A DNA stretch of 64,000 nucleotides from Pseudomonadota bacterium (GTDB lineage: Bacteria; Desulfobacterota; Desulfobacteria; Desulfobacterales; RPRI01), in contig JBDRRF010000024.1 of assembly GCA_043825875.1 (NCBI GenBank), positions 24,759 to 88,758 on the forward strand, written 5' to 3'. The position numbers were made by a program, and so were the translations under genes. Of the stretch, positions 1 to 64,000 are shown one piece after another; position 1 is the first letter of the stretch; each line of letters opens with the position of its first letter. Below the pieces are notes generated by a model. The model saw only the letters and a list, made by a program, of their open reading frames with translations, did not search any database and was not told the DNA's origin.

Positions 1-2
1 AA

Positions 3-299
3 GAATTTATCGGACGTGTTAATTCCGGGACGAACGATCTAAGCATTGCAAAAATGAAGAGCCCTTCAGGATGGATAGAACCGGGCCAGAAACCAGAGTT
101 CGATGAATATACAATTGTTCTTAAAGGAATGTTACGGGTGACGACCAAAGAAAATACTGCTGACATAAATGCAGGAGAAGCCATTATTGTACCTTCTGGA
201 AAATGGGTTCAATACAGCACACCGGGTTCTGAAGGCGCTGAATATATAGCAGTATGTTTACCAGCGTTTTCTCCTGAAACTGTTCATCGTGACGAATAA
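3..299 (+). CDS. Cupin-domain protein (EutQ-like), 5' end outside window
   Basis: Frame is open upstream of the track's Met (EFIGRVNSGT...); cupin motifs PEFDEYTIVLKG and AGEAIIVPSG. Confidence 0.75.
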   Translation, partial: EFIGRVNSGTNDLSIAKMKSPSGWIEPGQKPEFDEYTIVLKGMLRVTTKENTADINAGEAIIVPSGKWVQYSTPGSEGAEYIAVCLPAFSPETVHRDE

Positions 300-387
300 A
301 TTATAAATTGAAATAGTGATAGGGCCACGAAACAAACCGTGCGCCCCGTAGTAATTTATTATAATTGAAAAAGAAAAGGAGAAAATC

Positions 388-1212
388 GTGAAAAACTGTA
401 TTAACTATGTTGTTTTTGTTGCTATACTTGCCTTTGCGATACCTTTGTGCGTATCGGCCGAACCCTTGAAACTTTACGCTGCAGGAAGTTTAAAGGCAGC
501 TCTTGGCGATGTGGTGGCTTCTTATGTAAAAACCTATAACACAGAAGTAACCACAAAATTTGGTCCCAGCGGCCTTTTGAGAAAAGCTATTGAAGAAGGT
601 GAAAATCCCGATGTTTTCGCTTCTGCGAATATGAAGCATCCTGAAAAACTTGCTTCTGCGGGATGGGGAAGTCCGGTAGTGCTGTTTGCCCGTAATACGC
701 TTTGTGCATTGGCACAGCCTGATGTAGCGATATCAACGGATAATCTGTATGATACCCTGATGGACAAGAACGTTCGGGTGGGTACCTCCACACCAAAGGC
801 AGACCCAAGCGGAGACTATGCATGGGCACTTTTTCAAAAGGCGGATAAAATAAAGGAGGGGAGTTTCGCAGCTCTTTCCGGAAAAGCTCTCCAACTCACC
901 GGAGGGCCGGACAGTGCCAAGGCTCCCGAAGGACGTAATAAATACGGATGGGTGATGAGCGGGAAAAAGGCTGATGTCTTCCTTACTTACTGCACCAATG
1001 CGGTATTGGCTAAAAAAGAAGTGCCGGATCTTAAGATTATCAAAATACCTCAAGAGCTTTCTGTAGGAGCCGATTACGGGCTTATTGTCAGAAGTGGCGC
1101 ATCTTCTGAAGCATGGCGGCTTGCCATGTATATTTTGTCGCCTGAGGGTCAAAAGATATTAAGAGAATATGGATTTGAAGCTTCGGCGATTCAGAGAGAA
1201 ATAGAGAGGTAG
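388..1212 (+). CDS. modA: Molybdate ABC transporter substrate-binding protein
   Basis: Signal peptide, YAAGSL, FGPSGLL, DVFASAN and ADPSGDYA motifs; AGGAG RBS. No modB/modC adjacent. Confidence 0.9.
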   Translation: MKNCINYVVFVAILAFAIPLCVSAEPLKLYAAGSLKAALGDVVASYVKTYNTEVTTKFGPSGLLRKAIEEGENPDVFASANMKHPEKLASAGWGSPVVLFARNTLCALAQPDVAISTDNLYDTLMDKNVRVGTSTPKADPSGDYAWALFQKADKIKEGSFAALSGKALQLTGGPDSAKAPEGRNKYGWVMSGKKADVFLTYCTNAVLAKKEVPDLKIIKIPQELSVGADYGLIVRSGASSEAWRLAMYILSPEGQKILREYGFEASAIQREIER

Positions 1213-1217
1213 CTCAT

Positions 1218-2444
1218 ATGAGCAAGGAATTTCAAATCGAACGTCACAAGAAATTGTTGGAGGAAAAGACCAAGCAGGCTAAACGAGTAGTTTTCGGAGG
1301 GCTTTTGTTCGGCATCTTTATACTTGTAAATGTGCTTACGCCTTACATAAATGATTTGAAAGAGATAAATAAAGTCGAGCTGGAAATTAAAAAGTATAAT
1401 TCAGAGATTCGGGAAATCGAAAAGACTTTACAGCCACTCAATGAACTATCAAAAATACTTGATAGTATACAGAAGTTAGTTGCAAAAAGACCTTGGGATG
1501 TTGAAACAAATAAACTTATTAACAAGTTCCGGGAGATGAATATCAGAGGGGGAGTAAATTGGAATGATTATCAGGCTGAGGCTGATGCTACAATCAATTC
1601 TGTTGCTGCTTTGGTAAATAATGGTGTGATTGAGCCTTTAAATAAATTTCTTTCCGACTCTCCTTCTTCAAAAAATCTTATCCCTGAACTTGTCGAAGAG
1701 TTAAAAACTCTTCCTGAGACTGTAGACACATGGGTAAGTGAAAATAAAGGAAAAAGATGGTATCTAACCATTGAAATGAAGACAGCTCAAATTGATAGAT
1801 TGTCAAATACTCTTGGCAATAAACTTAAATCGGTCTCAAGGACGATTGTCCGTGAAAAACCAAACTTGATCAACCGTCAGGCAAATATAAAGGCAAGCTT
1901 GGAAAAATTGAGAAACAACCCGGAGTATCGGGACAAAGAAGAGAGATTGGAAAAACTACGGTCTCAAATGGAAAAGGTCCTGCCTGCCTGGCTTAAGGGT
2001 ATGATATTTGTTGAACAGATGGTGCAGATTTTTCCATTTATTATCGTTATTCTGACAGCATATGTCTTAATTATCGCTTCAGGAGTTGCTTCGCATTATA
2101 GATTCCTTGCACGGGAACTTAATTTTGGTGAAGAAGGTTATAACGATCCAAGCTTTTCTTCTTTATGGACACTAATATACCGGGGAAGACTCGGCACACT
2201 ATTGACAGTAAGTGTTTATATCATTTTTATCCTGATTATGTGGTTTTTCTTTGAGTCCGGAAGAGAAATACTTGCAGGCTGGTTAGAAATCGAAAAAGCC
2301 TGGTTTATAAACACTGATAATTTTCCGGTGATTGTATGGCTTTCCAGAATGTTGCTGGCCTCACTTATTGCTTATACGGCTATATACCCTTATTACCAGA
2401 AACGAAAAAGCGATGCGGTGCATACAACATTGGAAAAGAAGTAA
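1218..2444 (+). CDS. Hypothetical membrane protein with long coiled-coil/helical region
   Basis: 408-aa ORF with GAGG RBS; one N-terminal and about three C-terminal hydrophobic segments around a heptad-rich region. Confidence 0.7.
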   Translation: MSKEFQIERHKKLLEEKTKQAKRVVFGGLLFGIFILVNVLTPYINDLKEINKVELEIKKYNSEIREIEKTLQPLNELSKILDSIQKLVAKRPWDVETNKLINKFREMNIRGGVNWNDYQAEADATINSVAALVNNGVIEPLNKFLSDSPSSKNLIPELVEELKTLPETVDTWVSENKGKRWYLTIEMKTAQIDRLSNTLGNKLKSVSRTIVREKPNLINRQANIKASLEKLRNNPEYRDKEERLEKLRSQMEKVLPAWLKGMIFVEQMVQIFPFIIVILTAYVLIIASGVASHYRFLARELNFGEEGYNDPSFSSLWTLIYRGRLGTLLTVSVYIIFILIMWFFFESGREILAGWLEIEKAWFINTDNFPVIVWLSRMLLASLIAYTAIYPYYQKRKSDAVHTTLEKK

Positions 2445-2504
2445 TGTAAGTAAATGAAGATTTTTCCAGGAATTTTAAGAGGCTGTGCAGAAGGAGCTAT
2501 AGAC

Positions 2505-3278
2505 ATGAAAACATCATTTGCGGTTTCAACCGATGGAACACGCATTGCCTATGACATTAGCGGAGCCGGAGAGTCTATAGTATTGTTGCACGGAGGTTTG
2601 CATACCCGGCAGCACTGGCATAATGCGGGTTATGTTGAGCGACTTAATAAAGAGTTTAAAGTTATTACTATCGATATCAGAGGCAATGGAGAAAGCGACA
2701 AGTATCTTGACCCGGCTTATTATACAACTAAAAAGCATTGCGAAGATATTCTGGCTGTAGCCGCTGAATGCGGCATCAAGAGCTTTACGGTCTGGGGTTA
2801 TTCCTATGGCGCAAATATCGGGCGCTATCTGGCCGCCAAATCGGATTTGGTGGATAAGTTTATCATTTTAGGATACACTTTTGGGCCCGGCGCTTCAGGA
2901 ACTTTTCGCCAATTTATTCCTGATTTCCATGACCGCTGGGTGCCAATTTTACAAGCACAGGCAGATAAAACTTTAGATGTTCAAACATTATCAGGAAAAG
3001 ATCAGGAATTTCTTAAAAGCGGGGAGATACCGATTATACTGGCGTGGCTTAGCCCAATTCTTGATTGGCCACCGGTTGAACCTGCTGATTTGCTTTGTCC
3101 TACACTTTGGCTTGCAGGTTCAAAAAATGATGATGTGATGGCTAACATGAAAGAATATGAAGCAAATATTGAATCAACAAAAGTCAAAATTAAGGTTTTA
3201 GAAGGATTGGATCACTGGCATGAATTTGCAGAGGTTGATCGTGTCTTATCTGTTGTACTACCTTTTATTAAGTCGTAG
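2505..3278 (+). CDS. Alpha/beta hydrolase
   Basis: LLHGG oxyanion motif, DIRGNGES, GYSYG nucleophile elbow, C-terminal His (GLDH). Start moved to the ATG at 2505 after AGGAG. Confidence 0.88.
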   Translation: MKTSFAVSTDGTRIAYDISGAGESIVLLHGGLHTRQHWHNAGYVERLNKEFKVITIDIRGNGESDKYLDPAYYTTKKHCEDILAVAAECGIKSFTVWGYSYGANIGRYLAAKSDLVDKFIILGYTFGPGASGTFRQFIPDFHDRWVPILQAQADKTLDVQTLSGKDQEFLKSGEIPIILAWLSPILDWPPVEPADLLCPTLWLAGSKNDDVMANMKEYEANIESTKVKIKVLEGLDHWHEFAEVDRVLSVVLPFIKS

Positions 3279-3496
3279 AATTTTTTTTGGTGAAACATCC
3301 GGCAAATTCATGACTGATCTGAACTCAGGCTTTTTATTTTCTCTTATAAAGATGGTTAGAAACCTTTACCGGTTTAGAAAGTGTGATTTTTGGAAAACAA
3401 GTACTGCAAATAATAACAACGGTATTTTATAGAATAAGTATCACCACAGTTATTATTTGCATAAATAAATTATAGATAAATATTAACTATTCTATA

Positions 3497-3964
3497 TTAT
3501 CGCTGTATCTCCTTAACCGAGAGTATTGCCTCGACAATCTTGGCATAACCGGTGCAGCGACACATATTTCCTGAAATGGCATCCTTTGCCTCATCCTTTG
3601 TAGGATGCGGATTACTATCCAGCAAGGCTTTACCAGACATAATCATTCCCGGAGTGCAATAACCGCATTGGACCGCCCCCTTCTCATGAAAGGCCTTCTG
3701 AAGCGGGTGAAGTTTGCCATTCTGGGCAAGACCTTCAATGGTTTGGATATCCTTTCCCTTGGCTGAACTTGCTAAAACAAGACAGGAAAACACTGGTTTT
3801 CCATTCAAAAGAACAGTGCAGGCGCCGCAGGAACCCTCGTTACAGGCCTCTTTTGTTCCCGTCAAGTGAAGCTCATCCCGTAATACTTCCAAAAGTGTCT
3901 GATTTGGTGCTGCCGCCACCTCATAGACTTCCCCGTTCACTTTTAATTCTACCAGTCTTTTCAT
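3497..3964 (-). CDS. [2Fe-2S] small subunit of xanthine-dehydrogenase-family enzyme (HcrC/CoxS-like)
   Basis: CNEGSCGAC, QCGYCTPG and CRCTGY motifs. Confidence 0.95.
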   Translation of the reverse strand: MKRLVELKVNGEVYEVAAAPNQTLLEVLRDELHLTGTKEACNEGSCGACTVLLNGKPVFSCLVLASSAKGKDIQTIEGLAQNGKLHPLQKAFHEKGAVQCGYCTPGMIMSGKALLDSNPHPTKDEAKDAISGNMCRCTGYAKIVEAILSVKEIQR

Positions 3965-4965
3965 TACGCTTTCCCCCCCTTAGCTTCTTCCCACACCTTC
4001 ATGCAGGCACGTTTAACAAATACCCTTACCATCTCTTTTAGATACCATGCCGAATAACCATGATTCGGGTAAGGCGCAATTTCTTGATGCGCTTGCAAGG
4101 CAGCCTCTTCTATCAGATCATCGCTCAATCTCGCCCCTTCCAAAACACCTTCCGCCTTAACTGCTTCCACGGGAGCGGAGCTTACAGAGGTAAGCCAAAT
4201 TTTTGCATTCTTTACTATCTCTTTATCTATCGTCATATAGGCCGCCGCACCCACAATGGGAAAATCGATTGAGCCACGCTCCCGGTATTTTACATAAGCC
4301 CCATAGCTTAAAGAAGACGGCTTTATTATCTGTATCTCCGCTATCAGCTCTTCAGGCAATAAGGCATATGCATTTTCTCCCTTGCCGGAATAGATTTGAG
4401 AAAGATCAAGAATGCGTTCTCCTTCAGAACCTATAATCCGCACCTTTGCACTCAGAGTCAGTAAAACCGGCGCAACATCGCCTGAATAAACGGCAAAACA
4501 TTTCTTTCCTTTCTTGACCAAATGACAAATATTGCCTCCCCTCTTAAAACATTTATCCCATACTGACTGCCCGAAAAGATGTGAATGATCATAGTAGAGG
4601 CAACGTGTATCCTGGCACAGGTTTCCTCCAAGGGTTGCAAGATTACGAATCTGAAGAGAACCTACCGCCTTTGCAGCTTGGGCAAGTGGTGACAGATTAC
4701 CTTCTATCAAAGGGGATTCCTCCATTTCCCCAAGAGTAACAAGAGCACCTATTTTAAGAATGTCTCCCTCCTCACTGATCGAGCGCAAACCGGAAATTCC
4801 CTGAAGATTGACAAGCGCTTTTGCTTCTGACACCCTTCTTTTTAGTTTAGGCAATAAGTCAGTTCCCCCGGCAATGCCCTTTGCCTTCCCTTTATGCATA
4901 GAGAGCAGATTAACCGCATCCTGTATGGTTTCCGGTTCAAAATATTCAAAATTCGGCAGTTTCAT
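3964..4965 (-). CDS. FAD subunit with [4Fe-4S] insertion (4-hydroxybenzoyl-CoA reductase beta-like)
   Basis: AGGTDL and RNLATLGGN FAD motifs, plus insert CQDTRC-x16-C-x7-C-x8-C. Confidence 0.9.
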   Translation of the reverse strand: MKLPNFEYFEPETIQDAVNLLSMHKGKAKGIAGGTDLLPKLKRRVSEAKALVNLQGISGLRSISEEGDILKIGALVTLGEMEESPLIEGNLSPLAQAAKAVGSLQIRNLATLGGNLCQDTRCLYYDHSHLFGQSVWDKCFKRGGNICHLVKKGKKCFAVYSGDVAPVLLTLSAKVRIIGSEGERILDLSQIYSGKGENAYALLPEELIAEIQIIKPSSLSYGAYVKYRERGSIDFPIVGAAAYMTIDKEIVKNAKIWLTSVSSAPVEAVKAEGVLEGARLSDDLIEEAALQAHQEIAPYPNHGYSAWYLKEMVRVFVKRACMKVWEEAKGGKA

Positions 4966-4966
4966 T

Positions 4967-7285
4967 TTATGCTTCTCCTTTCTTCTTCTTTAGCTCTCTT
5001 AAGACTTTCTCAGGGGTTATGGGGGTTTCTTTGAACCTTATTCCTGTTGCATCATATATGGCATTTAGTATAGCCGGTGCAATCGGGCCTACAAGTCCTT
5101 CAGCACCCTCTTTGGCTCCATACGGCCCCCCGGGGTCATTTGATTCAACAAAAACACCGGTCATTCCCGGCATATCCACGGCTGTAGGCATTTTGTAATC
5201 TAAAAAATCGGGAGTTAGTGTCTTCCCTTCTTCTACAACAATGTTTTCAAATAAGGCATAACCGATTCCCATCTGGCAGGCCCCTTCCAATTGGCCTTCC
5301 GCGCCAAGCAGATTGATTACCCGGCCACAGTCGTGGCTATGATACAAGTTAGTGACTTTTACCCGGCCGGTATCTTTATCAACTTCTACTTCCGCTACAA
5401 CCGCCCCGAATGTATAGGCTGGTGAAAAACTTCCATATCCGGTAAGCATATTAAGCTTGGCCAATTGTTTCGGATCAGGATTCCAGGTTCCTTCTCCCAT
5501 GATGGTCATTCCTTTATGAGCAAGTTGACACAGTTCAACAGCTTCTGCAAAAGATACGCCCTTTTCCGGAGAACCTTTGACATATATCCGCCGGTTCCTG
5601 GCATCAAGATCTTCAGCATTAGCTTCGAACTTTTCTGCAACCACCTTAAAAAGTTTCTGCTTCAAATCTATTGCAGCGCTTTTGGCGGCATTTCCCGACT
5701 GAAACGTACACCGGGCCGAAACTGTAAGTGCATCCGGCGGACTATAATCCGTATCCACAGACGAGATCTTTACGTCTTCCATTCGTAATCCAAGCTCTTC
5801 GGCTACAATTTGGCTAAGCACCGTATCAGATCCCTGACCGATATCCGAAACCCCGGATAGTATGAATGCGCATCCATCCGGACTCGCTTTGACAAAAATT
5901 GTGGAGGATGCGGTATATTGACCCAGCAGGGAAAGCTGGTGTCCGCTGAAAAGTCCGGTGCTTGACATACCAATGCCTTTTAACGGTGGCATCTTCTTAT
6001 ATTTCTTTTTCCATTCTGTCTTTTCCTCAAGTTTTTGTAGGCACTCTTGCAGTCCGCCGCTTGATATATAAAAACCATTGACCGTTGTATCTCCTGTTCT
6101 TAAGCCGTTTTTCATTCTCAAGTCTATCGGATCTATACCTAACTCCTCAGCCACCAAATCCATTTGAATTTCAGAGGCCAGATATGATTGTGGAGATGTG
6201 TATCCCCGCATGGCTGTGCAAGGGGAGTTGTTTGTATAAAACCGCTGAGATTCAAACCTGATGTTGGGCTGCCTGTAAACATGGCTTAACCACAGAGCGG
6301 CAAGAAAGGTTACAACCGGACCGTGTGTATTATATGCACCCCCATCCAGCTTAATATTGGCTTTGCGGCTAACAATGGTACCATCTTTTTTAACACCTAT
6401 TTTTATGACGATTTCAGTGCGGTGTCTTCTGCAGCTTGCAGCAAATTCCTCTTCCCGTGTGTAACAAATCCTGACTGGTTTGCCGGTTTTTTTCGATAAC
6501 AGGGCGCAATGAAGATCCAGAGGATAAATACCAGCTTTTCCTCCAAAACCGCCACCAACATGGGGTTTAACCACTCTTACATTTCCTGTCGGCATATCTA
6601 AAACAAGTGCAAGAAGTTGCTTGGTCAAAAAGGGAGATTGTGTCGAAGTCCACAGGGTCACCCTCCCGGAGGAATCAAAACCGGCCACGGAATTGTGGGG
6701 TTCTAAAAAGCAATGTTGAACCAGATGTGTCACAAACTTGTCTTCCCTGACATAGTCTGATTCCCGGAAGCCTTTTTCCACATCACCAAAGTCCATTAAT
6801 ATGCTTGTATGCATATTCCCCGTAACATGATCGTGGATTGAGGGAGCATCCGGCTTAATGGCATCTGCGATACTTAATACAGCCGGAAGTCGCTCATATT
6901 CCACATGGATGTGCTTCAGGGCTTCCTCGGCAATATCTTCACTGATAGCGGCAACTGCGGCAACATCGTTTCCCACAAATCTGACTTTATCCCGTGCCAG
7001 AAGATATCGATCAGCAGTCTCAGGAAACATTGACATCGCAAGCCCATATTTTACATTCGGAATATCGCGGCCCGTAATAACAGCTTTTACCCCCTTAATT
7101 TTTTCTGCTTTACTCGTATCAATGTTAAGTATCCCGGCATGTGGATAAGGGCTTCTAAGAATCTTGCCGTATAGCATTCCGGGCAGAGCGATATCGGTTG
7201 TAAATACTGCCTCGCCTTTAGTCTTCTGTGGGCCTTCCACACGGGGAATTGATTTGCCAATAACTGAATATCCTTCTTCTTTCAT
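4967..7285 (-). CDS. Molybdopterin-binding large subunit (4-HBCR alpha-like / XDH family)
   Basis: LRSPYPHA, GGGFGGK, AMRGY, GQGSDT and GAKEGAEG motifs. Confidence 0.93.
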   Translation of the reverse strand: MKEEGYSVIGKSIPRVEGPQKTKGEAVFTTDIALPGMLYGKILRSPYPHAGILNIDTSKAEKIKGVKAVITGRDIPNVKYGLAMSMFPETADRYLLARDKVRFVGNDVAAVAAISEDIAEEALKHIHVEYERLPAVLSIADAIKPDAPSIHDHVTGNMHTSILMDFGDVEKGFRESDYVREDKFVTHLVQHCFLEPHNSVAGFDSSGRVTLWTSTQSPFLTKQLLALVLDMPTGNVRVVKPHVGGGFGGKAGIYPLDLHCALLSKKTGKPVRICYTREEEFAASCRRHRTEIVIKIGVKKDGTIVSRKANIKLDGGAYNTHGPVVTFLAALWLSHVYRQPNIRFESQRFYTNNSPCTAMRGYTSPQSYLASEIQMDLVAEELGIDPIDLRMKNGLRTGDTTVNGFYISSGGLQECLQKLEEKTEWKKKYKKMPPLKGIGMSSTGLFSGHQLSLLGQYTASSTIFVKASPDGCAFILSGVSDIGQGSDTVLSQIVAEELGLRMEDVKISSVDTDYSPPDALTVSARCTFQSGNAAKSAAIDLKQKLFKVVAEKFEANAEDLDARNRRIYVKGSPEKGVSFAEAVELCQLAHKGMTIMGEGTWNPDPKQLAKLNMLTGYGSFSPAYTFGAVVAEVEVDKDTGRVKVTNLYHSHDCGRVINLLGAEGQLEGACQMGIGYALFENIVVEEGKTLTPDFLDYKMPTAVDMPGMTGVFVESNDPGGPYGAKEGAEGLVGPIAPAILNAIYDATGIRFKETPITPEKVLRELKKKKGEA

Positions 7286-7362
7286 ATTCTCTCCTTTGTT
7301 GCTTTACGGGCAATGGCATTATCGGAATCATTTGTGCTAACTAAAATTATCATAGATAACAA

Positions 7363-7378
7363 AGCAAATTAGACGCCA
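7363..7378 (-). promoter_or_regulatory. Sigma-54 (-24/-12) promoter of the Mo-hydroxylase operon
   Basis: Minus strand reads TGGCGTCTAATTTGCT (GG-N10-GC), about 80 bp upstream of the ATG and next to a divergent sigma-54 activator. Confidence 0.8.
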
Positions 7379-7428
7379 ATATTTTATATCTAAATAATTA
7401 AGCATATTATACTTGCAAAATTAATAAA

Positions 7429-7470
7429 ATGCCATATACGGCATATTATTTATGCCATATATGGCATAAA
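7429..7470. promoter_or_regulatory. Tandem palindromic upstream activating sequences
   Basis: ATGCCATATACGGCAT (7429-7444) and the perfect 22-bp palindrome TTTATGCCATATATGGCATAAA (7449-7470). Confidence 0.75.
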
Positions 7471-7524
7471 TATGTTATAAACATTAAATATGGTATTTTT
7501 ATTACCCCAAAGAGAAATAGAACT

Positions 7525-9087
7525 ATGAATGACAAAGGTTTTTTTCACCAAGCTACTTTGCGGATCTGCAAAAGTATAGAACTTGATTCGGTTGTAGGCG
7601 ATTGCTTTGATTTTCTAAAGCAGTTTATGCCCATAAATACATTGTCGTTGAATATTTATGATCCGGATGCTGGGACTATCAAAAATGTCGCCCAAAAAAC
7701 AGACAATGAAAGTATGTCGTTTGGATCTTCAGTTCAACTTTCAGCTGAGGCCAAGGTATTTCTTGAAAAACCAAAACCTTCAAAGGTGATAGTTGTTAAG
7801 CGTCAAAAAGACCATGTTATCGGCCGGATACTATCCAAAGCATTTAAAGCAAGAGAAATTTCGGGCATGGTAATGTTTCTTGAAACTAAAGAAAAACTTT
7901 TGGGCGGTGTGTCTTTGTTTTCCAGTGGTTATGACAATTATTCAAAAGAGCATGCCAGACTTCTTGCCCTCCTGCACGACCCTTTTGCTGTGGCCATGTC
8001 CAATGCTTTAAGATATCATGAGGTGGTTAAGTTAAAAGACATGCTTGTTGACGATAACCGCTATCTCAGCCGGGAGCTTCATCGTATCAGCGGTGAAGAA
8101 ATCATCGGACAGAATTTTGGTTTAAAGGATGTCATGGAAATGGTAAGGCAGGTAGCACCTTTAGACAGCAACGCACTCCTTTTGGGCGAAACCGGAGTGG
8201 GCAAGGAGATAATTGCCAATGCGATTCATTATTCGTCTCCCCGCAGCCGGGGGCCATTTATAAAGGTCAATTGCGGGGCTATCCCGGAAAGCCTTTTAGA
8301 CAGTGAATTGTTCGGACATGAAAAGGGGGCCTTTACAGGGGCGGTGTCACGCAAGCGGGGCCGTTTTGAGCGCGCCCATACCGGATCTATTTTCCTGGAT
8401 GAAATCGGGGAACTTCAGCCCCAGGCTCAGGTCAGACTCCTTCGTGTGATTCAAAACATGGAAATCGAGCGGGTCGGCGGGGAAAAACCGGTTCCTGTTA
8501 ATATCCGGATCATTGCCGCATCCCATAGAAATCTGGAAGAGATGGTGCGGGCCGGAAAATTCAGAGAAGATTTATGGTACCGGCTGAATGTGTTTCCTAT
8601 TACGATTCCTCCACTGAGGCACAGGCTTTCGGATATTCCCTCTCTGGTTAACTACTTCATAGAACAAAAATCAAGGCAGATGAATTTAAAGAATTATCCG
8701 GTTCTTGCTCCTGGTGCCATTGAACGCTTGCAGTCTTACCAATGGCCCGGAAATGTTAGGGAGCTTGAAAATGCAATTGAACGGGCTCTGATTCGTAGCA
8801 GTACTGCATCTATCGATGAACCTCTGCGTTTTGATGATTTTACTCCTTCAGAAGTTCAAGCAACGAACCGGAAGATTTCACATCAAGAAGTGCTGCCACT
8901 TAAACTTAACGAGGCCATGAGAAACCATATTCAAAAAGTGCTGGATATGACAAATGGAAAGATTCAAGGAAAAGATGGAGCGGCAGCCATTCTGGGTATT
9001 CATTCCAGCACCCTTAGAAACCGTATGGTCAAACTTGGAATCACATTTAACCGTAAACAAAAACGACTATCCCCGGCCTGTTCATAA
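7525..9087 (+). CDS. Sigma-54-dependent activator (GAF-like sensor + AAA+ + HTH)
   Basis: GETGVGKE, GAFTGA, FLDEIGEL, WPGNVRELEN and a C-terminal HTH. Start moved to 7525 because the longer ORF runs through the UAS. Confidence 0.92.
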   Translation: MNDKGFFHQATLRICKSIELDSVVGDCFDFLKQFMPINTLSLNIYDPDAGTIKNVAQKTDNESMSFGSSVQLSAEAKVFLEKPKPSKVIVVKRQKDHVIGRILSKAFKAREISGMVMFLETKEKLLGGVSLFSSGYDNYSKEHARLLALLHDPFAVAMSNALRYHEVVKLKDMLVDDNRYLSRELHRISGEEIIGQNFGLKDVMEMVRQVAPLDSNALLLGETGVGKEIIANAIHYSSPRSRGPFIKVNCGAIPESLLDSELFGHEKGAFTGAVSRKRGRFERAHTGSIFLDEIGELQPQAQVRLLRVIQNMEIERVGGEKPVPVNIRIIAASHRNLEEMVRAGKFREDLWYRLNVFPITIPPLRHRLSDIPSLVNYFIEQKSRQMNLKNYPVLAPGAIERLQSYQWPGNVRELENAIERALIRSSTASIDEPLRFDDFTPSEVQATNRKISHQEVLPLKLNEAMRNHIQKVLDMTNGKIQGKDGAAAILGIHSSTLRNRMVKLGITFNRKQKRLSPACS

Positions 9088-9296
9088 AAACAATATGAGG
9101 CTTTCTTGAAATTATTTACATATTAACTTGGATATATAAAGGTATTGGGTACAATATACCCAAATGCATCCTGCATTCTTTACATCTGCCTCTTGCATAA
9201 TAAACCTTATATCGTGTATCTATTAGAAAACTGATTTATCCGGTGCCGACATCGGGGCCGGTTGGAAAACATCTGTCTTGGTAATTGGAATAAATT

Positions 9297-11042
9297 GTGA
9301 AATCCATTGAGCTGATAAAGTCTTATTTTCTTGAAAACCGTCTTAGGATAGTAGTTGGCCTCTTATGCCTGATAGCTGTTGATTTTCTGCAGCTTATAAT
9401 TCCACGCATAATGAAACTTGCTATCGATGATCTTGCTTTATTTAGGGCAGATACAAAACAACTTGCCATATATGCTCTATATATTGTTGGTATTGCACTT
9501 TTGATGGCAGTATTTAGATACTTGTGGAGAAAATATCTTATAGGTACTTCCAGGGCTGTGGAGGAAGGTTTGAGAAACAAACTTTTCAGCCATATACAGT
9601 CTCTTTCTTCTCCTTATTTTGATAAAACAAAAACCGGCGATATTATGGCCCATGCCACAAACGATATTATGCATATCAGAATGGCAATTGGCATGGGAAT
9701 GGTAGCCTTAACCGATGCCTTAGTTCTTGGCGCGGCTTCCATAGGTTTTATGCTTTATATCAATAAAACTCTTACCATATTTGCTCTTATACCCATGCCT
9801 TTTATTGCTTTCGGAGCAAAATTTTTCAGCAGAAAAATGCACAGGCTTTACGACTCTGTTCAGGCATCATTTTCCGAGCTGACCGAAACCGTTCGCGAAC
9901 AGTTTGCAGGAATACAGGTGGTAAAAGCTTATACAATGGAAAAAGAAGAAAGCCGGCTTGTTGAAAAAAGATCAAAAGATTACGTAAAAGAAAATTTAAA
10001 GCTTGTTAAAATTACCGGTTTTTTCTTTCCAATGATGCTTCTTTTTTCAAACATCAGCATGGTTATTGTTTTGTTTCTTGGAGGCAGGCAAACAATATAT
10101 TCCACGATAACACCTGGTGATTTTGTGGCATTTATTAACTATCTTGGTCTTATTACCTGGCCAATGATGGCAATGGGCTGGGTTACAAATCTTGTGCAGC
10201 GCGGAAAAGCATCTCTTGACAGGATAAACAGGATCATGGAAACAACTCCTGAAATTTTTGATAAAAGTGATGCAAAATCGATCAATATCAGTGCGGCTGA
10301 AATAGTATTTGAAGATGTGATGTTTTCATACAAAGTCGGTGCCAATCCTGTGTTATCCGGTATTAACATTAAAATCGGAAAAGGGCAGATTATTGGAATT
10401 GCAGGGCCTCCAGGAAGCGGTAAAACAACTCTGTCAGGCCTTATCCCAAGGCTATACGATGTTTCAGGGGGGCAGATACTGATAAACGGTGAAGATATAC
10501 GTTCGATACGCCTTCTTGATTTAAGAAAAAGTATTTCTTTTATGCCCCAGGAACCCTTTCTGTTTGACGGAACAATACGCGAAAACATAACTCTTGGAAC
10601 CGAAGATATAAAAGAATCGGATTTGGGAAAAGTTATGGAAAAGGCGGCGCTTTTTGAAACAGTGAAAAGCTTTCCCGCAGGGATTGATACAATAGTAGGA
10701 GAAAAAGGTATTGTTCTTTCGGGGGGGCAAAAGCAAAGGATTGCCCTTGCAAGAGCGCTTCTTGCCGATTCGCCGGTACTTATATTAGATGATCCGGTAA
10801 GTCAGGTTGATGTAGAGACAGGGTTAGCTATAATAAACAACATAAAATCCATGCAGGGGAAAAAGACTGTCATCATAGTTTCACACAGACTTTCAGCACT
10901 TTGTTTTGCCGATCAGATTATCGTGATCGATAAGGGAGAAATTGTAGAATCAGGAGACCACAAACAGCTTATGAAACTTGGGAAATACTATGCTGATACT
11001 TATAGAATGCAGGAAATCGAAGAGGAACTAAATGCGCTTTGA
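9297..11042 (+). CDS. Heterodimeric ABC exporter subunit (MdlA-like)
   Basis: TMD + NBD; GPPGSGKT, LSGGQKQR; degenerate Walker B ILDDP. Confidence 0.92.
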   Translation: MKSIELIKSYFLENRLRIVVGLLCLIAVDFLQLIIPRIMKLAIDDLALFRADTKQLAIYALYIVGIALLMAVFRYLWRKYLIGTSRAVEEGLRNKLFSHIQSLSSPYFDKTKTGDIMAHATNDIMHIRMAIGMGMVALTDALVLGAASIGFMLYINKTLTIFALIPMPFIAFGAKFFSRKMHRLYDSVQASFSELTETVREQFAGIQVVKAYTMEKEESRLVEKRSKDYVKENLKLVKITGFFFPMMLLFSNISMVIVLFLGGRQTIYSTITPGDFVAFINYLGLITWPMMAMGWVTNLVQRGKASLDRINRIMETTPEIFDKSDAKSINISAAEIVFEDVMFSYKVGANPVLSGINIKIGKGQIIGIAGPPGSGKTTLSGLIPRLYDVSGGQILINGEDIRSIRLLDLRKSISFMPQEPFLFDGTIRENITLGTEDIKESDLGKVMEKAALFETVKSFPAGIDTIVGEKGIVLSGGQKQRIALARALLADSPVLILDDPVSQVDVETGLAIINNIKSMQGKKTVIIVSHRLSALCFADQIIVIDKGEIVESGDHKQLMKLGKYYADTYRMQEIEEELNAL

Positions 11043-13035
11043 TTATGGATATGAGGAAGAAAGGCTTGGTAAGCATTACGATTTAAATCTTTTAAAAAAG
11101 CTTTATTCGTTTGGCAAGCCTTACAGCAAGCTTTTTTTATGGGCGATATTACTTGTTGTATCAATTACCCTGCTTGATCTTTCACTTCCCTATGTGACAA
11201 AGGTTGCGATAGACAGATACATTGTTCCCCGGCCCGTGATGCATGAAAAAACCGGTAAGCCCGATGAGAAAAAAGCAGGATATTACAAAGCGGATATAAA
11301 CGATCCTGAAATTTATGAAATTTTAGAAAAGTATAAAATAGAATTTAATAAAAAAGAAGCTTTTGCCGATATTAATTATGACAAGCTTCGTAACATGGAC
11401 AAAAAAGATATTTTAAAATTAAGAGCACAAGATATAAATGGAGTTGGTCTTGCCGCTGTAGTGCTTCTTGTTTTGGTAATTGCCAGCTTTTTGCTGGGAT
11501 TTGTGGAAATAATGCTGATGGAATATACAGGGCAGATGGTAATGCATGATTTAAGGATGCGGCTATTTAACCATATCCAGGGGCTACCGGTTTCTTTTTT
11601 TACAAAAAACCCCACAGGAAGGCTTGTTACCAGAGTTACAAGCGATGTCCAGAATATGCATGAGCTTTTCACTTCGGTAATATCGGTTGTTTTTAAAGAT
11701 ATCTTTCTTCTTTTCGGAATCATGATTGTTCTTATAAGTATAAACTGGAAATTTGCTCTTGTCTCATTTACGGTTATACCTTTTGTTGCCTTTGCGTCTT
11801 TTAAATTTTCAAACCAGGCCAGAGACGCCTTTAGAACACTTAGGGTAAAAATAGCGGAAATTAATTCCAAAATATCCGAAACGATAGGAGGGATAAAAGT
11901 TATACAGCTTTTTTCAAAAGAGGGGGAAAACTATAAAAGTTTTAAAAAGCTTAACCATGAGAACTATGTAGCAGGTATGAAGCAGATTCATGTCTTAGCT
12001 GTTTTCATGCCTGTAATAGAACTTCTTGGTTCCATCTCGGTTGCTCTGGTTATTTTCTATGGCGGAAGCAGCGTTATTTCCGATAAAGTGACTTTAGGGG
12101 CACTTGTAGCTTTCATAGCATATATAAAGATGTTTTTCGGGCCAATAAGGGATATTGCCGATAAGTACAATATTCTTCAAAATGCCATGGCTTCAGCAGA
12201 AAGAATATTTCTTGTTCTTGACAACGAAAATACTACTGAAAAAAGTATTCATGACTATATCGGAAAAACACATGACAATACCATTGCCGGCAATAAGGAT
12301 AATAAATTAGACGGCAGGATAAACTCTGTTGAATTCAGGGATGTTTCATTTGGCTATGTTTCCGGTGAACCTGTTTTAAAAAATATATCCCTGAATATCA
12401 GAGCAGGAGAAAAAATAGCTGTTGTCGGACCCACAGGAACCGGGAAAACAACCCTTATTAATCTTCTGTCAAGGTTTTACGAGCCTGATTCGGGGCATAT
12501 ACTAGTAAATGAAACCGATATCAAAGAAATTTCTCCGGCTTCACTCAGATCCAAAATGGCCCTTGTGATGCAGGATTCTTTTTTATTTTCAGGTACTGTG
12601 CGGGAAAATATCGCAAGAGGCAAACGTGACATCACAGAAAAGGAAATAGAGGATATCATCGATGCTTCAAATTGCAGAGCAATAATAGAAAAATTGCCTG
12701 AAGGGATTGATACCGTGCTTTCTGAAGGAGGAAAATCTATATCAAGCGGAGAGCGGCAGCTTATATCAATAGCAAGAGCATTAGCCCGTGATCCTGAAAT
12801 AATCATGCTTGATGAGGCTACTTCTTATGTTGACTCGGAAACGGAAAGTCTTATTGAAAAGGCGGTTGGAAATCTTATGGAAGGCAGAACCTCAATAGTA
12901 ATAGCTCACAGACTTTCAACTGCCAGAAGAGCCGATCGCATAGTGGTACTTAAAAAAGGAAGAATAGTCGAATCCGGCAGTCATGAAGAGCTGATGAAAA
13001 TCAAAGGATTATATTTCAGATTATTCAGCATATAG
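11032..13035 (+). CDS. Heterodimeric ABC exporter subunit (MdlB-like)
   Basis: GPTGTGKT, degenerate signature ISSGERQ, MLDEAT; overlaps the partner gene. Confidence 0.92.
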   Translation: MRFDYGYEEERLGKHYDLNLLKKLYSFGKPYSKLFLWAILLVVSITLLDLSLPYVTKVAIDRYIVPRPVMHEKTGKPDEKKAGYYKADINDPEIYEILEKYKIEFNKKEAFADINYDKLRNMDKKDILKLRAQDINGVGLAAVVLLVLVIASFLLGFVEIMLMEYTGQMVMHDLRMRLFNHIQGLPVSFFTKNPTGRLVTRVTSDVQNMHELFTSVISVVFKDIFLLFGIMIVLISINWKFALVSFTVIPFVAFASFKFSNQARDAFRTLRVKIAEINSKISETIGGIKVIQLFSKEGENYKSFKKLNHENYVAGMKQIHVLAVFMPVIELLGSISVALVIFYGGSSVISDKVTLGALVAFIAYIKMFFGPIRDIADKYNILQNAMASAERIFLVLDNENTTEKSIHDYIGKTHDNTIAGNKDNKLDGRINSVEFRDVSFGYVSGEPVLKNISLNIRAGEKIAVVGPTGTGKTTLINLLSRFYEPDSGHILVNETDIKEISPASLRSKMALVMQDSFLFSGTVRENIARGKRDITEKEIEDIIDASNCRAIIEKLPEGIDTVLSEGGKSISSGERQLISIARALARDPEIIMLDEATSYVDSETESLIEKAVGNLMEGRTSIVIAHRLSTARRADRIVVLKKGRIVESGSHEELMKIKGLYFRLFSI

Positions 13036-13100
13036 CAATTTTTTAGGAGTTTTTGCAGATTCATCAATATCTGGCAAATCATACAAATACTATCAAAGTT

Positions 13101-13243
13101 GAGCCACTTTCAAAACGTTTCAGTTTGGTCAAGCTCAAGGCGGGAGAAAATTTCAACCACAGGAATACATCGAGTATTTCGAGGATTGAAATTTGAGCCC
13201 AACGCTTAAGATCGGCCAAAATGGGGCGTTTTGAAACTGGCTC
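13101..13243 (+). mobile_element. MITE-like element, family A copy 1
   Basis: 17-bp terminal IR GAGCCACTTTCAAAACG/CGTTTTGAAACTGGCTC (1 mismatch); flanked by direct repeat AGTT; near-identical copies at 16202 and 63860. Confidence 0.9.
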
Positions 13244-13260
13244 AGTTGATATTTAATAAA

Positions 13261-13289
13261 TTGACATAATAGAAGATGTTTGGTATGTA
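13261..13289 (+). promoter_or_regulatory. Candidate sigma-70 promoter of the pilus operon
   Basis: TTGACA-17-TATGTA with TG extension; 12-bp direct repeat TTAATAAATTGA at 13253 and 13300. Confidence 0.4.
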
Positions 13290-13516
13290 TTTGTCAATGT
13301 TAATAAATTGATACATACTGTGTTTTAAACACAGCGATATCAGGCATTTATAAAAAACAATAATATGGTCATTTAAATTAGTCACTTAAGTTGCTTTTTG
13401 CAAATATTGTTAAAGAGTGAAAATATTAAATGATTTTTGATATATAAAAAGCGGTTGATTGATTCAGCTTATTATGACCCGAAGCAATATATGAATAATT
13501 CAGGAGGAGGCATAAT

Positions 13517-15409
13517 TTGTCCCGTATAAAAGAAGCTACCTCTACCGAAAAACTGCTTAATACTATCCGCAACAAAAAAACCGATACCGATAATCAGGCT
13601 TCGCATATATCCACTATTGAGCCACAGAATAATAAACCCAAAAGTTTTGTGTCTAATAATTTTGTATCAGAGAAAAAACCTGTAACCATAGGCGTTGATA
13701 TCGGGCATGAATGCCTGAGATTGGTTAAGACTACAAAAGCCTCTGATAAAAACCGGATTTTTCTTGGGTATAAAATAATACCGTTTGCAAATATAACTTC
13801 CAGGAAGTCCCCTAAATTCGCCGGTTTTATAAAAGCGGAACTTTTAAAATTCTTTGGAGCCGACCGTAAGGTAAATATATGGGCGAACATGTCTGCGGCA
13901 CGTGTTAATGTCCGTCATTTAAGGATTCCCAAAGTACCAAAAAAGCAAATTGAAAACGCCATCTCCTGGGCGATTAAAAGAGAAACCCCTTTTGATGATA
14001 ATGATACAAGTCTTGATTTCGAGATACTAGGAGATATTAAAGAAGACAATATCGCAAAATTATATGCTGTTGCCTATACGGCTCCTAAAGATGAAATTAA
14101 TGAGATCAAAAATCTGTTTTCAGAAATCGGCCTGCAATTAGATGGAATTTCCATTACTCCTTTTGCGCTCCAGAACATATTAAAAACCGTTCAGATCCCT
14201 GATTTTGAAGGTACGGTTGCATGCTTGTTTATAGGCAATGACTTTTCACGCATAGATATTTATGCTCATGGCAAACTTGTTATGACAAGGGGTATCAGAG
14301 CCGGTATAAACAGTATGGTTGAAGCATTGATGGAAAGTATTTCAGCGAAGGTATATGACGGCCAAGGATTTAATGAAAAAGAAGGGGGAAATGCTGCGGC
14401 TATAGCTAAAGAGATTAGAAAAGCGCTAATAAGCCTAAGCCCTGATTCTGAACCTCTTACAGAAAATGATATTGGTTTTGAACTTAAAGAAGAGGAAAAA
14501 TTTAAAGTTATTGCACTTTCTTTAGAAAGAATTGTCAGACAGGTAGAAAGGACTTTTGAATATTATACTGCAAATCTTAAATATGACAGGATTGAAAGAA
14601 TTTATATATCTACTGCAATGAATGTTTACATGCCCATAGTAAAATATATCGGCGATCAACTGGGAATGGAAAGTGATATACTTGATCCGCTGAAATTTAA
14701 TCTGCCTAATTTTGAAAGCCTTGCAGTAAAAGCTACGGTTTCGGACAGAATTGCACTTACACCGGCTTTGGGCCTTGCCCTTTCGGATAATGACTATACG
14801 CCAAATCTGTTGTTTAGATTTAAAGACAAGGAGAAGCTGGCCGCCTCTTTACGTATTACAAATATAGTATTTGTTTTTTTAATGCTTTTTGCAGTCTTTT
14901 GCGGGGGGCTTTTCTTGTATCAAAAAGACACTATCAAGCAAAGAAAAGCCGGCATTTCACATCTTGAAAAACAGATGTTCCAATATGAACCATCTGTCGA
15001 TCAGGCGATGATATCACAAATGATTAGCAGTTCTGAAAAAAAACAGCTTATAGCAATGGAATACAAAGAAAAATATTTCTCAATGGCTGTGATCAGCGAG
15101 TTGACATCTATAGTTCCTGTAAATATACGTCTCATTAAGCTTAAGGCTGATCTGGGAAATGCAAAACCGGATAAAAAACTGCTAATAAAAGATCGGAATA
15201 TAACCAGGGAAAATACAGAAAAGAAAATGCTTCTTGAAGGGTTGGTTTTTGGTGATGAAAATACTCTTGAATCATCACTGGCCAGCTTTATAGTGAAGTT
15301 AGATGAGTCCCCGATATTCGGGGATATAAGCATTAAGCAGAACAATGTTAAACCATTTAAAGAAAATAAAGTTCTTCACTTCATAATTGAAACAAAAATG
15401 ATAGACTAG
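13517..15409 (+). CDS. pilM: PilM-like actin-fold protein fused to TM + PilN-like domain
   Basis: IGVDIG start, actin-like body ending ALGLAL, then PNLL + TM helix + PilN-like periplasmic domain; AGGAGG RBS before a TTG start. Confidence 0.8.
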   Translation: MSRIKEATSTEKLLNTIRNKKTDTDNQASHISTIEPQNNKPKSFVSNNFVSEKKPVTIGVDIGHECLRLVKTTKASDKNRIFLGYKIIPFANITSRKSPKFAGFIKAELLKFFGADRKVNIWANMSAARVNVRHLRIPKVPKKQIENAISWAIKRETPFDDNDTSLDFEILGDIKEDNIAKLYAVAYTAPKDEINEIKNLFSEIGLQLDGISITPFALQNILKTVQIPDFEGTVACLFIGNDFSRIDIYAHGKLVMTRGIRAGINSMVEALMESISAKVYDGQGFNEKEGGNAAAIAKEIRKALISLSPDSEPLTENDIGFELKEEEKFKVIALSLERIVRQVERTFEYYTANLKYDRIERIYISTAMNVYMPIVKYIGDQLGMESDILDPLKFNLPNFESLAVKATVSDRIALTPALGLALSDNDYTPNLLFRFKDKEKLAASLRITNIVFVFLMLFAVFCGGLFLYQKDTIKQRKAGISHLEKQMFQYEPSVDQAMISQMISSSEKKQLIAMEYKEKYFSMAVISELTSIVPVNIRLIKLKADLGNAKPDKKLLIKDRNITRENTEKKMLLEGLVFGDENTLESSLASFIVKLDESPIFGDISIKQNNVKPFKENKVLHFIIETKMID

Positions 15410-15536
15410 TATCGTGTCATGCATCATTTGTCATCTCGACTAAAAGGAGAGATCTTGTTTTTAAGAGATTTATAAAGATTTCTCCCGTTGGTCGAAATGA
15501 CAGGTTGGTACATTTCATAGTTGACGTGACACTAGT
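15405..15536. repeat. Miniature element bounded by ACTAGT enclosing a REP-like palindrome
   Basis: Ends ACTAGTATCGTGTCA / TGACGTGACACTAGT form an imperfect IR; inner arms TGTCATCTCGACTAAAAGGAGAGATCT (15429-15455) and AGATTTCTCCCGTTGGTCGAAATGACA (15476-15502). Confidence 0.7.
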
Positions 15537-15640
15537 AAAAGTAAAAATTGGGATACGTTAAAGACGCTTTTTTTAAAGTTTGAAAGTAAAACTGCTAAAG
15601 GATTCTCATAAAGCTGTAATTAAAGAAGTGGAATTTATAA

Positions 15641-16192
15641 ATGTACCAAAAAATAAAAGATATAATAAAAAATATGATGATTCCAAAGCGCACTCTTTTA
15701 TTTATGGGGGTGTGTCTTTCGGCAATATTAATAATAATATTGATAGGGATAATTCCTAATTGGATCTCCCTTAAAAGGCTTGACTGCAAAGCCACCGATT
15801 TAAAAATACAATTTGAGGAGAAAAAACAAATTTATCCCATATATAGTATTTTGAAAAATAATGATCATCAAAATTATCAAATGGCCCTGCCTTTTCCGGT
15901 AAAAAACAAGCTTTTGCGGGAATCAATCGGTTTGTTTCCTGTCACCCTGAAAAGTATTGCCAAAGAAGCGGGAATGGATGCGATATCAATTTCCCCGGAT
16001 ATTAATCTGCTTTCCTCCGGCTCCAAAATTATTTTTGTTAATGCAGTATTAAGGGGGGATTTTTTAAGTTTTCGCAAGTTATTAATAGGCCTTGGTAAAG
16101 TACCTTATTCAGAGTCTGTGGAAGAGATACGGATTGAGCAAAAAATAGATGCCATGGAATTTATACTGAAAATCCGACTGGCTCTCGCATAA
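15641..16192 (+). CDS. PilO/MshJ-like alignment protein
   Basis: N-terminal TM helix and LRGDFLSFRKLL ferredoxin-like motif; position after pilMN. Confidence 0.7.
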   Translation: MYQKIKDIIKNMMIPKRTLLFMGVCLSAILIIILIGIIPNWISLKRLDCKATDLKIQFEEKKQIYPIYSILKNNDHQNYQMALPFPVKNKLLRESIGLFPVTLKSIAKEAGMDAISISPDINLLSSGSKIIFVNAVLRGDFLSFRKLLIGLGKVPYSESVEEIRIEQKIDAMEFILKIRLALA

Positions 16193-16201
16193 AAAACCGT
16201 A

Positions 16202-16343
16202 GAGCCACTTTCAAAACGTTTCAGTTTGGTCAAGCTCAAGGCGGGCGAAAATTTCAACCACAGGAATACATTAAGTATTTCGAGGATTGAAATTTAAGCC
16301 CAACGCAGAGATCGGCCAAAATGGGGCGTTTTGAAACTGGCTC
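16202..16343 (+). mobile_element. MITE-like element, family A copy 2
   Basis: Same TIRs as the 13101 copy; flanked by direct repeat CGTA. Confidence 0.9.
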
Positions 16344-16360
16344 CGTAGATTAGAGGATTT

Positions 16361-16867
16361 ATGGGAAACCTGACAAGACAGCAAATCATAATACTTTCAA
16401 TAACGGTTATTGTAGCATTATACGGTATTTATGACCGAATAATAGTTCCACGAACAAAATCCGTTTCTTTGGAAAAGGAAAAAAAATCTACGGAACTGGA
16501 AACTTTTATATCTGATATTACGGCAAAAATAACAAAAGGACCTATTACTGCTGCCGATAACCGTGCTATAAATCTTGCAGAGACTAAATGGAAGCAGGAT
16601 CCGTTTTTAGATCAGAAATCATTTCATGCTTGGGTTAAGTTTAACAAACCTGATGCCGGCAATATTTCAAAATCAGAACCGGTCTTCAGTTATTCCGGAT
16701 ATATTAGTATGGGCAGGAAAAAAATGGCCATTATTAACGGTATTGAGTACGAATCCGGAGAACCTTTGGATTCGGAAGGATATATTCTGGAAAAAATCTA
16801 TCCGGAAAAGGCAGTAATTGTAAACAAAAATAACCTGTCAAGAATTGAAGTTTCTTTACAGGAATAG
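16361..16867 (+). CDS. PilP/MshK-like protein
   Basis: TM helix, WKQDPF and AIING motifs; lies before the secretin. Confidence 0.7.
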   Translation: MGNLTRQQIIILSITVIVALYGIYDRIIVPRTKSVSLEKEKKSTELETFISDITAKITKGPITAADNRAINLAETKWKQDPFLDQKSFHAWVKFNKPDAGNISKSEPVFSYSGYISMGRKKMAIINGIEYESGEPLDSEGYILEKIYPEKAVIVNKNNLSRIEVSLQE

Positions 16868-16906
16868 CCTAATCAGCCTCATAATGCAAAGATTGGGGGG
16901 GGAACT

Positions 16907-18496
16907 TTGACTGATAAAAATGATTATAAAATTAAGTGGGCTCTGGGAGCCGTCATTATTCTTCTGGTTGCAATAACAGGTTGTGCCGAAGATGTGGCAT
17001 TAAAAAAAGACTCCTTTTTCGAAAAATGGGAAACTATGGCCCAGACATCTAAAGGCCATTCCCCGGCTACTGAACTTAAAAACTTCGAAGTTTCGGAAAT
17101 AGAACAGAAAAAGAAAATGAATACGGCTGATGTGGAAAATACGCCTTCTGCAAAACGTCTTCCTGCTAATAAAATAAGTCTTAAGATGCGTCAGGCAGAT
17201 GTGAATGCGATTCTTCGGGCTATGGCCAAGACCGAGGGGTTGAACATATTAATTAAAAACGAAGTAAAAGGTGAGATCACCATTGATTTTACTGAAGTTC
17301 CATGGGATCAGGCTTTTTTGAGCATCTTGCGAAACCAGGGTTTGGATTATGTTTGGGAAGGCGATATTATAAGAGTCATGACAATAGAGGATCTACAGGA
17401 GGATTTAAAGAAAAAAACTCAGCAGATGGGCATCAATCAAGTGGCGCCTCTTGTATCCAGGATAGTAAATATAAATTATGCCGATGCCAAGGGTCTTAAG
17501 GAGAATCTTGTAGAGTTTCTGACCAAAGACAAAGACGGCAAGCCAAGGGGTTCGATTCGGGTTGATGAGCATAATAATGCCTTAATTATTCAGGCCATAA
17601 AAGAAGATATAAAAAAGATTATGCCGATAATTGGAAAAATTGACAAGCCAACTCCTCAAATTCTGATTAAGGCAAACATAGTTGAAACAACACAGGATAC
17701 TGCCCGTGAGCTTGGTATCCAGTGGGGAGGTATGTACAATCCTCGCCTGGGTAATCATGATTTGTGGGTAAATCCTGGCGGTTCTACGACTGCAACTACT
17801 CCAACAAATCCGATTTCAGGAAGTTATGCGCCTTCCTATGGTTCAAATGGTCTGAGCAGTCAGGGTTTTGGTGTCAATTTTCCGGCATCTATGTCGGATA
17901 CAGCATCAAGTTCTCTGGGCCTTATGTTCGGTACCATTGGTGGAAATATCCTTGAAATGCAGTTAAGTGCTCTTCAGAACGATGGGAAATTAAATATCCT
18001 GTCAAGCCCGTCTATCACAACTCTTGACAACCAGACAGCCTATACGGAAAACGGAGAGCGAATCCCATATGTTACTGAAGAATCAAGCTCAACTGGTTCA
18101 ATTACAAAATCGGTAAAATTCGAAGATGTTGTGCTGCGTCTGGAAATAAAGCCCCATGTAATTGACAGTAGAAATCTTAAAATGGAAGTTCTTGTAAAAA
18201 AGAATGAAGTTGACAACACAAGAAATGTGCTGGGGAATCCTTATATAATAAAAAAGGAAACAAAAACTACTCTGATTGTACAAGATGGTGAAACTATTGT
18301 TATCTCAGGCCTTACAAAACAGAAGAAACAGGATTCGAATAATAGGGTGCCCGTATTAAGCGATATGCCTTTGATAGGACGGCTGTTTAAAGGAACCAGC
18401 AAAAGCGAATCAATGGAAGAAGTCCTCATATTCATAACTCCTACAATATTGCCTGTTCAAACAGCTTATTCAGTATCGGAGAATAAAAATAATTAA
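16907..18496 (+). CDS. pilQ: Type IV pilus secretin (lipoprotein)
   Basis: Lipobox AITGC; QILIKANIVE, ELGIQW, VPVLSDMPLIGRLF and LIFITPTI secretin motifs. Confidence 0.92.
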   Translation: MTDKNDYKIKWALGAVIILLVAITGCAEDVALKKDSFFEKWETMAQTSKGHSPATELKNFEVSEIEQKKKMNTADVENTPSAKRLPANKISLKMRQADVNAILRAMAKTEGLNILIKNEVKGEITIDFTEVPWDQAFLSILRNQGLDYVWEGDIIRVMTIEDLQEDLKKKTQQMGINQVAPLVSRIVNINYADAKGLKENLVEFLTKDKDGKPRGSIRVDEHNNALIIQAIKEDIKKIMPIIGKIDKPTPQILIKANIVETTQDTARELGIQWGGMYNPRLGNHDLWVNPGGSTTATTPTNPISGSYAPSYGSNGLSSQGFGVNFPASMSDTASSSLGLMFGTIGGNILEMQLSALQNDGKLNILSSPSITTLDNQTAYTENGERIPYVTEESSSTGSITKSVKFEDVVLRLEIKPHVIDSRNLKMEVLVKKNEVDNTRNVLGNPYIIKKETKTTLIVQDGETIVISGLTKQKKQDSNNRVPVLSDMPLIGRLFKGTSKSESMEEVLIFITPTILPVQTAYSVSENKNN

Positions 18497-18517
18497 CTCT
18501 TTTATGCAAAAGTAATT

Positions 18518-20152
18518 ATGGATTATTTCAGGATTTTAAATTTAAATAAGGAGCCTTTTTCAAACTCTCCTGAGCCGGAATTTTTCTTTCAATCCATGAA
18601 GCATTTAGGCTGTCTGCAAAAAATAGAACTTGCAGTGCGCCTCCGCCGGGGATTGAATGTAGTTCTCGGTGATGTAGGGACTGGAAAAACAACTCTTTGC
18701 AGGCAACTTATATTAAAATTTTCCGAATCCGAAGATGACAGCAATGATATCCAAACGCACCTTCTTATGGACCCTGGCTTTACAAGCTCTATTGAATTTT
18801 TGTCTGCAATAGCACAATCTTTTGGGATATCTTTGGCAAGTAATTTTGAAAGCGAATGGCAGTTTAAAGAAAATATAAAAAAATATCTTCTGCAAAAAGG
18901 AGTTGATGAGGCCAAAACAGTAGTTCTTATTATTGACGAAGGCCAAAAATTGCCGGATTTTTGTATCGAAATACTTCGGGAATTTCTCAATTATGAAACC
19001 AATGAATATAAACTGCTACAGATTATAATATTTGCACAAAAAGAATTTGAGCAGACTTTAAAAAAATATAAAAATTTTGCAGACAGAGTTAATCTTTATT
19101 ATTATTTAAAGCCATTAAATTTAAGAGAAACTTTTGGCATGGTCAGATACCGAATTGCTAAAGCCGGCGATACGGTAAAGACGCCTTCTTTGTTTACCTA
19201 TAGTGGTTTATGGGCGCTGTATTTTGCTACAAAAGGGTATCCGCGCAAAATTGTAACACTTTGCCATCAGGTTATGCTTGCATTAATTATTCAGAATCGT
19301 TCAAAAGCCGGCTGGTTTGAGGTCCGTTCCTGTGCAGGAAGGGTTTCTGTAATAAATAAAAAAGGTTTCGGACGGTCTATAGCGGCAACTATTGTTTTAT
19401 TTGCAATTATTCTCATATCGGCTTTATTTTTCATAGATACATCCGATATAAAGCCTTTGAAAAAGATATTGGAAATAGCAGAATATAACAAAATCATTCC
19501 GGCCAAAGAGATATCGAGCAAAGCAGAATATAATAAAATTATTCCTCTTATTCCTGTTGTTCAGGCAGAAGCTATTACAATGGATTTGACTGAGAATACA
19601 CCAACTAAAGAAACGATAGCGTCAATTCCACTGCAAATTCCGGGTCCGGAAAAAACTATGCCGGATCTTATCGGAAGGCTGACAATTAAAGACGGTGAAA
19701 TAGTTTGGCGAATCATGGAAGATATTTACGGAGAATTTAGCAACGAAGTATTTCAGAAAGTTGTACTTGCTAATTCCCATATTAAAAATCTTAATAAAAT
19801 TATGACCGGAGAGGTTTTGAACCTTCCGGCTATTCCTGCCGAATCAAATCCCCTGCCATCGGGAAAATATCTTGTGAGAGTGGCAGCTGATGAAGATCTC
19901 CGGAATATTTATGAGTTATTCAAGAGTTATAAAGAATTGCTGCCTTCTTTAGAGTTTCTTCCATACTGGAATAAAAGCGAAGGTATGGTTTTTGCTGTTT
20001 TTTTAAAGGATGGCTATGAAAATATGGAATCAGCTAAAACCATAATAGACAAACTGCCTTACGCCATTGCATCAAATGCAAAAATTTTCGAAAAATTGGA
20101 TGACGGCACATTGTTTTTTTTGCAGAGGTATCAGGAAAGGGCTAATAAATAA
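18518..20152 (+). CDS. ExeA/MshM-like AAA ATPase with TM and LysM/SPOR-like C-terminus
   Basis: EPFSNSP, GDVGTGKT, LIIDEGQ, GYPRKI; TM helix near aa 290. Confidence 0.85.
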   Translation: MDYFRILNLNKEPFSNSPEPEFFFQSMKHLGCLQKIELAVRLRRGLNVVLGDVGTGKTTLCRQLILKFSESEDDSNDIQTHLLMDPGFTSSIEFLSAIAQSFGISLASNFESEWQFKENIKKYLLQKGVDEAKTVVLIIDEGQKLPDFCIEILREFLNYETNEYKLLQIIIFAQKEFEQTLKKYKNFADRVNLYYYLKPLNLRETFGMVRYRIAKAGDTVKTPSLFTYSGLWALYFATKGYPRKIVTLCHQVMLALIIQNRSKAGWFEVRSCAGRVSVINKKGFGRSIAATIVLFAIILISALFFIDTSDIKPLKKILEIAEYNKIIPAKEISSKAEYNKIIPLIPVVQAEAITMDLTENTPTKETIASIPLQIPGPEKTMPDLIGRLTIKDGEIVWRIMEDIYGEFSNEVFQKVVLANSHIKNLNKIMTGEVLNLPAIPAESNPLPSGKYLVRVAADEDLRNIYELFKSYKELLPSLEFLPYWNKSEGMVFAVFLKDGYENMESAKTIIDKLPYAIASNAKIFEKLDDGTLFFLQRYQERANK

Positions 20153-20153
20153 A

Positions 20154-21866
20154 GTGACCATAATTTCTAAAAAGAAGCTGGGACAAATCCTTGTAGATGA
20201 AAAACTGATTACAGAAGAGCAGCTTAAAACCGCTCTTGCCGAACAGAAGAACAATAAATTGAAATTGGGGCAGTTTCTTATCAGGCGTGGAATAATTACC
20301 GAAGACCAGATGGTTGATCTTCTGGGCAGGCAGTTAAATATAAAAAAGTATCATCCGGATATTTATGCTCTTGATCTTGAATTGTCGCAGCTTATCTCCA
20401 TAGAGCATGCCCAGAAATACCGGCTGGTTCCGTTAAATAAAAAGGGGCGTCTTCTATCTATCGCAATGCTTGATCCGCTTGATATAAATGCCATAGATTT
20501 TATTGAGTCAACGACTAATTGTGAAGTTGAAGTAGTAATTTGTACCGAGCGTGAATTTAATAATTTAATAAGCGGACTTTATGGAATCCAGTCGGGTATC
20601 AGCGGCATACTGGAAAATATTAATGTTGAAACCAAACTGGTTGCCGAAAAAGAGGAAGAGGAAGTTTCTCAGGATTTGCAACTGGCTTATCTTCAGGATA
20701 TGGCCGGAGAGGCCCCGGTTATCAGAATTGTTAATTCCATTTTTGTGCAGGCCATCCGCGAAGGTGCCAGTGACATCCATATCAGTCCGCAGCAGGATAA
20801 TATTCAGGTACGTTTTCGTATAGACGGCAAACTGCATGAAGTGCCATCTCCTGTGAAATCAATGTTTTTGCCCATTGCAGCCAGAGTAAAGATACTTTCC
20901 AATGTGGATGTAACCGTAACAAGAGTACCACAGGACGGACGATTTACTCTTCGGATGGAAAATAAAGAAATCAATGTGCGCGCATCTTTTATACCTACAA
21001 TTTATGGTGAAAATATAGTATTGCGCCTTTTAGATACCAGCGCGGGTATTTATTCTCTGGATCGCCTTGGTATGAACAAGGAGGATACCGAGAAAATACG
21101 GTCTGCTATCAGCAAGCCTTATGGAATGATTTTAAGCACCGGTCCCACAGGAAGCGGTAAAAGCACAAGCGTTTATTCCCTGCTTAGTGAACTCAACAGC
21201 CCGGACAGAAATATTATGACTCTTGAAGACCCTGTCGAGTATCGTATCCAAAATATAAGACAGGTTCAGTTAAACACTAAAGCTGGAATGACATTTGCCA
21301 GCGGCCTCCGTTCGATCCTGCGTCAGGATCCTGACATAATTATGGTTGGAGAGATCAGGGATGCGGAAACATCGGCAATCGCAGTGCAAGCCGCCCAGAC
21401 CGGTCATCTGGTATTAAGCACGGTTCATACAAATAATTCCGTAGGAGCGATTACACGATTTATTGATATGGGTATAGAACCATTCCTTCTGTCTTCAACT
21501 CTTCTGTTATGCATTGCCCAGCGGCTGGTCAGAACCGTTTGCCCTTATTGCAGGGAGTCATATAATCCGCCGGAAAAAGTGCTTGCATCCTGGGGTGTTA
21601 AAAATTGGGATTCGGCTAATTTTCAGCGCGGTAAAGGATGCAACCAGTGCTTGAATACCGGATACAAAGGACGAACAGGTATATATGAAGTTCTGATTTG
21701 CGATGAACTTGTGCGCGATATGATTGTTAATAAAAAGCCGGCGCATGAAATTACCCTTAAATGCATAGAGGCAGGAACATTAAAAACTTTGCAATATGAT
21801 GCCGGGGAAAAGGCTCTTAAGGGAATAACAACTCTTGAAGAAGCCGGCTCGGCGGTAATGATGTAA
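20154..21866 (+). CDS. pilB: PilB/MshE extension ATPase with MshEN-like N-terminus
   Basis: GPTGSGKS, LRQDPD, GHLVLSTVH and two CxxC; GTG start at 20154 just after the upstream stop. Confidence 0.93.
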   Translation: MTIISKKKLGQILVDEKLITEEQLKTALAEQKNNKLKLGQFLIRRGIITEDQMVDLLGRQLNIKKYHPDIYALDLELSQLISIEHAQKYRLVPLNKKGRLLSIAMLDPLDINAIDFIESTTNCEVEVVICTEREFNNLISGLYGIQSGISGILENINVETKLVAEKEEEEVSQDLQLAYLQDMAGEAPVIRIVNSIFVQAIREGASDIHISPQQDNIQVRFRIDGKLHEVPSPVKSMFLPIAARVKILSNVDVTVTRVPQDGRFTLRMENKEINVRASFIPTIYGENIVLRLLDTSAGIYSLDRLGMNKEDTEKIRSAISKPYGMILSTGPTGSGKSTSVYSLLSELNSPDRNIMTLEDPVEYRIQNIRQVQLNTKAGMTFASGLRSILRQDPDIIMVGEIRDAETSAIAVQAAQTGHLVLSTVHTNNSVGAITRFIDMGIEPFLLSSTLLLCIAQRLVRTVCPYCRESYNPPEKVLASWGVKNWDSANFQRGKGCNQCLNTGYKGRTGIYEVLICDELVRDMIVNKKPAHEITLKCIEAGTLKTLQYDAGEKALKGITTLEEAGSAVMM

Positions 21867-21876
21867 TGGTATAATT

Positions 21877-23094
21877 ATGTCAAATTATTCATATCAGGCT
21901 ATAGACGCAAGAGGAGCTGTTGTTAAGGGTGATATAGAGGCTAACTCTTCCGATGAAGCGGCAAATATCATAGCTGATAAGGGCTATATCCCTTATGAGC
22001 TGAAAGAAAAGAAACTAAAAGCTGCCGAATCAGGCCTTATGCTAAGAATCAATCGCAGGGTTAAACTATCTGATTTAATAATATTTACCAAGCAGTTTCG
22101 GTCTTTGTTCAAGGCGGGGGTTCCTCTTGTAAGAATTTTCCAGGTTCTTGAAGCTCAAACTCAAAGCGATGCTTTAAAATATGCAATAGCTTCAATTTTA
22201 CAAAATATAAGGGAAGGAGTTGCTTTATCCGTTGCCATGGGCAACCATGAAAAAATCTTTTCGCCTTTATATTGCAGTATGGTAAGAGCAGGAGAGATGA
22301 GCGGAACTCTTCCGGAAGCTCTTGAACGTCTTATTTACATGATTGAACATGAAGGAAAAATCAAGTCGGATATTAAATCGGCCCTTCAGTATCCTATTAT
22401 GGTTACCATAGCCTTGACCGGTGCTTTTTTCTTTCTTTTAAACTTTGTTGTTCCAAGTTTTGCAAATAATTTTTCTAAGGCAGGAATTGATCTCCCACTG
22501 CCGACCCAAATAGCAATTACGCTTCATCATTTTGTATCAGACTACTGGTTTTTAATATTAGGTTGCATTATTGTGGTAATTTTTGCACTCTGGATCTGGC
22601 TTAAAACAGAAAACGGAAAGTATATAAAAGATTCTCTTATCTTAAGAATACCGGTAATTGGTCCGCTGTTCATAAAAGCCGCTATGTCACGTTTTGCAAG
22701 TATCTTTGGGATGTTACAATCAAGCGGCGTGCCTGTAATGAGTACTATGAAGATTTTGTCGGGAGTAATTGGCAATGCGGCCATTTCACGGGAATTTGAT
22801 CGTGTGCGCGATTATATGGGCGAAGGGCAGGGAATAGCCGTTACTTTGCAATCCGCACAATATTTCACGCCAATGGTTATTGACATGGTTGCTATAGGGG
22901 AGGAAACAGGAAATCTTGAAGAAATGCTTCATGAGGTATCACAGCATTATGATGAAGAGGTCTCTTATGCAGTCAAGGGGCTCTCGGAATTTATAGGGCC
23001 TATTCTAATTGTAGGTCTTGCGGCTGTTGTAGGATTTTTTGCACTCGCCATATTCATGCCTATGTGGGATATGACAAAGATGGTACAGCACTGA
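21877..23094 (+). CDS. pilC: PilC/MshG platform protein (GspF family)
   Basis: AGEMSGTL, ALQYP, GEETGNL motifs. Confidence 0.93.
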   Translation: MSNYSYQAIDARGAVVKGDIEANSSDEAANIIADKGYIPYELKEKKLKAAESGLMLRINRRVKLSDLIIFTKQFRSLFKAGVPLVRIFQVLEAQTQSDALKYAIASILQNIREGVALSVAMGNHEKIFSPLYCSMVRAGEMSGTLPEALERLIYMIEHEGKIKSDIKSALQYPIMVTIALTGAFFFLLNFVVPSFANNFSKAGIDLPLPTQIAITLHHFVSDYWFLILGCIIVVIFALWIWLKTENGKYIKDSLILRIPVIGPLFIKAAMSRFASIFGMLQSSGVPVMSTMKILSGVIGNAAISREFDRVRDYMGEGQGIAVTLQSAQYFTPMVIDMVAIGEETGNLEEMLHEVSQHYDEEVSYAVKGLSEFIGPILIVGLAAVVGFFALAIFMPMWDMTKMVQH

Positions 23095-23095
23095 T

Positions 23096-24433
23096 ATGAA
23101 AAAGAAAAATTTTCAAGTTAGTTTATACCTTTTAGTACCGTTTACACTGAGCGGACTTTCACTTTTGTGTGTAATTTTAACAGGCCACATTGTACATAAA
23201 TATGATGTAGAGGTTTACCTTACTTCAGTATTTATATTATGGGAGACTCTAATCTTTATTATCACTTTTATGGTAAGTATGTTGATTACCTGGCTTTTAT
23301 TAAGACCTGTTGCCAATTTTATTAAAAAGGCGGAAAAACTTCCTGTTTTCCCCAAGTCATCAATAAAAAGAGATTCCGGAACAAAAGATGTTTTGGAACA
23401 TTACACTCAGGTATTTGATCAGATTACAAATATTTTGGGTAAAGTTGAAGCTAAAGAACTGTTTCCCAAAATTGTTGGCCAGAGTAAAGTAATGAGAGGG
23501 ATTTTTACTCAGCTTTTAAAAGTTGCGCCAACGGATTCCACTGTTCTTATTTTAGGTGAAAGCGGTACCGGTAAAGAACTTTTAGCTGAAAGCATATTTG
23601 AACACAGCCTTCGCAATAAAAGTCCGTTTATCAAAATTAATTGTGTTGCAATACCGGAAAATTTACTTGAAAGTGAACTTTTCGGTCATGAAAAAGGTGC
23701 TTTTACCGGTGCAACATCCCAGAAAATCGGTAAATTTGAAATTGCCGATGGTGGCACAGTGTTTCTTGATGAAATCGGTGATATGCCGCTTTCTACTCAG
23801 GCTAAGATATTGCGCATTTTGCAGGAAAAAGAGTTGCAGAGAGTTGGAAGCACCAAAACAATAAATGTTGATATCCGGTTTGTTGTGGCAACAAATAAGG
23901 ATCTTCCTGAAATGGTAAAGAAAGGGCTGTTTAGGGAAGACCTGTATTACCGGATTAATGTTTTTTTGATACGATTACCTTCGTTAAGAGAAAGAAAAGA
24001 GGATATACCTTATCTATCGGAGACATTTCTTGAAAATAATGCAAAATCGGTAACACTTTCAAGCAAGGCACTTCAATTGATGACTGCATACAATTGGCCG
24101 GGAAATATTAGAGAGTTGAAAAATACAATAGAAAGAGCAGCCGTACTAACTGAAACCGATTTGATTGAACCGGTGCACCTTCCTTCAAGCATTACAAAAG
24201 ATATTTCAGCAACCAATATTATAAATGAATTGGCTCCGGAAAACATGTCTATAGACGACCGTCTCCACGAAATTGAAAAGGGATTAATCATTGAAGCTAT
24301 AAACCGTACAGGGGGTGTTCAAATAAGAGCTGCTGAACTCTTGGGTATCAATCAGAGAAGTCTATGGCATCGTATAAAAAAGTATGAAATTGATGTTACA
24401 GCATTAAAACAATCTACAAAAAATGTAGATTAA
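23096..24433 (+). CDS. Membrane-anchored sigma-54 activator (2 TM + AAA+ + HTH)
   Basis: Two N-terminal hydrophobic helices and no receiver domain; GESGTGKE, GAFTGA, WPGNIREL, HTH. Confidence 0.9.
   Translation: MKKKNFQVSLYLLVPFTLSGLSLLCVILTGHIVHKYDVEVYLTSVFILWETLIFIITFMVSMLITWLLLRPVANFIKKAEKLPVFPKSSIKRDSGTKDVLEHYTQVFDQITNILGKVEAKELFPKIVGQSKVMRGIFTQLLKVAPTDSTVLILGESGTGKELLAESIFEHSLRNKSPFIKINCVAIPENLLESELFGHEKGAFTGATSQKIGKFEIADGGTVFLDEIGDMPLSTQAKILRILQEKELQRVGSTKTINVDIRFVVATNKDLPEMVKKGLFREDLYYRINVFLIRLPSLRERKEDIPYLSETFLENNAKSVTLSSKALQLMTAYNWPGNIRELKNTIERAAVLTETDLIEPVHLPSSITKDISATNIINELAPENMSIDDRLHEIEKGLIIEAINRTGGVQIRAAELLGINQRSLWHRIKKYEIDVTALKQSTKNVD
24411..24431. promoter_or_regulatory. Candidate enhancer palindrome for the pilin promoter
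   Basis: AATCTACA-AAAAA-TGTAGATT, about 200 bp upstream of a sigma-54 promoter. Confidence 0.55.
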
Positions 24434-24625
24434 GCGCAAAAATATGTATAATTCTCCTTCTTAAGGGTTGGATGCTAATAAATTTGTTCATATTATTGTT
24501 GAAAAATATATCCTTTATTAGTTATTATCATTATATTGTATATCAATCATTTAAACATAACAATATATATGAAATATAGTTTTTTTGCCCTTTGGCAAAT
24601 GATATTTTTTAATAATCAGCTTAAT

Positions 24626-24641
24626 TGGCATAGGATGTGCT
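24626..24641 (+). promoter_or_regulatory. Sigma-54 promoter of the major pilin
   Basis: TGGCATAGGATGTGCT (GG-N10-GC). Confidence 0.8.
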
Positions 24642-24748
24642 TTAAAAATTAGTCAGAGAATGAAATAAGTTAAAGAATAAGTTTTAAAAGGAGAAATGAA
24701 ATGGGGGAAGTTTTAAAACGGGGGCAAAAAGCAGCAGGAGGTTTTAAT

Positions 24749-25201
24749 ATGAAAGCCAAAAATAAAATTACAAACACGATAAAAAACGAAGAAGGCTTTA
24801 CACTGATTGAAATAATAGCCGTTCTCGTTATTTTGGGCATCTTGGCTGCAGTTGCAATTCCCAAATATCTGGATATGCGTACCGAGGCTATTACTAAATC
24901 AGCCGGTTCGGCCAATACCGAGTTGAATGCACGGGAACGTTTAAAACTGGCGGAATGGAAATTAAACGATGGTATAGGCGATTACCCCGGACCATTAGAT
25001 TCTGCAGTTGTAGCGCCAACAGGGAAAACAATACAACCTGTTGATACAGCATTGGGCGATGATTGGAATGCTGGTGTAGCTATAGCATCGGGTGCGGCAG
25101 GCAAGTTTGCACATCAGGGGAAATTTATTACCTTTACTAGAACACCACAACCCTCCTCGGATGAACCAGGGAGTTGGGTTGTAGTAGTAAGTGATAGCTA
25201 A
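24749..25201 (+). CDS. pilA: Major type IV pilin (PilA/MshA-like)
   Basis: Class III signal EG|FTLIEIIAVLVILGILAAVAIP; AGGAGG RBS. An alternative in-frame start lies at 24701. Confidence 0.88.
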   Translation: MKAKNKITNTIKNEEGFTLIEIIAVLVILGILAAVAIPKYLDMRTEAITKSAGSANTELNARERLKLAEWKLNDGIGDYPGPLDSAVVAPTGKTIQPVDTALGDDWNAGVAIASGAAGKFAHQGKFITFTRTPQPSSDEPGSWVVVVSDS

Positions 25202-25432
25202 GTTTTTTACAACTCCGCAAAAAGCTGTAGCTCCGTTTAAAACCGGAGCTAATGGTGGCAATATTATCTGAAGAAACAAGATTTCAGCTTTAGCTGAAAT
25301 GAAAATAAATAATAACTTCAAGATAGTTAATTATGTAAAATTGGTGTAATGGATTACTATTCATTAATTTAAAAGAAAGATTTGTAAAGACTTAAAACAG
25401 ATAGAATAGAAAAAAATTCAAGTATATTGTAT

Positions 25433-25514
25433 CCGTCATTCCGTCGACGATCTGAATCTAGTTATATCAATTGCTACCCGATTGTATAGATTCCGGTTTT
25501 CACCGGAGTGATGG
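25433..25514. repeat. Degenerate REP-like palindrome
   Basis: CCGTCATTCCG...GAATCTA pairs imperfectly with TAGATTCCGG...CCGGAGTGATGG. Confidence 0.55.
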
Positions 25515-25608
25515 CTTTATACTAATTCGTAATAATTAGCCGTATGATTTAACCCCTTCACAACAACATCCATCCGTGACTATCGCAAACTTTTCGTATA
25601 ATGATTCC

Positions 25609-25648
25609 TTGACAATGGCGCATAAAAGGCGTATTATCAGCGCATAAA
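25609..25648 (+). promoter_or_regulatory. Sigma-70 promoter and operator of the TA operon
   Basis: TTGACA-17-TATTAT with GCGCATAAA repeated at 25618 and 25640. Confidence 0.7.
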
Positions 25649-25663
25649 TCAGGAGGGATACTT

Positions 25664-25915
25664 ATGCCAAAAGGCAAAATAAATATTACCATGGACAGGG
25701 ATTTAATCGAATATGCGAAGACTTATGCAGAAGAACAGCGGACGACTGTTTCTGAAGTCTTCACGCAATTTGTCCTCAATGTGAAAAGAGTAAGGGAAGG
25801 TGATAATACTGAAATAATCATGGCAGATTCGGACTTCAGGGACGGCCTTCTGGAAACGATATCAAGGGTTAGGACCGGGGATATTAAATGGCACCGTTAT
25901 GATGAGGTGTTTTAG
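25664..25915 (+). CDS. Ribbon-helix-helix-type antitoxin
   Basis: KINITMD...AKTYA...TVSEV RHH pattern, acidic tail ending YDEVF; overlaps the toxin start. Confidence 0.75.
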   Translation: MPKGKINITMDRDLIEYAKTYAEEQRTTVSEVFTQFVLNVKRVREGDNTEIIMADSDFRDGLLETISRVRTGDIKWHRYDEVF

Positions 25916-26229
25916 TGGACGTTCGATTTACCGATACTTTTTTAGATTCCTTGAAGAAACATGCTTCTCTAAAGAGCGCTGTTCAAAAAAAAGTAGATAT
26001 GATCATGATGAATCCGGTTCAGATAGGAGAGCCGCTGAAGGGTAATTTCAGGGGTTATTACAGTTGTTCAGTAAAAAAAAATTTCATTATCATTTACCTG
26101 TACTGCATGATTTGCCGCAGGAAAAAAGATCAGGAAATAGTACTTTGTCATGATTGTGTAACATGCGGGGACGAAACTATTAAATTTATTGCGCTTGGTC
26201 CTCATGACAAAACTTATTGGAAAAGATAG
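25915..26229 (+). CDS. RelE/ParE-superfamily toxin with Cys-rich insertion
   Basis: FTDTF...NPVQIGEPLKGNFRGYYS...IIY...LGPHD pattern of the RelE fold. Confidence 0.72.
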   Translation: MDVRFTDTFLDSLKKHASLKSAVQKKVDMIMMNPVQIGEPLKGNFRGYYSCSVKKNFIIIYLYCMICRRKKDQEIVLCHDCVTCGDETIKFIALGPHDKTYWKR

Positions 26230-26410
26230 AAATTATACTTGCAAACTAATGTGATTAGTTCCATTTTGCGAACCCATCAGGCAACGTAAAATGCCTCAAA
26301 TCTAACATATAAATCATAATATACCAAATAGTTATATGTATTAATCAAAATTTATGGAATTGCAATCCAAATATTTTGACAAATTTATGGAATTGATGTA
26401 ATGACTGAAT

Positions 26411-27535
26411 ATGATCAAACGAAAGTATGACATTGCCGAATTTATTAAACCCCAAAAGGTTCTGGTAATCTTTGGTCCAAGGCGGGTGGGTAAGACCACC
26501 TTGCTAAATGATTTCTTATCCCGCACCACCCTGAAATTCAAACTTGATTCCGGTGATAATATTCAAATCCAGCAGGTATTAAGCTCTCAGGATTTCAAAC
26601 AGATACTTGACTATGCAGCAGGTTACGACCTCATTGCCATAGATGAAGCCCAACAGATCCCAAACATTGGCATGGGATTGAAGATTTTGGTGGATCAAAT
26701 GCCGAATTTAATCATTATTGCAACCGGATCTTCCGCTTTTGATCTGTCAGGGGCTATCGGTGAACCTTTGACCGGCAGAAAGACCACGCTTGTCCTGTAT
26801 CCCTTAGCCCAACTGGAGTTGCTTAACCATTACAATGCATTTGAGCTGAAACTTATACTTGAGGATTTTCTGATTTATGGTTCTTATCCGGAGGTCGTTA
26901 CCGCTCAGGCCAGCCGGGACAAAATCGCCCTTCTGGAAGAACTGGTAAATTCCTATCTATTAAAAGATATTCTTAAACTTGACAGGATCAAGGGGGCAAA
27001 GTTGCTTATGGATCTTTTGAAACTGCTTGCCTTTCAGATCGGCGCTCAGGTATCATTAAATGAGCTAGCCACACAGCTTCGGATTGATGTGAAAACAGTA
27101 GGGCGTTATCTGGATATCTTTGAAAAGGCATTTGTTATCAAGAGGATCGGTGGATTCAGCCGGAATCTTCGCTCGGAGGTTGTCAGCAAGGCAAAATATT
27201 ATTTTCTTGATAACGGGATTCGCAATGCCGTTATTTCCCAATTCAATTCCATTGATAACCGAAATGATATTGGCCAGTTATGGGAAAATTTTCTTGTAAC
27301 GGAACGATTAAAAAAATGCGCATATCATGACCTGTACGGCTCCTTTTATTTCTGGAGAACTTACGCTGGCCAGGAATTGGACTGGGTGGAAGAGCGGGAA
27401 GGTCGCCTTTTGGGTTATGAGTTCAAATGGTCGGAAAACAAGAGAAGGAAGCAGCCCAAAGATTGGCTGAAGACCTACGGCAATGCTGAGTTCCAAACAA
27501 TAAACCGGAAAAACTACGCTGAATTCATTTTATAA
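26411..27535 (+). CDS. AAA_14 ATPase with C-terminal DUF4143-like (PD-(D/E)xK-type) domain
   Basis: GPRRVGKT, IDEAQ, TGSS, KYYFLDNG, FWRT..QELDWV...EFKW. Confidence 0.88.
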   Translation: MIKRKYDIAEFIKPQKVLVIFGPRRVGKTTLLNDFLSRTTLKFKLDSGDNIQIQQVLSSQDFKQILDYAAGYDLIAIDEAQQIPNIGMGLKILVDQMPNLIIIATGSSAFDLSGAIGEPLTGRKTTLVLYPLAQLELLNHYNAFELKLILEDFLIYGSYPEVVTAQASRDKIALLEELVNSYLLKDILKLDRIKGAKLLMDLLKLLAFQIGAQVSLNELATQLRIDVKTVGRYLDIFEKAFVIKRIGGFSRNLRSEVVSKAKYYFLDNGIRNAVISQFNSIDNRNDIGQLWENFLVTERLKKCAYHDLYGSFYFWRTYAGQELDWVEEREGRLLGYEFKWSENKRRKQPKDWLKTYGNAEFQTINRKNYAEFIL

Positions 27536-27687
27536 AAACCAAAGAAATTCGGAGTATGAAGAATGTCCCGGGCAACTGTGGGGTACATTTAGAAATAATA
27601 ATTATTAAGAAAAATCCAAATGCGGTTACCATGGCAAAATCATTTGTAAAAATTGATTTTATTTTGAAAGTTTGATATCATTTGACC

Positions 27688-28194
27688 ATGAAACGAGCTG
27701 GTAAAATATACATAAATCAACATGGCTTTACGGTGATCGAACTGGTGGTTGTATTAATCCTTCTTGCCATTTTTGCAACCGTTGTTGTCAGCAGATTCGG
27801 ATCAACTGGTGCGGAACTAATCACCAATACGGATATTTTAAAATCTAATCTGCGCTATGCCCAGATCAAGGCTATGAATGATACTGAAACATGGGGTATA
27901 AATTTTTCAAGCAGTACCACATACACTCTTTACAGAAATGGAATTAAAGCTGTAAATCCGTTTTATCTTCCTGCCGAAGACAACAATAATCCTGCCGGAG
28001 ATCCTTTAATACATACACTTACAGGTAATGTAACAATTACATCAGGTGTTGGTACAACAATATCTTTCAATGAATGGGGGACTCCTGTGGATGGTTCGGG
28101 TGTTCCTTTATCCGCAGATGTCACAATTACATTGTCAGACGGCTCGCAAACCATCGACATAACCATAACAAAAAACACGGGATGTATTCTATGA
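27688..28194 (+). CDS. Minor pilin (FimT/MshC-like)
   Basis: HG|FTVIELVVV class III signal; LRYAQIKAM. Confidence 0.85.
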   Translation: MKRAGKIYINQHGFTVIELVVVLILLAIFATVVVSRFGSTGAELITNTDILKSNLRYAQIKAMNDTETWGINFSSSTTYTLYRNGIKAVNPFYLPAEDNNNPAGDPLIHTLTGNVTITSGVGTTISFNEWGTPVDGSGVPLSADVTITLSDGSQTIDITITKNTGCIL

Positions 28195-28949
28195 CAGCCA
28201 AAACCTATAAACAATCCGGATTTACTCTAATTGAAATTATAGTTACGGTTGTTATGGTAGCGGTATTTAGCGCCCTGATGATTACATTGTTTTCAGATTC
28301 ATTGATTAAAAGCAGTGATCCGGTTAAACGATTGCGAAAATCATCGGATTTAAGCAGAGTAATGGCTAATATTACAACCGATTACATCCCATGCCCCAAA
28401 TGGAAATCTTTGACGAATTACGCTGTCGACAATAAAGTATTTCCGGTGGGAATGAACGGAAGGTTTTATATTTGTAAAAGTTCCGGAACAAGCGGTGTAT
28501 CAGAACCCCTTTGGCACGATTATGGTGATACATATGACGGTAGTGCAAAATGGAAGGCCGGAACCTGGAAGTTGAGTACATCATATGCAACAGGAGATAT
28601 CGTTATTCCTGCTAATCCCAATGGCCATTTGTACCGCTGTGTGACAGCCGGAACAAGCGGCGCATCAGAGCCTGGATGGACATTAACAGGTAATTCTGCA
28701 ATAGGCGATGGTTCAGTACAATGGATGCGCCTTCTTGGGTATTTGAATTTTAATATTGGAACGGCTGGAGCTGAATATACTAATAGCTACGGTAAGTATT
28801 ATGTATTAATAAACAGGTTTGTCAAATTCGATGCAAGCAATACGATTCAGCCTATTGGTGGCGGAGAGCCCGAAAATATGCTACAGGTGAAGATTAGAAA
28901 TGATGAAGGTGAAACTCTGTCTGCGCTATTTACTGCTAAAGAGGAGTAA
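28191..28949 (+). CDS. Minor pilin with two inserted Trp-rich repeats
   Basis: SG|FTLIEIIV signal; ATGA overlap with the upstream gene. Confidence 0.85.
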   Translation: MTAKTYKQSGFTLIEIIVTVVMVAVFSALMITLFSDSLIKSSDPVKRLRKSSDLSRVMANITTDYIPCPKWKSLTNYAVDNKVFPVGMNGRFYICKSSGTSGVSEPLWHDYGDTYDGSAKWKAGTWKLSTSYATGDIVIPANPNGHLYRCVTAGTSGASEPGWTLTGNSAIGDGSVQWMRLLGYLNFNIGTAGAEYTNSYGKYYVLINRFVKFDASNTIQPIGGGEPENMLQVKIRNDEGETLSALFTAKEE

Positions 28950-28954
28950 AGTTT

Positions 28955-29539
28955 TTGATTAATAAAACAGTAATTAATATTCGAGGCTTTACGCTGATTG
29001 AGATAATAACCTCTATAGCAGTACTTGCAATTATTGCTGTTGTGGCTGGAATGGGAATTTCTGAAATGACAAAAGCTTATATTATGTCAAAGAAAAATGC
29101 ACAAACAGCACAGCAAGGCCAGATTGCCATTGCAAGGCTGAAAAAGGAATTTTCCTCTATCCGGTCTATTACATGCGGAAGTGATAAAAGTATTACCTAT
29201 AAAATTGACAGAGACTCATCGGGAACGGAAGATACAACTACTATTTACTGGACGAGCGGGAATAGTACTTTATATCTTAAAACAAATTCAAGTTGTGACT
29301 GTATAAGCTCATGTACGGGTGGTGATATACTTGCCGGTAATGTGAGTGCATTTGATTTGAAATATTGTACAAGTGCAGATGATACCGATTGTTCAACCAG
29401 TTTTCCAAACAGCCCGGATTACACATCCGCAACTGTGATGCTCATGAAGTTTACATTGGCATTAAAGGGTTTTGAAGATGCTGCCATACCCATAGCAAAC
29501 CCTGATGTTGTTATTTTGGGCAGAGAAAGCGGGCAATAA
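28955..29539 (+). CDS. Minor pilin (PilW/MshO-like), Cys-rich
   Basis: RG|FTLIEIITS signal. Confidence 0.85.
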   Translation: MINKTVINIRGFTLIEIITSIAVLAIIAVVAGMGISEMTKAYIMSKKNAQTAQQGQIAIARLKKEFSSIRSITCGSDKSITYKIDRDSSGTEDTTTIYWTSGNSTLYLKTNSSCDCISSCTGGDILAGNVSAFDLKYCTSADDTDCSTSFPNSPDYTSATVMLMKFTLALKGFEDAAIPIANPDVVILGRESGQ

Positions 29540-29541
29540 TC

Positions 29542-31131
29542 ATGAATAAATTTAATAAGAAAGGATCTGCTCTCATATTTGTAATTGTGGGAATTACCAT
29601 GGCTGCTGCGCTGGGAGTTGGCATGTTTTATATGACCACTACCTCTACAATAGGCCAGGTGTCCGGAAGCGGCATGGATCGGGCTTATTATCTTGCAATG
29701 GCAGGCAAGTATTATGCTCTTGCTAACTGGCAGCCAAACAATGGTGAATATATTATATCTAATACAGAGCGCTTTGATATAGATATAAATAATGAAAAAG
29801 TAACAGGCATTGTAAATAAAAATACACCCTTTGAGGCGAAAAAGGAAATAGAAATCAATTCTTTTGGTTCGTCTCCTGTTAAACGACATTTTAAAGATAG
29901 TTTTGACGATGCGGGACTCCCAAATTGGAAAACAGGCGTTGGCCCGGGTGGGGATGAAGTTGGTAGTCACGGGGTTTCCGGTGACAATGCCCTGGATGTA
30001 ATATCTTCTGCTGCTGCTTTTGGTTCTGGGTCATGGAGTTTTTTGCAATTAAAGAGCGGGAGTGGCGGTGGAATTGATATTACGCCATCATGGGAGAATG
30101 CCGGATACTGCCTCAGTTATGATTTACAGGTAAAGATTAATAATAACCAGCCAAATTATATGGCTGGTTTGAACTTCAAAATTACAGGTAGTGGGGATGG
30201 CAGGAAATTTTATGGGGTTTCATATCTTCGCGCAAGAAATTGGTGGTTTGGGGGTTCTGCTGATGGTATTACGTCAGACTTAAAACCGCCTGCCATATGG
30301 CCGGGTACGGGGAGCTTTCCATATTACTATTCACAACCTGCGATCATTTTATGGAAAAAAGATGATAGTGGTTTCGCATGGCTTGCCTATAAAGTTTTGA
30401 CAGATACTGATTTTGTTGTGGATTCATCCGGGAATCTTGTGGATTGGTCCAATCTTCAGGTGCGTCTGATAGAAGCGTATCCTCTGGATTTTACAAATGG
30501 GGTATCTTCTCTTTTATTAAGCGGCGCAATAATAACCGGTGAAACAAGCGGTGCGAAGGCACGGATAAGCGGATCACCAATTATGACGTCTGCTACAGAT
30601 GGAACGCTAACATTGGCAAATATTTGCATCCCTTGTTCCCCTGCAACCTGCCCAGCCTTTCAAAACGGTGAGAATCTATTAGTTAATAAAACAGTTTGTG
30701 GCCAGGCTTCAGGTATATTGGGAGCAAAGACAAATTTTATAAGGGTCTATTATAGTGATGAGGGAAGTCATGGCGCAAATATTAACCCCACAGATAACAC
30801 CAGAGGGAGCAACCCTCGCGATGCAGCTATCCACTGGCCGGTTGAAAATATGAGCAACTGGGAGCTTGAAAATGATTATATGACTCTGTTAACATGGGAT
30901 GGGATTAATGCTATTGTCAATCCGCCCGAAATATTAACGGAGCAGATAAAGGTTGACAACATACCAACATTTGCTCAATTTGATACAATTATTAAGGATG
31001 GCTCTCTTCTTACACCCACACCACCAGATTGCACTACGATACTTCCTATTGATTATTCAGGAATAGCACTCCATGCAACCGGTACTTCTGCAGATTCTAC
31101 GTATCTCGATGATTTTGCTGTTCAGTACTAA
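29542..31131 (+). CDS. PilX/MshP-like pilin fused to a large adhesin-like domain
   Basis: KKG|SALIFVIV signal lacking E5; RAYYLAMAG; Gly/Ser/Trp-rich beta-type C-terminus. Confidence 0.75.
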   Translation: MNKFNKKGSALIFVIVGITMAAALGVGMFYMTTTSTIGQVSGSGMDRAYYLAMAGKYYALANWQPNNGEYIISNTERFDIDINNEKVTGIVNKNTPFEAKKEIEINSFGSSPVKRHFKDSFDDAGLPNWKTGVGPGGDEVGSHGVSGDNALDVISSAAAFGSGSWSFLQLKSGSGGGIDITPSWENAGYCLSYDLQVKINNNQPNYMAGLNFKITGSGDGRKFYGVSYLRARNWWFGGSADGITSDLKPPAIWPGTGSFPYYYSQPAIILWKKDDSGFAWLAYKVLTDTDFVVDSSGNLVDWSNLQVRLIEAYPLDFTNGVSSLLLSGAIITGETSGAKARISGSPIMTSATDGTLTLANICIPCSPATCPAFQNGENLLVNKTVCGQASGILGAKTNFIRVYYSDEGSHGANINPTDNTRGSNPRDAAIHWPVENMSNWELENDYMTLLTWDGINAIVNPPEILTEQIKVDNIPTFAQFDTIIKDGSLLTPTPPDCTTILPIDYSGIALHATGTSADSTYLDDFAVQY

Positions 31132-31160
31132 ATCAAACAAGTAAATTAATGAAGATATTG

Positions 31161-32069
31161 TTATTTGCTGCAACGGTCTAACTCAATATCTTCTTCAGAA
31201 GCAGGATCTCCCAATGGTTCAAGGTGGGTAAACACGGTAACGTACATAACTTCTTTGCGGATATCTTCTTCCAGTTCCTCAAGCAGTTCGTGCCCATGCT
31301 GCACCGTCCATGTTCCGGGAACAAGAACATGTACCGAGACAAAGCATCGTGATCCGGCCTGTCTTGTTCGAAGGGCATGATAATCTATCCCCCGGTTCTT
31401 ATATTTTTCCAGAACCTCTATCACACCGTTACATTTTTCATCCGGCAATGCCGAATCCATAAGGCCTAACACCGAGCGTTTGATCAGTTTATAACCCATC
31501 CAGCCTATATAAAAAGCTATGCAAAGTGCAACGATCTGATCCAGGGGCTGCCATCCGGTCAAAGCTACTGCGCTTATGCCGGTAAAGACACCTATAGAAG
31601 TCCAGACATCGGTCATGAGATGATGCGCATCTGCTTCTAAAGTAACAGAATTGTTTTTCTCTCCTGCGGAAAGCAGGATACGGGCAACCACAAAATTTAT
31701 CAAAGATGCGATAGCAGTAATAATCAAGCCGATTCCTATTTCCTGAATAGGTACAGGATTGATAAAGCGATTAATGGCCATTATTGATATACTGATTGCT
31801 GCAACAAGTATCAACACGCCTTCTGCGCCGCATGCAAAATATTCAGCTTTGCCATGACCGAAAAGATGTTCCTCATCCGGAGGGCGGGCTGCAATGGTAA
31901 GCATGGCAAGCGCTATTCCCGCTCCAAGCAGGTTAACCAATGATTCTGCCGCATCGGATAACAAACCTACCGATCCGGTAATAAAGTATGCGCTGCTTTT
32001 TAATACGATGGTGGAAATAGCTGCTATAATAGACAGCCATGCATATTTAGTAATTGATGAACGGGCCAT
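31161..32069 (-). CDS. Cation diffusion facilitator transporter (FieF-like)
   Basis: [23 protein letters not shown] and FTHLEP motifs. Confidence 0.92.
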
Positions 32070-32115
32070 AGATTGTTTGATCTTACCAGTTTAAGAGTTT
32101 ATGAGCTTTTTAACT

Positions 32116-32502
32116 TTATTCCTTTTTATTTTTAAGCAGTGCATCAAGGTTGGCAAACGGATTGTGAGTTAGAGACGGGCCCTGATCACTTCCTGGGTCT
32201 TCCGGGCCATACCATTGGGCATCTGTATTCCGCGAATGCTCATTATCATGACAGTAAATGCACAAAAGCTCCCAGTTGCTGCCGTCCGGAGGGTTATTGT
32301 CATGATCATGGTCCCTGTGGTGTACGGTAAGTTCCCGAAGCTTTTTACCTGTAAATTCCCTGCCGCACTTTCCGCAAACATGCGGGAACATTTTAAGCGC
32401 TCGTTCCCTGTAAGTCTTTTCGCGAAGTTCTCTTTCGCGCAGTACTTCGGCAAGTATTTTATCGGTCCCGTCAGTATTTTTTTTATTGTTGTCAGTTGTC
32501 AT
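32116..32502 (-). CDS. yajD: YajD-family HNH nuclease
   Basis: YRERALK.FPHVCGKC...LTVHHRDHDHDNNPPDGSNWELLCIYCHDNEH...THNPFA. Confidence 0.9.
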   Translation of the reverse strand: MTTDNNKKNTDGTDKILAEVLRERELREKTYRERALKMFPHVCGKCGREFTGKKLRELTVHHRDHDHDNNPPDGSNWELLCIYCHDNEHSRNTDAQWYGPEDPGSDQGPSLTHNPFANLDALLKNKKE

Positions 32503-32553
32503 ATACGAATTACCCCCGTCGTTTCGTGTATATTAACTATTTCCCTTATGTCC

Positions 32554-32913
32554 TTAAATAAAATATTCAGTTTTGGCGGTTACGGTAGTCTTGATTTCAT
32601 TAAGCGTATTTTGAAGCGTTGAAATAACATTTTCACGTATATCACCTGCAACAACAAGATACATTACATCATCTCCGATTTTAAGGTCTTTATCCTCAAA
32701 AATTTCTACCAGGACTTCTACAATTCCGGGGGTTTTTTTACTTTTAGTTATTATCTCTTTTAATTTAACATGATCAACCACAACTTTAATTCCTGAAACC
32801 TTGCGGCCATCACGTGAAGTTCCTCTTACTACACCATTATGGCATAATATCATACCGGCTTTATCATAATCAGGATGTTTTTTTATTGTATCAACAAGAG
32901 AGTCTAAGCTCAT
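32554..32913 (-). CDS. moaE: Molybdopterin synthase catalytic subunit MoaE-like (short)
   Basis: GMILCHNGVVRG and LKIGDDVMYLVVAGDIR motifs. Confidence 0.75.
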   Translation of the reverse strand: MSLDSLVDTIKKHPDYDKAGMILCHNGVVRGTSRDGRKVSGIKVVVDHVKLKEIITKSKKTPGIVEVLVEIFEDKDLKIGDDVMYLVVAGDIRENVISTLQNTLNEIKTTVTAKTEYFI

Positions 32914-33093
32914 TTATCTTCTCCTTATTATTAAATATGTTTACTAATCTTTCTACAATAGTAGCTTTATAAAGTCAAAATTAATGTACTTGCGAGGGAT
33001 AAAACTATCAGTTGCACAATTTGATGGCGGATAAGTTTGCATTCATAAGATTACAAAGTCTCGCTAAACTGAGAAGCAGATAGGCATTACCAG

Positions 33094-33107
33094 TTTGAAA
33101 GTGGCTC
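33094..33107. repeat. Solo family-A MITE terminus
   Basis: TTTGAAAGTGGCTC is the exact reverse complement of the first 14 nt of family A. Confidence 0.6.
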
Positions 33108-33123
33108 TATGGCTTAATTTTGA

Positions 33124-34020
33124 TTACAGTTTTTTTGGTGGAGGATCACTTGTAAGGACTTCAATTTTTTGAATCAAATATCCATTAAAAAAAGTGTCAG
33201 ACCAAAGGCTTAACTCATCTTTTTGCCCTGCATTTTTTAAAAATGGTTCAACGTCGCTTTTTGCCAGGGAAAAATCAATCCCTTTACTTTTTTCAGACAT
33301 CAATTCAACAAGTTTTTCTTTGGTCAGCGTCTCTGAAAAATCAATATGGCCTGTTTGTAGCATTTTATTCTTAAGATAATGCAAGTCACATGGAATATTA
33401 TTCTTCACAAACCAGATTAAATCATACCAGTCCCGGCCTTTAATATTGGTTCTTATGGTTCGGCATAACAAAGCATGCATTTTGCCTGCAAACAAACTGG
33501 GCAAGGTCATGGTTTTAATAGTAAACGGAATTGGACGGAGATGATATTTCAGGTCACTGGTAAACCCGATAGCCGGATCATGATCAATTTCTAATTTTAT
33601 CTTCATCACAGCATTTTTATGAGTCTTCAAATTTGAATCAATTTTTAATAAATGGACCATTGTGTTTGCTTTGATGAAAGCGGAATCGATCGTGCTTTTA
33701 TTCTTCTTGTCTATTTCTTCTGTAGTAACTTCAAACCCCCATAGTTCCAGTTCTGATTTTACCGCACCAAGATATTTTTTAATATCAAAAGCTTTTTCCG
33801 GCTGAATTAATGAAAAATCCAAATCCTCAGAAAAACGGTCCAGCTTGTGCAGAATTCGTAATGCGCTCCCACCGTAAAAAGCAGCCTTTTCATAAAATTT
33901 TGACCGCCATAAACCAAGCAAAACGATTTCCTGTATGATCTCTTTAAGCGCATTCTCATGATCATGAACCGTATGTAATTCATACCTGCTTAGCATTTGT
34001 TCAATTTTTTCATCAAACAT
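33124..34020 (-). CDS. abiEii: AbiEii-family nucleotidyltransferase toxin (type IV TA)
   Basis: FYGGSALR...RFSEDLDF, KMHALL, KGRDWYDL. Confidence 0.9.
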   Translation of the reverse strand: MFDEKIEQMLSRYELHTVHDHENALKEIIQEIVLLGLWRSKFYEKAAFYGGSALRILHKLDRFSEDLDFSLIQPEKAFDIKKYLGAVKSELELWGFEVTTEEIDKKNKSTIDSAFIKANTMVHLLKIDSNLKTHKNAVMKIKLEIDHDPAIGFTSDLKYHLRPIPFTIKTMTLPSLFAGKMHALLCRTIRTNIKGRDWYDLIWFVKNNIPCDLHYLKNKMLQTGHIDFSETLTKEKLVELMSEKSKGIDFSLAKSDVEPFLKNAGQKDELSLWSDTFFNGYLIQKIEVLTSDPPPKKL

Positions 34021-34630
34021 GATCTTCCTTTAAACAATTAAGCAGTAGTTTTATACTTTGCCTTCGATATCCGGTCTTGATTTCTTCTAATAAAGATAAA
34101 TCAAGGTCTTTGTTAACACTATAATCCAATCGCATTAACTTGAGGAATTCCTTCATTTCCCTTTTCGTTGTAATATGAGTTTGCATTGCGGTCATGTCAC
34201 ACAGCGCCTTCTCAGGGGAAGCAATCAGAAACTTTTTTTGATCTTCGGCATCTTCAAGCCGAACCCCAATGTTGAATACTTTTTTGGGGCAATACAAATA
34301 AGAAAATCTACCAACCGGAGTTTCAAACTGCTTCTTTCTTTTTGTTGTCATGCTGATTATCTGTTCAACACGTTCCGGTATTATGTTCCAAAATGCCAAT
34401 GCGGTTTGACCGGTGATGTAAGAAGGCCCATAGATCAGATTAGCCAGGATAAACTTGTTGTAAGGCTTATTATACTCCTTGCCCAATACATAAAGTCCCT
34501 TTTTAACCCTGACGATATCCTTATCCTTGAGGAGACCCCTGATCTTATCTCTTGGCTTTTTGTAATCCCTTAACGCGTGCAACAGCAAATTGTAATCAAA
34601 TTCTGCGGGAAATTGAATCAAATTCTTCAT
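34013..34630 (-). CDS. abiEi: AbiEi-family antitoxin
   Basis: RVKKGLY, PSYITGQTAL..WNIIPE, ASPEKALCD; overlaps the toxin gene. Confidence 0.85.
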   Translation of the reverse strand: MKNLIQFPAEFDYNLLLHALRDYKKPRDKIRGLLKDKDIVRVKKGLYVLGKEYNKPYNKFILANLIYGPSYITGQTALAFWNIIPERVEQIISMTTKRKKQFETPVGRFSYLYCPKKVFNIGVRLEDAEDQKKFLIASPEKALCDMTAMQTHITTKREMKEFLKLMRLDYSVNKDLDLSLLEEIKTGYRRQSIKLLLNCLKEDHV

Positions 34631-34787
34631 GATATATCAACCAATATGTCTAATAAATTGGACTTACTGGTCTATTTTTAATTTGTTAACTGGAAATTGT
34701 CAAGGAAATTTTAACGAATTATATAGTTCCGGATACCTTTACATTTAGGAGGATATTCAGATTGATGAGGGGAATGTATCCGGCCTA

Positions 34788-35915
34788 TCACGCCTCAAGT
34801 CCTGCCAGCCAGTCACCTGCACGTAAAATATCTATTCCGGCCAGATGTTCTTCCTGGTGAAGATGGTGAACAAGCTGGATGCTTTGGGTATTTTTAAACT
34901 GACCGGCAAAATAATGCATTGCTCTTGCAGGAGTTTTATCGGAAAGTTTTACCTCGATTAACTTATGGGGAGCCCCCTCCATGACTATAACAAAATCAAT
35001 CTCTTTGCCTTCTTTGGTTCTGATATAGTTCAATTCGGCATGTTTTCCGCGCACATCGTAAAGATAGTGCACATGTTTGAGCAGACATAAAGCGCAAGTA
35101 TTTTCTAACCTAACACCTTCGTTTCCTCTTACGAAGCCACTGTCATAGAAATAAACCTTCGGTTCTCGCAGAAGTGAACGTGCAATGTTTTTATGATATG
35201 GACGAATAAGGAATATAATATAAAGGCTTTCAAGAACTGAGATATATTTTTTGACTGTATTGGGTGAAATTTGAAGGTCTTCTGCAAGCGAGGTATAAGA
35301 CATGGAGGACCCCACTCTATAGCGCAGTAACTCAACAAGTTCCTTCATTGCCTTTAGTTCCTGAATCCTGCTAAAGTCAAAAATATCTTCTCTGATCAGG
35401 TCGCTATAATACTGATTTCTCCATCGCGAAGCTTCTTCTTCGGAGTCGGATAAAAAAGGCTCAGGAAAACCTCCAAAACTATTAAGCTTTTCTAATGCAT
35501 CAAAAGGAGCCAGGTCATTAGATAATTCCTTTACGGAGAATGGCAGAAGTCGTAAGTGAAGATATCTTCCCGCAAGCGATTCTCCGGCCTGACGATAAGT
35601 CTCTAACCTGGAACTTCCTGTTACCAGAATTGTCTGTCCTTCAGGTCTGGAATCGAAGGTTCCTTTCAAGAAGATTTTCCAATTTTTCATTTTATGTATT
35701 TCATCAAAAACAAGAAGTCCTGTATTCAAACGCCATGATCGCTTAAGGATTATCCGCCGGTCATTTTCGTTGTCATGGTTTAGATACTGTGGAGATGGAA
35801 ACTCCTTCATTATTTCCTTGGACAAAAATGTCTTCCCTACCTGGCGGGGGCCGGTTATGATAACCATTTTTTTCTTCAGATCTTTTACGATCTGATCATA
35901 TAAATACCTTTTCAT
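34788..35915 (-). CDS. AAA_14 ATPase with DUF4143-like domain
   Basis: GPRQVGKT, FDEIH, TGSS, KVYFYDSG, EIDFV...IEVK. Confidence 0.88.
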   Translation of the reverse strand: MKRYLYDQIVKDLKKKMVIITGPRQVGKTFLSKEIMKEFPSPQYLNHDNENDRRIILKRSWRLNTGLLVFDEIHKMKNWKIFLKGTFDSRPEGQTILVTGSSRLETYRQAGESLAGRYLHLRLLPFSVKELSNDLAPFDALEKLNSFGGFPEPFLSDSEEEASRWRNQYYSDLIREDIFDFSRIQELKAMKELVELLRYRVGSSMSYTSLAEDLQISPNTVKKYISVLESLYIIFLIRPYHKNIARSLLREPKVYFYDSGFVRGNEGVRLENTCALCLLKHVHYLYDVRGKHAELNYIRTKEGKEIDFVIVMEGAPHKLIEVKLSDKTPARAMHYFAGQFKNTQSIQLVHHLHQEEHLAGIDILRAGDWLAGLEA

Positions 35916-35950
35916 GGTGACTTTTTAGCAGTATTTTGCGGAAAAGTCAA

Positions 35951-35980
35951 GACTAATACGCAAAGCCTTGCGGATTAGTC
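35951..35980. promoter_or_regulatory. Inverted repeat upstream of the AAA ATPase (candidate operator)
   Basis: GACTAATACGCAA / TTGCGGATTAGTC, 12 of 13 matching. Confidence 0.55.
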
Positions 35981-36169
35981 GCATATTTATAAGGGTTGTA
36001 ATTTATAAATAATTTTATTTTATTCTGTTATAATAGGTTGTTATCATTTATAGGATTGTGATAATTCTATTCCGATTACATCAATCTGCAATCTGAACAT
36101 TCCGACAATTAAAATACATACTTATATCCTTGACCGTACAGAGCTAAAATTATAAATTGAAAAAGGCCT

Positions 36170-38131
36170 ATGGAAAATAACAAACCTCAAATACTTGCTC
36201 CTGCGGGAAATAAAGCTTCTTTTCTTGCTGCAATTGCTGCCGGGGCCGATGCTGTTTACTGCGGGCTTAAAGACTTTTCTGCCCGCATGGAGGCAAAGAA
36301 TTTTACGATTAGTGAGCTTGCTCCTCTTACAAGACTTGCTCATGATAATGGAGTAAAAGTATATGTTGCCATAAATTCTCTTTTAAAACATGAAGATCTT
36401 TTACTTGCCGCAAATCTTATAGCGCAGCTATCGAAGCAGGTTAAGCCCGATGGCCTCATAATACAGGATCTTGCACTTATTGATCTTGCAAAACAAACGG
36501 GATTTAAAGGTGAGCTTCATCTTTCTACGCTTTCCAATGTAACTTTTCCTGCGGCATTAAAGCTTGTACGCGAAAAGCTTGATATAGACCGGGTTGTCAT
36601 ACCAAGAGAACTTTCTATTGATGAAATTAAATCTCTTGCCGCAGCTTGCCCTGAAAAGTTATCTCTTGAACTCTTTATACATGGAGCACTTTGCTACGGA
36701 ATTTCAGGCAGATGTTACTGGAGCAGTTATTTCGGCGGCAAAAGCGGGCTACGCGGAAGATGTGTGCAGCCATGCCGCAGGATTTATACCCAGAAAGGCA
36801 AATCAGGCAGGTTCTTTTCCTGTATTGATCTTAGCCTGGATGTTTTAGCAAAGGTTTTACTGCAAGTTTCCAAAATAAGCGTATGGAAAATCGAAGGAAG
36901 AAAAAAAGGCCCTCACTATGTTTATTATACAGTAAGCGCTTATAAAATATTAAGAGATGAGGGACGTGACCCGGTACAGAAAAAAAATGCTCTTGAACTG
37001 CTTTCTCTTTCTCTTGGAAGATCCGGCAGCCACTACAATTTTCTCCCGCAGAGGCCGCATAATCCCGTAAGCGCAAACAATCAGACAGGCTCAGGCCTTC
37101 TTATAGGTAAAATTAGCGGGCCTGGGCAAAACCCCTGGCTTTCGCCTAATGAAGAGCTTTTGCCCGGAGATCTTCTTCGAATTGGTTATGAAGATGAAGC
37201 TTCGCACAATATATTGCGCGTGGGCAAATTTGTCCCCAAAAGAGGGCGCTTATACATAAAACCGGCAGCAGGCAAAAAATCCGCAACGGGATCTTTTGTG
37301 TTTCTTACAGACAGACGTGAAAAAGCTCTTGAAGATATGATATCCGGGCTTGATAGTAAAATAAAAGAAGTATCTGTGACAAATGAGCCGGAATTATCAT
37401 TTACCCCAAAATTGCCAAAAAGGTTTAAAGAGAAAAAATCCAATTATGAAGTTAATGTTTACAGGGATCATGCGAAATTTAATAAAGGTGTGAAAACCGG
37501 TTTATGGTTTAATCCTGAATATGTTAAAGAAAAAAATATTGATTACTCCTGTTACTGGTGGCTTCCGCCCGTAGTATGGCCTGATGAAGAAAAACAAGTT
37601 AAAGAAAATATTGATTTTTTACTTTCAAATGGCAGTAAAAATTTTGTTTTAAATGTTCCCTGGCAGATTGCTTTTTTTAGTGGCATGAAAAATCTTAATA
37701 TCTGGGCCGGGCCATTTTGCAATATAGCAAATGTTCTTGCATTAAAAGCAATACACTCTCTTGGATTTTCAGGCGCAATTGCAAGTCCTGAACTGGGGCG
37801 CGATGATTATCTTAATCTGATACAAAACAGTCCGCTTCCGTTAGGGATGGTTATTTCAGGAAACTGGCCTTTATCTATATCAAGAACGCTTTCCGACCAG
37901 GTTCAAACCGATTTTTCATTTATCAGCCCGAAAGGCGAGCATGCCTGGGTAAAAAAATACGGCTCAAACTTCTGGGTATATCCAAACTGGAGTATAGATC
38001 TGACGGATAAAAAAGAAGAACTTCTTAAGGCCGGATACAGTATGTTTGTTAACCTTGTAGAACCATTGCCTGCTGATATAAGAATGAAAAAAAGAGAAGG
38101 CAAATGGAACTGGAAAATCGGATTGACTTAG
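36170..38131 (+). CDS. Peptidase U32 family protein (RlhA-like RNA hydroxylation family)
   Basis: LAPAG, GADAVY, HGALCYGISGRC, RGRCVQPCR, KIEGR. Confidence 0.88.
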   Translation: MENNKPQILAPAGNKASFLAAIAAGADAVYCGLKDFSARMEAKNFTISELAPLTRLAHDNGVKVYVAINSLLKHEDLLLAANLIAQLSKQVKPDGLIIQDLALIDLAKQTGFKGELHLSTLSNVTFPAALKLVREKLDIDRVVIPRELSIDEIKSLAAACPEKLSLELFIHGALCYGISGRCYWSSYFGGKSGLRGRCVQPCRRIYTQKGKSGRFFSCIDLSLDVLAKVLLQVSKISVWKIEGRKKGPHYVYYTVSAYKILRDEGRDPVQKKNALELLSLSLGRSGSHYNFLPQRPHNPVSANNQTGSGLLIGKISGPGQNPWLSPNEELLPGDLLRIGYEDEASHNILRVGKFVPKRGRLYIKPAAGKKSATGSFVFLTDRREKALEDMISGLDSKIKEVSVTNEPELSFTPKLPKRFKEKKSNYEVNVYRDHAKFNKGVKTGLWFNPEYVKEKNIDYSCYWWLPPVVWPDEEKQVKENIDFLLSNGSKNFVLNVPWQIAFFSGMKNLNIWAGPFCNIANVLALKAIHSLGFSGAIASPELGRDDYLNLIQNSPLPLGMVISGNWPLSISRTLSDQVQTDFSFISPKGEHAWVKKYGSNFWVYPNWSIDLTDKKEELLKAGYSMFVNLVEPLPADIRMKKREGKWNWKIGLT

Positions 38132-38143
38132 CGGGATTGCCGG

Positions 38144-38551
38144 TTACTTCTTTTCAAGATGTTTTTTAAGCTGATTTTCGAGTTTAGCGAAAAGATTTTT
38201 TTGCTTTTCGTTCTGCTCCGCTTTAATGGATGCAACCTTTTGGTTCAACTCTTTCCGGGAGTCTTGGAATTTTTTTAACTCCTCATCCATACTGCTTGTT
38301 TTAATATTTTTAGGAATTTCTTCCAAAGCAAGATGGTTTCTTAAAAAAACTCTTGTACCGAAAGCACCTTCGACAATTTCTATTACTCCGGTCTCATCAA
38401 GTTTTCTGCAAATATAATTGCCCTGCTCAAGAGAAAATGAAAGGAACTCGCAGATATTGCCTATAGACGGTGAGGCAGAATTACGATGTTCAAGAATCCT
38501 GATCGCAGCAACAACAAGATGAGCATCCGAGTAAAGGTCAGTATTTTTCAT
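38144..38551 (-). CDS. Hypothetical protein, winged-helix-like with C-terminal coiled coil
   Basis: 135-aa ORF with an HTH-like pattern followed by a charged helix. Confidence 0.65.
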   Translation of the reverse strand: MKNTDLYSDAHLVVAAIRILEHRNSASPSIGNICEFLSFSLEQGNYICRKLDETGVIEIVEGAFGTRVFLRNHLALEEIPKNIKTSSMDEELKKFQDSRKELNQKVASIKAEQNEKQKNLFAKLENQLKKHLEKK

Positions 38552-38771
38552 AGATAGTAATCTTAAATGGTGTTAATAAAAACTATTACAAACAATTTAA
38601 AACCTGTATCTTGACATATAAATGGCGTGAGAGTAACATTTTTAAATATTTTGTCAAGCACCCACCTTTTTTAAAATATTTTTAAATAAATAATAATGAA
38701 ATGGCGTTTGAATAAAAACTGTAATATAAGATATCAAAAAATACCGGAAATTATAATTTGGGAATTTATAT

Positions 38772-39023
38772 ATGAAAGATAAAAGAGGCTTGTATTATTA
38801 TCCTTTTCCTGAAAATCATAAAGTTAGGATGTATGTTAAAAAGTCAAAGGATGAAATCTGTTTCAGACTCTGGAATAATGATGATGATAAACTATGGGAA
38901 GAACACGGCTGGATTCCTTACAGCGCTGTAAAACAGGCGGCTGCAATCTATGATGGTTCCAAGTTTGACCCCAACGCAGCCTATGATATTGAGATTGCCG
39001 GAGCACTTATTGCGGAAAAATAG
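38772..39023 (+). CDS. Hypothetical protein
   Basis: 83-aa aromatic-rich ORF, co-oriented 20 bp before nadE. Confidence 0.65.
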   Translation: MKDKRGLYYYPFPENHKVRMYVKKSKDEICFRLWNNDDDKLWEEHGWIPYSAVKQAAAIYDGSKFDPNAAYDIEIAGALIAEK

Positions 39024-39043
39024 ACTGTTAGAAAGTAAATAAT

Positions 39044-40717
39044 ATGAAAATAGCTATAGCACAAATTAATCCTGTAATAGGTGATTTTGAATATAATTGT
39101 AACCTTATAAAAAGCTTTGCTGATAAAGCCATAAAACATGACTGTGATCTTGTGGTTTTTCCTGAGCTTGCTATTACAGGATACCCCCCCCGCGATCTTC
39201 TTGAAAAAAAGGATTTTATTGACGCAAACCTTTCATATCTTTCCCGGCTTGCAGATGAAATTCGGGGGATAGGCGTAATCTGCGGGTTTGTGGATAGAAA
39301 TACCAGTAATGAAGGAAATCATCTGTATAATTGTGCGGTTCTTTTTGAAAACGGAAAAATACTTCATAAAGTTAATAAAAGACTGCTTCCTGCATATGAC
39401 GTGTTTGATGAAAACAGATATTTTGAAGCTGGATCGGAATTTACTCCTTATATCTATAAAAATAAAAAAATCGGTATAGCTATATGTGAAGATACATGGA
39501 ATGACAATAACAGCCCGGACAACATACATTACCATTTGAATCCGGTTAGCCTGTTGATAAAAGAGGGCGCAGATCTGCTGATAAATATCTCAGCATCCCC
39601 GTTTCATATGGGAAAACAGCAATTCAGATTCAACATGTTTGGCTCTATTGCGCGCAAATATAAAGTGCCGTTTATTTTTGCAAATCAGGTAGGAGGAAAT
39701 GACAGCGTTCTTTTTGATGGAACAAGCGCTGTTTTTGATAAAAATGGTGAAATAATAGCTCTTGCACGCGATTTCAATGAAGATATGATTTTTTATGATA
39801 CAAAAGATCAATCCGGCATAAATTTGAAAGAAAACATACATACTGTATCCAAAAGTGATACGGAGTCAGTTTTAAGGGCACTTATAATGGGAACGTATGA
39901 TTATGTTAATAAATGCGGTTTTTCCAAAGTAGTACTTGGTTTAAGCGGCGGGATTGATTCGGCGCTTACTGCATTTGTTGCGGCGCGAGCCGTAGGCCCT
40001 GAAAATGTGCTTACAGTGTTTATGCCCTCAGCATATACATCAAAAGATAATTATGAAGATACCGAAAAACTTGCGGCAAATATTGGAACAAAATATGATA
40101 TAATTTCTATCGATGGTATTTTTGCTCAATTTTTAAAAGTTGTTTCTCCTTCGTTTAAAGAAAATGAGCCTGAAGTAACGGAGCAAAATATACAGGCCAG
40201 AATAAGGGGAACCATATTGATGGCGTTGTCAAACAGAGAAAACCGTATACTTCTTTCAACCGGAAACAAGTCAGAGCTTGCAGTCGGTTATTGTACTTTA
40301 TACGGAGATATGAACGGTGGGCTTGCCGTAATTTCAGATATCCCCAAAACTCTTGTATATGAAATTGCGCATTTTATAAACCGTGATAAAGAAATCATTC
40401 CGGCAAATATAATAAAAAAAGCTCCTTCCGCCGAACTAAAACCTGATCAAACAGACCAGGATGATCTTCCGCCCTATGATCTTCTTGATGCCATTTTAAA
40501 GGGATATATTGAAGAGCTTAAAGGTGCAAAAGAGCTTATCGCGCAAGGTTTTGATCCTGAAATAGTAGAAGATGTAATTTTACGGGTTGATAGAAATGAA
40601 TATAAGCGGCACCAGGCAGCTCCCGGCCTGAAGGTTACATCAAAGGCATTTGGTTACGGCAGAAGATATCCGCTTGCACAAAGATATACGCAAAGCAGGC
40701 AGAGCCGGAAGGATTAA
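39044..40717 (+). CDS. nadE: Glutamine-dependent NAD+ synthetase
   Basis: Nitrilase domain (FPEL, ICED) plus GLSGGIDS, NIQARIR, TGNKSE, PSAEL. Confidence 0.96.
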   Translation: MKIAIAQINPVIGDFEYNCNLIKSFADKAIKHDCDLVVFPELAITGYPPRDLLEKKDFIDANLSYLSRLADEIRGIGVICGFVDRNTSNEGNHLYNCAVLFENGKILHKVNKRLLPAYDVFDENRYFEAGSEFTPYIYKNKKIGIAICEDTWNDNNSPDNIHYHLNPVSLLIKEGADLLINISASPFHMGKQQFRFNMFGSIARKYKVPFIFANQVGGNDSVLFDGTSAVFDKNGEIIALARDFNEDMIFYDTKDQSGINLKENIHTVSKSDTESVLRALIMGTYDYVNKCGFSKVVLGLSGGIDSALTAFVAARAVGPENVLTVFMPSAYTSKDNYEDTEKLAANIGTKYDIISIDGIFAQFLKVVSPSFKENEPEVTEQNIQARIRGTILMALSNRENRILLSTGNKSELAVGYCTLYGDMNGGLAVISDIPKTLVYEIAHFINRDKEIIPANIIKKAPSAELKPDQTDQDDLPPYDLLDAILKGYIEELKGAKELIAQGFDPEIVEDVILRVDRNEYKRHQAAPGLKVTSKAFGYGRRYPLAQRYTQSRQSRKD

Positions 40718-41496
40718 TTTTTCCTCTTATGTAGAGACGCAACATTTTGCGTCTCTACTCCCTTTTTATATGAATTTTTTCCATACCAGTCGATCTGTCT
40801 GCAAATACCTCTGATTATGCTAACTTCTCCGGCTCCCAGTTCAAGCCTTGTAAAAAAATGCCGTATTTTATTCATCCAGTAATCGGGATTTTCATGATTA
40901 ATATAATCGATTCTGACAAGAATATCTTTTACCTGCTCATACATTCCGTCAAGCTCATGCCTTGAGGCAAGCCTTGGAGAAAATTTTGTTTTTTCTTCTA
41001 TCCCTGCAAGAAAAAGCTCATAGCATACCAGCAAAACTGCCTGAGAAACATTAAGAGACGAAAAATCAGATGATGGAATATTGATTAGCTCATGGCAAAA
41101 GCGTATGTCTTCATTTATAAGCCCTCTGTCTTCGGAACCGAACAAAATTGCAATCCGGTTGTTTTGAGAAAGGTCTGCAAGCTTTTTAGCCATATTTGAA
41201 GGAGTAGAAATTACCGCCCGCTCTCCGCCAAGACGTGCTGTGGTTCCGACTACATAATTATATGTAGAAAGAGCTTCTTTAAGATTTTCAAATATTTTGA
41301 CACCGTCAATGACACCGGAAGCAAAATGTGTTGCAAGCTTTCGGATTTTATTAAGGTCATAATTTTCAGGTGAAACAACTACAAGACTTGTTATTCCCAT
41401 ATTAAGCATGGCCCTTGCAGCTGATCCTATATTTTCAGGAAACCTGGGCCGGACCATGACAATTGTAATGTTATCGGGATTGACTTTTTGCGCCAT
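40714..41496 (-). CDS. trmJ: TrmJ/LasT-family SPOUT RNA methyltransferase
   Basis: PENIGSAARAM, FGSEDRGL, SLNVSQAV. Confidence 0.88.
   Translation of the reverse strand: MAQKVNPDNITIVMVRPRFPENIGSAARAMLNMGITSLVVVSPENYDLNKIRKLATHFASGVIDGVKIFENLKEALSTYNYVVGTTARLGGERAVISTPSNMAKKLADLSQNNRIAILFGSEDRGLINEDIRFCHELINIPSSDFSSLNVSQAVLLVCYELFLAGIEEKTKFSPRLASRHELDGMYEQVKDILVRIDYINHENPDYWMNKIRHFFTRLELGAGEVSIIRGICRQIDWYGKNSYKKGVETQNVASLHKRKN
40731..40758. repeat. GTAG-type REP palindrome
   Basis: GTAGAGACGCAA-CATT-TTGCGTCTCTAC with perfect 12-bp arms. Confidence 0.8.
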
Positions 41497-41912
41497 CAGC
41501 CAGTTATTTCAAAGCTGTTAAAAAAATAACCTATTTCAAAAGATGCTGTTTCGGGTGAGTCTGAACCATGTACAATATTTTTTTCAATATCAGTCGCAAA
41601 ATCCGCACGTATTGTTCCCGGAGTTGCTTCCTTATAATTTGTTGCCCCCATTAATCCCCTGTATTTTGAAATTACATCCTCGCCTTCAAGCACCATCGCA
41701 ACAATCGGGCCGGTTGACATAAAATCGGTTAAACTTGCAAAAAAAGGACGCTCTTTATGAACAGCATAAAAGCCTTCAGCCACTTTTTTTGTCAAATGAA
41801 TCATTTTCATGGCTACAATTTTAATGCCATTTTTCTCCAAACGGTTAATTACTTCTCCGATCAGACCACGTGATACTCCATCCGGTTTTATAAGAGATAA
41901 GCTTCTTTCCAT
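41496..41912 (-). CDS. ndk: Nucleoside diphosphate kinase
   Basis: [18 protein letters not shown]. Confidence 0.97.
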
Positions 41913-42206
41913 AATTTATATAATCCTTTCAAATATTAAGGCTTTTAAGCCGGTCATTTATTGTTTGCGCAGACTTACCAGAAGTGGGTAATCAAGTCAA
42001 TAAAGGCTTATAGCGATTTTTAAAAGATTATTTCGATTCAAATTGCAATTGTTTGGTTATTAGTGCGTATGCGGTTTAACATGTTAAAAAAATTTTTATC
42101 GTAAAATTATTAGATACCTGATACATAATATGCTATGGTAAAAAAATTCAAAAATTTATACTATATCGGCTTATGCCTAACTATCTTGATTATTAAGGAA
42201 ATGTAA

Positions 42207-43835
42207 ATGGTATCTCGTATGCGGTTGCCTTTAAATTTTTGCCATGCATGGTATTATTCGTTTATCTTGTTTTTGATAATAATTCTCTTTTCCCCAGGTG
42301 TTTTCGCTGATGGCGATGCTTCTTTAGGTGCTGAGTCTGGCAAAAAAATCCATATTATTGCAGACAGCCTGGTTTCTGACAGTAATGCAAAGTACGCTGA
42401 ATTTATAGGAAAAGTTGAGGCAACTCAGGGTGAATTTGTTATAAAGTCGGACAAATTGAAAATATTTTACAAAGGTAAAGCAAAAGATAAAGCAGCATCA
42501 GGAACCGATGAAGCGATTGAAAAAATTGTTGCTACCGGAAATGTGAATATAAAATCCAAGGACATGACTGCTGTTACAAAAGAGGCGGAATATAATTCCG
42601 ATACTATGATCCTTACCTTAAGAGGTGAAGGCTCAAAGGTGGTTGAGCAGAAAAATTTTATAACCGGATCTAAAATAATCGTATATCGTAAGGAAGGTAA
42701 AACAAAGGTTGAAGGAGATAAAAACAAAAGGGTAACAGCTGTTTTCTATCCAAGAGAAAAAAATGAATTAACAAATCAAGAAAAGAAACCTAAGACCGAA
42801 ATATCGGAAAGCATTCCCGGGGCAGCAAAAGAAATTGAACCCAAAAAGCAGGAATTGTTCCCGGAAAAAACAGCTGACATGGAAAAAGAAAATCCTTTGT
42901 TAAAGGAAGCCGTTATTGAGCCAGAGCCGCTTAATCAGCAGAATGCCGGTTTATCCATACCTGTTGAGCCTGTTGCTGCAAATATTCCAGTGGTGGAAGA
43001 TAATGCAAAACCGGAAGAAGCTGCCGAAAAAACAACTCCCGGAAGGCTTAACAAGTTTATGGGTGTAACAATTTTTGAGGACAAAACCGTTTATGGTTCA
43101 ATGGGTTTTGAAAAAACTTTTTCTAAAGAGCTTGTCCAAAATATCAAAAAGAATTGTCCTGATTTACTTTTTTTAAAAACCGGCAATAAAAATTATCCTT
43201 CGACTTTTGTAGAACTTCCAAGACTGGCTTCAGGAAGTATCGCTCCATATAAGCTTTGTGAGGCAGGCAGACAATTGGGTTTAACTTCAATCCTGACAGG
43301 ATCGGTAATAGACATAATAGTAACTGATGATTTCCGCGGTATATGGTTCTGGAAAAAAACAGTTCCTGAAATAAGCATGACAGTTCGCATCGAGCTTTTT
43401 GACACCGAAACAGGAACAAAACTTTTCGATGAAAATTATACTTATAAAGCTGATTCCGACAAAGCCGGGAGTGAACTTGTAAAATCCGGGAAACTCGATG
43501 CTGTTTTTCTGAAAATGGCTTTGAAACACTATATGTCATTGTCTGTAAGCTCTATTTGCAACATCATGAATGAACAAAAGTGGAAGGGATTTATTTTATC
43601 GGTTTCTGACAATAAAGCAACCATATCATCCGGAAGGAATCTGGGCCTTGTTTCGGGCAAGATATTTGAAGTTTTTGGAAACAGCGTAATAAGCGGAGTG
43701 GAAAACCAGAAATTTGTAGTGCCTGGGCTAAAAATTGGAGAAGTCAAAATAACCAATGTTTTTGATAACAGCTCTGAGGCAGTTATAATATCAGGAAGTG
43801 CTTTAAAGGAAGGATATTCTATAAGGCCAAAATAA
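42207..43835 (+). CDS. LptA/OstA-like domain fused to FlgT/CsgG-like C-terminal domains
   Basis: Signal peptide; IHIIADSL...F.GKVEATQG...KIVATGNV...RVTAVF LptA pattern; Glu/Pro linker; GRNLGL..GKIFEV...KIGEVKIT tail. Confidence 0.7.
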   Translation: MVSRMRLPLNFCHAWYYSFILFLIIILFSPGVFADGDASLGAESGKKIHIIADSLVSDSNAKYAEFIGKVEATQGEFVIKSDKLKIFYKGKAKDKAASGTDEAIEKIVATGNVNIKSKDMTAVTKEAEYNSDTMILTLRGEGSKVVEQKNFITGSKIIVYRKEGKTKVEGDKNKRVTAVFYPREKNELTNQEKKPKTEISESIPGAAKEIEPKKQELFPEKTADMEKENPLLKEAVIEPEPLNQQNAGLSIPVEPVAANIPVVEDNAKPEEAAEKTTPGRLNKFMGVTIFEDKTVYGSMGFEKTFSKELVQNIKKNCPDLLFLKTGNKNYPSTFVELPRLASGSIAPYKLCEAGRQLGLTSILTGSVIDIIVTDDFRGIWFWKKTVPEISMTVRIELFDTETGTKLFDENYTYKADSDKAGSELVKSGKLDAVFLKMALKHYMSLSVSSICNIMNEQKWKGFILSVSDNKATISSGRNLGLVSGKIFEVFGNSVISGVENQKFVVPGLKIGEVKITNVFDNSSEAVIISGSALKEGYSIRPK

Positions 43836-43901
43836 GGATAAGTTGATAAGATAGTAAGTTAATAAGCTGATAAACCGGTAATTAGCGGAGTTAACAAAAC
43901 C

Positions 43902-45269
43902 TTATGTTTTCCAGGAAGCATAAACTTTTTCTCTTGATTTGGCAGCTGTTTTAAGTATTCCTACATTTACATCAACATAATCATAAACAACAGCTTTACT
44001 TTTGCCTGGCGCGGGTCTTAGCACCCTTCCAAGATATTGAAATACTCTTCCTGCAAACCTTATAGGAGTTACTATAAACAGAGTTGACAGGTATTTGCAA
44101 TCAAAGCCTTCCCCAACAAGCTGCCCCGTTGCTACAAGTACTTTTATTTCACCATTGTTAAGGCGATCAAGGATATCTTTCCTTTGAATGCTTGGTACAT
44201 CCCCGGTGAGCAAATCGGATGATATTTTATATCTGTATTTTAATATTGCCCGTAAGGTTTCACAGTGTTTTTTTCTGTCTGAAAGTACAAGACAGCATCC
44301 ATTCCCATTTTTTGATTCTTTTGCAATATCCGAAGCTATAAGATGGTTTCTTGTATCGTTTGTGGTTAATTCGGAGAGCATCTTGCTGTATTCATTAACA
44401 GGATCAAAAAACGGATTAAAATCCGTTTCTCTTACAATAACCTCAGCAGGAAGAAGGTCACCTTTTTCAACAAGTATTGTTTTATCAATTTCATGCCGAA
44501 CATCTCCAAGATACCAGAATATAAGTTTTGAAAGATTATCTCTGCGCCAGGGGGTTGCAGATAATCCAAGCATATATTTTGAATCAAAACCGGAGACCGC
44601 CTCGGTAAATGTTCTGCTGGGAGTCCTGTGGCATTCATCAACCACAAGGTATCCTGTTTTTAAAGAGACTTCTTCAACGCATTTATAAACGGACTGAACA
44701 AGCGCAACGGTTATCTTATCTCCTATTATCTTTTTCCCTGATCCGATTATTCCAATTTCTTCTTTGGCAATACCAAGAAAAGTTTCAATACGTTCGATCC
44801 ATTGATTTGCAAGCTCTTTTGAGTGTACTATTATCAATGCAGGTTGCATACGCTGCTTTATCATATAAAGCGCCATTACGGTTTTACCGCTTCCTGTAGG
44901 AGCATTCAATGTTCCAAAATCCTTGGGAAGCATTATATTTACTGCCTGATCCTGGAAGGGCTTTAATGAGCCGTTAAATTTGAAATCAACAAAAGGCAAC
45001 AAACGCCTTTTATCTGTAATTTCATGTTCAATTCCGTGGCGTTTACAAAGGAGTATAAGCTGGCGCATAAAACCTCTTGGAACCCAGAGACCCCCACCTT
45101 TTACTCTGTCATAAAACTTTAAAACCCTTGGAATCCCTCTGTTCCAGCGCCCCATTTTTTCATTATCCATCCACTTGGGATTAGACAATGTAAGCTTTTC
45201 CGTTACTAACTGATATATCTTGGGTGGAATATTGGAAAGTCTCAGATTGTTTGATATGACTATTTTCAA
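43902..45269 (-). CDS. SF2 helicase (XPB/Rad25-like)
   Basis: APTGSGKT, DECH, LSATP, QYLGRVLR. Confidence 0.9.
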   Translation of the reverse strand: MKIVISNNLRLSNIPPKIYQLVTEKLTLSNPKWMDNEKMGRWNRGIPRVLKFYDRVKGGGLWVPRGFMRQLILLCKRHGIEHEITDKRRLLPFVDFKFNGSLKPFQDQAVNIMLPKDFGTLNAPTGSGKTVMALYMIKQRMQPALIIVHSKELANQWIERIETFLGIAKEEIGIIGSGKKIIGDKITVALVQSVYKCVEEVSLKTGYLVVDECHRTPSRTFTEAVSGFDSKYMLGLSATPWRRDNLSKLIFWYLGDVRHEIDKTILVEKGDLLPAEVIVRETDFNPFFDPVNEYSKMLSELTTNDTRNHLIASDIAKESKNGNGCCLVLSDRKKHCETLRAILKYRYKISSDLLTGDVPSIQRKDILDRLNNGEIKVLVATGQLVGEGFDCKYLSTLFIVTPIRFAGRVFQYLGRVLRPAPGKSKAVVYDYVDVNVGILKTAAKSREKVYASWKT

Positions 45270-45952
45270 GTTATCACCTTATCATTGGTAGCGGAATATA
45301 AAATGCTGTCCTGCATTACTTCTTTAAAAGATAAAGCAAGTTTAGTTTCGGGTGCTTTTTTGATATATTTCTCAAGATCTGTTATTTCATCAATATCAGT
45401 TTTTACTGAAAGCAGTTTATATTTAATGCCGAAAGATTCAGCAATTTTAAGCGTTGCAGAAAAAACACTTTCGGTGCTCCATGCAATATCTTCAAACAAT
45501 TGCGGATAAAAACCGGACAATCCGATAAGATAGTATCCTCCATCCTTAGAAGGGCCCAAAACAAGCTTGCATGTTTTAAGAAGTTCAAATGTTTTTTGTA
45601 TATCAAAATGGGATATATCAGGGCAATCGGTTCCTATGATGCATATTCGTTCATAATTTTGTGCAAAACCTAGTTTGAAAACACTATGCATCTTATGCCC
45701 CAGGTTTCCTTCAGGCTGATCTTTTATAATCATACCTTTGGTTGTTTCATCAAAATATGCTTTACTGCTTTCAGAAGTTTTATAGATTATTGTGTCATAA
45801 TCTTTATCGGAAACAACATTATTAATTATATGGCGAAGCATAAGATCGTAAATGGAAGAAGAAGCATTCATGCCGATATCTCTTCCCAGTCTGGTCTTAA
45901 CCTGCCCGCAAACAGGCTCTTTTGCAAACAAAACCAGAAGCTCTTTTTTCAT
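45266..45952 (-). CDS. DUF2064/TIGR04282-type arsenosugar-cluster transferase
   Basis: FAKEP..GQVKTRL, IGTDCP, LGPSKDGGYYLIG, DID. Confidence 0.88.
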   Translation of the reverse strand: MKKELLVLFAKEPVCGQVKTRLGRDIGMNASSSIYDLMLRHIINNVVSDKDYDTIIYKTSESSKAYFDETTKGMIIKDQPEGNLGHKMHSVFKLGFAQNYERICIIGTDCPDISHFDIQKTFELLKTCKLVLGPSKDGGYYLIGLSGFYPQLFEDIAWSTESVFSATLKIAESFGIKYKLLSVKTDIDEITDLEKYIKKAPETKLALSFKEVMQDSILYSATNDKVIT

Positions 45953-46638
45953 CTTATATCCTTGTAGAACTTTGCAAGCCTGTGAGGTGATACTCCTACC
46001 CTGTAAAGCAAGGGAATAAAATGCATCAGTAAGGCAGCCGTAAAAACGCCATGCTTAAAACGCCTGTAGTATACATCAACACAAAGCCTGGAATAAAATA
46101 TTTTGCCTGCTTTAAAAACTCTTCTCGAAAATTCGTAATCTTCCAATATAGGAATTTCCGGAAAACCCGAAACGGATTCAAACACATTTTTTGTAACAAA
46201 GATTGCCTGATCGCCGTACATATACTTTGCGTATCGGGATCTAAGCCCGGTAATGTATGCAAAAAACCTGTCTATATTTTCCAGGGATTCTTTACTGCCG
46301 CACCTGATTCTGAATCCGCCTGCTATAAAGCCGGAATCAACTGCTTTTATAACTTCAGACTTCCATCCTTTTGGAAGAGATACGTCTGCATGCAAAAAGA
46401 GTAAAATATTACCATTTGCTTTGTCTGCACCGTAATTCATTTGTGCAGCCCGTCCTTTTGTGGCGGATTGCAGAAACCTTATGCTTTTAAATTCCGCTAT
46501 TATTTCTGCCGTACGGTCTTTACTGCCTCCATCTACTACAATTACTTCGCTGTCTTCGTCAAGAAAAGATAACAGCGACTCAAGCTGTCCATATATTATT
46601 TTTTCCTCGTTGAATACAGGAATTATAATAGAGATCAT
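45949..46638 (-). CDS. GT2 glycosyltransferase (TIGR04283-type)
   Basis: SIIIPVFNE, VDGGSKD, GRAAQMN, FLHAD, YGDQ, LED; start taken at the second Met. Confidence 0.9.
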   Translation of the reverse strand: MISIIIPVFNEEKIIYGQLESLLSFLDEDSEVIVVDGGSKDRTAEIIAEFKSIRFLQSATKGRAAQMNYGADKANGNILLFLHADVSLPKGWKSEVIKAVDSGFIAGGFRIRCGSKESLENIDRFFAYITGLRSRYAKYMYGDQAIFVTKNVFESVSGFPEIPILEDYEFSRRVFKAGKIFYSRLCVDVYYRRFKHGVFTAALLMHFIPLLYRVGVSPHRLAKFYKDIR

Positions 46639-46642
46639 AACA

Positions 46643-47629
46643 TTATTGTATCGCACCCTGGCATGAAGATCCGGCCCCGGCTGTACATCCGTAACAATGA
46701 TTATGCAAAACTATCGGCCTACGGCTAAGCTTTTCGATATCAAATCTGCTGATATGATCAGAATCTTGGGAACTGATAGGCATATTTAACATCTGATTGA
46801 AATCGCAATCAAACAGATTGCCGTTCCATGCAACAGATATCATTGTTCTGCACATCACATTTTCAACAGCCATTGGATTGAATGCCTGTAATAATTCATA
46901 CATATATTCATCATAGTTTCCGGAGGCCATAAGAAAATCAAGATACCTTCCTACAGGCATATTTGTTATACAAAACAAAGTATTAAAATCTATATTGTGC
47001 TTGTTATTCAAGCTATGCTTATAATTTTGCTCAAGACTTTTCTGGTTTGCCGGAAGATATGCGCCAAGTGGATTATGGACAAGATTAAGGATAAGGCCAC
47101 TTTCCGTTTTGCCATAACCTTTTTTATTCAGTATTTTTGCGGCCTGTACGAACTTTTCAAAAAAGCCTTTACCGCGCTGCCGATCGGCTCTGCTCTCATC
47201 ACAATCAGGAAGCGAAGCTACTATCTCTACATTATTTTGAGCATAAATATCAGCAAATTCGGAATAATCATGTTCGGCCAGTATGGCAAGATTTGATCTT
47301 GCTATAAGACGGCGTCCCAGTTTTGCAGCTTGTTTGATAAAATTTTTTATTCCCGGATTCATCTCAGGTGCACCACCGGTTATATCTATTACATTAATTC
47401 CACTGTTTGCCTTAATTGCTTCCAGGCACAAATCAAGAGTATCGGCAGACATACTTTCTTCTCTGTTATATCCTGCTTCAACATGACAATGCCTGCAAGA
47501 AAGATTACATCTTTTTCCGACATTTAACTGCAATACTTCTATTCCTGTAGCATATATCGGATCTGCCAGCTTTTCCGTAAAATTAACGGGGCATCTGTTC
47601 AGTGCAGCAAATTGATTTGAAACAGCCAT
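46643..47629 (-). CDS. arsS: ArsS-like radical SAM protein (Cys variant)
   Basis: LQLNVGKRCNLSCRHCH, DITGGAPE, MCR, DCDFNQML, HCYGCTAGAGSSC. Confidence 0.9.
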   Translation of the reverse strand: MAVSNQFAALNRCPVNFTEKLADPIYATGIEVLQLNVGKRCNLSCRHCHVEAGYNREESMSADTLDLCLEAIKANSGINVIDITGGAPEMNPGIKNFIKQAAKLGRRLIARSNLAILAEHDYSEFADIYAQNNVEIVASLPDCDESRADRQRGKGFFEKFVQAAKILNKKGYGKTESGLILNLVHNPLGAYLPANQKSLEQNYKHSLNNKHNIDFNTLFCITNMPVGRYLDFLMASGNYDEYMYELLQAFNPMAVENVMCRTMISVAWNGNLFDCDFNQMLNMPISSQDSDHISRFDIEKLSRRPIVLHNHCYGCTAGAGSSCQGAIQ

Positions 47630-47630
47630 T

Positions 47631-47966
47631 TTACATACTCTTTTTTCTGATTATTTTTCTCATCTGGGTTGAATGAACAAGCGTAATTCCTGCCATCATT
47701 GAAGCTCCGACATGAACAGCCTCCATCATCTCATCTTCACTTATTCCAAGCGAGAGGCATTTATTAGTATAAGCGTCTATACAGTAAGGACAGTTCTGAG
47801 TCATTGCCACAGTGAGTGCAATAAGAGTTTTTTCCCGTTCACTTAATTTGCCGGCTGAAGTTGAGGTACCGTAGTAATCAAAAAATTTAGTGCCCTGATC
47901 CGGTGCGTATTGGGTAATATCGGGAAAATCCGCCAGATCCTCTGGTTCATAATAATTTGATGCCAT
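47631..47966 (-). CDS. AhpD/CMD-like peroxidase-related protein of arsS clusters
   Basis: REKTLIAL...CPYCIDAY...EAVHV; AAGGA RBS before the ATG at 47966. Confidence 0.88.
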   Translation of the reverse strand: MASNYYEPEDLADFPDITQYAPDQGTKFFDYYGTSTSAGKLSEREKTLIALTVAMTQNCPYCIDAYTNKCLSLGISEDEMMEAVHVGASMMAGITLVHSTQMRKIIRKKSM

Positions 47967-48315
47967 ATTTATATTCCTTTCGGTTAATACTTGTTTTGCG
48001 GATAAGACCTGAAGCCGAAGCATACGATGTTGCCTTGACAACAACATTGCCGTTATCTGCAACAAGTGAATAGAGAGTTTGATTTTCAATCTTTTCGAAT
48101 AAAAGCGGTTCCCACCCGGTTGGAAGCTTTACTCCACTTTTTTCAGCAGAAAAATTTCCTATGATTAAAATGTATTTATCAGCAAGATCCTGGCAACGGA
48201 TATCTGCCGGTGAAAAAAGGAAAGATAAAAAGCACAGACATACCTTAACTGCGAGCTTTATATTTCTGGAAAATAAAAAAAAGCTTACCATACGCTTTCT
48301 CTCCAAAAAAAGCAT
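47947..48315 (-). pseudogene. Truncated DUF3047-like exported protein
   Basis: Signal-like segment, then LPTGWEPLLF..I...T.YSL...ASASGL; the frame ends inside the next gene's RBS/start. Confidence 0.55.
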
Positions 48316-48364
48316 TTCAGATTCAGCAATTTAGAGGGTTTTGAAAAATGGTGAGGCTGTCAAT

Positions 48365-50170
48365 TTATACTTTAACAGTCTTTATTCTTAAACAAAGTTC
48401 ATCAAGCTGAGCTTTACTGGTTTCAGATGGTGCATTAGTTAAAAGGCAAGACGCTTTCTGTGTTTTCGGGAAAGCAATTACATCCCGTATGGATGACCCG
48501 CCGCAAAGTATCATGATAAGTCTGTCGAAGCCAAAAGCAATTCCGCCATGAGGAGGTGCTCCGGTTTCAAGGGCCGAAAGCAGAAACCCGAATTTTTCAT
48601 TATATGATTCTGCGTTCATGCCAAGAGTTTCGAAAACTGCTTCCTGTAGATTTTTCTGGTGAATACGTATGCTTCCACCACCGATTTCAGATCCGTTTAG
48701 TACAAGGTCATAGGCTCTTGAACGAACTGCAAGGGGGTTTTCCTTTAAAAGTTCGTAGTCTTCCTCAAGCGGGGAAGTAAAAGGGTGGTGCATTGCCTGA
48801 TATCTTTTTTCGGTTTCATCATATTCTACCATTGGAAACTGGGTAACCCATAAGAATTTGAATATGCTGTCATCGATAAGATTCAGCTTTTGGGCGATGT
48901 GGTTTCTTAAATGCCCGAGGGCATCATTAACTATTTTAGGCTGATCCGCGACAAAAAAAACAAGGTCACCGGGTTCCATATCAATATGTTGTATAAGAGC
49001 TTGTTTTTCTTCATCCGTAAAAAATTTTGCAATCGGAGACTGCCATCCGTCTTCTTTCACCTTTATCCAGGCAAGGCCTTTTGCTTTGTAAACAGCAGCA
49101 AATGCCGTAAAATCATCTATCTCTTTTCTGGAAAAATTAACGCAGCCTTTTGCATTTAATGCCTTGACTATTCCGCCTTTTTCAACAACAGATGCAAAAA
49201 CCTTAAAGCCTGAAGTTTTTACTATATCCGAAATATCTTTAAGCTCAAGCTCGAAACGAAGATCCGGCTTATCAAGCCCGAAACGATCAATAGCTTCCTT
49301 ATATGGGATTTTTAAAAAAGGAGTTTCAATATTTTTATCAAGTACATCATGAAAAATATTTTTTATCAAACCTTCGGCAAGCGCCATAATATCTTCTTCA
49401 CCAACAAAACTCATCTCAATATCTATCTGAGTAAATTCAGGCTGGCGGTCGGCTCTTAAATCTTCGTCTCTGAAGCAGCGCACAATCTGATAGTATTTGT
49501 CAAAACCTGAAATCATAAGAAGCTGTTTAAATATCTGCGGCGATTGTGGAAGCGCATAAAACATACCGGGATTTATGCGGCTTGGAACAAGATAATCACG
49601 AGCGCCTTCAGGTGTGCTTTTAGTTAAAACCGGAGTTTCTATATCTATAAAGCCAAGTTCGTCTAAGTATTTTCTTACAGATGCCGAAGCTTTATGACGA
49701 AGGATTAAGTTTTTTTGAATATGAGGACGTCTTAAATCGATATATCTGTTTTTCAGGCGCACATTTTCAGAAACATCTATAGAGTCTTCAATAAGAAAAG
49801 GAGGGGTGCATGCTTCATTTAAGATTTTAAGCTCCGATACAAAAACCTCAATCTCACCTGTTTTTAAATTCGGATTGGTCATACCTTCGGGGCGTTTTTC
49901 AACCTTGCCACGAATTCCTATTACATATTCGCTCCTTATTTCATGAGCTTTCGCATGCGTATTGCTTTCATGATCCGGATTGAAAACCACCTGGGTTAAG
50001 CCTTCTCTATCGCGCAAATCAATAAATATCACACCACCGTGATCTCTTCTGCGCTGTACCCATCCCATAAGAACTACTTCTTTACCGATATCTGCCGTGT
50101 TAAGTTCACAGCAATTATGGGTTCTTCTCATTTTCCCAAGTATATCCGCCAACTTTTTGAATCCTTTCAA
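48365..50170 (-). CDS. aspS: Aspartate--tRNA ligase
   Basis: RTHNC, RRDHGG, EGARDY, FRDEDLRADRQPEF, APPHGG. Confidence 0.97.
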   Translation of the reverse strand: MKGFKKLADILGKMRRTHNCCELNTADIGKEVVLMGWVQRRRDHGGVIFIDLRDREGLTQVVFNPDHESNTHAKAHEIRSEYVIGIRGKVEKRPEGMTNPNLKTGEIEVFVSELKILNEACTPPFLIEDSIDVSENVRLKNRYIDLRRPHIQKNLILRHKASASVRKYLDELGFIDIETPVLTKSTPEGARDYLVPSRINPGMFYALPQSPQIFKQLLMISGFDKYYQIVRCFRDEDLRADRQPEFTQIDIEMSFVGEEDIMALAEGLIKNIFHDVLDKNIETPFLKIPYKEAIDRFGLDKPDLRFELELKDISDIVKTSGFKVFASVVEKGGIVKALNAKGCVNFSRKEIDDFTAFAAVYKAKGLAWIKVKEDGWQSPIAKFFTDEEKQALIQHIDMEPGDLVFFVADQPKIVNDALGHLRNHIAQKLNLIDDSIFKFLWVTQFPMVEYDETEKRYQAMHHPFTSPLEEDYELLKENPLAVRSRAYDLVLNGSEIGGGSIRIHQKNLQEAVFETLGMNAESYNEKFGFLLSALETGAPPHGGIAFGFDRLIMILCGGSSIRDVIAFPKTQKASCLLTNAPSETSKAQLDELCLRIKTVKV

Positions 50171-50180
50171 AATGATAAAA

Positions 50181-51452
50181 TTATAAACTTTTTTTGTTTT
50201 CCAAAAAGATTGATTTTAGGTTTTCTGCTATCCCATCTATGGGTAAAGAAACCTGCTCTTTTGTTGTCATATTTCTTAAAACAACTAAGCCTGCAACAAT
50301 CTCGTTTTCTCCTATGATAAGAACATGACCGCTACCAAGCCTGTCGGCTTTTTTCATTTGCCCTTTTAAGCTTTTATCCGAAAAATCGGTTTCCGTTTTT
50401 ATTCCGGCAAGACCAAGAGCGCACGAGCATTGCAGGGCCATTGTTTTAGCTTTTTCTCCGAGAGCGGCAATAAAAAGATCGGGTTTGCAGTAAACATCAG
50501 TATTATTTGAAGCAAGAATTTCTGCAAGCCTGTCAAATCCTATCGCAAAGCCAATTGCAGGCTGGGATGGTCCTCCCAGAGACTCTATAAGCTTGTCATA
50601 GCGTCCGCCTCCGGCAACAGCACTTTGTGCTCCAAGAGAGCCCGTTTGGACTTCGAAAGATGTTCTTGTGTAATAGTCAAGACCTCTTACAAGCCGATTG
50701 TCTATTTCAAAGGAAATATTCAAATCATTCAAAGAATTTTTTACAGTTTCAAAATGCTTGCTGCATTCCTCACACAGGTGCTCTATGATGGATGGAGCAT
50801 CTTTCATAGTCTCACGGCAGGAAAGCACTTTGCAATCAAGAACTCTTAAAGGATTATTTATTTTCCTTCTCTCGCAGTCCGAACAAAGAGTTGATGAAGT
50901 ATTTGACAAGTACTTTTGCAGAGCTTTTTTAAAGTTGGGACGGCATTGTTGGCATCCCAGCGAATTTAAATGAATACTAATATCTGTAACAGACAATCTT
51001 TTAAAAAGCTCAACAAGCATAAATATAAGTTGAGCATCTGCAAGGGGTGAATCAACTCCTAAGATTTCAGCATTAATCTGATAAAATTGTCTGTAACGCC
51101 CCTTTTGCGGTCGTTCTCTTCGAAACATAGGGCCAATGGTATAAAATTTTTGTACAGGATCAACAGCATAGAGTCTGTGCTGAATATATGCTCTTACAAC
51201 TGATGCCGTGGCTTCAGGGCGCAAAGTGATAAATTCATCTTTTTTGTTAAGAAAAGTATACATTTCCTTTTCGACAATATCCGTATCCTGTCCAATGCTT
51301 CTTGCAAAAAGTTCGGTATGTTCGATAATGGGAAGACGAATCTCGCAAAAACCGAAACTTTCAAAAAGGGATATCGCGGTCTTTTCTATTTTCTGCCAAA
51401 GACCTGTCTCTTCCGGAAGAATATCTTTAAACCCTCTTATTAATTGAATCAT
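50181..51452 (-). CDS. hisS: Histidine--tRNA ligase
   Basis: LRPEATA, FRRERPQKGRYRQF, LVRGLDYY, GGGRYD. Confidence 0.97.
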   Translation of the reverse strand: MIQLIRGFKDILPEETGLWQKIEKTAISLFESFGFCEIRLPIIEHTELFARSIGQDTDIVEKEMYTFLNKKDEFITLRPEATASVVRAYIQHRLYAVDPVQKFYTIGPMFRRERPQKGRYRQFYQINAEILGVDSPLADAQLIFMLVELFKRLSVTDISIHLNSLGCQQCRPNFKKALQKYLSNTSSTLCSDCERRKINNPLRVLDCKVLSCRETMKDAPSIIEHLCEECSKHFETVKNSLNDLNISFEIDNRLVRGLDYYTRTSFEVQTGSLGAQSAVAGGGRYDKLIESLGGPSQPAIGFAIGFDRLAEILASNNTDVYCKPDLFIAALGEKAKTMALQCSCALGLAGIKTETDFSDKSLKGQMKKADRLGSGHVLIIGENEIVAGLVVLRNMTTKEQVSLPIDGIAENLKSIFLENKKSL

Positions 51453-51718
51453 TTCCTTTTAACTTATACTCCGTTTCTAACAGCTGCATTTGAAAAATAA
51501 GCGATAAGCCTATAATAACTTAGATTGTTGGTAAAACAAGTCTTTCTATCCCAGCTTCAGGTATTTAGTCAATAGCTATGTCTTTTACATCTTTTATTCT
51601 TGTATATATATTGAATTTTTATTGTGTTTCTTATAATATATATCCGCAAATTTCATTGTTTTGGTTAAATCATATAAAGTTCTATAATTTTAACGAACTC
51701 GAAAGGATATAATATATT

Positions 51719-53011
51719 TTGAAACACGAATATTCCAACAAACTTTTTGAGAAGGCAAAAAAATTAATTCCAGGTGGTGTAAACAGTCCTGTACGGGCAT
51801 GCAAATCCGTCGGATCGGAGCCGGTTTTCATAAGCCGGGCCGATGGGGCAAGGATTGTTGATGAAGATGGAAACGAATATATAGATTATATCGGTTCATG
51901 GGGGCCTATGATTCTTGGCCACAGACATCATGCTGTTGTTTCTGCGATAAATTCGGCTCTAAAAAACGGAACCAGTTTCGGAGCGCCTACCATTCTGGAA
52001 ATTAAACTTGCCGAAATGATTATTGATGCCGTACCTTCTGTAGAAATGGTGCGGATGGTTAATTCCGGAACCGAGGCCACTATGAGTGCTATCCGGCTTG
52101 CAAGGGGTTTTACCGGAAGAGATATGATTATAAAATTTGATGGTTGTTATCACGGACATTCCGATGCTCTGCTTGTTGAAGCCGGATCAGGTGTTGCCAC
52201 TCTCGGAATTCCTGGAAGTCCGGGAGTGCCGGAATCTTTTGTTTCATCAACTTTATCCCTTCCTTTTAATGATATTAAAAGCATTGAAGAAGCTATGGAA
52301 AAATACGGCTCGCAAGTTGCCTGCATAATAGTAGAACCTGTTGCCGGCAATATGGGGCTTGTACTTCCTTGTGATGGGTTTTTAGAAGCCTTAAGAAAGC
52401 TTACCGAAAAATACGGCAGTCTTTTAATATTTGATGAAGTAATGACAGGTTTCAGGGTTGCTTACGGAGGTGCGCAATCATTATATGGAGTCATTCCTGA
52501 TTTAACATGCCTTGGCAAAATTATCGGAGGAGGTCTTCCTGTAGGGGCATATGGCGGAAAACGTGAGATCATGGAACATATTGCTCCTCAGGGGCCGGTT
52601 TATCAGGCCGGAACTCTATCAGGTAATCCTCTTGCCATGGCTGCCGGAATAGCAACTTTAACCGAGCTAAAAAAACCCGGTTTTTATGAATCATTAAACG
52701 CCAATTCGGAAATGCTTGCTAATGGTCTTGTGGAAGCCGCAGAAAAAGCGGGTATAAAAGCATCTGTTGCAAGATCAGGCTCCATGCTTGGCATGTTTTT
52801 TACGGAAGATAAGGTTATTGATTTTGAGAGCGCAAAGAAAAGCGATCTTAAGATGTTTGCGGCTTATTATAAAAAGATGCTTGATAATGGAATTTATCTG
52901 GCTCCTTCACAGTTTGAGGCGTTGTTTGTTTCATATGCTCACAGCGAAGAAGATATTGAGCAAACCATTAACATGGCAGCTAAGGCAATGCAGGAGTTGA
53001 ATGCAAAATAA
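51719..53011 (+). CDS. hemL: Glutamate-1-semialdehyde 2,1-aminomutase
   Basis: [32 protein letters not shown]. Confidence 0.97.
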
Positions 53012-53020
53012 AATTACATA

Positions 53021-53109
53021 GGTTTATGGTTTTGGGTTCACGGTTTAAGGTTCAAGGTCCAAGGTTCACGGGTTCAAGACAAACAACTGTGAACTATGAA
53101 TTGTGAACC
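53021..53109. repeat. Heptamer tandem array with inverted counterpart
   Basis: About 8 GGTTCAA-like units (53021-53077), then AACTGTG/AACTATG/AATTGTG units (53085-53109). Confidence 0.7.
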
Positions 53110-53157
53110 ATTGGTATGGCAACCTGAGTAATTACACTATTTGAAGGATTATCAGCT

Positions 53158-54078
53158 ATGGGAAATAAAATAAGAACCACAATGTTGCTTGCCGTATTGA
53201 CGGCATTTATTGTCTGGGTGGGTCAGATAATGGGCGGCACCCATGGGATGTTTATAGCGCTTATTATTGCAGCAGCAATGAATTTTGTCAGCTACTGGTA
53301 TTCTGATAAGATTGTATTAAAGATGTATAAGGCAAGAGAAGTTACTCCAAATGATGTGCCGCTTGTTCATGAAATAGTGAAAAAGCTTACGGTTCGCGCC
53401 GGACTGCCGATGCCGAAGGTTTATTTAATACCCGAAGAATCACCAAATGCTTTTGCCACAGGAAGAGATCCCGAACATGCGGTTGTTGCTGTTACAAAAG
53501 GCCTTGTTAATCTGATGAACAAAGAAGAGCTTGAAGGAGTTATTGCTCATGAACTTGCTCACATAAAAAACAGAGATATCCTGATAGGCTCTATTGCCGC
53601 AACGCTTGCAGGCGCTATTATGGTGCTTGCAAATATGGCACGGTTTGCGGCCATATTCGGTGGCCATAGAAGTGATGACAGCGTTAGCGGCGGCGGTATG
53701 GTTTCGCTTATACTCATGTCTATCGTGGCTCCTTTTGCAGCTATAATTATACAGATGGCCATATCACGTTCCGGAGAATTTTCGGCAGATTCCACCGGAG
53801 CTATTATTGCCGGCAATTCAAAAGGACTTGCCGGCGCTCTTGAAAAGCTTGGTTCCTATTCCAAAAAACTTCCCATGGATGCAAATCCTTCAACAGCCCA
53901 TATGTTTATTGTAAATCCGCTATCAGGAAAAAGCCTGATATATCTTTTCTCAACTCACCCTCCGCTTGAAGAAAGAATCCAGCGCCTTGGTGGAATCAGC
54001 ACTGAAAAAAGCAGCAATGGTTTGGAAGCTAACAGGGGGGAAGAAGCTGCTAAATCTTTCTGGAAAAATCTTTCTTAG
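53158..54078 (+). CDS. htpX: Zinc metalloprotease HtpX
   Basis: PNAFATG, HELAH, FSTHPP. Confidence 0.95.
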   Translation: MGNKIRTTMLLAVLTAFIVWVGQIMGGTHGMFIALIIAAAMNFVSYWYSDKIVLKMYKAREVTPNDVPLVHEIVKKLTVRAGLPMPKVYLIPEESPNAFATGRDPEHAVVAVTKGLVNLMNKEELEGVIAHELAHIKNRDILIGSIAATLAGAIMVLANMARFAAIFGGHRSDDSVSGGGMVSLILMSIVAPFAAIIIQMAISRSGEFSADSTGAIIAGNSKGLAGALEKLGSYSKKLPMDANPSTAHMFIVNPLSGKSLIYLFSTHPPLEERIQRLGGISTEKSSNGLEANRGEEAAKSFWKNLS

Positions 54079-54086
54079 ATTTAATA

Positions 54087-54229
54087 GTGTCCGCCCAGAA
54101 ATGGTAGATTGCGGTTCAGATCAAGGCCGCAGTGTTTTTGAAAACGCAGGCGTAATGGGCTTACATCGAGTATTTCAAAAACGCGAGAACGCAGATATGG
54201 GTCGTAAGATGCCGTTTATGGACGGACAC
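54087..54229 (+). mobile_element. MITE-like element, family B
   Basis: TIR GTGTCCGCCCAGAAATGG / CCGTTTATGGACGGACAC (15 of 18); 143 bp; internal motifs shared with family A. Confidence 0.7.
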
Positions 54230-54479
54230 AAAATAAAAATGTGGCATATTCTGATTATTGTTTTATAATGGCAATATGATCTTAAAAAATGTTATAATGT
54301 GCTCAATTATTTTCTTGACACTATATTCATGATGCTTTAGAGATCCCAAAAAATATAGTTGCGATTATTAATAGTTTCGGTTAGTTTATTAAACTTAAAC
54401 AAGGGTTGTTTTCGAAATTACCTGGTATAAATTTTTCTTAAATGTATCAAATCCGGTCTGATCGTTCGGAGTTTATAAA

Positions 54480-54770
54480 ATGCAGTATTATGCATGTTTT
54501 AAAACAAGAATTAATAATACAGGGAAATGCGTTAAAATCCCTTGCGCCACCACTTTATCATCATGCGACAGGCAATCCGAAACGAATGATAATGATGCTG
54601 ACGAACCCCCGTCGCTGCTTTTTGGATCAGACTTTATTATCAGGTTAAAGCAACTTATTAAAGATTATTTTCACTCTGTCGAAAAGACTGAATACCTACC
54701 GACATTTTTTCCTTCACAAAAACATTTATCTGTAAAGAGAAAGGTTTTATTATTTTTACCATATAGTTAA
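54480..54770 (+). CDS. Small protein homologous to the KamA N-terminal extension (DEPPSL peptide)
   Basis: GGAG RBS 8 nt upstream; aligns with aa 1-80 of the next gene with synonymous codon differences. Confidence 0.7.
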   Translation: MQYYACFKTRINNTGKCVKIPCATTLSSCDRQSETNDNDADEPPSLLFGSDFIIRLKQLIKDYFHSVEKTEYLPTFFPSQKHLSVKRKVLLFLPYS

Positions 54771-54880
54771 AAAAGACCTTTAGAAGTTTAGCTGGCTGTA
54801 TTTATAATATAAAATCACTTTAGAATAATAAGCGCAAATAAAAATCACCGGTTTTAAAAATTAAAAAAGGAGTAAATGAA

Positions 54881-56233
54881 ATGCAAAATAACGCTCGTTC
54901 TATAAGACGTGGCGGAGTGTCCAGGAAAGCAATGAAAATTCCCGACTGCCCGGCAATTCAATCCGAAAGCAAAAACTCCGACTTAAATGAGGTTGATGAG
55001 CCTCCGTCGCTGTCTCTTGCTTCAGATAGTTCCCTGCATACCGTTTGCTCAGAAGAACTGCTTCCTGTTCGTCCGGTCAAACGCCATCCATCACGCATCT
55101 TAAGAAAACAATTTATTTTCCAGGCAACACCTGCCGAATGGAACGACTGGAAGTGGCAACTTAAAAACCGAATCCAAAATTTTGATACTCTTTCAACAAT
55201 CTTAACACTTTCACCGGAAGAGACAGAAGCTGTTAAATCAAATGCTGATTCTTTGCCTCTATCCATTACTCCTTATTATGCCAGTCTTCTCGACAAGACT
55301 GATCCTATGCACCCGCTGCGACGTGCCGTAGTTCCCGTTAAAGCTGAACTTTGCAAGTCTTTCGGAGAAGCCGAAGATCCTCTGGGAGAAGATGCCGACA
55401 GTCCTGTTTGCGGTATTGTGCATCGTTATCCTGATCGCGTATTGTTTTTAGTAACAGATTTTTGTTCCACCAACTGCCGCTACTGCACAAGATCAAGAAT
55501 GGTAGGCCGGTCATCGGTATCTCATGGCGGTGTGGCAAACTGGGAAAAAGCGCTTGGTTATATTGAAGCAAATAAGGATATAAGAGATGTATTGATTTCC
55601 GGTGGCGATCCTCTTACCCTTAGTGATGATGCTCTGGAATGGCTCCTTTCACGTCTTTGCCGTATTCCACATCTGGATATTGTACGCATCGGGACAAAGG
55701 CTCCTGTGGTTCTGCCCCAGCGCATTACTACCAGATTAGTCAGAATGCTTAAGCGCTATCACCCTTTATGGATTAATATTCATTTCATGCATCCTGAGGA
55801 AGTTACGCCTGAAACCAGTACTGCCTGTAACAGGCTTGCCGATGCCGGAATACCGCTTGGAAGCCAGACTGTTCTTCTTAAAGGGATAAACGATGATGTG
55901 GATACCATGAAAAGTCTTTACCACCAACTTCTTAAAATCCGGGTGCGCCCCTACTATCTGTACCAGTGCGATCCTATTGTCGGCTCCTCACACTTTAAGA
56001 CACCTGTTGAAAAAGGGCTTGAAATCATAAAAGGTCTCAGAGGGCACACATCCGGTATGGCAGTGCCGAATTTTGTTATTGACGCTCCCGGAGGCGGAGG
56101 TAAAATCCCACTTCTGCCGGAATATGTTTTAGGACGCTATGGGGACAATATCTTGCTGAAAAACTATGAAGATCTTATCTTCCGCTATCCTGACTCATCG
56201 ATAAAAAGACGTTTTGAGGAAGGAATCTATTAA
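54881..56233 (+). CDS. kamA: Lysine 2,3-aminomutase (KamA-family radical SAM/PLP) with ~80-aa N-terminal extension
   Basis: WNDWKWQL, HRYPDR, CSTNCRYCTR, SGGDPL, YQCD, DAPGGGGK. Confidence 0.93.
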   Translation: MQNNARSIRRGGVSRKAMKIPDCPAIQSESKNSDLNEVDEPPSLSLASDSSLHTVCSEELLPVRPVKRHPSRILRKQFIFQATPAEWNDWKWQLKNRIQNFDTLSTILTLSPEETEAVKSNADSLPLSITPYYASLLDKTDPMHPLRRAVVPVKAELCKSFGEAEDPLGEDADSPVCGIVHRYPDRVLFLVTDFCSTNCRYCTRSRMVGRSSVSHGGVANWEKALGYIEANKDIRDVLISGGDPLTLSDDALEWLLSRLCRIPHLDIVRIGTKAPVVLPQRITTRLVRMLKRYHPLWINIHFMHPEEVTPETSTACNRLADAGIPLGSQTVLLKGINDDVDTMKSLYHQLLKIRVRPYYLYQCDPIVGSSHFKTPVEKGLEIIKGLRGHTSGMAVPNFVIDAPGGGGKIPLLPEYVLGRYGDNILLKNYEDLIFRYPDSSIKRRFEEGIY

Positions 56234-57240
56234 TGATCGCAGGCATTACATACGATCTGCGCAATGAATATATTGCCATGGGTTTTAGCGAGGAAGATGC
56301 TGCCGAATTCGACAGTGAAGAAACCATAGATGCTATTGAAAAAGCCCTGTCCGATCTTGGTTATAAAACCGAAAGGGTAGGGCATATCAAAAACCTTGTT
56401 AAACAGCTTTGCGAAGGCAGAAGATGGGATATTGTATTTAATATAGCGGAAGGCTGCTTTGGAATGGGAAGAGAGGCGCAGGTTCCGGCAATTCTGGATG
56501 CCTATAAAATTGCATACACCTTTTCCGATCCATTAGTTTTAAGTCTTACCCTTAACAAGGCTGTTACAAAACTTATTGTAAAAAATCTGGGAATAGCGAC
56601 TCCTGATTTTGCCCTTGTAGAAAAACCGGCGGATGTTGACGCTGTCTCTCTTCCTTTTCCCCTGTTTGTCAAACCCGTTGCGGAAGGAACAGGTAAAGGA
56701 ATAAGCGCCGCGTCAAAAACAACAAATAAGGATGAACTGTATAAAGTATGCCTAAATCTTCTTGAAAGGTTTAAGCAACCTGTATTAGTTGAAACATATC
56801 TTCCCGGACGCGAATTTACCGTAGGAATTATAGGTACAGGTGAAAAGGCAAAGGTTGCCGGTGTTATGGAAGTTTTTCTTAATGAGCATGCTGAAGGAGA
56901 TTCATATTCATATATCAACAAGAAGAAATATGAAGAGGTTGTGACTTATCGTCTGGCAGATGATAAAATGGCCCGCGATGCTGCAAAAGCTGCTCTTGAT
57001 GCCTGGATAGGGCTTAAATGTCTTGATGCCGGGAGGATAGATATAAGATCGGATGAAAACGGGTGCCCGAATTTTATAGAGGTTAACCCTCTTGCGGGAC
57101 TTCATCCCGTACATTCCGATCTTCCCATACTGTGCAGGTTGTCCGGTGTCAGTTATAAAGAACTTATTGATGAAATAATAAAATCCGCAATAAGCAGGTA
57201 TCCCGCTTTAATAAAGGAAAACCAGGATAATCTTTTATGA
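56233..57240 (+). CDS. Ddl-like ATP-grasp ligase 1
   Basis: FVKPVAEGTGKG, ETYLPGREFTV, RIDIR, EVNPLAG; TAATG coupling to kamA; lacks the canonical HG..GEDG motif. Confidence 0.88.
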   Translation: MIAGITYDLRNEYIAMGFSEEDAAEFDSEETIDAIEKALSDLGYKTERVGHIKNLVKQLCEGRRWDIVFNIAEGCFGMGREAQVPAILDAYKIAYTFSDPLVLSLTLNKAVTKLIVKNLGIATPDFALVEKPADVDAVSLPFPLFVKPVAEGTGKGISAASKTTNKDELYKVCLNLLERFKQPVLVETYLPGREFTVGIIGTGEKAKVAGVMEVFLNEHAEGDSYSYINKKKYEEVVTYRLADDKMARDAAKAALDAWIGLKCLDAGRIDIRSDENGCPNFIEVNPLAGLHPVHSDLPILCRLSGVSYKELIDEIIKSAISRYPALIKENQDNLL

Positions 57241-58217
57241 AAAAATCAGTCGGCATCTTACATGCCGATATTTCGGATAATGCAGATGAAGATGAAAAGG
57301 ATGTGCTCATACAATTGGAAGCTGTTTCAAATGCACTGGCACATCTTGGGTTTGATCCTGTTTCCGTTAAATTCGGTTTAAATCTTGAAAATGCAGTTAA
57401 CCTGCTTCAAAAACTTAAGCCTTCCTTTGTATTCAATCTTGTGGAATCCGTAAATGGCTGCGGGAGCCTGATTCATCTTGCTCCTTCATTATTAGACTAC
57501 CTTAAAATTCCTTATACCGGGTCTAAGACACAAGCCATGTTTTTGACTTCAAACAAGCTTTTAGGAAAAGGCTATCTTGAAGCGCATGGCATAAGTACTC
57601 CCAAAGCTTATTGCCTTTCTTCCTTAAAAAGAGAAACCACTGTTAACGGCCGGTATATAATAAAATCCGTATGGGAACATGCCTCAATTGGTATGGAACA
57701 GGATTCGGTTGTTGATGTAAAAAGCATTTCCGAACTTGTTTCAAGGCTTGAAAGTGTTAAAACCAATATGGGTGGAGAATTTTTTTGCGAACAATATATA
57801 GACGGGCGTGAATTTAATATTGCTTTGCTTTCCGGCCCTAATGGAGTTGAAGTTCTTCCACCGGCAGAAATTCTTTTTACAGATTATCCTGAAGATAAAC
57901 ATAAAATAGTTGATTACAGCGCAAAATGGCAAACGGATTCATTTGAGTATATTAATACAAAAAGAACTTTTAATTTCAGATCTGATGATATGAATCTGAT
58001 TGAATCTCTGAAAATAATTTCAAAACAATGCTGGGACTTGTTTGAACTTAAGGGATATGCAAGGGTAGATTTCAGAGTTGATGAATCCGGCATGCCATGG
58101 GTTCTTGAAATTAATGCCAATCCCTGCATCTCACCTGACAGCGGATTTGCAGCCGCATCTAAGATGATCGGACTTGATTTTACCGATGTTATCAAAAGAA
58201 TAATTGAAGATATCTGA
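57237..58217 (+). CDS. Ddl-like ATP-grasp ligase 2
   Basis: KSVWEHASIG, EQYIDGREFN, YARVDFR, EINANP; ATGA overlap. Confidence 0.88.
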   Translation: MKKSVGILHADISDNADEDEKDVLIQLEAVSNALAHLGFDPVSVKFGLNLENAVNLLQKLKPSFVFNLVESVNGCGSLIHLAPSLLDYLKIPYTGSKTQAMFLTSNKLLGKGYLEAHGISTPKAYCLSSLKRETTVNGRYIIKSVWEHASIGMEQDSVVDVKSISELVSRLESVKTNMGGEFFCEQYIDGREFNIALLSGPNGVEVLPPAEILFTDYPEDKHKIVDYSAKWQTDSFEYINTKRTFNFRSDDMNLIESLKIISKQCWDLFELKGYARVDFRVDESGMPWVLEINANPCISPDSGFAAASKMIGLDFTDVIKRIIEDI

Positions 58218-58292
58218 TTGTTGTTCCATCCGGGAAATAAAAAAAACCTCGCCTTTAATAGAAGAATTTAGTATGGAAATAGTTTCATAAAA

Positions 58293-58387
58293 AAGGGTTC
58301 AAGGGGTCGAGGATTCGAGGGTTCAAGTGAAAAGAGGATAAGGTGCAGTACAAAACAAACACTTGACCCCTGGAACCCTTGAATCCT
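58293..58387. repeat. Octamer tandem array with inverted counterpart
   Basis: AAGGGTTC AAGGGGTC GAGGATTC GAGGGTTC AAGTG ... CACTTGACCCCT GGAACCCT TGAATCCT. Confidence 0.75.
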
Positions 58388-58390
58388 ACT

Positions 58391-58418
58391 AACGTCATCG
58401 GCTTTATCCGATGACGTT
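58391..58418. repeat. Perfect hairpin before the GNAT RBS
   Basis: AACGTCATCGG-N6-CCGATGACGTT. Confidence 0.6.
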
Positions 58419-58435
58419 TACATGGAGACCATAAT

Positions 58436-58951
58436 TTGACAAGCAAAGAAAAAAAAATTAACTCCATTAATAATTTAACTTTTCGCGAAAACCCAATAGA
58501 AGACGACATAGAAAAAGTCGGGGCAATAGTTGAACAAACGGGCTTTTTCTCGGAAAGCGAGATTGAAATTGCAAAAGAGCTTGTAGGAGAAAGACTTTTA
58601 AAAGGCATTCAAAGCGGGTATTATTTTTTATTTGCAGAAAGCAAAAAAAAATTTGCAGGTTATACCTGCTTTGGGCCTGTTGCCGGAACCCTGTCAAGTT
58701 TTGATCTTTACTGGATTGTTATTGATAAAAGTTTTCAGGGGCAGGGAATAGGTAAACTTCTTAACACAATGACTGAAGATATTATCAGAAAAATGGGCGG
58801 ATCAAGAATTTATGCCGAAACATCTTCAAGACCGCAGTATGAACCAACCCGTGCTTTTTATCATCATGCAGGATATAAGGAGGCTGCATATCTGGAAGAC
58901 TTTTATGCTCCCAATGATGGAAAGATAATTTTTGTTAAAAGGATTGATTGA
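58436..58951 (+). CDS. GNAT acetyltransferase
   Basis: LYWIVI...QGQGIGK, AETSSRPQY, RAFY..AGY; GGAG RBS. Confidence 0.9.
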   Translation: MTSKEKKINSINNLTFRENPIEDDIEKVGAIVEQTGFFSESEIEIAKELVGERLLKGIQSGYYFLFAESKKKFAGYTCFGPVAGTLSSFDLYWIVIDKSFQGQGIGKLLNTMTEDIIRKMGGSRIYAETSSRPQYEPTRAFYHHAGYKEAAYLEDFYAPNDGKIIFVKRID

Positions 58952-58952
58952 T

Positions 58953-60377
58953 TTGCCGGATTTAAATAAAAACAAAATTCCCGAAAAAATAAAAAAAATA
59001 CATTTAATTGCTGTGTGCGGAACCGGAATGGGAGCTCTTGCCTGCATGCTTAAAGACTTGGGCTATGAGATTACAGGTTCTGATGATAAGATATATCCTC
59101 CTATGAGCGATTTTCTTGCAGAAAAAGGAATTGCTCTTATGCAAGGTTTTAGTGCTGATAATCTTTCTTACAATCCTGATCTTGTTGTTGTAGGAAATGC
59201 GGTTAGAAGAGAAAATCCCGAAGCAGTCAGGATGGCAGAAAAGGGTTTATGTTACTGTTCCATGCCCCAGGCCTTAAACCGGTTTGCAGCAGCAGGTAAA
59301 AACAGCCTCATTGTTATAGGTACTCATGGAAAAACAACAACAACATCCATACTGGCATGGGTGCTTTACAAAGCAGGCCTTGATCCATCCTTTATGATAG
59401 GTGGCATTACAAAAAATTTTAACAGCAATTACAGGATAGGGAAAGGGAAGTATTTTGTTGTGGAAGGCGATGAATATGACACTGCTTTTTTCGACAAAGG
59501 GCCAAAGTTCCTTCATTTTGACCCGTTAATAGCAATCCTTACAAGCATAGAATTTGATCATGCCGATATATTCAGGGATCTTGATCATGTGAAAGAAACT
59601 TTCGGCAAAATGATAGAAAAGATGTCTCCTGATAGCAGTCTTATAGCGTTTGATACTGATAACAATATCAACTCCCTTTTAAGCAAAAGTAATTGCAGAG
59701 TAGAGAAGTACGGGAAAAACAGCGCTTCCGATTGGAAGCTTGGTTCATTTAAAATTGAATCGCCCTGGACGTTTTTTGAAGTAATGAAAAAGAGAAAAGC
59801 ATTCAAAACATTTAAGACAAAACTTGTAGGTGAGCATAATTTGCAAAACGCTCTTTCTGTTATTGCTGCTGCCGATAGTCTCAATATCCCGGTTGATACA
59901 ATACATGAAGCTCTTGAAACATTTGAGGGAATAAAAAGAAGGCAGGAAGTACGCGGAGAAAGAAAAGGCATTACCGTAATGGATGATTTTGCCCATCATC
60001 CAACTGCCGTAAAAGAAACTGTAAAAGCCCTAAAACCTTTTTACCCTAAAGGGCGGCTGATTGCTGTATTTGAGCCGAGAACAAATTCAAGCATGCGAAA
60101 GGTTTTTCAGGATGTATACCCACTGTCATTTGATGATGCTGATATCATTTGTATAAGCAAACCACCTCTTCTTGAAAAGATACCTTTTGATGAAAGGTTT
60201 TCTTCTGAAAAACTGGTAGAGGATCTTAAGACAAAGGGAAAAGACGCTTATTTTTTCAACAACACGCAATCCATAATTGATTTTCTTGTAAAAACAGCAA
60301 AATCAGGCGATCTTATCCTTATAATGTCAAACGGAGGCTTTGAAAATGTTCACGAAAGACTATTGGCTGCTCTTTAA
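58953..60377 (+). CDS. mpl: UDP-MurNAc:L-Ala-gamma-D-Glu-mDAP ligase (murein peptide ligase)
   Basis: AVCGTGMG, GTHGKTTT, EGDEYDTAFFDK, DDFAHHPTAV, MSNGGF. Start uncertain (TTG at 58932, 58944 or 58953). Confidence 0.92.
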   Translation: MPDLNKNKIPEKIKKIHLIAVCGTGMGALACMLKDLGYEITGSDDKIYPPMSDFLAEKGIALMQGFSADNLSYNPDLVVVGNAVRRENPEAVRMAEKGLCYCSMPQALNRFAAAGKNSLIVIGTHGKTTTTSILAWVLYKAGLDPSFMIGGITKNFNSNYRIGKGKYFVVEGDEYDTAFFDKGPKFLHFDPLIAILTSIEFDHADIFRDLDHVKETFGKMIEKMSPDSSLIAFDTDNNINSLLSKSNCRVEKYGKNSASDWKLGSFKIESPWTFFEVMKKRKAFKTFKTKLVGEHNLQNALSVIAAADSLNIPVDTIHEALETFEGIKRRQEVRGERKGITVMDDFAHHPTAVKETVKALKPFYPKGRLIAVFEPRTNSSMRKVFQDVYPLSFDDADIICISKPPLLEKIPFDERFSSEKLVEDLKTKGKDAYFFNNTQSIIDFLVKTAKSGDLILIMSNGGFENVHERLLAAL

Positions 60378-60389
60378 GGGATAAAGTGA

Positions 60390-60560
60390 ATGAAAATAAA
60401 TAAGGAAGGGACATATATTCTTTGCCCTAAAAAGGGAAACCCTAAAAAACATACTTTTGTATGCCAGCAATGCCGTTATCGTAATAGTTGCAAGTCATAC
60501 CAGAGATATCTTCAACCCGAATTGCCTTTTCGTTCATATCGAACAGTGAAAAGGGATTAA
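60390..60560 (+). CDS. Small Cys-rich protein (56 aa, below ORF-track cutoff)
   Basis: MKINKEGTYILCPKKGNPKKHTFVCQQCRYRNSCKSYQRYLQPELPFRSYRTVKRD; starts 13 bp after the mpl stop with AAGGGA upstream. Confidence 0.6.
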   Translation: MKINKEGTYILCPKKGNPKKHTFVCQQCRYRNSCKSYQRYLQPELPFRSYRTVKRD

Positions 60561-60790
60561 TCACATTCAATCATAATACCGCAGCCATCACACCGATAGA
60601 TGGTTTTGGCATTTTCTGAAGACTTTACTTCTTCAAAATCATAATATTTTTCACCCCGTGCCTCAAAACATTCCGGGCAGTATCCATCCTCAAGTTCATC
60701 AGCTTTTAGCGTCAGATGACAGTGAACGCATCTGATCCGGTTACTTTTTTGCGGCAGCAGTACAAGTATATTATGTTTGCATTCAGACAT
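60557..60790 (-). CDS. Small multi-CxxC (zinc-ribbon-like) protein
   Basis: CKH, CVHC, CPEC and CDGC in 77 aa. Confidence 0.7.
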   Translation of the reverse strand: MSECKHNILVLLPQKSNRIRCVHCHLTLKADELEDGYCPECFEARGEKYYDFEEVKSSENAKTIYRCDGCGIMIECD

Positions 60791-61084
60791 GCCGGGTATT
60801 TTAGTTTACTGCTTATAATAAATCAAGAGCCCCCTTTCCTTTATTCTGAAAGGGTTTTGGTATGTACGACTTGAAAATATGCGTTTTGCTAAGATATTCT
60901 GTGCCGGTATTAAAATAATAATGCCATATCAATAATAATCTGGTAATATCTATCAGATAAAATCACATTTCAGTTACAAATTTGTAATATAATATTACAT
61001 TATTGTTCATATAAATAATTCATATGAATGCTTATATATGCATAACTATCTAAATTATCAATTATATAGTATCTATAAAATTTT

Positions 61085-61100
61085 TGGCATGGCTGTTGCT
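61085..61100 (+). promoter_or_regulatory. Sigma-54 promoter of glnD
   Basis: TGGCATGGCTGTTGCT near-consensus, 30 bp before the ATG. Confidence 0.8.
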
Positions 61101-61130
61101 TTTTAAGTTAACGAAAAGGGAAAACAATTT

Positions 61131-63785
61131 ATGATTATAGGCGCCAAGGAAAATTTACATAGAATCAATATCAAGTACGAAAATGCAGCAGAGACATTGC
61201 GGCGGGAAAGAGAAAAGCTTTATTCGGAATCTCTGAAAGAATATTCGCCGGTGTTTCTCGAAAAGCATTCGAGACTTATGGATAATTATTTTTTCGAAAG
61301 CTTTGAGAAAAGTAAAATAGGGCCTGTTATGGCGATTGGTGGGAACCCTTTTGCAATAATTGCTCTTGGTGGTTACGGTCGTGAAGAACAATGCCTTTTT
61401 TCAGATGTTGATCTTCTTTTTCTTTTCGAAAACAAAATTCCTGAACATACCGAAAAGCTTATAAAGGAGGTTGTATATCCTTTATGGGATATTGGCCTTG
61501 AGGTTGGCTATGCAACACGTTCTTTGAAAGAATGCATCAGCCTTGGCGGAAGTGATTACCAGGTACTTACATCAATGCTGGATGCCCGTTTTGTATGCGG
61601 GATGTCATTTCTGTATTCAAGACTTATGGAACAGCTTCATAACAAAATTCTTAATAAAGACTCCAGGCGTATTATCAAATGGCTTGTTGAAAGCAATTCA
61701 TTACGCCATCAGCGTTTCGGTGATTCGGCTTATATGCTTGAGCCCAATATAAAGGAAGGTCAAGGGGGGCTAAGAGATTATCATACCATTCTCTGGATAG
61801 CGCGTATTATCTCCGATATTAAAAAACCAAGAGATCTTGAATACTATGGTTACCTATCCCACAATGAGTTCAATAATCTTTCAGAATGCCTTTCTTTTGT
61901 ATGGCATGTAAGAAACAGACTGCACCGCCTTGCAGAGAGAAAATGTGACCAGCTGTATTTTGAATACCAGACAAAATTGGCCAATGCGTTAAAATTCAAG
62001 CTGGAAAACGGCCATAAGCCTGTGGAGAGATTTTTAGGAGAACTTCACGGCAAAATGGAATTTATAAAACAGCAGCTTATGATGTTTCTCTATGAATTCG
62101 GCTATGATAAAAAGCTGCTACGCAAAAGAAAGCTTTTAAAACAAACAAAAATAGATGGTCTTGAAGTAACACAAAGAGGCTCACTTAATTTTACTTCTTC
62201 TGCAAAAATACCGACTGATCCTGAGTTGTTGATAAAAATATTTGAGGAAAGTACTAATCTTAAAATTCCATTAAGTGCTGAATCCAAGAGACTGGTAAAA
62301 GAATTTGGATACCTTATAGATGACACTTTCAGATCTTCGGATTCGGTTATCAGGTCTTTTGAAAAAATTCTTGTTTCAGCACCTGCTTCATTTAATGTTC
62401 TTGCTGAAATGTTAAACACAGGCTTTCTGGAACATTTCATTCCGGAGATTAAAGGAATAGTAAACAGAATCCAGTTTAATGAATATCATATTTATCCCGT
62501 TGACAGACATTCTTTGCGTACGGTTCGTACTATTAAACATTTCGGTACCAAAGATGACATAACCGGAGACTGGCTATGTGGTAATGTATACCAGGAATTG
62601 AAAAACAAAAAACTGCTTTTATGGGCAGCTCTTTTGCATGACATCGGAAAAGGAGAATCAGGGGGAGGACATTCCAAACGTGGCGCAAAAATCGTACATG
62701 CTATTTTGTCCAGGATGAAAATCAAACAAAATAAGATTGATACGGTAGTATTTCTTACTAAAGAACATCTTACGCTTATAAAGACTGCTACAAGAAGAGA
62801 TATTAATGATGAAGAAACCGCTGTTTTCTGTGCCGGGCTGATCAAAGACACTGAACTTTTAAAGATGCTTTATCTCCTTACCGTTGCAGATTCCATAGCC
62901 ACAGGACACAAGGCCTGGAACAACTGGACTTTTTCTTTATTAAGAGAATTTTTTTTAAAAGTACTAAACATAATGGAAAAAGGAGAGCTGGCATCAAGCG
63001 AAGCTTTTGGACGTATTGAAAGCAAAAAGCAAAGATTATTAAATTCTATTCGATCCGCAAAAACCGAACATGATGTTGAAAATCACATAAACGCTCTTTC
63101 GCCAAGATATCTTCTGTCCACACCGGACCATGACCTCTTAGAACATTACAGGCTCTATAGTACTCTTGGCACATCCGAATTTGTCTGGAAAATAGAAAGT
63201 CATTTAGAATCAGATACAAGAATCGTTACTATCTGCGCCAAAGACAGGCCCGGCCTTTTTTCCAAAATAGCAGGAGTTTATACTTTAAACGGTCTTGATA
63301 TATTAGACGCAAAAATCAACACATGGAAAAACGGTATCGCTCTTGATATTTTCACTCTTAAGCCGCCGGCCGATCAGATATTTGAGGAAAATAAATGGGC
63401 GAAAGCCAAAGTAACTCTTGAATCGGCACTTTCCGGCAAATTGGAGCTTACATCTGCTATCAAAGAAAAGCTCTCAGAGATATCTTATCCTAAACCGCAT
63501 TTGACAGGTAAGATGCATAAAATAAATATAGATAACAACAGTTCAAGTTTTTTTACAATTATAGAGGTATTTTCATATGATTTCCCTGGGCTTTTATACA
63601 AAATTACAAATGCGTTGTTTTCATGCAGATTGGATATAAAACTTGCAAAAATCGCAACAAAAATAGACCAGGTTGTTGATGTTTTTTATGTGATTGATTT
63701 TGATGGGCAAAAAGTTGATTCAGAAGACCAGGTATCTTCAATCAAAGCTGCAATATCAGAGGTAATTACAAAAACGGTTTTATAA
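61131..63785 (+). CDS. glnD: [Protein-PII] uridylyltransferase
   Basis: ALGGYGR..SDVDL, EPNIKEGQGGLRD, LLHDIGKG, two ACT domains (DRPGLF, DFPGLL). Confidence 0.96.
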   Translation: MIIGAKENLHRINIKYENAAETLRREREKLYSESLKEYSPVFLEKHSRLMDNYFFESFEKSKIGPVMAIGGNPFAIIALGGYGREEQCLFSDVDLLFLFENKIPEHTEKLIKEVVYPLWDIGLEVGYATRSLKECISLGGSDYQVLTSMLDARFVCGMSFLYSRLMEQLHNKILNKDSRRIIKWLVESNSLRHQRFGDSAYMLEPNIKEGQGGLRDYHTILWIARIISDIKKPRDLEYYGYLSHNEFNNLSECLSFVWHVRNRLHRLAERKCDQLYFEYQTKLANALKFKLENGHKPVERFLGELHGKMEFIKQQLMMFLYEFGYDKKLLRKRKLLKQTKIDGLEVTQRGSLNFTSSAKIPTDPELLIKIFEESTNLKIPLSAESKRLVKEFGYLIDDTFRSSDSVIRSFEKILVSAPASFNVLAEMLNTGFLEHFIPEIKGIVNRIQFNEYHIYPVDRHSLRTVRTIKHFGTKDDITGDWLCGNVYQELKNKKLLLWAALLHDIGKGESGGGHSKRGAKIVHAILSRMKIKQNKIDTVVFLTKEHLTLIKTATRRDINDEETAVFCAGLIKDTELLKMLYLLTVADSIATGHKAWNNWTFSLLREFFLKVLNIMEKGELASSEAFGRIESKKQRLLNSIRSAKTEHDVENHINALSPRYLLSTPDHDLLEHYRLYSTLGTSEFVWKIESHLESDTRIVTICAKDRPGLFSKIAGVYTLNGLDILDAKINTWKNGIALDIFTLKPPADQIFEENKWAKAKVTLESALSGKLELTSAIKEKLSEISYPKPHLTGKMHKINIDNNSSSFFTIIEVFSYDFPGLLYKITNALFSCRLDIKLAKIATKIDQVVDVFYVIDFDGQKVDSEDQVSSIKAAISEVITKTVL

Positions 63786-63859
63786 AGCTTTGTTGAAATA
63801 TAACTGTAGCTATCCAGCTTTATATTTTTTCTGTGTTATCTGAGTAAATGTAAATTAAT

Positions 63860-64000
63860 GAGCCACTTTCAAAACGTTTCAGTTTGGTCAAGCTCAAGGC
63901 GGGAGAAAATTTCAACCGCAGGAATACATTAAGTATTTCGAGGATTGAAATTTGAGCCCAACGCAGAGATCGGCCAAAATGGGGCGTTTTGAAACTGGCT
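63860..64000 (+). mobile_element. MITE-like element, family A copy 3 (runs off window end)
   Basis: Near-identical to the 13101 and 16202 copies; left flank TAAT. Confidence 0.9.

Follow-up and report, generated by a model that had tools for sequence, protein, structure and literature searches.

Why should a short open reading frame (ORF) that resembles the beginning of a lysine-2,3-aminomutase-family gene stand by itself directly upstream of that gene? The locus lies in a window (the whole stretch of DNA analyzed, 64,000 nt) taken from GenBank assembly GCA_043825875.1 (contig JBDRRF010000024.1, positions 24,759 to 88,758, forward strand) of a Pseudomonadota bacterium (GTDB Desulfobacterota; Desulfobacteria; Desulfobacterales; RPRI01). 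The genes concerned, in window coordinates, are:

53158-54078, htpX-like M48 peptidase gene (Pfam Peptidase_M48), upstream of the small ORF
54480..54770, + strand, free-standing 96-aa ORF with an ATG start, paralog of KamA residues 1-80
54881..56233, + strand, kamA, lysine-2,3-aminomutase-family radical SAM enzyme, 450 aa (Pfam Radical_SAM and LAM_C)
54881..55096, + strand, KamA N-terminal extension (about residues 1-72), parent copy of the duplicated segment, predicted to be disordered
56233..57240, + strand, AG1, Ddl-like ATP-grasp ligase, its start overlapping the kamA stop
57237..58217, + strand, AG2, second Ddl-like ATP-grasp ligase (Pfam, NCBIfam and PDB matches)
58436..58951, + strand, GNAT acetyltransferase (close solved homolog PDB 2R7H, E = 4e-57)

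KamA scores 366.9 bits against the KamA-family model TIGR00238 (cut-off 199.2) and 494.8 bits against the AblA equivalog model, and because the latter score falls below the cut-off of 525.4 we regard the protein as a member of a distinct subfamily. The CxxxCxxC cysteines (C195, C199, and C202) are invariant in 66 sequences, as are K408, D364, and D401, which we take to be the PLP-binding lysine and the two aspartates that bind the ε-amino group of lysine. The radical SAM cluster, the lysine, the aspartate pair and the LAM_C domain that mark lysine 2,3-aminomutases (KamA/AblA) are therefore all present, the enzyme product being a prediction. Both ligases match Pfam Dala_Dala_lig_C and, among NCBIfam models, those for Ddl only; their PDB profile matches (E ≤ 1e-5) are to Ddl/VanA, L-amino-acid ligase and PurD, and no RimK, LysX or microviridin-type (MdnB/MdnC) match was found for either in Pfam, NCBIfam or PDB. 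AG1 retains 55 to 63% identity across phyla. The cluster of kamA, two Ddl-like ligases and a GNAT gene gave at least 595 matches in one-genome-per-species collections, spread over Thermodesulfobacteriota, Planctomycetota, Spirochaetota, Bacteroidota, Acidobacteriota, and others. A search of the literature outside subscription journals returned no report on this cluster or on the motif described below.

The first-pass annotation had proposed that the ORF is homologous to KamA residues 1-80 and ends about where the KamA core begins, and both points were borne out. BLASTP aligned ORF residues 16-92 with KamA residues 16-80 (E = 0.002, 24/78 identities), and a Smith-Waterman alignment to the KamA N-terminus scored 74, a value attained by none of 2000 shuffles (mean 24.5, sd 4.5); against the whole of KamA, none of 1000 shuffles scored as high. 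The homology stops at KamA residue ~80, the start of the canonical core (the FRK.FF...WNDW region). The gap-free alignment of the first 21 residues held in part: MQ..A and K..KIP are shared, but there are few other identities and the BLASTP alignment begins only at residue 16. That identical residues are written with different codons, and that the ORF has a GGAG ribosome-binding site (RBS) of its own, proved correct, as the following features show:

54468..54471, + strand, GGAG Shine-Dalgarno sequence of the small ORF, 8 nt 5' of its ATG
54600..54614, + strand, D-E-P-P-S codons of the small ORF (D41-E42-P43-P44-S45), GAC GAA CCC CCG TCG
54869..54872, + strand, GGAG Shine-Dalgarno sequence of kamA; AAAAAGGAG is invariant across 14 genus loci
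54995..55009, + strand, D-E-P-P-S codons of KamA (D39-E40-P41-P42-S43), GAT GAG CCT CCG TCG

Because the DNA similarity continues 5' of both ATGs and through the RBS (CCGGT...GGAGT..AT.AAATGCA), the duplicated unit contains the RBS, and the small ORF is the product of a tandem duplication that took in the 5' part of kamA. Its RBS context, GGAGTTTAT(A/G)(A/G)A, is also present in three further loci (L004, L005, and L014). The peptide belongs to no Pfam or NCBIfam family and had no usable match in the ESM Atlas, and its predicted model is without a confident fold (pLDDT 60.6, pTM 0.24). When longer or fused forms were sought, a weak type of evidence, only two family members of 173 aa were found.

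The ORF is flanked by possible transcription signals, and the spacer that separates it from kamA in the window is AT-rich and 110 nt long:

54108..54133, + strand, terminator-like hairpin and T-run (9-pair stem, then GTTTTTGAAA), 3' of the htpX-like gene
54241..54269, + strand, promoter-like site GTGGCA-17-TATAAT (10/12 match, consensus only), upstream of the small ORF
54779..54808, + strand, promoter-like site TTTAGA-18-TATAAT (10/12, consensus only), in the ORF-kamA spacer

The hairpin is probably where the preceding transcription unit ends. Promoter-like sites number 8 in the region and 4.0 ± 2.0 in shuffles; any one of them by itself is therefore weak evidence.

We then asked whether the duplicate is still under selection. 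It is intact, on the same strand and directly upstream of kamA in 12 of the 14 same-genus genomes that carry the operon, and the peptide is deleted in two that keep the operon (L006 and L016). The 52 database relatives are all unnamed or "hypothetical." Stand-alone copies are confined to one Desulfobacterales genus: a survey of 80 cross-phylum loci with KamA, two Ddl-like ligases and GNAT found none in the 77 outside the genus. Overall identity in the family is only 24 to 70%, yet N38, D41, E42, P43, and P44 do not vary among the 43 aligned members, and F23, S25, Q32, N38, and L56 are conserved around the motif. In clade A, to which the window belongs, dN/dS is 0.14 to 0.22 in the motif half and 0.29 to 0.40 in the rest, against 0.69 to 1.29 in wrong-frame controls; third-position changes are in excess and all indels are multiples of 3. 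In clades B and C (L008-L013 and L015) the ORF frame has 1 stop over 355 to 523 nt while the other frames have 5 to 14; the last 20 codons vary mainly at synonymous sites, and the ORF ends in ...AGC ATG TGA G ATG, abutting the kamA start. The tails in these two clades show no codon periodicity and contain frame-breaking indels, and for some pairs the overall dN/dS is as high as 0.86. The distance from motif to kamA differs among clades through indels of 77 and 105 nt. Peptides share features that set them apart from their own KamA copies (C..RQSEQND.DEPPSLF vs GDRQT.QNE.DEPPSLS), which argues that gene conversion is not homogenizing the two. By these signatures the ORF is not a dead relic and is selected at the protein level, as the first-pass annotation had held; absence or frameshift with dN/dS near 1, which would have pointed the other way, was not what we found. 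We thus have a short, co-oriented ORF directly upstream of kamA with an evolutionary sign of translation, and on that signature the 96-aa product is probably made.

The expectation that (D/E)EPP(S/G) is conserved in KamA orthologs was likewise confirmed. Among the 80 cross-phylum loci, acidic-E-P-P-[S/G] occurs in 63 of the 68 KamA proteins with a usable extension, across many phyla (counted by eye for the last 17). In an alignment of 66 KamA sequences, E40, P41, and P42 are each either invariant or conserved to 90% or more, on a par with the catalytic residues. The extension is present in all cluster-type KamA examined, and an ATP-grasp match lies downstream in 22/24 extension-bearing loci vs 0/6 loci of extension-less paralogs. 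Around the motif, conservation drops to background beyond position +3, and a variable linker of 50 to 100 residues separates motif and core in every lineage. In 26 of 55 sequences the start Met precedes the Glu by exactly 11 residues, placing the motif at about codon 13; among 57 sequences, two have Lys and one has Asp in place of the Glu before PP. In a monomer model the core is confident and KamA residues 1-65 are predicted to be disordered (pLDDT about 40); docking of the tail on the KamA core was considered and, in that monomer model, is not predicted.

Selection at the motif extends to synonymous codons. The first Pro codon is CCT in 47, CCC in 13, and CCG in 1 of 61 KamA genes, giving CCY in 60/61 where the codon usage of each locus predicts 32.3, and 0 of 100,000 simulations attained the observed count. 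By comparison, CCY comes first in 37% of 1199 other Pro-Pro pairs of the same loci and in 46% of those that follow D/E (n = 95; Fisher p = 5e-24), p-values that overstate independence since the sequences are phylogenetically related. CCA is enriched as the second Pro codon (13 vs 5.7 expected), and the codon that follows PP ends in U in 36/58 vs 12.4 expected. The free-standing copies have CCY as first Pro codon in 12/12. Within the genus the codon after PP is TCG and not U-ending, the CCG TCG pair is nearly identical in the peptide and KamA copies, and the small ORF of the window has CCC. Simple inheritance of the codons is argued against by neighboring synonymous sites, which vary freely. 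The Ser codon of the motif alternates between AGY and TCG from family to family, so the amino acids are selected also. In E. coli, Pro-Pro pairs avoid CCC/U as their first codon and CCA is the tRNA-limited codon (PMC8129111), and upstream residues modulate stalling (PMC4176338). By analogy with such kinetic data, which are from E. coli, CCY-C with a U-ending next codon is likely a slow, slippage-prone, EF-P-dependent context; the conserved consecutive Pro codons thus stand in surroundings, of amino acids and of codons, that are prone to stalling.

RNA structure does not account for the codon constraint, given that minimum free energy z scores at the motif average -0.08 relative to synonymous recoding (no general excess; Wilcoxon p 0.55, n = 61) and that CCC replaces CCU. 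A strong local hairpin is found in a Smithella-like subgroup only (7 loci, z -3.2 to -4.5); that at the window motif is weak and non-conserved. Pairing of CCUCC, as an anti-Shine-Dalgarno sequence, with the kamA RBS or with GAGGAG codons was rejected, there being no structure excess and CCUCC being broken by CCC in 13 genes; several cluster kamA genes are without a GGAGG RBS. Programmed +1 or -1 frameshifting to a defined product was rejected as well, because the shifted frames stop after 2 to 134 and 1 to 200 codons, respectively, and are unconserved. An Rfam scan of 53900-55300 (E ≤ 1) returned only a chance-level RalA match (21.4 bits, where the gathering score is 170). A search for conserved structures that would attenuate, terminate or sequester the RBS, and so for an RNA switch able to read out ribosome position, likewise found none.

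We tentatively favor the view, held with somewhat less than even confidence, that the small ORF is a translated leader in which an ancient pause element is present for a second time. This modifies the third of the functions put forward in the first-pass annotation, a ribosome-pause sensor at EPP tied to EF-P: the synonymous-codon constraint across phyla speaks for the pause, while the link to β-lysyl-EF-P is loose, 11 of 29 cluster-bearing genomes being without EpmA. In the ancestor of one Desulfobacterales genus, tandem duplication would have copied the kamA RBS, the N-terminal extension and the first core residues. The duplicate would have kept acidic-Glu-Pro-Pro-(Ser/Gly), with its first Pro as CCY followed by C, the hallmark of the cluster KamA extension. 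The element would act as a programmed slow-down, a Pro-Pro bond formed in a strong amino-acid context with a slow, +1-slippery CC[U/C]-C pair read by tRNA-Pro(GGG). In most lineages it sits within kamA itself, in frame and near codon 13; this genus has a further copy in the upstream leader, and its operon would pass the checkpoint twice. We infer from the codon constraint a pause, from the pause a regulation of expression, and in the same manner its direction, with output depending on the capacity of the cell for Pro-Pro translation (EF-P; m1G37 on tRNA-Pro).

Several observations suit such a pause leader. A binding motif would not need synonymous constraint; the extension is predicted to be disordered and not docked on the core; and loss of the peptide in 2/14 operon-keeping genomes fits an accessory regulator. 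In two of the three clades a single base separates the leader stop from the kamA ATG, an arrangement suggestive of translational coupling, and TGA-G-ATG coupling could possibly substitute for an RNA switch in clades B and C. The window's own clade has no such junction: its leader ends 110 nt from kamA with promoter-like sites between, and coupling is not evident. Also against a pause leader are the want of a conserved RNA element to convert a leader pause into a change in kamA expression, the variable distance from motif to kamA, the genus-wide TCG after PP and the CCC in the window's ORF. Purifying selection after the motif (0.29-0.40) counts against a pure pause leader because later residues cannot influence the pause, and the 50-100-residue variable linker after the KamA motif is unexplained if a pause is all that is needed. 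A bolder version, to which we assign a low probability, is that acidic-E-P-P-(S/G) with CCY-C is an ancient in-frame checkpoint gating a radical-SAM β-lysine pathway on the Pro-Pro machinery (EF-P and/or SAM-dependent m1G37 of tRNA-Pro), which this genus made into a separate leader by duplication. EF-P would here probably be β-lysylated by EpmA, no dedicated EpmB having been detected, and the supply of β-lysine or SAM would be tied to translation capacity.

MgtP is a proline-codon leader of the Salmonella mgt operons. The MgtL and MgtP leaders and the PPP site of CadC likewise tie expression to Pro-Pro translation through a short ORF or an N-terminal site; MgtL acts through translation of proline codons, going by a title cited in PMC6335274, and in E. 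coli CadC synonymous proline codon choice tunes the effect (PMC8129111). In contrast to these, the element here lies in frame in an enzyme across phyla and was then duplicated to an upstream ORF in one genus; the leader is 92 to 173 aa long and partly conserved past the proline site, and has no attenuator or RBS-masking structure that we could find. The pair resembles the +1-slippery CC[C/U]-[C/U] sequons governed by m1G37-tRNA-Pro and EF-P, with CCU/CCC then C in 60/61 genes and a position at about codon 13 in roughly half. Such sequons are reported to be avoided at the first Pro-Pro position in E. coli (PMC8129111), whereas here the pair is positively conserved. Nor is this a classical programmed frameshift, there being no conserved shifted-frame product. 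SecM, TnaC, and SpeFL are nascent-chain arrest leaders, likewise upstream of the regulated gene and conserved in or just before the stall site, and MifM is described as an arrest peptide in PMC4423224. In arrest peptides the site is near the leader end with an RNA rearrangement nearby, whereas our motif stands 50 to 130 codons before the stop at variable spacing.

The gene content also recalls two peptide-modifying systems, and the first-pass annotation had offered a RiPP-like substrate and a LysW-like carrier. LysW has a C-terminal Glu and a zinc-ribbon domain, and its partner LysX is RimK-like. Here, too, a small acidic peptide gene lies beside ATP-grasp ligases in an amino-acid pathway; however, the motif is internal, the C-terminus differs among clades and is not conserved as acidic, there is no conserved Cys pattern, and the ligases are Ddl-like, so that neither the acidic C-terminal acceptor with its zinc ribbon nor a LysX/RimK-type partner is found, and no free peptide occurs in the 77 loci outside the genus. 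Microviridin clusters encode the precursor MdnA, the ATP-grasp enzymes MdnB/MdnC and the GNAT MdnD, and graspetide cores undergo macrocyclization between Thr/Ser/Lys and Asp/Glu. Here, similarly, a small peptide gene is accompanied by two genes for ATP-grasp enzymes and one for a GNAT, and in borosins, split or fused, a motif likewise occurs either fused to the enzyme or free. The peptide, however, lacks a Lys/Thr/Ser acceptor pattern (no Lys or Thr is conserved, and no acidic residue is invariant other than D41 and E42 beside PP), the ligases are not MdnB/MdnC-type macrocyclases by their PDB profile matches, and the free peptide occurs in one genus only, with loss in 2/14 genomes there, where a precursor would be expected alongside its modifying enzymes; the in-cis KamA copy is everywhere. 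On these features both the RiPP and the LysW models appear to fail.

A weaker form of both nevertheless leads to a serious rival of the pause leader, which we consider possible though on the unlikely side: that EPP is a tethered short linear motif docking KamA to a ligase, to GNAT or to an outside partner, the free peptide being a soluble copy that would compete, regulate or be modified instead of the KamA tail. A disordered tail on a variable linker in all lineages is classic tethered-motif architecture, the extension co-occurs with the ligases, the whole 96 aa is under purifying selection in the window's clade with F23, S25, Q32, N38, and L56 conserved around the motif, and the ORF has its own RBS and promoter-like sites in the 110 nt before kamA. 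Binding would leave unexplained why CCY and the third base of the next codon are constrained, and also why the start-codon distance is fixed in about half of the lineages. AG1 and AG2 resemble small-molecule D-Ala-D-Ala ligases rather than ATP-grasp enzymes that modify proteins or peptides, and the Lys and Asp variants mean that the Glu preceding PP is not required as a carboxylate acceptor. The peptide has no confident fold; two genus genomes lack it, as do all 77 loci surveyed outside the genus. A complex prediction of AG1, AG2, and GNAT with peptide residues 18-62 scored 0.01 and 0.00 against a mark of 0.32, in a run without controls, and speaks neither for binding nor against it. Pausing and trans-action are not mutually exclusive.

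Two further explanations appear to us less probable still. One is that EPP senses the β-lysylation state of EF-P, in a feedback loop with the β-lysine made by this KamA. The genome does encode EpmA (331-336 bits vs a curated cut-off of 286.9) and one EF-P, and none of its KamA-family proteins reaches the EpmB cut-off, the best EpmB-like match being the window KamA (259.8 bits, vs 245.9 and 219.3 for shorter paralogs); in a 201-genome sample of the phylum, EpmA is above cut-off in 18/29 genomes with a strong AG1 ortholog vs 56/172 others, in counts made by hand and not corrected for phylogeny. However, the 11 of 29 without EpmA above cut-off mean that the element cannot depend on β-lysyl-EF-P generally, the two shorter paralogs, at 351 and 381 aa, are about as long as an EpmB should be, and a pause that lowered KamA when EF-P is unmodified would be a positive feedback of no obvious use. 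Canonical KamA, moreover, makes (S)-β-lysine and EpmA uses the (R) form made by EpmB, and we consider this loop doubtful. More improbable again is a slowly decaying, functionless relic of the partial kamA duplication, conserved through recent ancestry, gene conversion or overlapping regulatory DNA. Its origin as a partial duplication with RBS is clear enough, and the pairs with high dN/dS, the aperiodic and frame-broken tails of clades B and C, two independent deletions of the motif part (L006 and L016) and the near-identical CCG TCG, which could reflect gene conversion, would all suit decay. Against this stand dN/dS values well below the wrong-frame controls, clade A indels only in multiples of 3, a frame kept open where the others hold many stops, 52 members with invariant N, D, E, P, and P at low identity, copies that are not homogenized, and the mainly synonymous change in the last 20 codons of clades B and C.

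If the pause-leader reading is correct, 52 or more "hypothetical proteins" could be labeled as kamA-leader paralogs, and not as RiPP precursors, and a widespread cluster of unassigned function would gain a conserved regulatory feature where its first gene begins. The motif would then be an unusually clean case, found in nature, of a pause tuned at the level of codons, something known mainly from E. coli and Salmonella. The genus-specific duplication would show a route by which a regulatory segment at the N-terminus of a protein, translated in frame with it, can turn into a free-standing leader ORF, and would offer a rare direct view of a regulatory leader peptide born from a coding N-terminus.

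The small ORF and kamA occupy these positions in the window:
54480-54770, + strand, small ORF of 96 aa with an ATG start and GGAG 8 nt upstream
54881-56233, 110 nt downstream of the small ORF, kamA, a KamA-family radical SAM gene of 450 aa

Residues 16-92 of the ORF align with KamA residues 16-80 at E = 0.002 (BLASTP, single comparison), and the Smith-Waterman score of 74 (shuffles 24.5 ± 4.5) was reached by 0 of 2000 shuffles against the KamA N-terminus and 0 of 1000 against whole KamA. The homology ends at the start of the canonical KamA core. At the DNA level, the alignment extends 5′ past both start codons and across the Shine-Dalgarno sequence, which shows that the small ORF arose when the 5′ end of kamA was duplicated in tandem. 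The first-pass annotation had noted that the ORF duplicates the KamA N-terminal extension; BLASTP, shuffling and DNA alignment all bear this out and extend it. A weak terminator-like hairpin with a T-run (54599-54624; TGACG-AACCCC-CGTCG, then CTGCTTTTTG) coincides exactly with the ORF's DEPPSLLF codons; it relies on window-specific GAC and CCC codons and is not conserved in two relatives of the same clade (L004 and L005).

Among 16 genomes sampled from the genus, 13 carry a KamA ortholog that is full-length and has the extension; two others have a shorter paralog only, and the last (63% complete) gave no match. An intact upstream ORF with the acidic-E-P-P-(S/G) motif is present in 11 of the 13 (12 of 14 counting the window), and L006 and L016 have lost the part with the motif and keep a tail remnant alone. 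A profile of these 12 peptides, run against a 5.8-billion-protein collection, matched 52 stand-alone proteins (92-161 aa), all unnamed or "hypothetical" and, where the source is named, from Desulfobacterales or Desulfobacteraceae bins or "uncultured Desulfobacterium sp."; a search for longer forms added two 173-aa members and no fusions. In an alignment of 43 of the 52 (nine were left out arbitrarily to cut redundancy), N38, D41, E42, P43 and P44 are invariant.

The genus falls into three clades. In the window's clade (L003, L004 and L005), dN/dS is 0.14-0.22 in the motif half of the ORF and 0.29-0.40 in the remainder, below the 0.69-1.29 of the two wrong frames, as expected from the earlier claim of selection on the protein; third positions are the most variable and every indel is a multiple of three. 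Clades B and C have frame-breaking indels in mid-ORF (77, 4, 8 and 2 nt) without codon periodicity, the final ~20 codons differ chiefly at synonymous sites, and the ORF stop lies one base before the kamA ATG (...AGC ATG TGA G ATG). The ORF frame in L008-L013 and L015 stays open over 355-523 nt with one stop, against 5-14 stops in the other frames; in L007, 97 nt separate the end of the ORF from kamA. Overall, the ORF has a higher dN/dS (0.25-0.86) than either the extension (0.14-0.47) or the core (0.06-0.14) of KamA. The dN/dS values, frame and indel pattern, together with the losses, indicate that the ORF is translated and under selection, yet dispensable in some species.

KamA orthologs of all ten other families of the order that were compared carry acidic-(E/K/D)PP(S/G/D) in an N-terminal extension, and neither extension nor motif is found in more distant paralogs (six loci); ligase genes lie downstream at 22 of 24 extension-bearing loci and 0 of 6 paralog loci. 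Using AG1, the first of the two Ddl-like ATP-grasp ligases of the cluster, as an anchor, we scanned one-genome-per-species contigs, found at least 595 relatives and analyzed the best 80 loci, which span Thermodesulfobacteriota, Syntrophales, Planctomycetota, Spirochaetota, Bacteroidales, Ignavibacteriales, Acidobacteriota and others. KamA adjoins AG1 in 72 of these, mostly followed by the second ligase, AG2, and a GNAT acetyltransferase. The extension could be read in 68 loci and the motif, which the first-pass annotation had suggested seeking in KamA orthologs, is present in 63 (46 by strict pattern and 17 as xEPP[SGDE] judged by eye). The scan it proposed for stand-alone copies found them, among these best 80, at genus-level loci only; the motif is much older than the free peptide. 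In a 66-KamA alignment, E40, P41 and P42 are each either invariant or conserved at 90% or more, level with the cysteines of the Fe-S cluster and the PLP-binding lysine, K408; D364 and D401 are the two Asp residues that contact the epsilon-amino group of the substrate lysine. Conservation is compact, with acidic residues at -3 and -2, then E-P-P-S/G, and background beyond +3. The start Met, with start codons picked by a Shine-Dalgarno heuristic, lies exactly 11 residues upstream of the motif Glu in 26 of 55 sequences. AlphaFold2 with the 66-sequence alignment gave a confident core and pLDDT ~40 for residues 1-65, and did not predict docking of the tail onto the core.

The motif Ser codon alternates between AGY and TCG among families and the acidic codons also vary, which argues that the amino acids are selected; beyond this, some synonymous sites are strongly constrained. 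Across 61 cross-phylum kamA genes (gene GC 35-69%), the first Pro codon is CCT in 47, CCC in 13 and CCG in 1, against 11.9 CCT, 20.4 CCC, 22.8 CCG and 5.8 CCA expected from the proline usage of each locus, and 0 of 100000 simulations reached the observed CCY or CCT counts. In control Pro-Pro pairs from the same loci, drawn from open frames of at least 150 codons of which some may be non-genes, the first codon is CCY in 37% (n = 1199) and, after D/E, in 46% (n = 95); Fisher p = 5e-24. The second Pro codon is near expectation except for a CCA surplus (13 vs 5.7 expected). U occupies the third position of 44 of 58 first Pro codons (11.1 expected) and of 36 of 58 Ser/Gly codons after PP (12.4 expected), and codons neighboring this footprint are near background. 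CCY is kept at the first Pro in 12 of 12 free-standing copies and 14 of 14 KamA of the genus. These statistics are taken over phylogenetically related sequences; the adjacent synonymous sites vary freely, a sign that they have probably reached saturation.

RNA structure was considered as a cause and rejected: local folding energy does not differ from that of synonymous recodings (mean z -0.08, Wilcoxon p = 0.55), and CCC freely stands in for CCU. Strong local structure is limited to a Smithella-like subgroup (L064, L077, L080, L082, L083, L087 and L088), in which the acidic codons GAG GAG GAG and the GAA CCU CCU after them form a predicted hairpin (AGGAGG/CCUCCU) whose MFE is ~-25 kcal/mol, where synonymous recodings give ~-12 (z -3.2 to -4.5). 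Shifted reading frames past the motif showed no conserved outcome. Within the genus (L004-L016), the P-S codons CCG TCG are almost fixed (54607-54614 and 55004-55009), with CCG in 11 of 12 peptides and 13 of 14 KamA and TCG at 10 of 10 peptide Ser and 12 of 14 KamA. Of all Ser codons in the window, TCG is used least (0.11), and other families use AGY here; the near-fixation could be due to gene conversion or decoding-level selection.

Excerpts of PMC8129111 report that CCC and CCU are avoided first in Pro-Pro pairs in E. coli and are its slower codons for diproline synthesis, that CCA is a tRNA-limited codon serving to tune pausing and that codon choice in the PPP site of CadC sets the copy number of that protein; an excerpt of PMC4176338 reports that residues upstream of the prolines modulate stalling. 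Frame maintenance by the tRNA-Pro GGG isoacceptor is reported to require EF-P plus m1G37. The kamA signature matches the expected look of a selected pause in its CCY-C, some CCA, wobble-read U-ending codons, acidic upstream context and near-start position. We tentatively propose that the EPP element acts as an in-frame translational checkpoint at the kamA start, and that the 96-aa ORF is a duplicated copy of it, now acting as an upstream leader that would be coupled to kamA in two clades. Against a leader, ORF-kamA spacing differs between clades, and in the window's clade the ORF lies apart from kamA and is selected past the motif. No RNA switch reading out a leader pause was found by Rfam and terminator/promoter searches at the locus or by the local-folding comparison across kamA genes. 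The same separation from kamA and selection beyond the motif fit a trans-acting protein better, and a binding motif on a tether would account more naturally for the long linker retained in every KamA. A docking or decoy peptide that acts in trans is therefore kept as a strong rival, somewhat less likely than the leader, and the two roles could coexist.

Two of the proposals in the first-pass annotation, a RiPP-like substrate and a LysW-like carrier, do not show the features that define them: Pfam, NCBIfam and PDB searches mark the ligases as Ddl-like, the 43-member peptide alignment has no acceptor pattern and no conserved C-terminus, and the best 80 loci hold no free peptide outside the genus. 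Its interpretation stands in part: the third proposal, an EPP pause element tied to EF-P, survives in modified form as the checkpoint proposed above, while the beta-lysyl-EF-P link is only loosely supported. The window's genome encodes one EF-P and an EpmA that scores above cut-off. Its three KamA-family proteins all fall short of the EpmB cut-off, the best match being the cluster KamA (259.8 bits; shorter paralogs 245.9 and 219.3). Of 201 genomes sampled from the phylum, 29 have a strong AG1 ortholog; EpmA exceeds its cut-off in 18 of these vs 56 of the 172 others, a hand count that ignores kinship and uses a 450-bit AG1 threshold set after the bimodal scores were seen. At its cut-off, EpmA is therefore absent from 11 of 29 cluster-bearing genomes. 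On contigs C103, C18, C47 and C49 of the window's genome (L113, L118, L120 and L121), no KamA-family gene adjoins efp or epmA.

The GNAT of the cluster (58436-58951) has a close homolog of solved structure, PDB 2R7H (E = 4e-57), whose deposited title reads "Putative D-alanine N-acetyltransferase of GNAT family"; a literature search found no functional paper on it, and the one paper that mentions it carries a title on another subject. AG2 and GNAT are apparently fused in one ORF of 512-549 aa at five cross-phylum loci (L060, L069, L091, L104 and L108), which suggests a joint role for the two enzymes; a 218-nt gap (58218-58435) separates them in the window, and they abut or are fused at many other loci. 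AG1-like genes are also seen without a nearby KamA: five loci (L055, L059, L066, L098 and L099) have no AG2 or GNAT match either, and two Pirellulales loci (L069 and L081) have AG1, AG2 and GNAT with no KamA within 5-kb flanks. Beyond GNAT in the window lie:
58932-60377, Mpl-type murein peptide ligase gene (TIGR01081, 411.7 bits vs 388.7 cut-off)
60390-60560, + strand, CxxC-rich small ORF of 56 aa with a zinc-ribbon look
60557-60790, - strand, CxxC-rich small ORF of 77 aa with a zinc-ribbon look

The Mpl-type gene overlaps the GNAT gene end by 20 nt and may therefore share a transcript with the cluster here. The two CxxC ORFs are convergent, and one has a weak, below-cut-off DmmA-like_C match (E = 0.0047).

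On the proposed reading, an uncharacterized and very widespread beta-lysine cluster would hold a proline-codon translational control element, a kind already known, whose evolutionary origin can be seen.
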